Part shown: positions 1 to 64,000 of the stretch, piece after piece
Numbering within the stretch: the first letter of the stretch is position 1
How the letters are laid out: each line of letters begins with the position of its first letter
From: Epiperipatus broadwayi
Taxonomy: Eukaryota > Animalia > Onychophora
Direction of reading: 5' to 3'
Assembly (NCBI GenBank): GCA_028023455.1
Contig: JAQFVV010000009.1
Span: 15,438,001 to 15,502,000, forward strand
DNA: 64,000 nucleotides
Program-made: the position numbers and the translations under genes
Notes under the pieces: model-generated
What the model saw: the letters and a program-made list of their open reading frames with translations, nothing else
Database searches by the model: none
What the model was told of the DNA's origin: nothing

Positions 1-555
1 AGAAATGTGTGTCTTCTCTCTCATTAAAAAAAAACTATATAATAACAAATTAAAATAAAATGTAAAAAACAAATGTGAAAAAAAAATGAATGAATTGTAA
101 ATTTAAATAAAATGTAATATGTGATATATAAAAGGAAAAACAATATGGCCATAGGTGTGAAAGTCTGTTGGACAAATTCAATTCCATGGACAAAGAAATG
201 TTATCAACGGAAGATCTTTGCCTGATCTGTTAAATTAATTGGGACTTACATTCCGGCCACTAATTAAATAAAGAAACATAATGATAAGAATTGGTTGGAA
301 ATCTAAGTCTTAATTAAAAATTTTTAAAAACAATGAACAAAAGAATGAGATTAAGAAAATTACAATTTTTGTCTGGCATTGCTAGTAGAGACTTTAGAGA
401 AGCAACAGCTAAAAGAAAATGGAAGAAGTGCATGGCTAGTGGCGTTAAAGGGACGTGGGTTCGGATTCAAGCCGTCTCATCACTGACTCGCAATGTAAGA
501 TCTTTGCCTGACCTGCTAGAGGGACCACCGCTTCTGTAGCTGTCAATTGAAACTC

Positions 556-682
556 AACCTAAAGAATCAACCAGCAAACTGGATGAAAATAACCCCACAA
601 ACTGAGGAAGTTAATGGAGAACCTAAGGAATCAACAAGCAAAAACTGGAACGAAAATAACCCCACAAACTGAGGAAGTTAAT
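556..682. repeat. Two-copy tandem duplication, ~64 bp period
   Basis: AACCTAARGAATCAAC...AATAACCCCACAAACTGAGGAAGTTAAT starts at 556 and again at 620. Confidence 0.85.
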
Positions 683-1001
683 CAAGAGCGCTCGGAAGAA
701 ATACCCATGGGACAATTACAACAAAGCCTAGGTAAAAGCATGCATGCATTTTCATTTGTCTACTATTCATAACTAAATATAAAATTAATGATTTGATAAA
801 ATAGAACTCTATCAACAGGACTTTAAGAACTTTAATATCTGATCTATTTTCATATGTTTATTATAGCCATGTATTTTATAAGTGTGTGTTTATTATTATT
901 ATTATAATGTAATTTTTTTATATAAAGTGTGAATATTATTATTAAACATATTTGTCATTAAATTTCGTATCCTTGCTTTATTCTCCTATCACCAAGCTAC
1001 G

Positions 1002-1400
1002 ACAGGGGGGGAAACTGTAATTAGTGATTAAAGGGGCATACTGATTTGTTTAAGATATTCATGTGCTGCTTGTTCGTGCGAAATCCCAATTCTAAAAAAT
1101 AAATAGCAAGCGCTGGACATTCGTTAAGTTTCTTTGAAATAGTTTGCTTTGTTCAGCAGCCGAGGGTATCTTGGTCGGGAAAAATAACGCCAAGATAATA
1201 TGTACGTATTGCCTTGGGGTTCGATCAAGGGTATAGATATGAAATTAAGTTTGTATCTGTATTAGCTCTCTGCTTGTATTGTAATGGCGTTGGTTAAAAT
1301 AATAAATAAGATAATAAAGAATCTAAGTTGTAAACAATAAATGGATAGAAATAAAAGTTATGAAAAGGATAAAAGTATAATAAATAAGTCTAAAATATAA
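1002..1400 (+). mobile_element. Possible polypurine tract plus start of an LTR
   Basis: G-run 1005-1011 followed by AAAC-TGTAA (TG at 1016); the same motif recurs at 43735-43757. The LTR end is not defined. Confidence 0.3.
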
Positions 1401-1424
1401 TTGAAAGTATTAAAGATTTAAATC

Positions 1425-2960
1425 AAATCAAGCAACCATCCAAATAACCATTTCCATTATAATATATAGCAAATTACTACAGTTTAATTTTGTCAAAAAA
1501 TATATTTTTGTTCCTTCAACTGCTTCTTTTAGAATATCTATTATAATTCCATCATTATCTGGAGCTTTTCCTTTCTTCATAAATTTTACTGCATGTCTCA
1601 CTGTTTGATTTAAAATCCTGGGCAATTCAGAAGATATAATAGTTGTAAGAGTTATTTTTCCTTGTTTTTTATTGCTAAATAATTCTTGGTAAAACTTTTT
1701 TACACATTTCATATCATCTCTCTTTTCAATAATATATCCATCTTTTTATCTTATTGCATAAATAAGTTTCCTACCAATATAAAATGTTGTTTTATACTCC
1801 TGAGACTTATTATCTTCTATAGCTTTTTTTGCTATTTCACAATTATACTTTCTTATATCATTATCAACTCTTTTTTGCACCACTTTACAAAATTCAAGAT
1901 ATTCAATGCTTCTTAATGTATCATTTTTATACATTTTCATATTCCTTCTTTTCTTCATAAATTGTCTTGTCTCAATAGAAATTTTACTAGTTATTGCTGC
2001 TTTTTTCTACCAGCTATCTTTGTTGCAGTTTTTAAAAATGTATGTTATCTTCCTATTGATTTCGTTCAAATTTGAATCATGTTTAAAATCTATTAATATA
2101 TGAAAACAATTTGCAAATTCTAATTTAAATTCATTGGAATGTTTCTGGAGATTATGAATATTTGTGAATATTGTTTTTTTTAATCATTTTTGTCTCTCTT
2201 TGTATTAATATATATCTTACATCTCACTAATTGATAATCACTTCCTTTGAATTTATTAAGATTATAATCCTGAAATACATATTTTCTGTTAGTCAAAATA
2301 TAAACCAATTCTGCTGTACCTTCATTTGGATACTTCCATATCCATTTTCATTTAACATTTTTCTCAAAAAAAAAAATTCATAATATAAAGTTTTTCTTTT
2401 TGTGCAAACTCCACAAGTCTATATTCTCTCTCATTTCTATTACCATAACTAAATTTACTTAAAGCACTTTCAATTTCTTACCAATTATAGCATTAATGTC
2501 TCCCATGAAAATTTTACAATGTTTTTTGGTCTGATCAAAAACCTTTTGTACATCCATAAAAATCCTCTAACTTCTTCATCACAATAAGAACTTGTTGGGG
2601 CATAAACCTGAATATCTGCATTTGATATATGCTATTAAATTGAATAAGTAATCTTACCACTTTGTCCAATACACCATTAATTTCCACAATTGTAGTACAG
2701 TATATGTTCATTTTTAAATCAATTATCTCTTCACCTTTTCCCCAACTTCACAGAGTGCAATAATGTCCCATTTAATATTAGGCAGTTCTTACAATTCTTG
2801 CAATCTTCTTTGATTTGAAAATAATCTTCAGTTGTAAGCATCTAAATAAAAGTTACTCATCAAATGGCAGCCTGAGATGCAATCAGGAGATTCTTGGCAC
2901 CTTTTGCCTTTGACCACCAACTACTACTTTAGCTGGTAATTTTGCAGCATCTTGGAATAA
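1425..2960 (-). mobile_element. Degenerate RTE-clade LINE, 5' part (AP endonuclease and linker)
   Basis: Minus-strand translation gives IKWDIIALCEV..KGEEIIDL, IQVYAPTSSY.DEEV and KAPDNDGIIIDILK, with many stops and frameshifts. Homologous to the + strand copy at 49620-52620. Confidence 0.85.
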
Positions 2961-5049
2961 AGGTCATGATTTATTTTTTGTCTAACATGATAGTAAATAT
3001 CTACTAGAAAAACAGATTATTTAACACAAATTCATTCTGCCTTCAAGAAAACTCAACTATCAGGCAAGTGAGAAGCTAGACCATGTTCTTTCTTGCTCTT
3101 AAACTCAGAGGTAAAAAAGCCAATAAACTCAACATGCTGTCTAATGCATGTTGATAAGCAGCCCATTCATGTTTATTGTTTGTATACTATATGAATAATC
3201 ACATAATAATAATAGCTGCAACAACAAGAATGTATAGAGTGGAGATTAGGAATTTGCTTGGTTTGGTTCCTTTAAGAACTCCAAGAGACACCTGATATAT
3301 TGTAAATTTTTGTTACATATAGAAAATTATAAGATATACTGCTGTACTCATGAGCCATAGTTAAGATTAATATTAATGTTCTTATCTTACAATTTTTATG
3401 ATTAAAGTATCATTACTTGTATTCCTAACATAAATAAAACTACAGAAATCTTTAGCTTATGAATCCTCTATCTAGTCTTATACTGAGATAACTCATTCAG
3501 AATACTCAACTTATTTCTGCTCACTAAAATTATATTTGAATTGTTAACTAAAACAAGAGCAGCCATTTATTACAAGTTTGAGCAAACAATGATTATAAGA
3601 AATTTTATTGCATTTTAAATCTCCATCCTCAAATCAGATTCTGGTTTTTCCAATACTGAAACTGGCATGGAATTCAAAGTTGAAAATAATGCAGTTATGT
3701 AACGAGCAATCACATTTAATTCCTTTTTACCATTTAATCTAACAGTATGATATTCAAATCTGCCTAAAATTTTGTGCCCATGTCAACCAGCTTGATTCCT
3801 AAATTTTACTGATAAAGACAAAACAATAAAGAACCTGATAATCACTAACTAATTAAGCTTATATCAGATGATGATAGAGAGCTATTCTTGTTTTGACATA
3901 AATTGGTGAGATGAAGAATTAAGTAATTTGTTCTTATGAACTGTTAACTCTTTGCTTTTTAATCACCAGTCATGAAACTGTCCTAATATTTACGTATAAT
4001 TTTTTGATGATAAAAAAACAAACAAATAATTCAAATTATTTAATATGTTCTTTATCTGGGGAAAAAAAACATCAGTAATCCTTTGATGAGATTCATTGGC
4101 TTAGTGCAGTGAAAGAATCATCTGGAATTTAAATCCATAGATCACTCCAATTCTATTACTTTGGGTGCTCAAACTTCTTATGAATTCCTGAGCTATAAAA
4201 AATATTTGATAATTTAATTAAAGGTTATTCATTTGAAAAAACAAATGACTATAATGAAATTGTCTTCTTTTGGTCATTTTAGGAGGCAATATAATTTATT
4301 AAAAAAAGAGTATACAGATGGGGAGGGGTGAAGAAATACATAATCTGTAAGGAATTTATTTTCTCTATTATCTTTTACTGTTTCTATATGACCATTTGTT
4401 GACACAGCTACAGCATGTAGGTATACAGATTGTTTATCCACTCAAAAGTCATTAATCAAATGAGTGGCCCTTGCTTTCTTACATATTGCCCATGAAGGAC
4501 TTGTCTTTATAATGCAGCTGTAGCTTATAAACTTACTCATGCTCCATTCTATTTTAATTACAGTTTTGATCAATAAATGAAATCTGTATTCCAAAAAAAA
4601 ATTGCATTTGCATTGTGCAAAAATATATACAAGAAAGCAATAACTTTAACAAATACCATTAATCAATCTAACATGTAAAAGAACTAAAGAGGTAATTTTA
4701 TAATTTAAATTTTAATATATATGCGTGTAATAAATAAGTTAATTATAATAAAATTTAAATTGCTTTTATATGTAATTTAAAATTGGAAACATGCAATAAT
4801 AGCATTTCCTTTATCCAGATATGTTATTTTTTTAAATAGTAAAATTGTAATACTATTTATCTTTTTTATTATTATCTATAATATTTTAAAGACTTTATTA
4901 ATTTAAACACACACAAACAAATATTGTTTATCAATTCATTAATTTATTTATTTATAACCTAATCCATCATGAAAATTATTAAAAATTAATTATTCAGTTT
5001 GAAATATTGAATTGTAAATATCAGGAAAAAATATATAAGAAAAAACTGT

Positions 5050-5270
5050 GACATCCATGTTTGTTTTTTTATTTGTAATAGTCTCTTCATAATATCTATT
5101 CCTATAACCTTCATTTCTTTTTATGCATTGCAGACATTCTCCAAGTTTCAAATCCATACAGAAAAATACTTTTTCGCAATACTTTATATATATGGTGAAA
5201 AAAAAGAAAGTGTTTCTTGTTTAAATATTACACTTAAATATTTATAGTTGTTTTAAGTTATTTCATTTTT
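5050..5270 (-). mobile_element. LINE RT C-terminal fragment (RTE-like)
   Basis: Minus strand reads YKYLSVIF (KYLG motif) and SIFLYGFETW (LYG.ETW motif). The relic may extend toward ~6100. Confidence 0.5.
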
Positions 5271-8200
5271 TTTTTTTTTTGAACTTCTATAGCAGTATTA
5301 GGATATCCATTAACCCCAAAGTTAGCTTTCTCCTCATATATTTATAACAAATGCTAATTTTTCTACAACTCTGTTAATTAAAGCATCACATTTGATTAAC
5401 AAGACCAATTAATGAGGATAACATTTTCATTCAACTGAAAAAAATGGATCCCTTTTTCCTTGGCTGGAAATTGATCCAGGACTTTTAGCTTTAAGTATGA
5501 TGTTAAACCATGTTGGATTGATTACAGCTGAATAAAATAAAACTTAGTTTCGTCATATAATTGATGCTCATTCATCACAAAACATTCCAATCAATTAACA
5601 ATATGACTTCTTTAACTTGTAGAATTCTCTTGACATTTTTTTTACATATACAAATTATCTTTTCATGCATATTTTAAAAATAGAAAGAGATCAAACATCT
5701 TTTGAATACCTGTAAACAGTTATGACACATCTATCTCTACTTACATATATATATAAAAGTTTCATGGTATTATCATGTACATAGCCTGGGTTTGGATGTG
5801 GATATTTTTTTTTTCCCAATTAGCAGCGGATTTTCAAGGAAGCCTAGGATTCTTTTCAAATAATCATTTCACTCCTAATCCAGCTAAAAACTCAATTGTT
5901 GGTCAATAAATGAGGATCTAGCTATTCTTAGCAGAAGGTAAAAATATCAATTTAACCTATGTTGGCAAGATAAGTGTCAAGAAAACACCATAAAACAAAA
6001 ACATGTTTATAAAATAATACAATTTTCATCTAATGAAAAAACATATTCCTACAGACACTGAGTCTGTGGTTTACTCTTATTTTTCGAACTTATGTAGAAA
6101 ATTTAAAGCCTTTAAACAAGACTTTAAAATCTCTATTAACATAGAATCAATGTTGAATGTATTGTTTCATACAGTATTATATATCTTTTAATAGATCTGT
6201 GAATGTTTAATCAATTTCTTTATTAGTGACTACAATTAACTGGTAATTCCCTGTAATTTCTAAAATCCATTTTATTTCCTTTTATATTATGGTGAGATAT
6301 AAAATATATTCCACTGATATAATTGACATTGATTGTCTATACATTTGATGATTGATTATAAAACTAATCAACCTGAATGTTTTTCTACATTATCCTTAAC
6401 ACAAATATTCAGAAATATAGGTCATTACATTAAGAAGTATTTTAATGGCAGATTTCACTTGATTTAGATTGAATTTTTTTTTCATTACTCACTTCTATCT
6501 ACATGTTTCAGATATGCTCATGTCTTTTTTCAGTTCAGTTTTCTTAATATCCAATATAGACTTCTATGATAAAGCACAGCAATAAAGTAGTGAACTTTAA
6601 GAGCTCTATTTTTTTTTGATTGAATATTGGCCTATCACTTTAGAGCTTAAATATCACATGACCTTTCAAGAAAAAAACTTTTAATACTTACAATAAAGAT
6701 CTTATAATGAAGCAATTAAAAAACTTTTGAAATCAACAATCTTTTTAATTGAATATCCTAGATATACTATTTGATATGTGATATTGTAAATAATTTATTT
6801 TAGAGAAGATTGGATTTTCAGTTGACATTTTTAGAAATATAGTATATTATTAATTATTCAAAGCATCCAAAAGATGATAAATAATGCATTGTATTTAGAA
6901 AATACAGTAACAAGTAAAAGTAAACTACAAAAATTTAATGTTTAAGGTATAATTAAGAGAGCTGAGGATAAATAAAGACATTATGAAAGTAAAAGATAGA
7001 TAAGACTTATAATGATAAAAAAATATGATAATATAATGCCAAAAATACTTACAAAACACATTACAGCTTTTGTAATTAAGAAAAGATATTTCTCTAAGTA
7101 TTCATTTCCATCTAATCAAAGATTCAACTAAATAGAAGACTACATACCTAGAGATCCATGAGCTACACTGATGGTAATAACTTCCAGACCAAACAAGTCA
7201 AAGATAACCAAGATTAGTTTATTGCAGTGGATGTGGAGATATTTGAACTGCTTCTTTATTAATTATAAAAAAATTTGAACTATAAAAAATATAACAAATC
7301 TTGAAGAAAAATCTATTTAACATCAAATTTAATATAATGTGTTTTTTTAATTATAGTTTCACCTATTCTGCTTGTTTATTTTTTATATTCATATTATACA
7401 TAAGCATGCCTGAAATTTGTTGATGAGATTAAGTTTTGCACTTCTATTTGCTCATTAATAATTTTCCATTACTCAGTCTTAGATTATATGTTTGATAATA
7501 TCAGAAACCTTTTCTTGAATTGTTTTATGTAATTTATATTTTTTTATTCTTATAAAACAAACTGAAAATGTAATCTCCTTAAACATATTGTTCTTTAGAA
7601 GGAAACTGAAACAGAAATAGCACAACATCATACTTCCTTTCGTGAGAATATGTGTAAACCATTATGTTATTCAATGCTCCATCTTCTGCATTGGGATTCA
7701 TAATGGATATTAATTGTATCTTAAGTCACATAATATACAGTGTGACAAACTTAGGTTCATAAGCTATTTATCATAATTTCATTTGTATTTTTTTATTATT
7801 CCAGATAGATTCATGACAGTTTATGCTAGCAAAAGAAAAAAAATAGATACTATCTTCATAAGAATAAATGCAGAAAAGTTCAAGTATCATAATAAGCTCC
7901 AAATAATTAGAGAATTTTTGTTTGATTGTTTGTTTGTTTCAAAGAATGGAAAAAACTCTCATTGTTGAGGTCAATCAGAAAATTCAACCCATTGACTCAA
8001 TTTAAATCTTTAAATTATATAATTAAGAGATTTGTCAGTTGGTTAGAAGTTCAATGCTTAGCATTCTGACAAACTTGCAAAAAATTTTGATCATTTCAAA
8101 GAAACAGGAAGCATTTGTGATAATCAGCTTTGTGATTGTCCATAAAAATCAACCTATGTGGCTACTTTATACATTTTTTAATTACTATAATTAATATATC

Positions 8201-11200
8201 AGACTGACTTTTGAAATACCCTATATATAGGTTTATAACAATGTCATAGATGCCAAGTCATAACAGACAACAAAACTTGCAGGATCACATGAACAAGAGA
8301 CTCGTAAAATCCAAAAATTTATTTTTATGTGCCATAAGATCTCAGATGATATATTTTCAGACTTTTAATATGGTAAAATTATAATTACAGTTAGAATAAT
8401 CCATGTTTATATTTAAAAATTGTTATGTAATGATATTTGAAAGTTCTAATTAAATCTATACACAACTCTTTTATACATAGTCACAAGAAAAGATTTGCAT
8501 AATTCTAATTATTTTTCTACATTTTGACATATGATTACAAACTTTTTATATCATCTGTTTTATTTCATAGTGTAGAAATTGACAATATTTCTCTAACTTT
8601 TTAAAACATTACCAATATCGCATATAAAAATATTTAAATCTTTTCTTAGAATAATTTGATAAGAAGTTCGAAAGTTTTCATTAGTGAAATAAGATCTTAA
8701 GGGGAAAAAATCCCAAGCATTTCTCAGAAATAATAATTATGAGTATGATCATTTGGTAAATTAACTTAATGAAAATTTTTATTTAGCTTTTCACACTATT
8801 GGTAATTGTGGCTAATGTTGAATGATCTTTTAGTAAAATGAAAAATAATATAAAAAAAACATCAAAAAAAATTTAATGGGCAAACTTGCATTTCTAGTTA
8901 TTGAATACAAAGAGTCATCCAAAATGAACTTTAAAAGCAGTGATTTTGCTATGCAAAGGTGAAAAGAAAGTTTATTAAAATGGGTGAATTTATTAATTTG
9001 CTTTATATAATATATAATAACAAAATGTTAATGAATAAAAACAAAAATTTAGCATTTTGAAATTGGAGAGTCTTTTGAGACGTTTGCCTTCATTTTATAG
9101 CTAATACTAGCATTTATGCAAATTAAGTGGTATGTTAAATTGAAATAACAACTTCAAATAATCTCTTAATATAGTGATCAAGCAATAATACAGAAATTGA
9201 TATCAATAGTACTGGCCATAGCCTATTAATTAACAAATCAGATATTTAACAACGATATATATAAATAATACATTTAAAAAGTGAATATTTTATACAATAT
9301 TTATATAGTTGGAAAAAAAAAAACTCAACACCTAAATTATTACTTATTTGACTTTAATTTGCTACTAAGTTATAATCACTTTTAATCTTACAATTTATGG
9401 AAATGAATGCTAATAATTTTTTTTTAAGAAATTGAATTATCGCTAGATGTCTATTTCATTCCCTGATCCTTTTGTATTTAATCACCACTATCAAGGTATT
9501 AAAAAACAAACACATTAATGTCACATATTAAAAAAGAAAAGAATAATTAATACAAAAATTGATAATAAATTATATTACTTCAATTCATGTCTAAGTTTGA
9601 CGATTATTAATTATAACCACCATCACCTTTTCAGTTAATCTCCTCAATTAATATACTGTCTGAGAAATGGGAAGGAGAAAACAATTGAAAATTAAATTGG
9701 AAAATAAAGTTATAAGAATATCAATTAGCTTTATTAATAACAAAATTAAAAAATATAATAAAAGACTCAAAGTTTGCAATGTTTTTTTTTTAAAAAAAAA
9801 AAATCTTTCTTAGAATATAATATTTAAAATAATTAAAAATTCAAATTTGCAAAAAAAAAAAAACCCTTCTGCATAAATTGTATTAAAACATGCATCAATA
9901 ACAGAGAGATTAGGGTGAAAGTAAAATCATAAAATCTTTCTCTGTTTTGAATAAAAAGATGCAAATAAGGTAATAAAAGATAATTTAGTATGCAAATTAA
10001 CTAATTTGTTTAATAAAATTTTTATTATACAATTTTAAAAATTACAACTTTTTTTTTCGCTAAAACTAAAAATACAAATGTCATCATTCTTATTTTAAAC
10101 AACCCAGAGACAATGAATTTATTGAAAGAAAGGAAGCTACAAAATGGACTCACGAGATCCTTGCATCAGCTTGCAATTCAAGTCAAAATTACTGAAGTCA
10201 GTCATAAGATTGAGAGATTATTGGAATACAAATTAAATAAGTAAAATGCATAATAAATTTTACATCGTAACTTATTTGCAAATGATATAGTTCTTATTTT
10301 TAAAAAAATCAATAAAAATAGCAAAGTATTAAAATACCAAAAATAAACGGAGCAGATAACATCTTGCTGTTATTTGGGATTCATAATTACATCAGATAAA
10401 AAAAAAACATGCTAGGGGTATTGTCTTTAGATTGTCCAGCTCTTATTTATATACTATGGTGCATAAAGATATGGTGACATCTTTATGTAATATAAAAAGA
10501 TCACATTTATTTTTGTTCTTGTTTATCCAAAGTAGGCATTGAAATGATAAGTGGTTTTGGAAAATATATTAGGATGTTTGACATTTTTAATATTTAGCAT
10601 GAAATGCATAATTATAAAGAATAGAAGCATTCTTTGTCATGGCATTTACTTTGATTAAAAGAATATTAAACACGGGGCATGGAATTTGTAGAAATTAATT
10701 GCATTAGCATGTGTGAGAAAGATAGGTCTTTGAATGCAACTCATTTCAAGGAAGAGCCGCCATTCAGCATAGAGATTAGAGGAAGAGGAAGCAATTCATT
10801 TTTTTTTTTTTTTTTTGTAATTAATAAAATATTATTCTTGAGTTTCTTTTTTTATTTATGAACATTTCTTTGCCAATTATTAAGCAAAAATTAATAAAAT
10901 ATTTTTCTTGGGTTTTTTTTTTTGTTTTGTTTTGTTTATAAACATTTCTTTGCGATTATTAATTAAGAAAATTGGTTAATAAAGACTTCTCTATTGACAT
11001 TAAAGCTAGTTTTATTGGGTGCTTTTATATAATAATATCGTGCATGATTTTTGATTCTATTTAGAGCTAAAAAGAGTCTTTTTACAAATAGACTAGTAGA
11101 AATTATGATCAAGATTAAGGTGCCAAATAATACTATTTGTGGAAAGGTAGAATCTAATTCTGTAAAATTTATGTGCAAAAAGTTTATTAGTATCTTTAAT

Positions 11201-13609
11201 TTTTAAATCATCTGAATTATAGACAAGTATTAATTCATTTCTTAACTTGAAAAATCAAAATATCTATCACAAACAAATTTTAAATTTCCATAAGCATCTT
11301 CAAAAAATTTTATGCAAAAAGTTTGCAACATTTTTGGATTAATTAATTTGAGATAAAGTAAATTTGATGTCTTTAAACCATTCGTCTATTTGTGTCAAAA
11401 GATTAACTAATACTAAAAAAAAAAAAAGTATCCTGTAATCACATGGATCACTTTAACATTTTCATTTCTATTATTGCTGGATTTTTTAAAAATATATACA
11501 TAGATATTTGATTGGCTTATCTCAATAACTTTCAAGTTGATCACGTTTACAAATAATTGTTTGTTTGTTTTTTAAAAAACAACTTATTTATTTTTAATAA
11601 GCAATATAAAATATTGTATAGAACACGAGTCAAAAAAAAATATCGGAAAAAATTGATTAAAAAAACAACAATACTTGAAATCATTTAAATATAAGTAATC
11701 TGTGTGTCACTTGTCAGTTTTCTAAAATCATTTCAAATATTGTTATTAACCTATGCCAACATTTAAAAAGAACTTAATAATTCTATTATATTTACAACTT
11801 TTTGCACTTACTGATGAAAATGTTTTTTTAAATTTCTTTGCCTAGGACATTAGTGTGATTTGTAGAACTATTGAAAAAGATGCTAAAACTCTAAATTTTA
11901 CATTCTTTGAATTGTGACTTTTCGAATAGTTGAAAGAAAATAACAATCTATGAGCACAGAAATGAACTTGTTGTTCTATCTTTTATAAAGCTGTGATAAA
12001 AGTCCAGGTATTGCAAACGTATTATCATCGGTTAGTGAAATTATATTTCCTTTACAATCATTTTTTTTTTTTAAAGTTAAAATACTTACTCAGCTAAAGC
12101 AAATGATGATCTATCACAACCAATACCCTTAAATTCTATAAATCATTCATGAACTTTTTTTTCATTTAAATAATGTCTAGGCTTAGGTGATAACTGTGAA
12201 ATATTTCTGCAATGAATAGTTTCATCAAGTGATATCTGAGAAAATATATTTTTTTTTATTTTCTTATAAATATAATTCAGAATGTTTCCAACAGAACCTA
12301 TTAAATCATTTTGTAGTAAATTACAAAGGTCTGAAAATATATTTGCGACATCTAAATAGCATGACAATAACTTATCATAATGCTTCATGAGAGATGAAAC
12401 AATTTCATCATGATTGTTATATCCCAAATTGATTATTTAAAATAGACTTTAAAAACCATGTGATTTTAAACAACCTGAAAACAGATGTAACAACTATGAC
12501 TACTTGGATAATAGCCTATTTGCTGCATTTAAAATTATTAAATTTTAAAAATGGCTACAAACTTCAACTTCAACGGTCTTTTAATACATTTCAGAAAGAC
12601 AAGCAAAATTGATAAAAATGACTCTTCCATAACCCTCAGCAAAAACCTAATTAATACCAATTTATTTTCTTCAAAACCAAAAATTATCTCTTAAATAAAA
12701 ATTACTTTCTGATATAAATTGAAATAGAAATGACATCAAATCTAAACTTAAATTATAATTTGTCTTCTAAAAATGCAAATGTTAAACAAATTTCATTAGA
12801 TAAATTTCAATTCTCATTTCTTAAATAGTGATAATTTTAAGAGCATAAAAATTTAGAAAGTGTACTTATATTCCCAAGACATTAAATAATACTTACCATC
12901 CACTGCTATTGATATTAGCCTTATTATATCATCTTCAAACTGGGAACATAAACACTATTTTAATATCTCAAAATCCAACAGTATTTAGGTTAAAAAAGAA
13001 ATTTTTATTTTATTTTAAATTAAATACATACAAAAGAAATATTTTCTGTAATGCCCACATCTCAGAAATATCAAATATCTTTCATAACATAGTAGATGCT
13101 GAATTTCTTTCATTAAACTTCTAACTGTTGACTACTTAAATTTATTTGACAAGACTATCTTGGATAATGCAGTTAAATTTGCATCATTATTTCTTGTGCA
13201 TAACTCTATTGATAACTGCTTATGTGATAAACATGGTGTTTTATTTTTCAATGGCCATAACTTGTATTATATTTCAAAAGACTAAATATTATCATAAATG
13301 CTAAAATAATTTATTTATAAACAGATGTTTTCAAACACTTTACAAGTTATGATTAAGATACCGTTTATATACAAAGATCTATTATTAGCAAGAAGACTCA
13401 TTCCATCCCAACTAATAAAATCTTTCAGTTTCATTTAAAGTTTTAACTTGGTAAAACAACAGATATTCTTTAAATTGTGCTTATAGATCAGTTCCTTGCA
13501 ATAGTCATATAAAAATAAATTTAATAGGGTGATTTTAAATTCTATTATCCATCAGTGGCATAGCTAGATTTTTAGTGTCCAATTCTTTCATAATATCACC
13601 TTCATTTTT

Positions 13610-14420
13610 AAAAAGGAAATGTGTACAAAATTAAAATTTCATATTTATTTTCCCACAACTTCATTATTTGTGCCATTTCTACATGCAAGAATTTATATTC
13701 AATTAACAAATGCCTAATATTTTCTATGCCTTCCTTACACAACTTGCAGACTAAATCACTCACATTTTTCCATTTATGTGTATATTCCCTTGTTGCTAAA
13801 GATCCTGTTCGAGCCTTAAACAGTAAACTACTTTCCTTGCTATTATCATAAATTAACTCATATCCAGTATTCTGTTTCCTTCTATATATATACTTAAATT
13901 CTTTTTACTCTCCATATTAGCTCTCCATCTCTCCAATTCCCTATTCTTTATTAATGCATCTATTCTTCTATCCCATTCCTTGCAACTATTACATTCAACA
14001 ATTCTCCTAACACAATCATCACACTTATACTGACAAAAATTATTTATCCAAATCTGCATACTGTATCATATTTCTCAACCATCTTGTTGCCTGCCCTTTA
14101 CTCACAACCCAATTAAATACTATTTTGGCTATTCTCTTATTATTCATAAACTGCAATCTACCAAACATTTTCATTTTTGCTTTTTGCATCTCTCATATAA
14201 AACTTGACCACCCCCATTTCTCCTTGAATTGCCTCCTTTGCCATCCACATATCTGCATCCAATGCATGTCTTCCTACTGTTTTTTGTACTTTTTCTAAGT
14301 TATCTAACACTCCTTTATTTACACATAACACATCATTACCATATGTTAACACTGTTACTGCTACTCTCTTCCATAGATTTCTAGCTAAATCATATTTATT
14401 ATATGAAAACACTGTTCATG
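13610..14420 (-). mobile_element. 3' fragment of a non-LTR retrotransposon (RT C-terminus plus zinc-knuckle-like motif)
   Basis: Pieces read LWKRVAVTVLTYG..LEKVQKTVGRHAL..EAIQGEMG (ORF 14158-14412) and LLFKARTGSL..VCKLCKEGIENIRHLLIE (C-x2-C..H motif of LINE ORF2 ends). Confidence 0.8.
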
Positions 14421-15439
14421 AGATGATGATGAGATGAGATGCATTGTGGTTTCTTTTTTTGGAGTCAGGAATCTCTCAGTTAGCATGCCCAGGGAAAATA
14501 AATAAAAAATTATGGGAAAAATTTATAATAAAAAACTCTTATGGGGTGGCAATTAATTGCCCAAGGAAGTAAAAATTCATGGTCCCAAACTATAAAACTA
14601 TGGCAATGTCCATGTTAACCATGCCAAGTTTTTCATGAAATATACATTTGTGACATTTGTGGATGTTTGTTTTCACTAGACAAAATATCATATATGAAAA
14701 ATATGAGAATGGAGGAAAGTATCAATACACTCATGGTTATTCAAACAAAATTTATTATTGACTATGATTCAGAATTTATTTCAATAAAATTTAAAGAATA
14801 TATATGCAACATTAAAGCACTTAACACATATCCTTGTGATAATACCATCTTAAATCCAATGGATTAGCAGAAAATATCTTTACCCAATTAAAAATAAACT
14901 CTGAGAAAAGGAACATAAATGTATTTTTAATGCATTATTATGTCAGCAACTGCTATTATGTAAAAAATTGAGAGTGAAAATATATTACTCCCAAATAAAA
15001 AGTATATGAGTCCAACATTAAGTTGCAATAAGTTTACAATAAGTAATAAGTTACGAGTCAGAAATACTTTACACAAATTATGAATTGGGAGATTTTAAAA
15101 TTTAGTATCAAAAAAAATTGTAGCAGTGAAATCAATGTAATATCCAAAAACATATATTATGTTGCAAAAACTGAAAGCTGTAAAGCTAATAACTAATGAA
15201 ATCAAATAAAGATAAATTGGAAAATTAATAAAACTGAATCACAGGAAGTACAAATAAAAACTGAAAGCAATATTAATGGTGCAAATGACAGTAATATTAA
15301 AGCAGCAGATGAAGTGGACATTCATCTTTCATTAATTGATTATAGCTAAACCTGAAGTAGAAAATTTCCAAGATCAGAAAGACTAGGAATACTAACCAAA
15401 TTCTTAAAGAGTTATTTTTGTAAAGCAAATTTTAAATCT

Positions 15440-15860
15440 TAGGCTAGTAATGTTGACCCATGAGTCATGGCAGGGGGTGATGAAAAATGTGTTGGGTAGG
15501 GGGTTACAAAACTTGTAAAAAAAATTCTCTTAACTTTAGGATAATGGTGTTTTTCTTCTTTTTTTGGAAAGAATTTCTCATTTTTAAAAATAGATAAAAA
15601 TCACATAAAAATAGTTTTTTGATGTATCATAATTTTTTTGTTAAATATACAATTTGTTTCAAAAATTACATTTTAAATCATGTGTGCTTAATATTAAAAT
15701 ATTAAGAAATATAAATCAGTATATTAATTAAAACTAGTATATGAATATTCTTACATACGCATATTTATAATTTAAGCATGGTAAAAATAAATAATGAGTC
15801 TCATCAAATTTTTGTCTGAGTAAGGAGATTGCAAGCATAAAAAAGTTGGGCACCACTATT
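15440..15860. mobile_element. Possible decayed hAT-type MITE
   Basis: Right end AAAAAAGTTGGGCACCACTA (~15840-15859) resembles hAT/Charlie-type TIRs; the left TIR is barely recognisable. Confidence 0.3.
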
Positions 15861-16739
15861 GTAGGCCTCTGAAGTAGGGAAGAAATGATAGATATCTATC
15901 AGTAAGATAAAAATATAAATTTAAAATAATTAAGAAATAATTTTATCTATAGGAAAAGTTCTTTGGACTGAATTATAAAGCAACATTGGATTAACTTGTT
16001 GTTTGATAATCTTCCATACATCCTGTTTATCAAATTAATAATACACAGAACAATGAAGTGAATTAATAAATAGGAATACAAATAAAATGTAGTGAGTTTC
16101 ACTTCTATCTTGTTAAAAACTCTGTAGACAAAAATTCAATTACTGTAATTATTAGAACTGTAAAGTTGGTTAAGGAAAGGATCGGAGCTTGAGAGATCAA
16201 TTTTTAAGATTCAATATCTGATCTAGAAACTCATAAAGGCTTCTCTATTATTTATATAAATCTCATGATTTTGTAATGCTTGTATTTATATATATTATGG
16301 AACTTCACTATTACTTAATATTTTATTTGTATTAATATTTATTCAAATATTATAAACAAAATTATTTATTTTAAATCAATTTTTGTAGTCAAAGTTATTT
16401 TATTTTAATGTTTTGATGAGTAATTATAAATTGAATTGTATATGAACAGGATGAATAACCCAGTTATATTATGGCAACAAATCCCTTCAGTTAACTAGAT
16501 AAAAATAAACAGAGCTAACTTCCAGGAAATTTATGATTTTTCTGTCACTTTTAACTGTTACTCTTAATGCCTAGGATAAACTGCAAAGTTTTGCAAAATT
16601 CTGGTTAAGATATTTATTCTTTATATTTAGTTTAACTAGAACTAAACTATATAATTTATCTAATACAATTGTATTTAAACTTCTTTTGCATGAGTGAAAA
16701 AGCACTTATCACATCTCAAAAATAGATAAACTATCATTT

Positions 16740-18700
16740 CTGGCCCTAATGTCAGTCCCTTTTCATCTCCTGATTGCATTCTCAACTCCTGTTTACTTAC
16801 GCACAACAACTTATATGCCTGTATAATCTATACTTACTCGATCTTGAATTTATTATTTTGCTGACAGTAGAGTATTCATTATTATAAAAGATTTTAGCTC
16901 AACATTTGCTAATTTTTGTAATTATTTATTATGTTTCAGTGTTAATACCAAAACAAAACAACCACTCAGATAATACCAAATAACATCATCACTAATTGTT
17001 TACATTACCTTTTGCAAACTGATTCTCAGCTAAACTTAATCATATTCATCAGAAAATAGTATGATTAATCTTTGTGTGATTAATCTGCATCCATCTTATA
17101 ACTCTAATAAGTTCAGAATAAAGGAAAGAAAAATTAATTGAACTACAGTTGGCCAGAATTCTATCAAGAATTCTTGTAATCAAATCGTAAGTATGAAGTA
17201 AATCATACCTTTTCATTCAAGTCTGGACATCTCTCTCACATATAATAAAAACCAATCAGATTAGAAAGAGCCTTTAGGTTATTTCCCTTTTCACATGAAA
17301 TAATTAATGAAGAACAATTTTAACATAATAGATTCAGTAACTATAAATACATATTAATTTACTTTTTAAATCATCAATACAATCAAAAACTCTATCAAAA
17401 CAATTAGAAAGTTGTGTTGCAAATGGAATATGTATAGTGCTAATATATAATTAATCCATTTATAAAAAAATAAAAAGAAAAGCAATTTTGTCTATGGAAT
17501 GAAATACCCAATCATGAACTTTGTAAACAAGCAATAAAATTAATTAATTAAATCGCCAGTAAATTTTACTTCCAAGATCTTCACCTTTTTTGCATGGAAT
17601 GTTAATATTATATATAAATGATTGCTTGTTATAGTTGAATCCTACATGTAATCTATTACAAAGTTTAAGCTAACTCAACTATATAGCATTACAATTAATA
17701 TAACAACTTGTTTATCAAGAATAATGTTCAACAATAAATTAATTCCATTACTCCCTCCTGTGTTAATATCATACTCTCATCTATTCCATATATATATATA
17801 TACTTATTTTTATAACTAATATAAATAAGTAACTAATCTTTTTTCAAAATAATATTGTGATAACATCTTTTAAAATAATCTATATTCCATGCCAATAGAA
17901 GATATTCATGCTAAAATATTATATTGAATGAAATAAACTGGATCCTTATTAACAAATTTTTTTCTCTTTGTTTTTCATGAGGTGATTAATTTCATTAAAA
18001 ACAACTCATATCTGATGTGAACGCCATACAATTACAATGATTTACACAACTAGTTATTTTCTCTGCACATCATTTAAAATTTATACGCTTCCACTAAAAA
18101 CTTCATATGAACACAACAAATCATTAGAGGGCTAGTACACGGATTGTCAATGTCATATGCCCTTTTCACAATCTACAAAAATCCTTCACTTTTCAAATTG
18201 CAACTATATTTCATATATCTTCAGTAGAAGTTTATTTGTTCTCACATATGCACTATAGATATTTCTTAATATTTCTCTCATTAAGCAATTGATTAGTTTT
18301 ATCAACTTCTTGATTCATCTATATCTCTTTCAACTTGTGAACCATTTTTATTATTTTTCCCCAACATATCAAGAAAATTCTTAAAAAATAGCTGTTTAAT
18401 TCTTTTACAAAATAGATCACCAATACTACAGAATAGCAAGGTACCTTCAATATAGCATGACTTACACTTTAAATTGAATATCTGATAATTATTAAAGATG
18501 AAAATTCTAGTTTAAGATAATATGACCTTCTATACACTTTTATTATAATATTCCAAGCCATACAATAATCCAAACTAAATCTAGACATCTATTCTTCAGA
18601 TTATAAAAAAAACTGATTACATCAAAATCTAAGTGATGCTCCCACATTTTTATACTCAATATCTTATTGTCAAAAACTTCAAAAGACTGCATAGAGATTC
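16740..18700 (-). mobile_element. Highly degenerate LINE RT relic
   Basis: Minus-strand TTTGTAGATTGTGAAAAGGGCATATGAC near 18150-18180 is FVD.EKAYD-like with a frameshift. Boundaries are approximate. Confidence 0.5.
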
Positions 18701-21645
18701 TATTAGTAATATTAATAATACTCAATATATATATATTTGCTTGATGTAGTTCATACAGTCAAAACCTTACTTTTGGACAAATAGGTTTCACTTCCTCAGA
18801 TACTATTCATGGGCTTGCTGTTAATAATACCATTAATCCCATATATGTGTGAATACATCCACTCATTTTCCAAAATAATCAAAATAATGGGAAACATGAT
18901 GGCGGGATTTCTCAGATACTAATATTAAATTCATACCTTTTATAATTGTATTTCAGTAGTTATATTTTTGAATGATCATCACTTCTAATTACTAGTAAAC
19001 ATAATAATAATTGATGACTGCATATTTTATTTTGGCAAGTTTAAATTATACTCTAATCCCCAGTAAATCAATATCTTAAACTTTTATCCTGTCCTTTATC
19101 AAATAAAAAATAAAAATTGGATCGACTGTGTGCTTCCTACATTTTTTTATTGCTAGCAAAATCCTTTATTATTTTTCTAACAAATTTCTATATGGCTTCT
19201 ATATTTCAAAGATCTATAGTTCAAACTCAAACTGACCATAAATATATCAGCTAATGATGTCATGTTTTTCTATACTCATATTATAATAGTTTTTATATTA
19301 TAAAACAAATATATATTTCTGTCAGAAAAATACCTTCACACTTTTTGTCAGTTAATTTATTATGTAAACACTTATAATATTTTTTTAGCAGCTCTATTTC
19401 TGTTGGGCTGATGAAAACGTAGACTCCTTGAAGTCACTAATAAAAAGTGAACGATTATACAATCAAATGGAAGCCATAGTTGATGTATATGTTTATACCT
19501 TTAATGCTTTATCATTTATTTAAAAATAATGCTTTAATTCTAAATATTTATACTATAAAAAACCTTATAAAGTAAAATTTTGATGCTTTATCTAATTTTA
19601 TTACTTCACATGATTAACAATTTAATATGAAATGCAGTTTGTTAATATTAATGATATATATAAGATTTATATCATCAGATTCCTTTGCAACCCATGTAAT
19701 ACCGCCATAATTTATTATTAAAAAAGAATAAACCAATTTAAAATGTACCATTGAATAAGATTATTTTCAAATTTTCTAAACATGCAACAATACAATAAGA
19801 TAAATTTTGTTGTTAAAGCACTTTAAAATGTGAGGCTATTTTAAAGACACTCCCAAATTATCTAAACATGCAGCCATGTAATAAAATTAATCCATATTAA
19901 AATATGTCACTGTTTAAATGCCACTCTTTAATGATCTACACATGCACCAAATATACAGTATTGTTCGATTTTATTATTTGAAAAAACTAAAACATTATAA
20001 AATGGAATTACAAAATCACAAATCAATAACTTCTTATTAATTGACACAGGTATTTACATTTCTAAATGATAGAAAGTTTTTTTATATCTATTAACTTTTT
20101 TTAAATGAAAATCATGCAAAAAAAAATAATAAAGAAAAATAGACCTTTAATGTTGAAAAAGTTTGTAGAAATAATTAAAAAGAAAGTATATTACTCGTTA
20201 ATTATAAGACTTATCTAAAATCATGCAACCAATAATTTCACAACCCTTTTTTTTCTTTTCTTCAATCTTTCTAATAGTTAAATTATATTTTTCTTCGCAG
20301 TTTCTTTGCGTGTCTCTGTAAAAATCTTGAACGCCACCCTTTGATTAATGGCTTGCAATTCATTGCTTGGTTTCTATTAAAATATAATACATTGTCATGA
20401 ATAAAAACAGAAAGGGGGAAAATCAGAAAATTGAAAATAGCAAAGAACAAAATAAAATAAAATTTTCTCTGATATACTAGTAAAAATACGCATAGAAAGA
20501 TATGGTTTAATTTAAATTGAAAAAAAAAAAAAAATACAGATTTTAAAAAGATAAAATTTCCATATGAATGTTATTTTTCTTTTCATATTTTATTGTATTT
20601 TTATTAAAAGGATAAAAAAAAAAAAAAACAGAATGAAAAAAAAAACCAGCATAAAAACGTCTAAAAACTTAAGTAATGATTCTCAGTAATAAATGAGAAA
20701 GTTAGACAATCCTGGTGAATATTTTATAAAGTGTCGACTATCCTACCAAATTATTGTTTAAGGTGGTGCCGTATTATACTGACCGTTGATGAAGAGTCAT
20801 ATTTCTTGCTGTTAACATGACGCTGTCTTACGGTATTGAAACAACCTTAAATTTATATGTTTTCAAACTCAACTATAAACTACATTCAATATATAATTAA
20901 ATAAATTTATCATCATTTATTTTACAAAATCTCTAAAGATAAAAATGAACACATGAATTGTTTATCAAGTCGTAAAACACAACAGCCATTAAGAATTCAC
21001 CCAACAAATATGAAAAATGAACTCAAAAAGTTTTTTTTTTTTTAAAAAAAAAAAAGGATAATCAATTTTGAAATCCATAAAAACAAACATATACATATAA
21101 AATTACATATATATTTTTTGCTTTTATATTTAAAAAAAAAAAAGATTGGTAAATATATTTTATAGACTTTTTTTTAATAATAATAAAAAAATAGAAATAT
21201 ATATACTGGCCATTAAATAGATTTTTAAAGGAATATAAAGAAAATTAGATTAAATAAACGAAAAAAAAATTCAGTAAAAAAATGATAGCTTAAAATAAGA
21301 TAGCTTATTCCGGAAACAGCATAAGCAGAATAAATCATATGGTTAGGACATTTCAAAAAAGATAATCGTAGAAAGGTTGCTATTAAAAGAATTATTGTGA
21401 ATAGTATCTGAGAAGAAAAAAAAGTTGCTCTAGACAAAGTTATAGAATAATAAAAATAAAGCTATGAAGAGATTAAATATACGCTTTGAAGATGGATCAA
21501 ACATCTAAATTTCAGATGTGAAAATAATGAACAAGGGCGGAAAACAAAAACTTCTCTCTAATCTTCATTAATTGTTTAATAATTTTGGCTATACAGTATT
21601 TACAATATATCCAAGTTATACAAAAATATAATTAAAATTTTTGTC

Positions 21646-22003
21646 ATAAATCATTGTCAGCTATTACATCCATTAGTCGTAAATGAATCATTCCTTAAGA
21701 TCTTTTTTTTTCTTCTTTTTTAAAACATACTCGTAATTCCTTTATCTCCAAGAATATACTTAATACAATTTCTTGCTTTCTAAATAAATACATTTTAAAA
21801 CCCAATCTATACAATACTTCTATTTTGTTATAAATCATTGTCAACTATTACATCCACTAGTCGTAAATGAATCCTTCTTTAAAATCTTCTTTTTTTAAAA
21901 AAATATATATTCCTAATTCCTTGATTTCCAAGAATATACTTAATACAATTTCTTAGTTTTTAAATGAATACATTTTAAAGCCTAATCTAAACAATATTTC
22001 TAT
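21646..22003. repeat. Two-copy tandem duplication, 184 bp period
   Basis: ATAAATCATTGTCARCTATTACATCCAYTAGTCGTAAATGAATC starts at 21646 and 21830; the copies are diverged by several substitutions. Confidence 0.9.
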
Positions 22004-22123
22004 ATTCTCAATCTCATTTAATATTAGGGTATGAGCACAGACTTTCACATGACCCACCACTCGCCACTCCATCTAATAACACTGTTACACTTAAACACAT
22101 ATATGCTGAAAAGATAAATAATC

Positions 22124-22167
22124 ACCAATATACGTATTTCATGCTAAACCAGCAATCATCAGTTGGT
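22124..22167 (-). ncRNA. Type I hammerhead ribozyme motif, family A copy 1
   Basis: ACCAA-CTGATGA-T-TGCT-GGTTT-AGCA-T-GAA-AT-ACGT-AT-A-TTGGT on the minus strand; predicted cleavage 22129/22128. Confidence 0.88.
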
Positions 22168-22594
22168 CCAGATTATCATCTCTACACATATATACTATAA
22201 GTGCTCAGATATATATTAAGATAGACAATCCTCATACTTTAATGGACAGGCTTCAATCTACTCCACACTCCAACTCTTCAACCGTCCATCCAATTGAAAA
22301 TCTGATGATGGAATGCTCAAAGGCCACCCTGAGGCCGAGATTCTTGTCACACCCATGTTGACCTAAGGTCAATCTGAACCCCACATGTACAGGACATAAT
22401 CCATTAAATACATATGCAAGGATGGGCAGACATCTCTATAATGTAATAACTGAAACACAGGCTTATTTATACCTGTGTCTATATATATGTAATATTAGGG
22501 TATGAGCACAGACTTTCACATGACCCACCACTCTCCACTCCATCTAATAACACTGATACACTTAAACACATATATGTTGAAAAGATAAATAATC

Positions 22595-22638
22595 ACCAAT
22601 ATACGTATTTCATGCTAAACCAGCAATCATCAGTTGGT
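22595..22638 (-). ncRNA. Type I hammerhead ribozyme motif, family A copy 2
   Basis: Identical 44-nt core; predicted cleavage 22600/22599. Confidence 0.88.
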
Positions 22639-23065
22639 CCAGATTATCATCTCTACACATATATACTATAAGTGCTCAGATATATATTAAGATAGACAAT
22701 CCTCATACTTTAATGGACAGGCTTCAATCTACTCCACACTCCAACTCTTCAACCGTCCATCCAATTGAAAATCTGATGATGGAATGCTCAAAGGCCACCC
22801 TGAGGCCGAGATTCTTGTCACACCCATGTTGACCTAAGGTCAATCTGAACCCCACATGTACAGGACATAATCCATTAAATACATATGCAAGGATGGGCAG
22901 ACATCTCTATAATGTAATAACTGAAACACAGGCTTATTTATACCTGTGTCTATATATATGTAATATTAGGGTATGAGCACAGACTTTCACATGACCCACC
23001 ACTCTCCACTCCATCTAATAACACTGATACACTTAAACACATATATGTTGAAAAGATAAATAATC

Positions 23066-23109
23066 ACCAATATACGTATTTCATGCTAAACCAGCAATCA
23101 TCAGTTGGT
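23066..23109 (-). ncRNA. Type I hammerhead ribozyme motif, family A copy 3
   Basis: Identical 44-nt core; predicted cleavage 23071/23070. Confidence 0.88.
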
Positions 23110-23694
23110 CCAGATTATCATCTCTACACATATATACTATAAGTGCTCAGATATATATTAAGATAGACAATCCTCATACTTTAATGGACAGGCTTCAATC
23201 TACTCCACACTCCAACTCTTCAACCGTCCATCCAATTGAAAATCTGATGATGGAATGCTCAAAGGCCACCCTGAGGCCGAGATTCTTGTCACACCCATGT
23301 TGACCTAAGGTCAATCTGAACCCCACATGTACAGGACATAATCCATTAAATACATATGCAAGGATGGGCAGACATCTCTATAATGTAATAACTGAAACAC
23401 AGGCTTATTTATACCTGTGTCTATATATATGTCTGCCCATCCTTGCATATGTATTTAATGGATTATGTCCTGTACATGTGGGGTTCAGATTGACCTTAGG
23501 TCAACATGGGTGTGACAAGAATCTCGGCCTCAGGGTGGCCTTTGAGCATTCCATCATCAGATTTTCAATTGGATGGACGGTTGAAGAGTTGGAGTGTGGA
23601 GTAGTTTGAAGCCTGTCCATTAAAGTATGAGAATTGTCTATCTTAATATATAGCTGAGCACTTAAAGTATATATGTGTAGAGATGATAATCTGG

Positions 23695-23738
23695 ACCAAC
23701 TGATGATTGCTGGTTTAGCATGAAATACGTATATTGGT
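23695..23738 (+). ncRNA. Type I hammerhead ribozyme motif, family A copy 4
   Basis: Stem I ACCAA/TTGGT, core CTGATGA, stem II TGCT/AGCA, GAA, stem III AT-ACGT-AT, cleavage triplet ATA (23733/23734). Stem I extends over 23681-23750 with a TGG bulge. Confidence 0.9.
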
Positions 23739-24167
23739 GATTATTTATCTTTTCAACATATATGTGTTTAAGTGTATCAGTGTTATTAGATGGAGTGGAG
23801 AGTGGTGGGTCATGTGAAAGTCTGTGCTCATACCCTAATATTACATATATATATAGACACAGGTATAAATAAGCCTGTGTTTCAGTTATTACATTATAGA
23901 GATGTCTGCCCATCCTTGCATATGTATTTAATGGATTATGTCCTGTACATGTGGGGTTCAGATTGACCTTAGGTCAACATGGGTGTGACAAGAATCTCGG
24001 CCTCAGGGTGGCCTTTGAGCATTCCATCATCAGATTTTCAATTGGATGGACGGTTGAAGAGTTGGAGTGTGGAGTAGATTGAAGCCTGTCCATTAAAGTA
24101 TGAGGATTGTCTATCTTAATATATATCTGAGCACTTATAGTATATATGTGTAGAGATGATAATCTGG

Positions 24168-24211
24168 ACCAACTGATGATTGCTGGTTTAGCATGAAATA
24201 CGTATATTGGT
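24168..24211 (+). ncRNA. Type I hammerhead ribozyme motif, family A copy 5
   Basis: Identical 44-nt core; predicted cleavage 24206/24207. Confidence 0.88.
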
Positions 24212-24631
24212 GATTATTTATCTTTTCAACATATATGTGTTTAAGTGTATCAGTGTTATTAGATGGAGTGGAGAGTGGTGGGTCATGTGAAAGTCTGTGC
24301 TCATACCCTAATATTACATATATATAGACACAGGTATAAATAAGCCTGTGTTTCAGTTATTACATTATAGAGATGTCTGCCCATCCTTGCATATGTATTT
24401 AATGGATTATGTCCTGTACATGTGGGGTTCAGATTGACCTTAGGTCAACATGGGTGTGACAAGAATCTCGGCCTCAGGGTGGCCTTTGAGCATTCCATCA
24501 TCAGATTTTCAATTGGATGGACGGTTGAAGAGTTGGAGTAGTTTGAAGCCTGTCCATTAAAGTATGAGAATTGTCTATCTTAATATATATCTGAGCACTT
24601 ATAGTATATATGTGTGGAGATGATAATCTGG

Positions 24632-24675
24632 ACCAACTGATGATTGCTGGTTTAGCATGAAATACGTATATTGGT
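24632..24675 (+). ncRNA. Type I hammerhead ribozyme motif, family A copy 6
   Basis: Identical 44-nt core; predicted cleavage 24670/24671. Confidence 0.88.
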
Positions 24676-25479
24676 GATTATTTATCTTTTCAGCATATAT
24701 GTGTTTAAGTGTATCAGTGTTATTAGATGGAGTGGAGAGTGGTGGGTCATGTGAAAGTCTGTGCTCATATCCTGATATTACATATATATAGACACAGGTA
24801 TAAATAAGCCTGTGTTTCAGTTAATCTCATTTAGTTAATGAATGGGGGGGGTTTGAATTTGCATTTCAAATGCTTCCAAACCTTGTTCTTAATTTTCTAC
24901 TTCAACACTATATTTTAAAACAAACATTTACTAAATCTTTTCCTAATTCTGTCTTCAGTGATTGTCAAAATAATCTTGTATACTTGCTATAATTCAAATT
25001 AGTTATTACAATTCTCATTTTCTTCATCACTTTTTAAAAGATTAATTTAATTTTAAGATTTTATGCCTAATTTTTATTTTCTACTAAATTTTCATTCTAA
25101 AATTAAATTCATTAATTGACAGGATTTTCTGATTGATGGTTATAATAATAACCACTAATAACCAATAAAACTACATATGCATATAACACACTTATTTATT
25201 TAATCAGTTGTTTATTAGAAAATATCTTTGCATGAGAGAACTTATTATACATGATTACAATGTTTTTTCTGATTTGAGATAGTATTTTAGATATTTAGAA
25301 AGTAGTTTAAACAACAATGTAGAAAATGTAAATCATTATAAAATCTGAAAGTATAAATAATACGAATTTTTAAAAATTTTAAATGTCCTTAATCTAAGAC
25401 AATGTGGTAACTTTGATATTGCTTAGTATATATAAAGACTAGATATATTTACAAGTAATATAGCATTTCAACGGATGTT

Positions 25480-27250
25480 GCTCTGAAAAATTGCCATCTA
25501 TTGCAAAATTTGAAAAAAACATTTTTTTAAAAACCCAGACAACATGTTGGACAAATCATGTTGCAGTTGAGCCCACATTTCCAACAAAATGAATAAAATA
25601 GTCATTACTAGTATAATAGAAAGAAAAAAAAAAATTACCACTTAAAAAACTAAGAATGCCTCATAATATCCATGAGATTCTCAAGACGACAAGTACTGCA
25701 TAATACATTTTAATAAAATTTTATTTCTTCTATTTCAATTCTGCTAATAAGTGTAAACTTGAGAAATTAATAAATGCAAGATGACAGTAATTAATAAATA
25801 CCAATTCATTGCTGTGCTGTCCATATCCCAGATTAGTTTCTAGGTTATGGCATTTGTCAATAAGAAATTTTGGATCTGAATCTATTGAACCTGGATTTCA
25901 ATGCAATTTTCCACCTGCAACCAGCCTGAAACTCAAAAATATTTTAATGTTAAGAATCTAACCCATCTAGCCTGTGTAAGATACCAGTTTAGCATTTATA
26001 TATTTTTGGTATCCTCAGTTTTTTTAATAAATGTACTTCCCTATATTTCTTGATCAGAATTGTTACAAAACCAATAATAAATCACATGACTCAGGTCATT
26101 CAATACTTCTAAGAAGAAATCTATTTCTCCTATTCTAATTCTGCTACCTGCTATAAGCTTAATTTTGCATTTCTGCAAATTAGCTGTAAAGATAAAATTA
26201 TAATATTTTGCTCTGTATTAGCATGTTCTTTTCAAAAATGACAATGCTTTTTCATCATATCTATTTTAAATTAGTTTCAATATGTTCAAAATATACAAAT
26301 ACTCATTTATCCAGTATTATTTATTAATCTATAACTTGATCCCAAATCCTATCCCCACACATTTTAACTTGCTTCTGAATTGTTGTAAAATTATCTATAT
26401 TGTACATGCAATTATGAAAAGTACACAGAAAAGAAACAAATTGTGATTTTGAAGTAGATATTATGTTAGTCACTGTTCTAAAATTGCTTCACCACTATAA
26501 ATCTAGTCAGGAGGCACAAATTCATTAGTTATGAATGCAAATTATTTTATCTAACAAAATCAATCCCATAAAAAGAATGCCACGATTATAACTTCCTCAT
26601 TCTTGTTCCTCCCTAGAGAAATATTATATCTTTTATAAAAAAAAAAAATATGCTAGTAAAATTTATAATTGATTTGTTGTTATTGTAAACATTATCTTAA
26701 AGAACTCATTCTTTATCAATAATAAACTATTCATCTCAATACATATCATTCTTCCAAATTCTATTCCCAAGCCATCATGTAAATGGAACTTTTTTCTCCA
26801 TATAATATCTTTCAAAAATACTATTACATAAATATTTGCTTTTCTAAGTAAAATAAATCTTACTTTTTCTTTCTTCTCCCTATTTCTTATCAATTTCTAT
26901 TCTTTGACATAATACTTCTATATTCTTCTAAGGTTTACCATCACTGTATCAAGAGATATGCTGATCCATATTTTTAGATCATATAGAAAAGTTGAAACAA
27001 ATATAGTTCAATAAAATCTGCTGAGTATTGAATCTGGTATATGAGAAGGCTCCCATAAAAAAGAATTTGAATTTCCTATACACTGTATCCAATATTCAGA
27101 AATTGAATGATCAATTCATTCCATTAGTATATCCTCCATGCACTTTGCACAAGACAATTGTAAAATTACCTAATTCTTTTGGAACCCTCCATGCAAACAT
27201 GTACTTACAAGTAAATATGGTGGGGTGAATTTAAAATTGTTAATATCGAA
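25480..27250 (-). mobile_element. Highly degenerate LINE relic (endonuclease to RT)
   Basis: Minus-strand GAGTTTCAGGCTGGTTGCAGG (EFQAGCR, resembling E.Q.GFR) near 25915-25935, plus a weak GDFN-like remnant near 27045. Boundaries are approximate. Confidence 0.4.
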
Positions 27251-28200
27251 CATCATCTTGAAAATACTCACAAATCAGTTCTATATTTTATAAATTAAGA
27301 ATTCTTCAACTTATCTATAACAGTCCTCTAGCCCATTAAATTAAAAAATAAAAAGATAATTTCATAATTATTTTAATATTTGTATATTATTGAAAATAAC
27401 AAACATTCGCTTTCAACTATTATCGATATATTTATTTGTATCAGCAAATGAAATAAATTATTTGGTTTAAAATAATTAATGATATAGAATTTATTCAACA
27501 ATACTGCCAATGATAATAAGAAATTAACGGTTATTAAGACTGACAAATTGTCTTGATATTTTATCAGCATAGACAGTAAGTAATGTTTACGAAATGACAA
27601 TTTAAAATGAAGATAATTGTTTATTAACATTTGAATTAGCACTTAACAGATCGTTTAATTACTTATTTCAAAATATTTTAATAAGAAGAACCTAGAAATA
27701 ATTAACTTAATTTATTAATAATAAACTAATTTATTAATTATTGAATTTATTAATAGTTAATCATGTTAGTAATTAGAAGAAAAAAAAGGAATTATCACTT
27801 TACAAACATGCATAAGTTTAACGTTTAAATATATAAAATATTTTTGTTCGAATGCAAATTTTATTGGGCAGTAGCAAAATATCTTGAATAAAACAGTCGA
27901 TAAATTATACATATCTAACTACATAATCTGGTAAATTATTTTTGAATATCCAATACGTAATTACAGTATGAATTGCTAAATGAATATATAATCTTATTCC
28001 AACCAGCCAACTTTGTTTTTTAAGTTGTTGTTTTTATTGAATTTGGCTTTGACAAAAAAAAAAACTCTTATCATATCTTATATATATGGAATGAAAGTCC
28101 TACATGATTTGATGCAATAGTAGAATGTCAGCCTTTGGAGCTACAGTACAGTTATGCCACTTTTGATACTCAAAATATGATTCTCAAGCAGTAAATCATT

Positions 28201-28315
28201 TAATTATACAGTAACAAAATAAAGATATGGGTTGAGATGATGATGGTTACTGAATGATAATTATACAGTAACAAAATAAAGATATGGGTTGAGATGATGA
28301 TGGTTACTGAATGAT
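28201..28315. repeat. Two-copy tandem duplication, 57 bp period
   Basis: TAATTATACAGTAACAAAATAAAGATATGGGTTGAGATGATGATGGTTACTGAATGA starts at 28201 and 28258. Confidence 0.92.
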
Positions 28316-28674
28316 GGACTGTGTTACCAAAAAAGAAGGATATATATGTAAAATAAATGTGCAGCATAAAATAAATAAAACAATTGGTTTGAGTATCACT
28401 ATTTATCTGAATAGCTATTTTATACTAAATACAGGTTATAAAAGGTTGTTATATAAACCAAGATATCCTAATCACTATATTTTCAGTAACAAGTATTAAA
28501 TATTTCAACATTATTCCGTTGTAATTATCAAAACATTCCTTGACAATCATCTCTATTATGTGTATGGATTTAGAAGTGACTCATAGTATTATCTTTAAGT
28601 CATGATGATGATGATGATAAGGATTATAAATGAATGCCATCTATATATATAATTTTCAGAGAGAACTACATATC

Positions 28675-28696
28675 CACACACACACACACACACACA
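28675..28696. repeat. (CA)n microsatellite
   Basis: Uninterrupted CA run. Confidence 0.95.
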
Positions 28697-29199
28697 AATA
28701 ATCTGTGATCATTTCTGTATACAGAGCTTCACATAAAACGAGATTCAAGACATATGAGTAATACATATGAACAAGATTACAGACAGATTAATTTAAATAT
28801 ATATAATAAATTTATTGAATAAATAAAATAATTAAAATTAAATTATTAAATAAGTTATTGGCAGATTACATGTTGTGTTACTGTGCTAATTTAATAAATA
28901 TATCATTTAATCAATGTTGACACTTTCACATAAATGTAAAATAATTTTTAAATATATATATCTGTGGAGAAAAAGACAATACAGTGAAAAGTTAATCTTG
29001 TTTCTTGATCAATTTTTAGATAATTAACTTTAAATAATTAAGTATTTAATGACATATCTAACAAAGTTTTACCTGCTTAAATTAAAATTTCAAGTTCCAA
29101 GTCATTTTAGTAAAAATAAAATTATTTGCACAAATGTATGATTATAGACATGTCACTATTTACCCCTATAATTTATATAATCAGCCAGGGCTACCATGT

Positions 29200-29760
29200 G
29201 TGGGAATGCAAAAGTGCTTCATCAATTGCACCACCAAATTGCAGCGATAATTAATAAAATTTATTTGTAAATGAAAATGCTTAGGTTTATGAATCATTTA
29301 AAGGTTAGAAATGTTCTAATTCATAAATGCTTAGATTTACGAATCACTCCATTGTTAGAAACATATTCTGATTGTAAATATTTTTTATTTAAATATAAAA
29401 GGATTACTTTTTTACTTCAATTGCTTAAAATATATATTAAATATGATATACTCTATCCGTGAATAGCATTGAACAGATGAGTACCATTTTGCCATGGTAA
29501 GTAAAATTTATATGTAAATGAAAATGTTTAGATTTCTGAATCATTCTATTATTAGAAATATGTTTTGATTGCAAATATTTTTTATTTAAATATAAGATAA
29601 TTTATTTTTTATTCAGACTTCTGACAATTCTTTGAAATATACTAAATATTATATTGTCTATCATTGAGCTAAATCAAACAGACTTGGCACCATTTCGCTG
29701 CAATAATTAACTACATTTATATGTAAATAATTAGATTTCTGAATTATCTTTATTTAAATA
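29200..29760. repeat. Degenerate tandem repeat (about 3 diverged copies)
   Basis: Recurrent TTTAT.TGTAAATGAAAATG.TTAG.TTT.TGAATCA (~29262, ~29508, ~29717) and CACCA.TT..C.GC.ATAATTAA motifs. Confidence 0.6.
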
Positions 29761-31849
29761 TCTTAATTTATATGAAAAATAACACATTACTATTAATAAT
29801 TTATTTTAAAATAAATATATTTAAACATTAGTTAATAATAATTATGCAAAATAAGTAATTTTCTTTATCACTCATATTTTATAAATTTTTTTATCATGTG
29901 ATCATAATAGATTATCAGAATCCTAAACATGGGTTCAAGGAAGTCTTATTTTTGTTTTTAAAACAGATATTCACTTTTTTTTCATTTTAATATTAATTTT
30001 TTTTATTTTTAATACTGATATAATTTTTTTTACATGTTTTACTAATCTACTTTTATTGGAATTGTAGTGGAATTTGTTATTCATAATTGATACATAAAAT
30101 TATGCAAATACATAAAGATCCAAATCCAAGGAAAACAGAATTAGTAAAAAACAATTTTTTAAAAAAAGATATTATTGAGCACATATTAACACGGTATTAT
30201 TGTTTATATGTCCATCTGAACTATACAACTTCACTTTTAATTGCTCAAATAGAAAAATGCCTATTAAATTCTTTATCTATTCTAGTGAATACCAGTCTCT
30301 TTTAACAACCAATTGTATAACAGTTTTCTTTCATTATTATTGTCCTTTTATAAAATGTAATCTTTGTTTAGCCTAATAAAAATTTGTTTAAAGTAAAACA
30401 ACCAATTGTTTGATTATTTTTTTTGACTTATTATAACCTATCATTGAACAAAAGAAAATGCAAGCAATGGTAAATAAATAATATGTGAAAATTTCTCTTA
30501 AATATAAATCCTTAAAATCCTTAGATACTTGATTATATAGAGTGACTAAGTTTTTAAACTGAAATAACAAGCATACAAAAAATTATTCTATTATAAAGAT
30601 TCCCAAGGAAATAAAGTAAAAAACAAGAGTTATTTTGAATTAATTAATATGTTGGTTAGAGTCAACCTAATTAAAACTGATTGTTATTTATCACATTGCA
30701 GCCACTAAAATCAAGAGACTTAATATATAAATAAAAAGGTAAAAATATAAATTATTATAATTTTTTAATATTCTATTTTTAATATTCATTTTGTTTTAAA
30801 ATAATAAATTTTATTTCAGAGGAGGGCAAGAGGAGATCTTTTTCACATGATAAAAAGCATTTAGATATCTAAAAAAAATAATCTTACTTGCAAATATAGA
30901 TATATTAAAATTATCCAAATTGATACTTATAATATATAAATTACTTATTTATTATAAATATGATTTTGAATCAATATTTGAGAAAACAAATAAAATACAT
31001 ATAATGCAATATATATATATTAGTTTCTTCATTTTATTGCAAATCTGTTAATAGGATTATGCTAAATGTGTTTTTTTTTTTGGCAAATTCTGATTCAATA
31101 GAGTTAACTTCACATTAATATAACTGAAAAATCTGAATTACAGCATAATCAGAGCTTTTACAATTGTATTACTTTGCACATGATATTCATTGTAGAGCTT
31201 ACAAATTATTGAGTTTTGGCAACAAAAGAAAAGTAGTTTCATGTAGCATATGATAAAATGTTTTATTTTTTGAATTTCACAAAAGACATCATACAGGCCT
31301 GGGGTCTTGATAAATGTGAGGTCTTGTGCCATCCCAATACTCAGACCAGCACTATTCATGAGACTAGGGGTGCTGAAATTTAGCTTGTACAAAAGCATCT
31401 CTTACCCATGGGGCAGCCCTGTAATCAGCACATCTACAATATTGATTATTCATAATGATCATCTTAATTTAATATATTTGAGATGGCAATCAAAAGTTTT
31501 AGCTTTCTGAAATTGATTTAAAATAGAATTAATTAAGCAATTTTCTATATTTACAATTCTTTAAAAAGAAAAAATGTATACCCACCCCCAAAAAGTTTTT
31601 TAATTCAATATTGTTTTGGACATCTTGGATAGTTATCTAAATTTTAAAATAAGATCAATTTCCCTTTTCAATTCTCTCATTCTTTTATCTTAAAATCCAT
31701 TAATGCTTTAAAATAAATTTCTAGTTTTTGTATCCTTATAAATATGATTCTTCTCCTTGTTTTTCCAGCAATACTTTTACACTTGATTTAATCTTTCTGC
31801 TAAAAAGTTTCAATATTATACATCATATGTACATATTTCATATTGTTCT

Positions 31850-32150
31850 TCACATGATTACCATTCTTTATGCTTACACATTGTTTATACACAGGCAAAA
31901 CTCTTTATATAGTAGTGTCAATCAGTGAAAGCCAGAGTAATCAATGGATGCAGGAAGGTTTGTTTATAAAATCCCTATCTAGTGCCTACTTATTCAATAT
32001 CCCCAGACTAGTTTCTAGCTTTTGATCAATGAAAATCAAAAGCTAGAAACTAGTCTGGGGATATTGGATGAGTAGGCACTAGATGGGGATTTTATGAACA
32101 AACCTTCCTACACCCTAAGTGGTGCTACTATATGGAGAGTTTTACCTACG
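31850..32150. mobile_element. Family B fold-back, locus 1 (both hammerheads truncated at the inversion point)
   Basis: Arms ...CCCCAGACTAGTTTCTAGCTTTTGAT (to 32026) and ATCAAAAGCTAGAAACTAGTCTGGGG... (from 32035); left end at TCACATGA. Confidence 0.85.
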
Positions 32151-34220
32151 TGTTCACACTGTACTTCATTTGTAACAATAGTTGATATCTTTATGTAAGT
32201 ATATATAAATGAATATGATTATATAGCTGAATATTAAATTTTTTAATTTTTTTCTGTATACACTTGCTTCATATATGAATGACTTTGATGATTGGTTTCC
32301 TTGATGAATTGACATCGGTGAGGCTATAGCTAATAGGTTCTTGATTTACATCAGATAGCTACATGTTCAAATTTCAGGAGAGCAGTGATGATCTGCAGAC
32401 TCTTAGCAATGTACCGTGAACTTAACAATTATGAAACTTCTATCAACATGTATTTTCTTATAGTTAAAATTTTCAACTGTATGAAATTATATTAACAATA
32501 GCTCTCTTTCTGATTCTACATGACTTTTTAATACACTGGAATTGTCAACAATATAAAGATATAAAGATAATGATTTTAATCAAACAGATTTACCACAAAC
32601 AATATACTGCTTTTAGAAAATTATATTAAATTCCATTTCCTAGTTTTATATTTTTCATATGAAGACATAATGTTAAACTTGAAATGCCAACTCACTTTAT
32701 TTTTATGCATTTTGGTACTGAAAATTATATTCAATTTCATTTTTCCTTTATTAGTATAAGTTTCATCCCTTTGTTTGAAATTGTATATGGTAATGGTACA
32801 ATAAATTTCAGAAAAAATTATAACATATTTATATGAATAATTCATTTAATATAGCTGAAACAATAACATAAAATTTTCATTATTTTGGTCAATTTCTGAC
32901 CACAGTTTGACTTTTTTTAAAATAATTTAATTTTTGTTTGATACAGATTTTCAATATAAAATAATACTTTCTTTAAGACAGATATTCTGACAACACAAAA
33001 CTTATAATGTTGTTGTTTGTTTTTCTTTTCTCTCATTCTTATTGAAACTACTTAATAAACTTGTTTTAATAATATCAAAATGCTAATGCTAAAAGAAAGT
33101 TAAAGCTATAAAAGATTTTATGCTTTTCTCATTAGTTTTTACCTATATGCTTCTAAGAACAGTTACCTTTACCCATCACTAGTCACCTACTTCATAGGCA
33201 AAGAGCAGAAAAAGCCTATAGTCATAAAAAAAACAGAGATCTCTAAAATTTGTAGAAGTTTAGTGAAAATTACTTTAGGTTCAGAACTTCATGATTTTTT
33301 TTAAATTTCAGAATATTAAATTGGACAGATACATGAGTGCAGTTCCAGTTTTGAATCCTAATCTTCAATAACAAAAGCAAAATCCAGGAACCAGCCTGGA
33401 GATAGGAATTTCATAGTACTACACCAAGTGGTGTTTACTGATTACTTAAGCTTATAGTAGATGATTGGAAAATAAAGTGAAGATATTGTTCTTGGAATAT
33501 GCCATATTACAATCTTTATTGTTATAATCAACATATAGAATCATAAATAGGCAAAGATCATAACACATATCAATATAATCATTCTAAAGAAACTTATTTT
33601 AATTGTTCATTATTTAAAAAACATGACAAATTGAATATGCATTTTCTTCCAAAGATCTGCATATAATTTATGAAATCACAATAACAAAAAAAAAAAAACT
33701 GAAATATTTAAAAAGTGGGTTGTATAATAAAGAATCAATTTGGGATTAGTTAGAAAATAAACAACAATGTTCAGTGTCAGTGAATTATGATAAGTATAAA
33801 TATTTTTAAACTGTCATTTTCATTTATAATTATTAATCATGTCTTGCTCTGATGATTACTTACAATTATTATTTGTAATAAATGCATTATTTTGCAAACA
33901 TATATAAACTGATAAATCATCAATTAATTTTTTTCAGTGAATGGAAAATTTATGACTGGAAACCATAAAAAAAAAAAGTAATCTTTTCTCAAAGATGAAA
34001 CATGATAACAATGTTATAAATTGTATAGTCCTGTCTTTTTTTTTTAAAAAAAAAATCATTTCTTTATATATGCTTCACAAATGCAAACTATTTAAACATT
34101 TTTGAAAACCAAACTCATTTTATGGTGGAAACATTGTTTTAGACAATATTGTCATTTTTCGAATATTCTACAATTCATTCAGCATATGTAGTCAAACGTA
34201 AATTTGAGAAACATAAGTGA

Positions 34221-34335
34221 AATCTTAACTTTTTTTTTCATACGTCAAAGCGTTGACCGGGAAGCGAATCCGGGCCAGCTGCTTGGAAGGCAGCTATGCT
34301 ATCCACAAGGCCACCAACGCTTGACAAATCTTAAC
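34221..34335 (-). mobile_element. tRNA-Gly(TCC)-derived short SINE or retropseudogene with poly(A) and TSD
   Basis: 34250-34320 minus strand GCGTTGGTGGCCTTGTGGATAGCATAGCTGCCTTCCAAGCAGCTGGCCCGGATTCGCTTCCCGGTCAACGC closely resembles eukaryotic tRNA-Gly(TCC), with D- and T-arm mismatches. A-tail at 34230-34238; AAATCTTAAC on both sides. Confidence 0.85.
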
Positions 34336-36232
34336 ATTTCTAGTAGCCTTTCCAATCACTGATTCAAATATTATGGAGTCTGTAGGGAAATTTTTAAACA
34401 AATAGTTTAGAAATAATATCTTCCAACGATTATTTCCGTAGCAAATGGTTATTTTAACGGTAGAAAATTTCATCCTTTTCTATGAAGATATCACAGCTAT
34501 ATCTGTTATTTTGTCCAATTTTTATACATATACGTAGACAGAAACACACAAACAAAAATAAAAAATATTTGTTATCTGAAATCAATTTAAATGATCGAAC
34601 TAACTTTTATTAAATATTAGTAAGTTCCTTAACCTTGCAATTAGTTTATTTGGAGAACGCGCATACAATAAAATAATCAACTTATATTAATGCCTAACTT
34701 TAGTATTAAAAAAAAACCTTCACAAATCTTTTCCAATAATTTATTTCATAATTAAGCCTATATTAATTATTAAAATTGAATACCTCACTCTTCTTATATT
34801 TGCTTACGAGTACATCTACATTAGAAGCCATCGATATTATTACTGATTATAAACTTGGTTCCTGTTTTGAAATAGTTTCCTCAGAAAAAGGAAGCAAAAC
34901 AAAGATAGAGGGAAAAAACAATTTTATATATATGGTAGTAATTAAAAAATTATGAATATCAACATTATATTTTGATTTTCTTTAAAAAACAAAAAACCGT
35001 AATCTACTTCCGTTTCTATTAAGAATCCGAGTGATTCACTATTTTAAATCTACAGTTACTTATATAATCAATTACTGTATTTCAGCGATTAATAATAATA
35101 GATTTACAGTTACTTATAAAAACATATCAGTTCTAAACTTGTAATATAAAAAAAAAAAAATCCGAGCAAATCAAAAAGTAACGATAAATTACTTTTCAAT
35201 AAATTTATTGTACAGTACTTTTATTTTATTTATTTATTTTTTAAAGTTTTTTTTTTTTGGAGGGGGGAGGGTCATATATATATAAAGGATTTTTTCTCCC
35301 AATAAAAGTTACAGCCAACCCAATATACATCAGAAAATATATGTTAAAAAATTATTAACTGAAGTGCAAACATCTCAATTATTTGATTGGCCAAATGACT
35401 GTAAAGCAATATTTCACGATGATAGAAGTGGGGGGGGGGGGTCACAGTTTTGCTTTTTTTTTAATATTATATATTAAAAAGATTTTATAATTGATTACTT
35501 TGCAATTACTATTATAATAAAATTAGAATACATTTTTTTATATTAGAAGAATCAGACTAATAATTCAGAGATCTTAGTTATCTATGTTAAGTAATACTAC
35601 AATCGTTAAATAATGTCATGGTCAACTGTAAAAGACTGTATATATGGCGTTATTCTGCCAGAATGACCTTGACAGATCACATTTCAATGTCTATCCATTT
35701 CATTGCATATTATTGTCTTTTTTCATTTTCAGTCTTTCCAATTATTATATTTTTAGTCATATTAATATTATGTTATGTTACAACCAAAATAAAATTTCAA
35801 CTTGATCATTTGTGTTTTAAATAAAATTTCCTATCTATCTAATCTGATCACATATCCACTTATCCATTTTTACTGCTTTCCATAAATAATACTTTGAAAA
35901 AGTCTTTACCAGTCCTATAGTTCAAAAACATGATATACACATTTATTAAACTGTAATAGTAGAAAATAATAGTAGTCACCCCTCCCCAATAATCAGGATT
36001 AAGTAACTTTTATATGCAATAATTAATCATCCAGGTCATTTCCAAAATACCAATTAAGCAAGATGAAGAATATAAACCTTAATAACATTAATTTAAACAA
36101 TGTTAGAATTTGTAAAAACAATAATAATAATATTTTTTAAAAAAAACAAAAAAACAATAAATAGAGCAAATTTTTATTTAAATTCAGCCACTTTCTATTT
36201 AAAGCAATAAATCGAATTGTGTAGTGTTTATA

Positions 36233-36441
36233 ATAAGTTAGGTGATAAACTTTTGCTACCAATGAATAAACAGTTGGTGATTAATAGAATGATTTTTACA
36301 GATAAGGTTATCTGTGAATAATAATAAATTGAACTATAAGTTAGGTGATAAACTTTTGCTACCAATGAATAAACAGTTGGTGATTAATAGAATGATTTTT
36401 ACAGATAAGGTTATCTGTGAATAATAATAAATTGAACTATA
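36233..36441. repeat. Perfect two-copy tandem duplication, 103 bp period
   Basis: ATAAGTTAGGTGATAAACTTTTGCTACC...AATTGAACT starts at 36233 and 36336. Confidence 0.95.
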
Positions 36442-37243
36442 AAACTTGGTCAGTGCTACAATTGTTTAATGTCCAAATAAGAATATCTGCTATTTTATTA
36501 AATAAAATGTTGGCTCATCAAAGGTAAGTATCCAATACAAACAATAATCTCTTTTTGTACCTCTTTCTATCATTCCATCATTTTTATTTCATTAAACTTG
36601 TAAGTTGGTTTAGGATGTAATCATTATGAGACTCATTCCACTTGTCATTTTTCAGCACAATGTGATTGCTAAATTACATATTTGTGTCACTATATTTCCA
36701 TCTTTTAATCACATGCAGAACAAATCTTATATAAGTACATAAAATTATGTAGTCTTCAGAAATGAAAAAATCATGCAGACAGGTTTTACATGAAACAAGT
36801 CTCATTCAGAAAATATCTGTACATTTGAACAATTATATTTAGAAAATCCCTCTGTTCCCCAAATGATCTAGAAAAAGTAGGCTAAAAATATGGTTTCACA
36901 ATATTTATGCTAGGTTACAGTGGCTGGTAGAATGTTCATTTAAATAGCAGAAACATCTGTAATAAAGTAATAAATACTCTGGGTAGCAGAGCAGAAAGTG
37001 TATCCCAAATTCTGAAGTATATTTATCAAAATATAACAGTAATGATTAGATTGTATAACGATAACATGATTAATAATGTGTAACAGTAAACGCCGTTATA
37101 TTAATTTAAAAGTAAAATATTTTTTTTTCTTAAGTTCGTAAATAAAAGCTAAAAAAATTAAAGAGTTGTTAAACGTGTATACGTATACATATTCGCACAG
37201 ATGCAAAAGTTTAAAAAATATTTCTTTTTTAAATAAAAAAAAA

Positions 37244-37356
37244 GGGGGGGTTTCATATGTCATAGCATCAGCCGAGATGCGAACCCACAACCATCTGCAA
37301 CCAACTACTTGCTTGCAAGGTGGTTATGATGACCTCTCGGCTAACAACGCTTGACA
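37244..37356 (-). mobile_element. Second, more diverged copy of the tRNA-derived SINE
   Basis: Same TGTCAAGCGTTG 5' end, A-box TAGCCGAGAGG, B-box GGTTCGCATC, and TGAC.TATGAAA trailer as the 34221-34335 copy. Confidence 0.7.
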
Positions 37357-39816
37357 GAAAAAGTATAAGAAAAAGATAAAATATTTTTGTAAATGGAAAT
37401 GATTGTTTTATAAATTAATTGAAAAGCAAACTAGCCCTTGGGACTCATAAAAAAAAGGTCAGTTGAAAGATATATATAAGAGAACAAAAGAATTAGCTTG
37501 ACCAATGGAAGCACCAAGCCTCAGCACGGAACAAAAAAGAGACTAGGATTAGTGATGTCTTGTTCTTTGAATCCAGAGGATCATTATAAAAGAAAAACAA
37601 TTCAAATTAAAACAGTTCCTGAGTTCCAACTTGATTTTGTGAGAGGCATGATAAGACGCACTTGTCACCCTCTCTCACTTATTTAAAAATGAAACGACTG
37701 TAATACCAGAAATGAACCAGCTAAAGCCCCTCCAGAACAACAGACCGGTCTTCCATGAAAGTCTTTGCGGGAATTGGCAGCAGGAACCGGGATTTCTTCT
37801 ACTGTAAGACATAAACTACAAAATTTAAAAATAATTAAGAACTTTCATTCAAGCTTTTAAGATTCAGAGCCTAAATTTTAAAATGAACTCTTATCTGACT
37901 TTCAATTTTCAAATTGATAATTAATGTTTAAATTTTATATATTTAAGTTTGCTAAAAATCATTTCCATTTTCACTTTTTGTTTTTATCAATATTGTATAA
38001 ATTACTAAATGCATTAAATTTAAGTTGGGCATAGACACTTGCATAGATTCGTTCACGTTTAATTATGTTTTTGTTTTCATATTTGATTAAAATATATAGA
38101 CATTCGGTAAATAATGATATCTTACGTTGAATATCTAAAATGTATTTATTTGGATGTCTTTTTAGTTATTGGTGTCAATGTGGCATCTTATGGTGAATGC
38201 CATTGGGTTTCTTGTGAATTCCCTCTGCAATTATATCAATGACTTTATATTTTGATCATTTATGTTTATTTTGAAATGTTTTCGAGCGTGTAATCTATGT
38301 AGTCGATCTATACTCAACATTAAAAAACAAACTTAAATAAAATTCAACTGTGCGAAATTATATAAATGTTAAACTTAAGTCAGGCATGAATGGCTATATA
38401 GATTTGTAAAATTATATTAATTAATTAGGGGAGGGTAATCTTAGGTTATTTGTTTCGTAGTTAAATTAGGTCAATGGATTGGATATATTGGTGTAATTAG
38501 TAGATGTAGTACGAGATTCGCTACGTGCAGAATCTCAGTATACGCAGCACACCCCCTGTTTGCCTATGGAATGGGATAGTAAGATGGAAGATGCAATCCC
38601 TTCCTATGGAGTTTTTTTTGTCTTCTCTAAACATGCTGTTCATATGTACATTCCTGACAGTACGGTATTTTTTGTGCTGTCGTATTTTCATGCTACATTG
38701 AATACATCAATGTATCAGATAGATTGATGTCGGTTTGACTGCAAACTTTTGGCCTAAGGTTAAATAAGGATAGAATATTTTCTTTTCAAATGCAAATCTA
38801 TGTAGTTTATTCATATTCGACAATAATAAAATAAATATAAAATTCCTCTGTGTGGATGATTTAAAATTTTAAAATAATAATTTAAATTAAAAGGATATTA
38901 AAATCTAAAATAATAGATGTTATTCCTCAAATTTTAAAATGATTATATATGTGCGTAAATAAATGTTGTTTGTGTGTTAATTACTGGCAGTGGTTTTTAT
39001 TTTTTTATATTTAAAATACAAATTAAACAAGTTATATATTATTATCTCTGCGTCTCCACTGAGCTAGTGACTTTGGCTAACAGTCAGAGAAAAATACATA
39101 TGTAAAAGTTTAACAGCGCACATCTGCCTACTCTATAAATTTTCTAGGTTCAAATGCCTAGATGATGCCCTTGTAGTACAGATACAGTAAGACTGTAAGC
39201 TTCGATCCTCTTTCAGACTGTTATAAATGAAAAAAGTATACAGCAAGATGATTTCATTACCAAAACTTTTACAGTAGTTTTATAAAAAGTATTTGATTAA
39301 TGAAAATGAGAAGCTAAAGAAAATAAGTAAATAAAGATTAATCAACTCATCTAGATTTTTGCAAATGATATGACTGTTTTCATGAATAATGCTTTAGATC
39401 TTCAATAAATGTTACCAGGACTATCTGATAAAAGGAAAAAGAACTGACATTCAAAGGCTTTTCAAAAAAAAAAAAAATTGAAGACAGATAATAATGAATT
39501 ATAAAGAATTAACAATTACAAATACATTGATTAGAATGTTCAGATAATTAAACTTGTACAGGATATTTTTGGTAGAAATAATTCAATATTTTTTAAAAAT
39601 GTGTACTTAAAAATGAAGATTTTTTAAAAAAATGTACTTTAATTCTGATTACATATGGATCTAAAATATGGCAACTTAATAGAACTTAATATACTTCAAA
39701 CAATACAGTAAAGTGTAGTGATGTATGTTAGAGGTAATATGGAAGAAATGAAAGTTAAGTACACAGTTTCCTTAGTTTAATGAACTACTTTGAAAGCTTT
39801 TTTAAAAAAGAGAATA

Positions 39817-40173
39817 ATGCTTAAGTTAATAAATCCCTCACATGATCACTATTTCATATGCTTACACATGCTATTAATAAAGAGTACCAAACTCTCCATG
39901 TATTAGTGCCACCAAGCACAAGCCTTCATAATAATGGATGCAGGAAGATTTGTGAATAAAACTTCTATCTAGTGCATACTCATCCAACATCTCCATGCTT
40001 AAGTTAATAAATCCCTCACATGATCACTATTTCATATGCTTACACATACTATTAATAAAGAGTACCTAACTCTCCATACATTAGTGCCACCAAGTACAAG
40101 CCTTCATAATCAATGGATGCAGGAAAATTTATGCATAAAATCTCTATCTAGTGCATACTCATCCAACATCTCC
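39817..40173. repeat. 178-bp tandem duplication covering the left flank and left arm of family B locus 2
   Basis: ATGCTTAAGTTAATAAATCCCTCACATGA starts at 39817 and 39995. Confidence 0.9.
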
Positions 40174-40365
40174 AGACTAGTTTCTAGGTGTAATATTCTC
40201 AAATCCAAGGTTCCTTACTGATGAAAGCCACAAGCTAGAAAATAGTCTGGGGATATTGGATGAGTAGTCATTAGGTAGGGATTTTAAGCATAAACCTTCC
40301 TGCATCCATTGATTATGAAGGCTTGCACTAGGTGGTTCTAGAGTTTGGTCTTTTTAATAAATCCC
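39826..40365. mobile_element. Family B fold-back, locus 2, with probable 12-bp TSD
   Basis: TTAATAAATCCC at 39826-39837 and 40354-40365; the arms join at CTAG microhomology 40184-40187. Confidence 0.8.
40212..40253 (+). ncRNA. Type I hammerhead ribozyme motif, family B
   Basis: TCCTTA-CTGATGA-A-AGC-CACAA-GCT-A-GAAA-ATAG-TC-TGGGGA. Confidence 0.75.
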
Positions 40366-40429
40366 CATATAAATTCCTTTTTAAAATCAGAAATGGCACT
40401 AGTCAAAGATTTGGAAAATGGGCACACAG

Positions 40430-41750
40430 AAATGAAAACATGAGACAAATTATTAGGGCATTTCAACAATACTAAGAAACTATGGATGCATCAGAATAGA
40501 GTATAAAAGAAGTTATAGCCTAAGCATCATGAACCCAATTAAAAGCTCAGAGAAATTACCCAGAATGATTAAAAAAATACTAGCTATAAAACTCAAGAAA
40601 CCCACTGATATCTTTTTGGTCAATCATTTCAAATAATGATTGAATGCATGTCATTGTAGTGGATATTTTGCTGTGTCAGACTAGCACCAAAACATTTATG
40701 CTCACATATGTTGAGGGGGACAATGTTTTAGCTTCCTATGATTACCATCTGACATCTAATTAAGAGAAAAACATTAAACACACATATGCATTATTCAAAA
40801 ATCCCCAAAGAGGAGAACTAAAAAATATAGAAGATGAAATAAATTACATCCTATCAATAAACTGGAATCAAAAATACTGAAAAACAGAAGAGTGGTGATT
40901 TGGATGAAAGATAATAAAGATTACCAGTTACTGATAAATTGGATTAGGAAATGGCTGTCCACTTCATATGATTCAGTGCATACCACCAGCATTTTGGACA
41001 AATCATGAGTCAGCTAATAAAGACCACAAATTATTAGAAACAGTGTAATATTAATTCCAAAAAGCAAAGAAAATGTACATGCAAGAGCAATTACCATGTG
41101 GATATGACTGACAGCTAGCATTACTTTAATATATATATAAAAGGTACTCACAAAAAAGTATATAACTTGGCAATTCATTGCAAAAATGTCCATGAAAAAC
41201 TATGTATCATGGTCTAAGACAATAAAATTAGAGCATAAAAACTTCACATAAAATACATAGCCCATTAATGGGCAACTACATTTTGAGATCAATAGGTCTA
41301 TATTCTAGATAGGTTGAGTATCACTTCATTAAAAAAATATACAAATGCCAAAGAAACTATTGGAAGATTAAATATTTTCCTATCACAGATTACTTACTGT
41401 AAGTAATAGAATGGAATTTTTTTTTATAGATAATGAAAAAATACTTCAGGGAAGAAGACATTGAAAATATTTATGTACTTTCTTATCACCTAATGTCAAA
41501 TGGTTATTAGAAAATGTTGTACAACATCTTAAAATAACTATATAAAATCTGGAAATGAGAAAAACAGGGTATTGTTTAAACACAGCCTTAATGCATGAAC
41601 ACACTATACCTTCGTGGCTAAAAAAAAAATCCTTGCAAAGCTATTAATGGGAAGGAAGTTAAAAATTAAACTATCAAAACTAATTCTCTTGGGAAAAAAC
41701 AGTTAATAGTATTCAATTCTGAAAACAAAAGCATAATAGGAGAGTATGGG
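40430..41750 (+). mobile_element. Degenerate Gypsy-like LTR retrotransposon pol relic (RNase H to integrase)
   Basis: DHK (from TDHKPL) ~41020; SPLMG (from GP.MG) ~41260; YHLMSNG (from YHP.SNG) 41484-41503; LLMGRKLK.KL ~41640. Confidence 0.7.
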
Positions 41751-42429
41751 ATATATTAAATATAAAAAAAGGTAGAAGTAATAATTATTAAAATACTGAT
41801 GTAATCGTTGTGTCAATAGAAGGGGGTGGAGAATACTGCAGGTAACTATGAAAAAACTAAAATTATTTTAAAATCTAATACTAAATAAAGAAGAAAGTCT
41901 TGAACAGTGAAAAATAAAAGTAGAAAAAAATGAGCTGCATATTCGAGATCAAACAGCTAAGAATTAGGAAATGGAACTTGCAGGGATAAGACAAAAAAAA
42001 AAGATGATAAGCCTGAATAAGAGTAAACAAAAAAGATGATAAGCCTGGGTAAGAGTAAACAGAAAAGCTACTAAAAAGTAAAATGTTGAGACAAACAAAA
42101 ATCTCAAGAAATTCCAGAATTAGGATATTAATATAGAGAATTTTACAAAAGTACTATTTAATAAAATGTTTTGTAAATGGAATAAATAAATAATTTCCAA
42201 TGCAAAAAAAAAAAAAAAAAACAATCTCTTATCTTAAATAAATATTCTTAACTAATTGCAATGTTTCAATGGACAATATGACTCAAAAATAATTAAAATG
42301 TTTTGAATATAAAAGAAATTCTTGGCAAAACTAATTATAATGTTTGTGGAATTTCTTTTAATTCACTTAAGACAGTAATTAAATTAAAAGAGATATTTAA
42401 TCATCCCAGTAATCAGTTGATATAATACA

Positions 42430-43514
42430 ATGCAGAAGATGAAAAAAGATGTCACAAGATTTCTGCCATCCAGTAAATTCATTTCCAAATTAGTAACCAT
42501 CCTTCAAAACTTCACAAACTGGTCTGGGCTTCATTTTAATAATAAAAAATCATCAGCATGAAGACTATCCTCAGGTTCAAAGGTTATATCTCAATTTTCA
42601 GCAAAAACCCAAAAATTCTTGGGGTTTCCGATCACCCACTGTCATGAGAAGATCCTTTCAGGAACACATCATCCTTGCTACCAGCAAGATCACAGATGCC
42701 CTTTCTTGAGTATACCTATCGATCCATGCAAAAGTATCTTTAATAAATATGCTAATTTATCCAAGGTTAAACTTCTTCTTGCCTGCTTCTAATTTCATCC
42801 AATCTTTCATAAGGAAAATTCAATGCCTTATGTGCCAAACTTATTTGGGGCAAAAAAATTGCAGTGATTAGTCTAAACAAACTTCAAAGACCAATCAATC
42901 TTAATGGTCTCTCCTCACATTCCATCACAATGTTGCTATTTCAGAAATCATTCAATACAATGCACAGACTACTACACAATTACCCTAAAGTAGACTTCCT
43001 TTCTAGGATAATACCTACTGATCGTCCACCACCTAATGGGCTAACCTGGCTAACTTCCCTGATCGGCTGGCTCGAGAAGCATATTCCAATCTTGGGCAAT
43101 ACTTTCAATGGGAAAGTAACATATTGGCATGCCTACAACCTTGTACATAATTCTTCCCACCCAGAATCAACCCTTTTGGATATGAAAAATAAAATAAGAA
43201 TAAGAAAATTTAAACTATGGATCTTAGAGCCCAAATACCTGGACTTTGTTTTGAAAATCAACCTGGAAGCTTTACCAACCAATTTTTTTCTATCATTTAA
43301 AAGAAGGATTACCAAAATTAATCCCATATGTCAACTTTATCTGAGGGAAGAAGAAACCACTCCTCATGTTCTGTTCTATTGTCAGGTGCACAATATACAT
43401 AGAATTGAAACACTATCCAATACAAAACAATCAAAACCTTCTCTTCTCTCATTATTGGATTGTATTAAAAGTGGATATTTTTCTGTTGTATATTTTATGG
43501 TCTATCATATGTAA
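42430..43514 (+). mobile_element. L1/Tx1-like LINE 3' fragment (RT C-terminus and zinc-finger region)
   Basis: DVTRF..F...SGLHFN.KKS, KFLG, LWG..IAVISLNKLQRPINLNGL (GGLG-like) and CQLY..EEETTPHVLFYCQ in ORF 42864-43514; upstream frames are disrupted. Confidence 0.8.
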
Positions 43515-43734
43515 GATCATGTTGTACCCAATGACAAAGATCATTGTGAACTTATTCCACAATATACTCAAAACATGTAAGCTTAGAGATAAAACACTGG
43601 CATCACCGGATATTCACGCAACATTGAGCTTAAATGCCTTTCCTATTGAACTGGGTTCGATCTGAATTTTTCTTGAGAACAGGTTTGTTCAATATAGGTC
43701 ACTAGACAATGCATATTGGCTGTCAAGGACGATT

Positions 43735-43850
43735 GGGGGGGGGGGGTAAAACTGTAAATATAGATTGTATATCAACCACTACGTTATTTCACTGTAAAAA
43801 AAAATTTTTCTATATTTTCACTGTAAAATTTAGCATTGAATAAAGATTCT
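43735..43850 (+). mobile_element. Possible polypurine tract plus LTR start, same type as 1002-1020
   Basis: G12 run followed by TAAAAC-TGTAA. Confidence 0.3.
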
Positions 43851-46679
43851 TTGTTTTAAAAATAAAAAAAAAAAGATTTATAAAATCTTTTGACTTTGTT
43901 AAAATAAACAACAGAAGAAATGTCGATGGACAGAGAGCAAGGGAATCTTTCCCTGAAGAGATTAATGACAGATCTTATCTTTATTATTTTAGCAAGCATT
44001 AATGCATACAAACATATATACATAATATTTATATAATTTTAACTAGTTAAATTGATAAATAAAAATTAATAAAATGCTTGATTAAAATATTAACTATATT
44101 GGTGATTGATGCATATTTGTTTATTATTCTTAAATACATTACTAAAAGTAATTGAGTTCATTATTTCTTTTATATAAATTTGTCCTTGCATTTGTATCAT
44201 TTGTCACTTACATACATTAAACTAGTCTCATTTTTGCACGTATTACATTGATAAATAAAACTATTGGGAGTTGAGATATAGCAGGACGGATAATAGTTAA
44301 AAATAATGATTTTTCTTTTCTCGGTATTTTTTTTTTTTAATGAAATAAATGATCTTATAGTTTATATATTGTACTATACAGGCAGATAATAAATTAAAAC
44401 TCGGTTTTTCCTAGTTTTTTTTTTTTAATATAGCATTTTCATTTGATTTTAAGTAATTAATTAGACGTGTAGATGCTTTTATTATTGTTAAGACACAAAT
44501 CACAATCAACATAAAAGATAACAGTAGAAATTGAAACCAAAAGATAGATTCCTTCACAATTTTAAATATAATTCTGCCATTATACGCATAAATTGGATAG
44601 TCATGAACTATTTGGTTAATCATTTATGTTTGGCGGCAGTTGTTATGAATTATACACAAATTTATTGAGAGTTAAAAAAAAAGAATAAGAAATGGAATCG
44701 ACAACTACACAGAGTATACTATATTTTGTACATTACAAATCTTATAACAAACTGCTAAAATCATCCGTTAGATGGCTCTTTATTATGCAATTTCTTCACG
44801 CGGTTCTTTACAGATTAACTTCTTTAACACAAATATTTAGAAAACAAATTACAACAGCAAGAAGAGAAAAAATTTAAATCAATAAAAATTGATGAAAATT
44901 CGTTGCATTCTTCAAATGGCTGAAACTAAAATTAAATGATAAACTTCACATTATCATTTTTCTTACAAAACAAACTATCATTTTTTTATTTTAATTTCGG
45001 GTGGAAAAACTTTTTTAAAATTTTTATATATTCAAAGTAAAATATGCATGATAATATATAAGCTGTCGGGATTTCGATTTTAGCAATTCTAAAAAATGTG
45101 ACCTTAAATTTGAAGTGCTAGAATAGATATGTTAAGAAATAACAAACTATAACTAACGATGATCGAGCAGTGCCACTTGGAAATACTATTCTATTATCTA
45201 GTCGTCCCCAAACTACCTACTTCGAATGTTAAGGATATTTGAATCAAGTAATAAGAAAGCAAGTGATCACCTGCAATGGCTTGTCACTGTTTTTCAATGA
45301 GTTGCAAATTGGCTTCCTTCAAAATCATTCCCTCTCCAACAACAACAAAAAAATCAGTATTTCAAAATCATCTAATATAAGCATGAATAATAAGTAGACA
45401 CTAGATGGTAGAGCTACATCCAAGTTATCATAGTTACCATACTATTTTATACTTGGTCTTCTTCAGTGGCCGATAATAGAAATGCAAAAAATAAAATAAC
45501 ATAGTTTTGAACCCCAGTTAATTTGCTTGTATAATTATATGGGTCGATCATTATATCAGCAATTATATATTTGACTTTAAATTTTTAGCAACTATAGGTA
45601 TCTTTGAACCTTTGGCAAGAATGCTATATACCAAACATTACAGTAACGTTTATCTTTTATTATATCTCTAGTCACATGATTGCAAACGAATGTATGGAAT
45701 TATTAAAAATATTTATAAAATATTGTGTGACTTTCTCTGTTTACTTTTAAGTTCTATATTAGAAGCTCTGTGTGATATATACAATACCCCCTGCCCAAAT
45801 CAGACATGACTATACTTAATATAAAATTGAGGTCTCTAAACATATAGCTACTAGTTTAATATCAGACTTATATAGCCATAATACCAATTATATTTATTTC
45901 AAAATCTTAACGAAGTTTTTGAATTTCATGTTACTGGATTGAACAATACAAAAGAAATAATATGGCTGCTATGTATTTGCAAATCTGATGTTTTTCAGTG
46001 AAGAGCATTCATTAGGTAGGAATTAAGAAATAGCATTACCATTTAGAATCCATCAAACCCTCAAGCTTATAATAAAATGAATTTACTCGAATAAATAGAA
46101 TGAATTGATGTATTTAAGAAAAAAAGTCATGAGATACTTTGGCATAATATGATGCTCTTTTACCCTCAAAATTATCTTTCTCTTCATCCATTACTTAACC
46201 TTCAACATCTACAAAAAGTATGTGATGCCTTTAGAAAAATTCATATGCCTTAATGTTATAGAATTTTATATATTGAACAGGTGTTCATCTCAGTATTTTT
46301 AGGGGTATCCATATTTTATAAAAAATATATTAATTTGAATTTTACTTACATAGTATAACTTTTATATCAATTTATGGTATTTCCTATTGTTGTAGTCTAA
46401 ACTTAAATAATTTTATTTCTCTTTTTTTTGCAATCTATGATTATTTTTTCCTATTTTTGCATACAAATATTATAATCCTTATAATTATAAATTTATTTAA
46501 ACACACATTGATTATGTAAGTAATATTTACTAAGGCTGTAACCTCAAGAATATGCATGTAAAATGTGATATTAGGGACCTCTACATGTCTTAACCACAAG
46601 CTAGAAGCAGTATCAAATACTACTGTAGTCTTCATGTTACAAAATGATGTTGTAGCCATTGCAGGTTAAATATGTTCAT

Positions 46680-46960
46680 ATAATACTAATATCATTTATG
46701 TTCTTTATTACTTTGAACAATGCTTTTTTACAATCCACTATTGATGGTTTTTATTGCCCCAGCAACCTTCTTCAGAACTATAATAAATACAATACAAATA
46801 CATGAATACAAATATACATGAACATATAATTTTACATTATATATATATACAAATTTTCTATCTTATAATCACTATTTATATATCCACATAAACCACCAAT
46901 AATGGGTTGTAAAAAAGCATTGTAAAAAGTAATAAAGAACACAAACAATATTAATATTAT
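46680..46960. mobile_element. Family C fold-back with a decayed minimal hammerhead-like motif (46739-46779, minus strand)
   Basis: ~70-bp inverted arms (46680-46750 and 46890-46960). Minus strand AGTT-CTGAAGA-A-GGTTGC-TGGG-GCAATA-AAAA-CCA-TC-AAT has G12 replaced by A. Confidence 0.55.
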
Positions 46961-48892
46961 GTGGATTTGGCAATGCAATAAGAAAGATAAAGTTATAATG
47001 CTTCATAAAGATGACCTTAAATATGTTCACAGAAAAGATAATTGCCCATTCTTTAAATCTACTATATCCATCTTCCTTTCCAAGTTATTCAATAAAAAAG
47101 TTTCTTTGCATTATTATCATAACTGATAAATGTTATTTTATCAATAAATATTGTTTGTCTTCCTGAAAAGAAAATGTAATCATCTTCCTTTAAAGAGAAT
47201 CTCTTTTGACATTCACATATTTCCTCCTAGTATATATGCCAATGCAGCTTCTTTGAAAAAAAAAAGATATAAATTTGTGTATTATTTTTTCTCTCACAAT
47301 GTTTTGCATGTAAAAATAACTAAAAGATGAGGAGGAATATAGAAGAAAAAAACTTCTATGATTAATTTTTTTCTCTATATATAAATAGAAAGAAGCACAG
47401 TTGTAAGAATTGGTACTGATATATTAAACTCTTAATCCACTATTTTTCAAAGGATCTGAGAAACAATAGATATGCAAAAGTGATAGATAACTGTAATTTT
47501 TGCATTATTTACTAAAATACTGTACAGACAATAAACAACTTAACCCATTAGCTTTAAGTACAATTCACGTATTATAATGCAAACAGTCTTCACCTATTGA
47601 TAGCAAAATGGGTGTACTGGTTAAAAAGAAGCTCTGAAGAAGAATATTGGTTAGGCGAAACTCTCAGAATGATAAAGTTAAATAATCACCGTTATAGTGA
47701 TAAAGAAAAATAAGTTTTTTTAATTATATAGATGACAATAGAGCTAAAAAAACAGAATGGTTATCATTCTTTCTTGTGACCGCTGTTGATGCTACATAAC
47801 TCAGTGAGAGGTAGTTACATCCATTTCAATTATAGATATTTAAAACGTATGTTATTTATTATTTATACAGTATATGTATTTATAAATTTAATATATTAAT
47901 TATATAAAATTTAAAACTGTGGCTAATATTAATTATAATGAAAAGGTAAATTATTTTTGTTTTAAGAAGATATTTTTTTCTATCTATCATCAATATTCTT
48001 TCAATCTTTTTGCATTGCTAATTTTAAATAAAACTCACACATTTCCATTAAAACAAGATTAAACATTAAATACTTCCTAATGCTATACTATTTATTGTAA
48101 ATAAAACAGAAAAATTATATAACATTACGATACTAGCCAAAATACAAAATTTTACTAAAATCTATTTGTTAATAGATGAAACCATAGTCCTGGAAAAATT
48201 TAGTAAAATGTTGTGCTTTTTTTTATTAGTATTGTAATGTTATATGATTTTTCTATAATATTAAACATATATATAATAATAAATCCCTTACTAATATACA
48301 TATAAAATTGATATGTTACGTTAAAAATAAAGCTAAAACCAATTTTTTGCATATATAAAAAAGACAAAATGTATAATGATTCAGATTTGATAATGGTTAA
48401 TAAACTATTAAAATTTTATAATATATGTAAAGATCTATAAAATAATATAATTTATTTAAAATAAATATTTAACTACAAAAATGATTATACAATATAAAAA
48501 AAGTTTTAATTTATATACTATTAATTACAAATTTAAATATAATAATTGTAAATTCAAATATTTTTTTAAAAATCCAATAGAGAGTGTAAAGGGAAAGAAG
48601 AAAATACTGTAATTTTATTTAAAAATCCCTTTTTAAAAGTAGATTCCTTATTAATTAAAGTCGGAAAAAAAAAAAAGTGGGTTATTTTATAACGATAGCA
48701 ATTATTTATCCAATAATACTAACTAAAATATCACATGACCTCACATGGCCACCACTTCTTATGCTTGTGTATAACTGTTGTTAAAACAGGTAAAACTCAC
48801 TATATGTATTATCACACACAGCAAGCTAGAGTAATCATGGATGCCAGAAGGCTTGTGCATAAAATCCCCATCTAGTGCCTACTCTTCCAATA

Positions 48893-48934
48893 TCCCCAGA
48901 CTAGTTTCTGGCTTGTGTCCTTCATCAGTGAGGA
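48893..48934 (-). ncRNA. Type I hammerhead motif, family B (weakened stem II)
   Basis: TCCTCA-CTGATGA-A-GGA-CACAA-GCC-A-GAAA-CTAG-TC-TGGGGA. Confidence 0.7.
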
Positions 48935-48979
48935 GCCTTGGATCCTAAGATCTAGGGGCAGTGCTCTCAGATCCAAGGC

Positions 48980-49021
48980 TCCTCACTGACAAAGGCCACA
49001 AGCCAGAAACTAGTCTGGGGA
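48980..49021 (+). ncRNA. Type I hammerhead motif, family B, core mutated (CTGACAA)
   Basis: TCCTCA-CTGACAA-A-GGC-CACAA-GCC-A-GAAA-CTAG-TC-TGGGGA; stem II GGC/GCC covaries with AGC/GCT in other copies. Confidence 0.65.
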
Positions 49022-51030
49022 TATTGGATGAGTAGGCACTAGATGGGCATTTTATGCACAAGCCTTCTGGCATCCATAGATTATTCTAGCTTGCTGTGTG
49101 TGACAATACGTATAGTGAGTTTTGCCTGTTTTAACTATCTAAAATAGTAAGTTTAAAATTATTTTAAAAAATATTTTAAATTATTAATACTTGTTAAATG
49201 ATTTAAAAATCATATTTTTAAAAAATTAAAAACGATTTTATTTATATATAATGTTGATTAACAATTTACTATTCAATGCATAAAAACTGACTGCAGAAAA
49301 ATTAGTGCTGTTAAGTAAAAGATTCTTTGATTTCTGTTGACAACATTAAAAAAGTGAGTAATCTCCAACATCGATTCAGTTCTCTTCTAGCTGTTCCTAC
49401 TATATGATTATTCATATAGTAAATGAACATAAATGGAATGCTCAATCAGAGAGTATGCCTTTGTTGGTGTTTCTTCTTAGTTGCCTGATAATTCTTAACT
49501 GAAATTTCAGATAGATTTTCTTGAAAGCAGAATAAAATGTATGTACAAATATTTTTTTTTCTTTTAAAAGATTTATAATATTGACAGATAAAACTAAATT
49601 ATGGTTCTTAAATCAAGGAGATTGTAAAGATGTCAGCCAAGACTCTGATTAGTAGTTAAAGAGGGAAGCTGATAAGAATCACCTATTTTAAGATCCAAGC
49701 TACCATTTGATGCCAACCTTTTATTTAGGTAGTTACAACTGAAGATCGACTTGAGATAAGAAATGTCTAATTTTAAATGGGACATTGTTGGACTTTGTAA
49801 ATCTGGAAGAAAAGGTGAAGAGACAATTGATTTTAAAAAGGGATATGTATTTTACTATAAAGGTGCAACTATTGAAAGTGGAAGAACAACAATGTGAAAA
49901 TTAATAATATATCAGACAGTGGCAAGATTAATTATTTTCAATTAATGGAAGCTATCAAATGCAGATAATTGCAAGTTTTGTCCCAACATGTTTTCATTAT
50001 GCTGGTAAACAATTGAAAAATGAAAACGCTGTGCTCAAATTGGGTTGTGGTAATAAAAATGAAAGACAATAAAGACTTGTGGAGTTTGCATGAAAAAAAA
50101 ACCCTATGAATTTCAAGATTGTAATGTTCTAATAGATTCAACACAGAAAGTTCCATTGATTAGTAAGATATAAAATATTTGTTAATGCAAAACTAAAGAC
50201 GAAAACTATTAATAAAAACAATATTAACTGTTTATATTCCTACTCTTGAAAAATACTCCACAACAATTTAAAATAGAACTTGCAAATAAATTTAAAATAG
50301 TAGCAGATTTGAAGATGATTCAGATTTTAAAGACATCAATAAAAAGATAAGTGATATGCTATTATGAATTACAACAAAGATAGCTAGTACAAAAAACAGT
50401 AATTTACTAATATATTTTTTATTGAGATGAGATAATGTATGAAGAAAAGAAGCAATGTGATTTTTTTTTAAAAATGACTCATTAAGCAATGTTGAACGTT
50501 TAGAGTTTTGTAAAATTAATACAAAAGAAATAACAATGTAAAAAACATAAATTTGAATTGCCAAGAAAAAACCATTAAAAGAGAATAAAAATCTCAAAAG
50601 TATAAAACAATATCTTGATATTGTAAACAAAGTTATTTCTAACAATAAGAAGAAAAGATGGAATTATTATTAAAAAGAGAAATGTCATTATAAAATGTAT
50701 GGAAAAGTTTTGTCAAGAATTATATAACATTATTTTTCTCTTTTTATTTTATTAATAAAGAATAAGATTAGAAATAATAAAATGGCAAAAGTTAAATTTA
50801 TAGGTATTAAAATAAAAAACTAAAAGATGTTAAAATATAGTAAAATGATAGATAGGAAGAAAAGATGAAGGATAAAAAGTAAAAAATAAAATAAAATTGA
50901 TAAAGAAGTAATAAAGGGTAGTTTTTAAAAAATTTTAAAAATAAAATAGGTTTTTTAAAAAAAAAAATACAAAATTGTGTATTTGATAGGTTTTTTTGTA
51001 TATTTTATATTTATATATAGGTTATATATA

Positions 51031-51046
51031 TGTGTGTGTGTGTGTG
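51031..51046. repeat. (TG)n microsatellite in a TA/TG-rich tract
   Basis: TG run inside the insertion interrupting the RTE. Confidence 0.9.
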
Positions 51047-51202
51047 CGTGCATATATGTACATGCAGGGATTATATATGTGTATGTATATATATATGTAA
51101 GTTTTTGAGGCTATGTATGTATATATTTTTTTGATATACATGTATATATATTTTTATATGTATATGAAGTAAAGGTTATATGTTTATATCATTCAATATT
51201 GT

Positions 51203-51241
51203 AGCTCTGATGAAGACTGCAGGACAATCAAAACTGTCAAG
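51203..51241 (+). ncRNA. Decayed minimal hammerhead-like motif, family C
   Basis: AGCT-CTGATGA-A-GACTG-CAGGA-CAATC-AAAA-CTG-TC-AAG. Two G>A changes would restore stem II (GACTG/CAGTC) and GAAA; stem I is poor. Confidence 0.45.
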
Positions 51242-52630
51242 AAAATAAAGGAATTATTAAGAAAAATTTTGCATTAAAATGTATATAAAGGGGTTATTGT
51301 AAGCAATATATATGAAGATTTATATAACAAACAAAACAAAGTATTCCCTATAGTTACTGCATCTTCTGAATTATCCAGCATTTTAAATGAAAAAGCAAGA
51401 TGTGCAATTAAATCTATGGAAACAATGGAATTATAATTGATATTTTAAAAGCAGCAGCTAAAGAAATAGAAAAATTGTTGGCAAAGTTGTATACCAAATA
51501 TCCAAGTGGTAAAGATATATACCTGATGATCTAAAAGAATGTAGAGTTAATATTGATAGTTTAAAAAAGTGATAAAAAAGACAGTTGCATAAAAAAATTT
51601 TTATCAAGATAATTTCAACTCATTTATATAACATTTAAATTTTAACCAATCAAAAGAACAAACTGGACTTAAAAGTTGGCACAGTGAATCACATCCAAAT
51701 ATTGAGAGATGTTGTCATTATGTTTGAATTTGTAGATTATGAAAAGGCATTTGATTTCTGTAAGCATTTCTAGTGATTAAAGCATTGGATCATCAAGATA
51801 TAGACCTAGGATATTGTAATTTTCTAAAAATATTTATCAAATTGCAATAGCAATGATGAGATTGTATGCTGGTAGTAAGAAGATTAACATTGATAAGGAT
51901 GCATGACAGGATAACTTCATATCTCCAAAACTTCTTACAGCAGTTTTACAATAAACATTTTGTAGATTAAAATGGGAAATTAAATGAGTAAAGGAAATTA
52001 TTTAATCCATCTAGAATTTGCAGAGAATATGTTATTTTTGTAAATAACGTTCCAGAGCTTCAGAAAATGTTGCAATGTTCAATGGTTTACTCAAAAGAAA
52101 TTAAATAAAAATTGATAATCAAATAGAAGTTAACAACTGCAAATATCTTAGTCAGATTATTAATACAGATTGAAATATAATAAATAAAATTAATCATCAA
52201 TTGAACTTGGATGTAATGACTTGAGATGGAAATAATTTAATGTTTAAAAAAAAATATGTATTTGAAAAGGAAGGTTTTTATTAAATGTGTTACCAATTCA
52301 TACTTATGGACCTCAGATTTGGACCTTAAAACAAAGTCATTTCAAAAACTTATTCAATTAATATGGAGAAATGAATGTTAGAAGTAACAAGAAGAGACCA
52401 AAAATGAAACACATGGATGTGCAAACAAACAGATATCACTGACATCATTGAAATAATTAAAAAACAAAAATAAAAATAGGATGAATATATTGTCAGAAAA
52501 GATGATAACAGATGGGCAATTGAAGTCTTAAATTGGATCCTAAAAGATTGTAAGAGACCTAGAATGAGATCCAGGGAATTGATAATAGTTGAAAATAATG
52601 AAATGATGTATAAAAAAATAAATAAAATGA

Positions 52631-53520
52631 ATCATCATCATCATCATCATCAACCATTATCAATCCATTACAGGATAAAGGTTCAAGTTCGATCCATTTC
52701 TCCAATCTCTAGCTTCTCTTCTAACATCACCCCTGCATACTTTCTTACTTCATCCATCCATCTCACACATGATCTTTTTCTGGGTCTTTTACAATCTCCT
52801 GAAATCCAGTTTAAGATTTAAATTGTCCATCTATTATCATCTCTTCTGATAATATGCCCAGCCCAACTCCATTTCACTCTTTGACTTCTTTCAACAATGT
52901 CAGTAACACCTGTTTGTTCTCTTACCTATGTATTGTATTTTCAATCTCTTCTTTTTATTCCTAACATGCATCTCTCCATTTTTCTTTGAGTGATCTGAAG
53001 TCTCTGTATTGCTTTTCTATTAAGTGTCCAAGTCTCAGATCCATAAGTAAGAATTGGTTAAAACACATTTATTAAAAACTTTCCTTTTCAAACACAAGCA
53101 CTCCAACTAAGTTTAATTCTATGATTTATTTCATCCATTATTCTATCTATAATAATAATTTAACAAAGGTATTTGTAATTGTTAACTTCTAACTCATCAT
53201 TATCAATCTTTATTGTCATCTTTTGAGTAAATCCATTGAACATTACTTTAGTCTTTTTAACATTTATCTTTAGTCCTAGTTTCTCACTTACATCTGATTA
53301 CTCTTGCAACATTTCCTGAAGCTCTGAAGCTTATTTGCAAAAACAATTACATCATCTGCAAAATCTAAATGACTTAAATAATCTCCATTTATTTTTACTC
53401 CTTTAGCTTCCCATTTTAATCACACAAATACTTATTGCAACACTGCTGTAAAAACTTTTGGAAATATTGAGTCACTCTGTCTTACAACATTCTCAAGGTT
53501 AATCTTTCTCAACTGTGCAC
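52631..53520 (-). mobile_element. 5'-truncated RTE-clade LINE with an (ATG)n tail, tail-to-tail with the + strand copy
   Basis: Minus strand reads VVRQSD (~53480), HLDFADD (~53350-53372) and KVFNKCVL; (CAT)7 at 52631-52652 marks the 3' tail. Confidence 0.85.
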
Positions 53521-54559
53521 AACATATAAAAAACTCAGACATTTGTTTTCAAATCAAAAGAAAACAAAAAAAAATACGAAAAAAATGTCTAATGTCCAGT
53601 AAATTTGTCAAAAACCATAGTACTTTATTTTTTCATTAATTTTTTTATGCAGTAATCATTAATAAATTAGATTTAATTTTATTTCATTAATATTGTTTAA
53701 TATTTAATTTTTCCTTTAATACTAATCTTTTTAAATCAATAAGAACAGAAATACTGTATTAAAATTGTAAATCAACAATTTTTTCTATAATAAAGAATAT
53801 TTTTGCCAAAAATAAATTAGAAAATATGTATTGCAATCATTAAGGTTTTTTTTAACTGTTCGTACTCATTAACAATAGAAAGTAACAAAAATTTCTGTTT
53901 CATAACAAAATATTGGTAATAGTTGATTAGACACACATGCTGTGTGATGGTGTTGTTGCTATGCAAAAACTATAAAATATGAATGTTCCCAGGCCATATT
54001 TTTGGGGGGTTTTCTTTCTTTTTTCTTGGAAAAAAACAACAACACAGAATTTGTACTTTTTCAATATTTTTTTTATTAACCTCAACTAATTTAGAACACA
54101 AAAAAAATCAAACCCAGAATTTGTAGTTTTTAAAGGTCTTTCTAACCAACAAATACCAATAAATATTATTAAAAAATTGATATTGTTTTATATTTGGAAA
54201 TCTAGTCTGCAAATCTCCAAATAATAATATGAATATATCAACAGAAATGAAAATATTTTCTCCTTTTATGATTGTAAAACAAGCGTCGGTGTAAAAAATA
54301 CATTTATATTTAGATATGTTACAATTACATAGTATGAATAAAATATAGTTCAATTTTTTAAAAATAAATGCAAATTCCTGCAAGTAGGATGAAAACAAAA
54401 TATAGTTCAATTTTTTAAAAATAGAGGGCGAAAAGTTATGGCCACTAAAAGTCAGTTTTACCTTCTGTTCAAATCTTTTAAGTTCATTATTATAACTGGA
54501 AGTTTTCCTAGATATTTCAGAAATGGTCATATCACAAATAACATGACACATTTATTATA

Positions 54560-55800
54560 AAATTTTGCTTTATAGTAAAATATATCTCATTATGAGTTGT
54601 TTCTTCAAATTGCAATTTTCTTCTTGTAAACCTGGCCATCTTTTCTTTTGGTTTTCTGTTAAACAATTGACATTATCAATTTCATCCAATTTATTCCTGA
54701 AATTAATAGAAATTCAGAAAGTGAGTTAAAAACATTTGTCCCTAACAATATATTAAATTATATATTTTGTCTCATTGTAACAATTTATCCCATAAAACAG
54801 TAAGACAGATTCATAATCATTAAAATATAGTTTCTTTAACTCCAATTTACTCATTGGTTTTATCTGAATTATATATAACTCTAATATTTTGATAACTAGA
54901 TTTTAATGCTGAAACTGCATCTATTCTTAATGCCTATCTAGTATCAGGTATTCTTTTTTTTTATATTGAGATTGAATGTGTATCATATTGTTTATGAAAA
55001 TATTACATGGTTAAATGGACAACAAAAATATAAATACAAGTCAAAATAGTGCAATATGCCAGAACAGTTTCCTGCAGCATAGTTTCCTATTAAATTTATA
55101 GTAGAGTTACTGCATGAAGTATAAGTTGCTGTAGATATTTTATTCTAGCAATCCACTGCATTTTTCAGTCATATTTATTAAATTGTTGTCCATAATGATC
55201 CTTACAGACTTTCTATATCTAAAAATAACCACCCCACAAAATTTAATATAATCCATTCTAAATATTCAGAATCATGATTTTTGACTCTGAGGAATCCATA
55301 AATCCCTTTTTATATTTTCATTTTAATCAACAAATCTCAGGACAGAAGTTAATTGGTCTGCATGAATAATATCAGGAATAGAGTTTACAATAATGAAATA
55401 ATAAATACTCCTTGAACTTTAGAAAATAAATATTTCTGAACTTCACTGCTTTAATGTGTAATAATGATTCATGTTATTTCTACCTGATTACTGAATGTTT
55501 GCAAATGACTTTTCAAAAAATAATCAAATTCCACAAGATATTCAATACAAAATGTAAAATTTGGAACCTGCGTCTTTTCTGTGACTACAAAATGCTAATC
55601 CCAAACTGGTCAATAATTTCATAATGGCACCAATACTTTTTCTCTAAATTAACTAGCTTTTTCCATGTGTATTGATAAGCTCAGTAATTGATATTCATTT
55701 TTAGAGAATTAATATTAATTTGAAATGACATGAGGAAGATTTGTGTTCTTTCAAACTTCAGACTTAATTTTTCCAGTCATCAAACCTTCTTGAAAATTTA
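54560..55800 (-). mobile_element. Degenerate LINE RT relic
   Basis: Minus-strand F..EKSFA (D.EKAFD-like, ~55500-55525), SVLLFYG (~54790-54815) and an RKPK.RW-like end (~54630-54660). Confidence 0.45.
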
Positions 55801-56775
55801 CTTAATCCTAAAAATAATAATCATTAATGAAATTCTTTAGTGTTATTTGATTTCACACAATAAAAATTATATGTGGAAATATATAATAAGATAGATTCCT
55901 ATCTGTATATTGTACATTAAGCATTGTAATATCTCTAATATTTCATAGTTTATTGAGTAAATAATATTCAATCATTTTACCATATAAATTTACTGGCCAC
56001 TATGCAATATCATTGAAAAAATCATAAAGGTTTTCAATTTTATATAATCTGCTGAAACTTTTTAAATTTTGTTTTGTTATTTTAATGCTCTTCACTAGTT
56101 TGTTTCCCATTATGAATATCTATAAAGTTGGTAATTCTTTAGAGTGGTTTTTTGATCTTCTTCTTTTCAAGTCACTTTGCAATTCTTTCCAATTCTTCTT
56201 CAGCATTATTATTTTTATAATTGGTAATATGCTTCTGAATGCATGCATTATGATTTTTTTTCCAGTTCACTCAGTTAAACATTTAGCCAGCAAATTTCTT
56301 TGCTTCTTTTCATTTAATCTTTTGTATTTCTCAACTTCATTTTGAATTTTTTTCTTCATGTTTAAATAAAATAAAAAATGCTAAATAAATTAAGGTAAAA
56401 ATAACAATAAAATGTAATTACATGAATTTTGCATTAAATTGATTTTAATATTAAAAAATTATTCTTATAATTGACTAAATATAGTGGATTTTACTGTTTT
56501 AAATGGATCCTTGCTGAAGTAGCATAAATAATAATGTAATACATGAATACTTATTGATAATATAATGTTTGCTTTACAAAAAAGTGATACTGAAAAGAAT
56601 CGCAATTAACACAAGCAGTTAAAAACTTTTTCATTTGTATGCACAATTTTCAAGGCAAGATCAGCTGTTCTTATTTGACTGAATTAGTAAGTTCGTAAAT
56701 GCATAATAAAGAATTTTGAATATTCTTCTTCAAGAAGTATAATAACAACTCTTTCTTATTGCATTGCCAAATGTA

Positions 56776-56990
56776 TACCATATAATACTAAATTGTCCAT
56801 GCACTTTACTACTATTACACAATGCTTTATTTACCACCCTTTTTTTACAGTTTAGTAGTTGAGGCTAGGAGATATAAAGTTCTGAAGAGGATTGATGGGG
56901 TAATCAAAACTGTAAACTGTAAAAAAGGGTGGTAAATAAAGCATTGTGTAACAGTAGTAAAGTGCATGGACAATTTAATATTATATGGTA
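56776..56990. mobile_element. Family C fold-back with a minimal hammerhead-like motif (56878-56918, + strand)
   Basis: Near-perfect arms 56776-56854 and 56913-56990. AGTT-CTGAAGA-G-GATTG-ATGGGG-TAATC-AAAA-CTG-TA-AACT; only G12>A breaks the core. Confidence 0.7.
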
Positions 56991-58899
56991 ATTTTAAATA
57001 TTATTTATTATTTAAATTATTTTCTCATGGTCAATAGAAAAATTTTATTAGACGATTAACAAGTATAAAAACTTTTACTATACCACGTTTTTCAATAAAT
57101 GACATTCTAGATGAAGATGGTATATGTATATGTGCCCAAGGCTCACATAATATCTCTTTTTGAAACTGCTAAGTTTTGGGCATTCTTAAAAATTAGAGGT
57201 CCCAAACACAACTTCTTATGCGATGATCCACTACTAATAAAAATGAAGTTTTCTAGAAAATATCACAAATGATTAGATAAAATATAAAAAAATTCTTCAT
57301 AAAATTAAAGGAATCAATAGTAATAAGAAACAAATAAGAAATATAAAAAAATTGAAAAACTTTCAAAATATATATATAGGAAAAATTTTGGACAAATTAT
57401 TAGAAGAAGGATGTTGAAATTTAAAAAGAATTTCTGGAAAATCATAATTAGAACAGATAAAAGAAATTATGATCACAATAGTCAATAGGATTTAAATAAT
57501 AATGAAATGGTAAAAAAAATTGAACAAATGAATTTTAAAAATGTGAATTTAGTTATATTTAAAGACCCACACACAATGTTAAAAAATATAAAGCTAATGT
57601 AGAATGTTATATTGCAAAAAAAAAAAAAAAGAAAGAGAAATTGGTCATTTTGCAAGAGATTGCAAGAAGGCATAAAACTTCAATACTTCCCATCCAAAAT
57701 AAAGCACAGAGGAATAATCGATAACAGAAGAGAATTTTAAATAAATATAGAAGTAGAACAAAGGAAAAGAAGATCAAATTATAATAATTCTAAATAAATA
57801 TTAATACAGAAATTGGAAATGCTTTTAATTGAGAGAGAAAACCTAAAAAATATTTTTTTTCTGATATGATGGAAAAAAATGATTCAAAATAATATTAATA
57901 CAAGATTATCTAAGAATGAGTAGAGAATACCAGTGTATCCACCTCACAATTAGCATTGACCATTAAGTAGATGTGATTTAATCTCATTGGTGCCAAAAGT
58001 AATTGCTCAACAAGCTTTAAGAGATTGATTTGCAATGTGTCACAAGGATGTTCTGCATATCTAGCTAAGTCACATTTTTACTTTGGGTGCTCAGTTTCTA
58101 GAACCTGATATTTGTTATGCTTTAAGTTTGTGATTTCAATATCATTTGTTTTTTTAACTATATATTAACTAAATGTACTAAAAAAAACATTCTAGAATAT
58201 AATCGACTGTTTTTGGCATGGGCAAGTTTTAAAGCAAAAACAATGAATATTTTACATATTTAATTTTTATATAAATGTGGAAATCAGAATAAATTGCAGA
58301 TTAGAAACTAGAACGAATGTTTCCGTATATATATATGGAATAAAATTACAAATAAAAATCAAGTAAGATATCACATGACCTAATTTAACAAGTTTGGTGG
58401 GGGATATTCTGCAAAGCTTGTTAAGAGCTTATTTGTGAGCTCTATATATAATATGTGGAATAATATTGCAAGAGAGAAAAATTTATAGATCTCTATTTAT
58501 ATTTATACACCATTAAAAAACAATTTAGTTGAATAAGCTATAGAATATGCTTAGGACTATCATGTGAGAAAAAAAAAATTTCTTTCTAAGAAATGAGAAA
58601 ATAATAAAGGTAACTCTGAAAAAAAAAAGAGACCAGTAAACAAGAAGCAATGGACGATACAAAGCTGTTTAAAATTCTGTTAAACAAAGATGATGGAATT
58701 GAAAATTTGTCAATAGTATAATCGAAAATAATAGGAATGAAAAATAATTAAAATTAATGAACATAGAGGCCAGGTTGTTTAATTAACAATAATATGGATA
58801 GAATTAACCTACATTTCTTTTTCAAGAATAATTTTGATTATTAAGCATATTTTAATGCCTAGTATTTCAAAATCTCTGCTTATAACAGAATTTAAATCA

Positions 58900-60350
58900 C
58901 TTTTTGCTATATAGAAGCTGATATGTTAGTCATTCTCATTAGTATAATGAGCTCTCTTTTGGTATCTTTAGTTTTTATTGACATTTTCATTAGTTTAGGA
59001 TAGTTTTAATTACTTTTTATTAATGAAATCCAATCATTTTATGATATTAGAGACATTCCCAACTTTACTAACAATCAACACTACTATGGACATATCATAA
59101 ATCTTCATATCATTATTTTCTGAAGGTAATTCATGTCTGCAGTTTTGATTTGATAGCTAAATTCAGATTTTATGTTCCATTTTACTTATTTTGATATATG
59201 GCTACTTGCTTGCTGCACAAATCCATGACACTTTTCTCCTGAAGTAGTTTGTGCACATTACTTCTTTTAATGATTAACTTTCTCCTATGACTTATCACTG
59301 ATTACCAATTTAACACTGGCTATTCCCCACCCACTCTCCTTTCAATTTATGTCCATTATAGGTGCAAACTTGAAAAAATTGCCCCACTACTTAACCACAT
59401 CAAATATACTTTTAAGGTCTTCAGTTAACAAACTTATCACTGATTACCAGTAACTGTTCTTGCAATTTAACACTGGCTATTCTCCACCCACTCTCCTTTC
59501 AATTTATGTCTATTATAGGTGCAAGCTTGAAAAAATTGCTTCGCTACTTAACCACATCAAATATACTTTTAAGGTCTTCAATTAACAAAGTTAGTTTGTA
59601 ATTTCAATTATTTAGGGATCCCTGAATAGGAATAAAGTGGCAACCTTCATAGCATCATCTTTTTTCTATCATCAAAAAAAATATTTATCAATACACTTTC
59701 TATAGATTAGACATTCAGAGAAGTTATTTGGGCTCAATTTGCCAATACCAAACTGAGTGGTTGCCATATTACTAGTGTTCAGTCAATTATTTAAACATAG
59801 GGGTTTGATACTACACTATAGATTAATACTCATGAAAATCAAAATCCTTGGCTTGTTAATTGTGCCAATAAATACATTAAGAATAAGTTCTCAAACTAAT
59901 ATACTAACATGATCTAACTGAGAGAACAAAAGCAAAAAGTGTATATCAAAAAAATTGTGCTACCAGTTGCAATTGGGAGCTAGATAATAATACACCTATT
60001 TTATTATACTTCAGTAAGCACTCAGTAGCTATTATTTTCTTCCAAAACCCATTAGTACTCAGTCTATATATAAAACCAATGGATTTAAAATAAAAAAAAC
60101 AGTAAAATTCACTGACCCATTAATTTCTTGTGGCAATTTTCACAGTGATTTATGCAGAAAGATTGCATTAAATGATATTTTCGTCACTTATTATGTTAGT
60201 GATCATAAATAATCATCATGCTCAGATTATTTTTTCCAGCAATTAACTATCTTCCATATTCATTTACATGCCATACTAATATGGAGTAGAAAAATATATA
60301 AAATACTCATGGGGCTTGATTTCAGATAAACCTTGTACATATATACACAC
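58900..60350 (-). mobile_element. Degenerate LINE RT relic containing a ~142-160 bp tandem duplication (59290-59590)
   Basis: Weak LSP.LFNL..E and YG.W-like remnants on the minus strand; ACTTATCACTGATTACC starts at 59290 and 59432. Confidence 0.4.
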
Positions 60351-61250
60351 ACCAGATACATGAATTTTTATACTAAACACACACTCAAACTTCCGGGGTA
60401 ATTTAATTAAAAAAGAATCATGTGTTCAATATAATTCATGACATTTATTTAATTAAAACAACTGACTCTTTTCCATTTTAATTAAACAGCTGAAATAAAA
60501 ATTTAGCACATCTGCTTGTGCAGTTTCATTATATTTTAGACCACATGATGACGCTAGTGTCTTTACAAATACAAAAACAGCTGCAAAACACTGGCAATTT
60601 AGGAAATGGCAATATTTAAGTGGAAAAAAAAGGGATTCATTTAAAATGAAAAATTAAACCATAAAGTATAATTTATATCTATATTTAATTTATACCTTTT
60701 AAAAAAGGTGATGGAGACATTGGTTACAAAAAAAAAATTTTTTTAAATATTTTCTGAAAAAAATGTTTTTTAATCCAGTGGATTTGAACTGGAATCAGAT
60801 TCCATTAAAATAATTTGAAAAAAAAAACACAATTATTTCATAAAGATTCAAAAAAAAAAGAAAAAAAAAGCACAAGCTATATAATGTGTGTATATGGTTA
60901 TATATTAGTAATGGTTAAAACAGGGATAGTGGAAAACTAGCTATCTCTGGGTTTCCTTTTGTTTTTTGCCAACTAATAAAATAAACATGCCTGGATGAAT
61001 TTACCGAATTGATGAAAAAGTCCTAAATATATTTGTAAAATTTCAGCAATCCAAAAAAGTTCCACATTTCACCTAGATTTGAAATCCATATTATGAATAT
61101 GGCACACTACGAAATGTATTATATTGTAAATATATATTTACACAGACAAAACTCTCCATACAGTAGTATCACTCAGTACAAGCCAGAGTAATTAATGGAT
61201 GCGAGAAGGCTTGTGCATAAAATCACTATCTAGTATCTACTCATTCAATA

Positions 61251-61292
61251 TTCCCAGACTAGTTTCTAGTCTATGATTTTCGTCAGTGAGGA
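61251..61292 (-). ncRNA. Type I hammerhead motif, family B (CTGACGA core, disrupted stem II)
   Basis: TCCTCA-CTGACGA-AAATCATAGACTA-GAAA-CTAG-TC-TGGGAA. Confidence 0.55.
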
Positions 61293-61695
61293 GCCTTGGA
61301 TTTGAGCGTACTGTTCCTAGATATTAGGATCTAATGCAACCTTTCCAGCAGGCACCTTTTATCTCTACTTCACTACAAAACTATGAGAATAAAATTGAAA
61401 ACACAATTAACATTTTTTTGAAAACGCAATATGCTCATTAGCTTATAAATTCAGTATCCATACATTTTGATGTCTTTGGTTCTTTAATAACCATAGCCAC
61501 CACTATCCTATTAGGCAGAATTAGTATTAAACCAGTAAACATCACATGATCACCATTTCTTATGCTTGCTCATAACTGTTATTAAAATAGGCAAAACTCT
61601 CCATATAATAGTGCCACTCAGTGCAAGTCAGAGCAATCAATGGATGCCAGAAGGCTTGTGCATAAAATCCCTATCTAGTGTCTACTCATCCAATA

Positions 61696-61737
61696 TCCCC
61701 AGACTAGTTTCTAGCTTATGACTTTCATCAGTGAGGA
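61696..61737 (-). ncRNA. Type I hammerhead motif, family B, intact
   Basis: TCCTCA-CTGATGA-A-AGT-CATAA-GCT-A-GAAA-CTAG-TC-TGGGGA; outer stem ATCCAA/TTGGAT. Confidence 0.82.
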
Positions 61738-62143
61738 GCCTTGGATCTAAGAGCACTGCACCTAAAGCTTAGGATCTAATGCAACCCTCCAGCAGCTATT
61801 TTTTGTCTCTACTTAACTACAAAACTATAAGAACAATACTGAACACAATATTTTCAATCCAAGCTCATTAGCTTATATAGTCATATAGGTCTGAACTAAA
61901 TTCAGTAGCCATACATTTTGGTGTCTTTGTTTCATTAATAACCAAAGCTACCACTATCCTATAAGACAGGATTGGTATTAAACCACTAAACATCACATGA
62001 TTACCATTTGTTATGTTTGCTTATAACTTATTAAAACAGGCAAACTCTCCAAACAGCCATGCCACTCAGTGCAAGCCAGAGCAATCAATGGATGTCAGAA
62101 GGCTTGTGCATAAAATCCCTATCTAGTGCCTACTCATCCAATA

Positions 62144-62185
62144 TCCCCAGACTAGTTTCTAGCTCGTGGCTTTCATCAGTGAGGA
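62144..62185 (-). ncRNA. Type I hammerhead motif, family B, intact core
   Basis: TCCTCA-CTGATGA-A-AGC-CACGA-GCT-A-GAAA-CTAG-TC-TGGGGA. Confidence 0.82.
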
Positions 62186-62310
62186 GTCTTGAAAATATTG
62201 TTTTTTCAATTTTATTCTCATAGTTTCGTAGTTATGTAGACATAAAAGATGGCTTCTGGAAAGTTGCATTAGATCTTAAGATCTAGGTGCAGTGCTCTCA
62301 GATCCAAGGC

Positions 62311-62352
62311 TATTCACTGACAAAAGCCACAAACTAGAAACTAGTCTGGGGA
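62311..62352 (+). ncRNA. Type I hammerhead motif, family B, decayed
   Basis: TATTCA-CTGACAA-AAGCCACAAACTA-GAAA-CTAG-TC-TGGGGA; G8>A and a stem II mismatch. Confidence 0.5.
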
Positions 62353-62762
62353 TATTGGATGAGTAGGCACTAGATAGGGATTTTATGCACAAGCCTTCTG
62401 GAATCCATTGATTACTCTGGCTTGCATTGAGTGGCACTACTGTATGGAGAGTTTTGCCTATTTTAATAACAGTTATGAGCAAGCATAAGAAATAGAGATC
62501 GTGTGATGTTTAGTGGTATAATACTAATCCTACCTAATAGAATAGTGGTGGCTATGGTTATTAAAATACCAAAGATGCCAAAATGTGTGGGAACTCAACT
62601 GACTTTAGAACATATGACTATATAAGCTCATGAGCTTGGATTGAAAATATTATTGTGTTTTTTTTATTCTCATAGTTTTGTAGTTAAGAAGAGATAAAAG
62701 GTGGCTGCTGGAGGGTTGCATTAGATCCTAAGATCTAGGTGCAGTGCTCTCAGATCCAAGGC

Positions 62763-62804
62763 TCCTCACTGATGAAAGCCTCAAGCTAGAAACAAGTCTG
62801 GGGA
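62763..62804 (+). ncRNA. Type I hammerhead motif, family B
   Basis: TCCTCA-CTGATGA-A-AGC-CTCAA-GCT-A-GAAA-CAAG-TC-TGGGGA; stem III loop is CAAG instead of CTAG. Confidence 0.78.
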
Positions 62805-64000
62805 TATTGGATGAGTAGGCACTAGATAGGAATTTTATGCACAAGCCTTCTGGCATCCATTGATTACTCTGGCTTGCACTGAGTGGTACTACTGTATGGA
62901 AAGTTTTGTCTGTTTTAATAACAGTTATGAGCAAGCATAAGAAATGTTTGTGTGATGTTCAATGGTTTAATATAATATATACACATTATTGTATCATGAT
63001 ATCTTTCAATCAATACACACATATATTGCAATGGATTGGAGGGATCAAGAATGTATAGATGATAATGAATAATAAATATAATTATAAAATTTTTCATAGT
63101 AAAATTATCTAAGCATGTCAATTTTCATGGATTAATTGTGCATTAGGAAATACTAACAAGTTTAAACTATTAAAAATCAATAAGAGACTATATGAAATCT
63201 TAGTTTTAATAAGTTATATAAAAAATTAATATATAAAAATTAACAGAGATCATGGTACAATAAAATATATTTACTTTTGAAAAAAAAGTCTAACCCTTAA
63301 TTATTACACAAATTACTATGACTTTATTAAATATAATGTTTGTTTAATATGCTAATTATTATTTAAGACTAATCAAAGTTGTATGGAACAGCTAATATTT
63401 GTCACTCCTATTTGATCCCATCATGAAAAGAGCTATATGATAATTTTTTCATAAATTTATATTCATTCACACTTTCTATTTTATATCTATCATTAATACT
63501 GGGAAATCATTCATCCATCCATTTCACTTTGTATTCATCTTTAATATTGAATTTACTTTAATTTTTTTTTTTCATTTCATATGTAACACTGGTTAATCAT
63601 TCATCCATTTTATTTTATATTCATACCAAATATTAGATATTAATTTGTCCAATAAACATATTTCAAAATTATATTCTTTATTTGTCTGAGTATATACTGA
63701 TAAACTTGCAAACTCTATGCAATTATATATTATAATGTCATTACTTTTTTAAAATGAAAAAAATAGTTCTCAATTTATTAATAGATGATTGATTTCATTC
63801 AACAAATATCATTTCATCAGAGAGGGTAGTAAGAATTTTGTAATCCCCATAATTAAATAAATATATACAAATAATAATATAAAACTAAACAAATAAACAA
63901 ATATTTTAAATTAGCATTTTTTTCCCTTAATGAAATTACTAAATTTCTTTTTAAGATTTCATATAGCCTTTCAATTTGGAGTCAAATTTAAAATAAAGAC

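Follow-up and report, generated by a model that had tools for sequence, protein, structure and literature searches.

Insertions of Penelope-like elements (PLEs) consist of partial tandems together with an inverted 5′-truncated copy and carry a tail of 30–40 bp at one end (Craig et al. 2021, PMC8557442), and structures of this type are known to trouble assemblies (PMC8557442). The purified PLE protein of a lizard cuts and extends both DNA strands (Frangieh et al. 2024, PMC11167929). An AC-rich stem-loop about 85–92 nt after the hammerhead cut holds two internal sites from which reverse transcription sets out, and the tail is the stretch between these two start sites (PMC11167929). In vitro, no difference in the use of the start sites was seen between the strands, and hammerhead cleavage was dispensable for insertion (PMC11167929). 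Minimal PLE hammerheads cleave poorly in vitro (PMC4209133). Animal retrozymes, which also carry hammerhead ribozymes (HHRs), have been proposed to be PLE derivatives (PMC7229834; bioRxiv 10.64898/2026.07.22.740005).

The locus compared here with these systems lies in the window, that is, the whole stretch of 64,000 nucleotides of Epiperipatus broadwayi DNA that was analysed. It very probably represents a recent insertion of an abundant, non-coding, retrozyme-like element with a unit of 471 nt, which is non-autonomous and mobilised by the reverse transcriptase and GIY-YIG endonuclease of a PLE. The insertion at 22019–24823 is bracketed as a whole by a single target-site duplication (TSD) of 10–11 bp and is built as follows:

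22010–22020, unstranded: left TSD copy AATCTCATTTA, the last 1–2 nt of which overlap the element end (microhomology)
22019–23432, minus strand: antisense arm, 3.0 units of 471 bp (repeat and consensus analysis)
23429–23432, unstranded: fold-back centre, ATGT, 4 nt of microhomology
23433–24823, plus strand: sense arm, about 3 units (473, 464 and a partial one; repeat and consensus analysis)
24778–24823, plus strand: 46-nt "tail", unit positions 111–156 (compare PMC8557442, PMC11167929)
24824–24833, unstranded: right TSD copy ATCTCATTTA, with (A)ATCTCATTTA at 24823/24824–24833
23395–23422, minus strand: AC-rich 10-bp stem-loop, unit positions 120–147, presumed reverse-transcription initiation hairpin
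22924–22951 and 22453–22480, minus strand: further stem-loop copies of the antisense arm, with none in the outermost left unit
23855–23882 and 24326–24353, plus strand: further stem-loop copies of the sense arm

The first-pass annotation of this DNA had described tandem 471-bp monomers, about three monomers in the opposite orientation and a direct repeat of 10–11 bp, and this description was borne out by TRF, by the inverted-repeat search and by the TSD. TRF reported 3.0 copies of 471 bp with 99% matches at 22019–23432 (minus strand) and 3.0 copies of ~473 bp with 97% matches at 23422–24823, and a repeat search of the window found inverted arms with 100% complementarity over lengths of up to 693 nt. 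The antisense arm has its outer end at unit position about 110–113 (the "A" end, without a tail) and its inner, 5′-truncated end at unit position 110, and the outer end of the sense arm lies at unit position 153–156 (the "B" end). At the centre, the arms are joined directly and with no spacer, position 110 of one to position about 167–171 of the other, via the ATGT. The 46-nt tail is found at the right end of the insertion only and contains a stem-loop at 24790–24817. Most of the insert falls into the 2-kb bin 22001–24000, which has a GC content of ~37%, compared with 23–25% in nearby bins. The longest open reading frame (ORF) of the insert has 83 aa, and no recurrence suggestive of coding was seen, in agreement with the earlier statement that there is no sizeable ORF. 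An ORF for reverse transcriptase (RT) and GIY-YIG endonuclease was not found in the insert, so that autonomy is excluded and the element must depend on another one.

A genome-wide search had been proposed as a follow-up, and it detected 67,669 occurrences of the 34-nt hammerhead core (at most 2 mismatches) in the 5.6-Gb genome, with 0 for the control. The family is dispersed over tens of thousands of sites, at an estimated 25,000–30,000 insertions. From this family, 40 elements were examined, and 34 of them, the window element included, are fold-backs; about 33 of these lie elsewhere, on different contigs. All 34 are antisense-then-sense, and the opposite polarity was not encountered among the same-age elements surveyed. 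TSDs of the family measure 11–17 bp with a mode of 13–14 bp, compared with the 10–11 bp of the window, and are locus-specific at about 30 other insertions. In 31–32 of the 34 fold-backs, one end lies at about 104–120 and the other at about 152–169 after the HHR cut; typical ends are ~110 nt and ~156 nt downstream of it and are 46 nt apart. Both end points follow one common motif, TATTA|CAT, and are situated 9–10 nt from the 10-bp stem-loop AGACACAGGU/GCCUGUGUUU, one on each side. Whereas the outer ends are fixed, the inner points of the arms are variable (5′-truncated), and all multi-unit arms run across an intact HHR cut site.

An apparent excess of arm 5′ ends at the HHR cut (position 1) was rejected as an artefact of the BLAST query edge. 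By exact mapping, 11 of 64 arm ends were within ±30 nt of the cut, with 8 expected, and the real enrichment is at positions 85–170 (27 of 64, about 12 expected). That the arms end at two fixed downstream sites and not at the ribozyme cut had been missed in the first-pass annotation.

The same layout is shared by a PLE copy of this genome (L054), which has remnants of the endonuclease ORF in both arms, the same polarity, a TSD of 12 bp and only one arm extended by 46 nt. In two further PLE copies of the genome, the end lies 96 nt past the hammerhead cut. More than 10,000 GIY-YIG candidates are present in the genome. Among the 12 PLE loci inspected for an autonomous PLE sharing the unit sequence, similarity was at chance level only.

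Each unit of the insertion contains one hammerhead domain (helix I, core, helix II and palindromic helix III):

22107–22181, minus strand: domain 1, predicted cut 22129/22128
22578–22652, minus strand: domain 2, predicted cut 22600/22599
23049–23123, minus strand: domain 3, predicted cut 23071/23070
23681–23755, plus strand: domain 4, CTGATGA at 23700–23706 and GAAA at 23722–23725, predicted cut after A23733
24154–24228, plus strand: domain 5, predicted cut after 24206
24618–24692, plus strand: domain 6, predicted cut after 24670, one base changed in distal helix I

A motif scan identified six identical cores, CTGATGA-ttgctggtttagcat-GAAA-tacgtata, with CTGATGA starting at 22162, 22633 and 23104 on the minus strand and at 23700, 24173 and 24637 on the plus strand. 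The sole difference among the six hammerheads is one distal helix I base in the last copy. Canonical CTGANGA-core matches within the 64-kb window are confined to the 471-bp family and one second repeat family. The conserved core (C3 U4 G5 A6 N7 G8 A9 ... G12 A13 A14 A15.1-U16.1 H17) is complete, each of the six units having CUGAUGA, GAAA and the U-A cut triplet, and an independent parse placed the cut at the same site as had been given before (23733/23734). Helix I is open and consists of ACCAA/UUGGU (5 bp), a 3-nt bulge and then ~12 bp; helix II has 4 bp (UGCU/AGCA). Helix III comprises merely 2–3 bp within the 8-nt palindrome AUACGUAU, which fits the dimer hammerhead model (PMC4209133). A Watson-Crick pair is absent at 10.1–11.1, where a U-U mismatch forms the base of helix II; the same U-U occurs in HHR_Amex2, the hammerhead of the axolotl retrozyme (PMC7229834), and a diverged relative in the genome (L059) has A-U at this position. 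Cofolding favoured the dimer by ~12 kcal/mol, and the minimum-energy dimer is not a textbook double hammerhead, an alternative hairpin being preferred over helix II.

The Rfam hammerhead models gave no match in the whole window, a 3.8-kb region or a 121-nt stretch, neither at the gathering threshold nor at E≤10, an outcome to be expected of minimal variants, whose helix III is tiny (PMC4209133). As the Rfam check proposed with it yielded no hammerhead, the earlier assignment of a complete HHR is based on manual motif analysis, which found all conserved core bases. Rfam microRNA matches at 23310–23496 were discarded, as they reflect the palindrome centre only. Within the unit, variation in the hammerhead domain is half that of the rest (0.92% versus 1.78%, p=3e-8).

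The U-U at the base of helix II and the silence of Rfam might mark the hammerhead-like motif as an inactive relic, in which case the family would owe its spread only to the PLE start-site module. The poor cleavage of minimal PLE hammerheads in vitro (PMC4209133), the dispensability of cleavage for insertion in vitro (PMC11167929) and the fact that the cut site is never the end of inserted copies would agree with this. We nevertheless consider a relic unlikely, as 67,669 copies have kept an intact core, no other part of the unit varies as little as the hammerhead domain, the U-U is shared with HHR_Amex2 (PMC7229834) and the palindromic helix III is consistent with the dimer model. It is a minimal type I motif of the dimer type and is predicted to act as a dimer or with the help of protein.

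In FB elements, tandem subrepeats make up long inverted arms, and a TSD encloses the whole. The long inverted arms of tandem units within TSDs resemble these elements, and a poly(A) tail is absent, so the structure might be a DNA-level foldback (FB-like) transposon, or else a satellite array containing an inversion, that moved or was rearranged with no RNA step at all. This is very improbable for an element with TSDs of no fixed length (11–17 bp), with inner truncation points that vary while the outer ends are fixed, and with asymmetric termini and a one-sided tail. Moreover, the layout is identical in the RT/endonuclease-coding PLE copy, and the hammerhead and the start-site stem-loop are arranged in the unit as in PLE RNA (PMC11167929). 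Equally remote is the insertion of a multimeric transcript by LINE (L1-like) machinery, with the inversion made by twin priming. Twin priming leaves an inverted and then a sense segment inside one TSD and would also give the order seen here. However, neither poly(A) nor an A-rich 3′ end is present, and the 3′-terminal region of the unit is found in both arms, whereas an upstream segment would be expected in the inverted part. Twin priming also sits poorly with two fixed ends 46 nt apart around a stem-loop and with fold-backs as the rule (34 of 40) and not a minority.

For the locus itself, sequencing runs were used in the form of assembled Logan contigs. In the source reads, the sequence on either side of the insertion has the depth of a single copy (~25x), and that on the left occurs once in the assembly, with no haplotig or empty allele. 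No Logan contig bridged the fold-back centre or an empty-site joint or displayed RNA starts or ends, and coverage of the right junction reaches just 26 nt into the element. Other samples contain the 471-bp family and lack the flanks of the locus. In one run (X8, the RNA kind of which is a guess), 65% of the depth falls on a single variant contig, compared with 4–10% in the three other runs. An empty site was not found in the contigs, in the assembly or by comparison with the paralogue. The insertion site is a diverged third copy of a 180-bp repeat, and the paralogous repeat, being ~60% identical, is too diverged to tell one TSD copy from two.

That the palindrome is an assembly artefact, in which a chimeric or fold-back read fused two tandem arrays, is scarcely credible even though PLE-type structures trouble assemblies (PMC8557442), the centre is unbridged by Logan contigs and the right junction is covered for 26 nt only, for one TSD encloses the entire fold-back, the flanks are single-copy (~25x) with the left one unique in the assembly, and about 33 further insertions, on different contigs, repeat the polarity, the end rule and the locus-specific TSDs. 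A worry of this kind had been voiced in the first-pass annotation and is answered by the fold-back being the standard product of the family (34 of 40) with constant polarity. The mirror-image shape is the normal footprint of PLE machinery, and neither an assembly artefact nor a local rearrangement.

The earlier view of a young, non-autonomous, retrotransposed ribozyme element gains support from the dispersal of the family, TSDs at other loci, 5′-truncated arms and Penelope-specific ends. From this anatomy we infer the enzyme and a likely order of events. A PLE protein would cut the two strands of AT-rich DNA at staggered positions, from which the 10–11 bp TSD results, and both DNA 3′ ends would then prime reverse transcription on the unit RNA. 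Each cDNA would start internally beside the AC-rich stem-loop, either at A (~110 nt past the hammerhead cut) or at B (~156 nt), and extend 5′-ward over several units and straight across the hammerhead site, until microhomology joins the two cDNA ends at the centre. The predicted product is an antisense arm followed by a sense arm, with the 46-nt tail between the starts at one end alone. The hammerhead presumably processes multimeric transcripts and does not set the ends of the inserted copies.

The units are not uniform in sequence. Over its inner 1.3 kb, the left arm matches the consensus of the family exactly. In the right arm, family polymorphisms are combined as a mosaic, with a 9-nt deletion in the third unit, and both outermost partial units carry a subfamily variant, 23G. 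The monomers had been described as each having an identical HHR, which is correct for the six HHR cores; the whole units differ in these features. A higher mutation load of the outermost units applies to the window alone and was rejected for the family (0.47% versus 0.38%, p=0.28). In the family survey, lineage-specific variants are mostly present in every unit of both arms, and at sites with at least three units, sample-private variants were found nine times in all units of both arms and four times in only some units. The intact read-through of the cut site and the variants common to all units agree with the proposal that a multimeric or circular RNA served as the template. It is possible, and suggested here tentatively, that double priming is coupled and asymmetric, with one strand starting at A and its partner at B, and that one unit is reiterated, which the nine-to-four distribution of the sample-private variants would fit as rolling-circle reverse transcription of monomeric RNA circles. 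If true, the insertions would provide in vivo evidence of a Penelope integration complex that is obligately dimeric and works on ribozyme-derived RNA circles.

A young family of 68,000 units displays in a genome what the lizard PLE showed in vitro in 2024, namely the use of both strands, two starts and a tail. The insertion anatomy ties an animal retrozyme-like family to the PLE machinery beyond mere co-occurrence. Start-site pairing and ends that are never at the ribozyme cut provide testable constraints on PLE integration and on the role of the hammerhead.

Among the known systems, plant LTR retrozymes (PMC4918200) are likewise non-autonomous, hammerhead-bearing and RNA-mediated, but their type III hammerhead, LTRs, primer-binding site, polypurine tract, 4-bp TSDs and Gypsy partner are absent here. 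With the minimal hammerheads of PLEs and of the newt, Schistosoma and Dolichopoda pDo500 satellites (PMC4209133, PMC2837043), the element shares the canonical core, a very short palindromic helix III, for which a double hammerhead is expected, and tandem units of about 0.3–0.5 kb. It differs from them in an unusually long helix I of ~17 bp with a 3-nt bulge and in the U-U at 10.1–11.1. No sequence kinship was seen with the newt, Schistosoma and Dolichopoda families, the comparison with pDo500 being one of description.

The element belongs to a described class, the animal non-LTR retrozymes dependent on PLE machinery. As in these (PMC7229834; 10.64898/2026.07.22.740005), the tandem units are non-coding and of low GC content with a type I hammerhead each, TSDs exceed 4 bp, copy number is very high and PLE dependence is proposed; dispersed copies with TSDs, a trait of animal retrozymes, are present here as 67,669 cores and TSDs at about 30 loci. 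With 471 nt, the unit is slightly above the published range of about 170–400 nt. A fold-back with a one-sided tail and two fixed end points is not described in Cervera & de la Pena 2020 or in the preprint of Li, Clavereau & Pollet 2026; in a text search, the word "inverted" had 0 uses in PMC7229834 and occurred in 10.64898/2026.07.22.740005 in a reference title only.

In contrast to PLEs, the 471-bp element has no RT/endonuclease ORF, and its tail is 46 nt long compared with 30–40 nt in PLEs. Each start site is used once per insertion (31–32 of 34), whereas the published PLE showed no strand difference in vitro (PMC11167929), so that the strict pairing of one A with one B is not explained by that work. 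Otherwise, the insertions closely follow those of PLEs. The signature of a partial tandem with an inverted 5′-truncated copy is present in the window and at 33 other loci, and the one-sided tail of the PLE type, between two sites flanking an AC-rich stem-loop, in 31–32 of 34 insertions. Partial tandems, the inverted 5′-truncated copy, the tail at one end, extension on two strands, AT-rich targets, two internal start sites at an AC-rich stem-loop ~100 nt past the hammerhead cut and the copying of uncleaved RNA are common to both.

The tandem and oppositely oriented 471-bp monomers with a flanking direct repeat, as described in the first-pass annotation, were confirmed by TRF, an inverted-repeat search and the target-site duplication (TSD), and the insertion indeed lacks a sizeable open reading frame (83 aa at longest). 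It consists of the following parts:

22010-22020: left TSD copy, AATCTCATTTA
22019-23432, minus strand: left tandem arm (TRF: 3.0 copies of a 471-bp unit, 99% matches)
23422-24823, plus strand (opposite orientation): right tandem arm (TRF: 3.0 copies, ~473 bp)
24823/24824-24833: right TSD copy, (A)ATCTCATTTA

A repeat search of the window found up to 693 nt at 100% complementarity between the arms, which are joined directly with 4 nt of microhomology (ATGT, 23429-23432). Numbering each unit from the first base 3' of the predicted hammerhead ribozyme (HHR) cut, the left arm ends there at position 110 and the right arm begins at ~167-171. GC content is 37.6% in the 2-kb bin 22001-24000, which holds most of the insert, versus 23-25% in most bins nearby. 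The host site is a 180-bp repeat (21639-22010; right flank 24834-25010) with two copies of 82% identity and a third, about 60% diverged, that is interrupted by the insertion. Elsewhere in the window lie two perfect two-copy tandem duplications (28201-28315, 57 bp; 36233-36442, 103 bp; 100% matches) and a tRNA-like sequence (34249-34320, minus strand, 34.6 bits), the sole Rfam gathering-level match in the window, which may represent a gene or else a tRNA-derived SINE head.

The 34-nt HHR core occurs 67,669 times in the 5.6-Gb genome at <=2 mismatches (reversed control 0), and the family takes up ~32 Mb (0.6%) of the assembly. Forty elements at independent loci were mapped, and 34 of these are fold-backs, all with an antisense arm followed by a sense arm and 3' ends outward; the opposite polarity was found in none of the same-age elements among the 40 surveyed. 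TSDs are specific to each locus and 11-17 bp long (mode 13-14). The outer ends are fixed: of the 34 fold-backs, 31-32 pair an arm terminating at ~104-120 (A) with an arm terminating at ~152-169 (B). The two end points share the motif TATTA|CAT and flank a 10-bp stem-loop, AGACACAGGU-N8-GCCUGUGUUU, lying 9-10 nt away on each side. The window's insertion carries its A end on the left arm and its B end, with a 46-nt tail (24778-24823), on the right arm. Inner arm ends are variable, as expected of 5' truncation, yet enriched at unit positions 85-170 (27/64). The regular pairing of the two start sites (A and B) inside single insertions is the most useful new point of the analysis.

These polarity and end rules are published hallmarks of Penelope-like elements (PLEs). 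In PLE insertions, partial tandems adjoin a 5'-truncated copy in inverted orientation, and a tail of 30-40 bp occurs at just one of the ends (PMC8557442). Frangieh et al. (PMC11167929) showed for a purified PLE protein that it cleaves the two strands of the DNA and extends each of them, AT-rich DNA being preferred. Reverse transcription begins internally at two adjacent sites in an AC-rich stem-loop ~85-92 nt past the HHR cut; the tail corresponds to the segment that separates the two start sites, and HHR cleavage is dispensable for insertion, so that unprocessed RNA is the substrate (PMC11167929). If reverse transcription were primed from the two 3' ends at a staggered break, exactly the antisense-then-sense order observed would be predicted. 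PLEs abound in the genome (>10,000 GIY-YIG candidates), and the following copies lie outside the window:

L054:876-3029: coding PLE fold-back, arms 934-1945 and 2007-3021
L056:2186-2317 and L061 (reverse strand): PLE 3' region with minimal HHR

Both arms of the coding fold-back retain remnants of an endonuclease ORF; its polarity is that of the 471-bp family, its TSD has 12 bp (TTGAGCAATTAA), and only the left arm bears a 46-nt tail (888-933). The minimal HHR of the other two (UUGAAAA ... GAAACGUU) has the core pair U3-A8 and the palindrome AACGUU, and both copies stop 96 nt past their own predicted cut. An autonomous partner of the 471-nt unit was not found among the 12 PLE loci compared. In our reading, the unit is non-autonomous and carries the PLE module consisting of HHR, ~100 nt spacer and start-site stem-loop.

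The 471|1 junction is intact in all multi-unit arms, and thus the RNA that served as template had, at the ribozyme site, either stayed uncleaved or been re-ligated. Units diverge by 2.0% inside one insertion, within and between arms alike, and by 3.2% between loci. At sites represented in at least three units, variants private to a locus within the sample were shared by every unit of the two arms (9), occurred in only some units (4) or were confined to a single unit (91), the last presumably later mutations. Such locus-private variants mark small lineages; 364G occurs 16 times genome-wide at ~10 loci, and the pair 29G+31A 362 times. The pattern fits one reiterated unit sequence, whether a circular monomer was copied by a rolling-circle process or the source was a homogeneous array. 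The insertion in the window departs from this pattern. The subfamily variant 23G (3,823 copies) is in both outermost partial units (22016-22128 and 24671-24823), the inner units are all 23A, and known polymorphisms form a mosaic in the right arm, which points to template switching or to a multimer of mixed units. Most of its private differences sit in the outer units, an edge pattern that is absent family-wide.

A perfect TSD, a helix III CpG kept in 6/6 HHRs, identity of the inner 1.3 kb of the left arm to the family consensus and only ~4 truly private differences in 2.8 kb point to a recent insertion. By comparison, this CpG is lost in ~22% of sampled units, and in run X1 the G>A change at 23729 accounts for about half of the depth at that site. 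Sequencing runs were compared as assembled contigs, which showed no bridging of the fold-back centre, no empty allele and no RNA ends. The family is also present in related samples and species. At 22143-22248, one 108-nt variant contig reached a depth of ~2,970 (65% of local depth) in run X8, taken as RNA by guess only, and 4-10% in X1 and X5 (same species label) and X6 (another species label); this dominance hints weakly at expression from a single source.

An HHR motif had been proposed for every monomer, and a motif scan bore this out in 6/6 units (accaa-CUGAUGA-u-ugcu-gguuu-agca-u-GAAA-uacgua-U-A|uuggu), cleavage being only predicted. All conserved core bases are there; helix I has 5 bp, a 3-nt bulge and then ~12 bp, helix II has 4 bp on top of a U-U mismatch, and helix III has 2-3 bp only, but lies within the 8-nt palindrome AUACGUAU. 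In the suggested Rfam comparison, no hammerhead family passed the gathering threshold and none appeared at E<=10, even with 121 nt, and minimum-energy dimer folding favours an alternative hairpin, which counts against the HHR reading. Across 175 aligned, non-independent units of other loci, with CpG sites left out, variation was 0.92% in the HHR domain versus 1.78% in the rest of the unit (p=3e-8), which hints at constraint. Canonical CUGANGA-core matches in the whole window belong only to the 471-bp family and to a second one:

40218, plus strand, and 61135-62975 (61731 minus, 62179 minus, 62769 plus): second HHR family, unit ~445-452 bp, tandem and inverted

Its motif (CUGAUGA-aagcNcNagcua-GAAA-cuagu-C|ugggga) has a palindromic helix III (ACUAGU) and A-A at the helix II base. 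Its design is like that of the 471-bp family, but with other helix sequences. At another locus (L059, reverse strand, 300-442), a sequence with 66% identity to unit positions 323-464 has A-U rather than U-U at the helix II base; since its core is CUGUUGA (A6 changed), it probably represents a dead member of a sister family.

The HHR of the 471-nt unit follows the dimer-type design that PMC4209133 describes for the majority of metazoan type I hammerheads and for the minimal ones of PLEs, and the U-U at the helix II base is common to the 471-nt unit and the axolotl retrozyme hammerhead HHR_Amex2 (PMC7229834). The earlier assignment to a retrozyme or Penelope kind of element was essentially right, by way of PLE end rules, polarity and TSDs. 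Read as a carrier of the PLE module, the 471-nt unit is placed among the animal non-LTR retrozymes, for which derivation from PLEs has already been proposed (PMC7229834; 10.64898/2026.07.22.740005).
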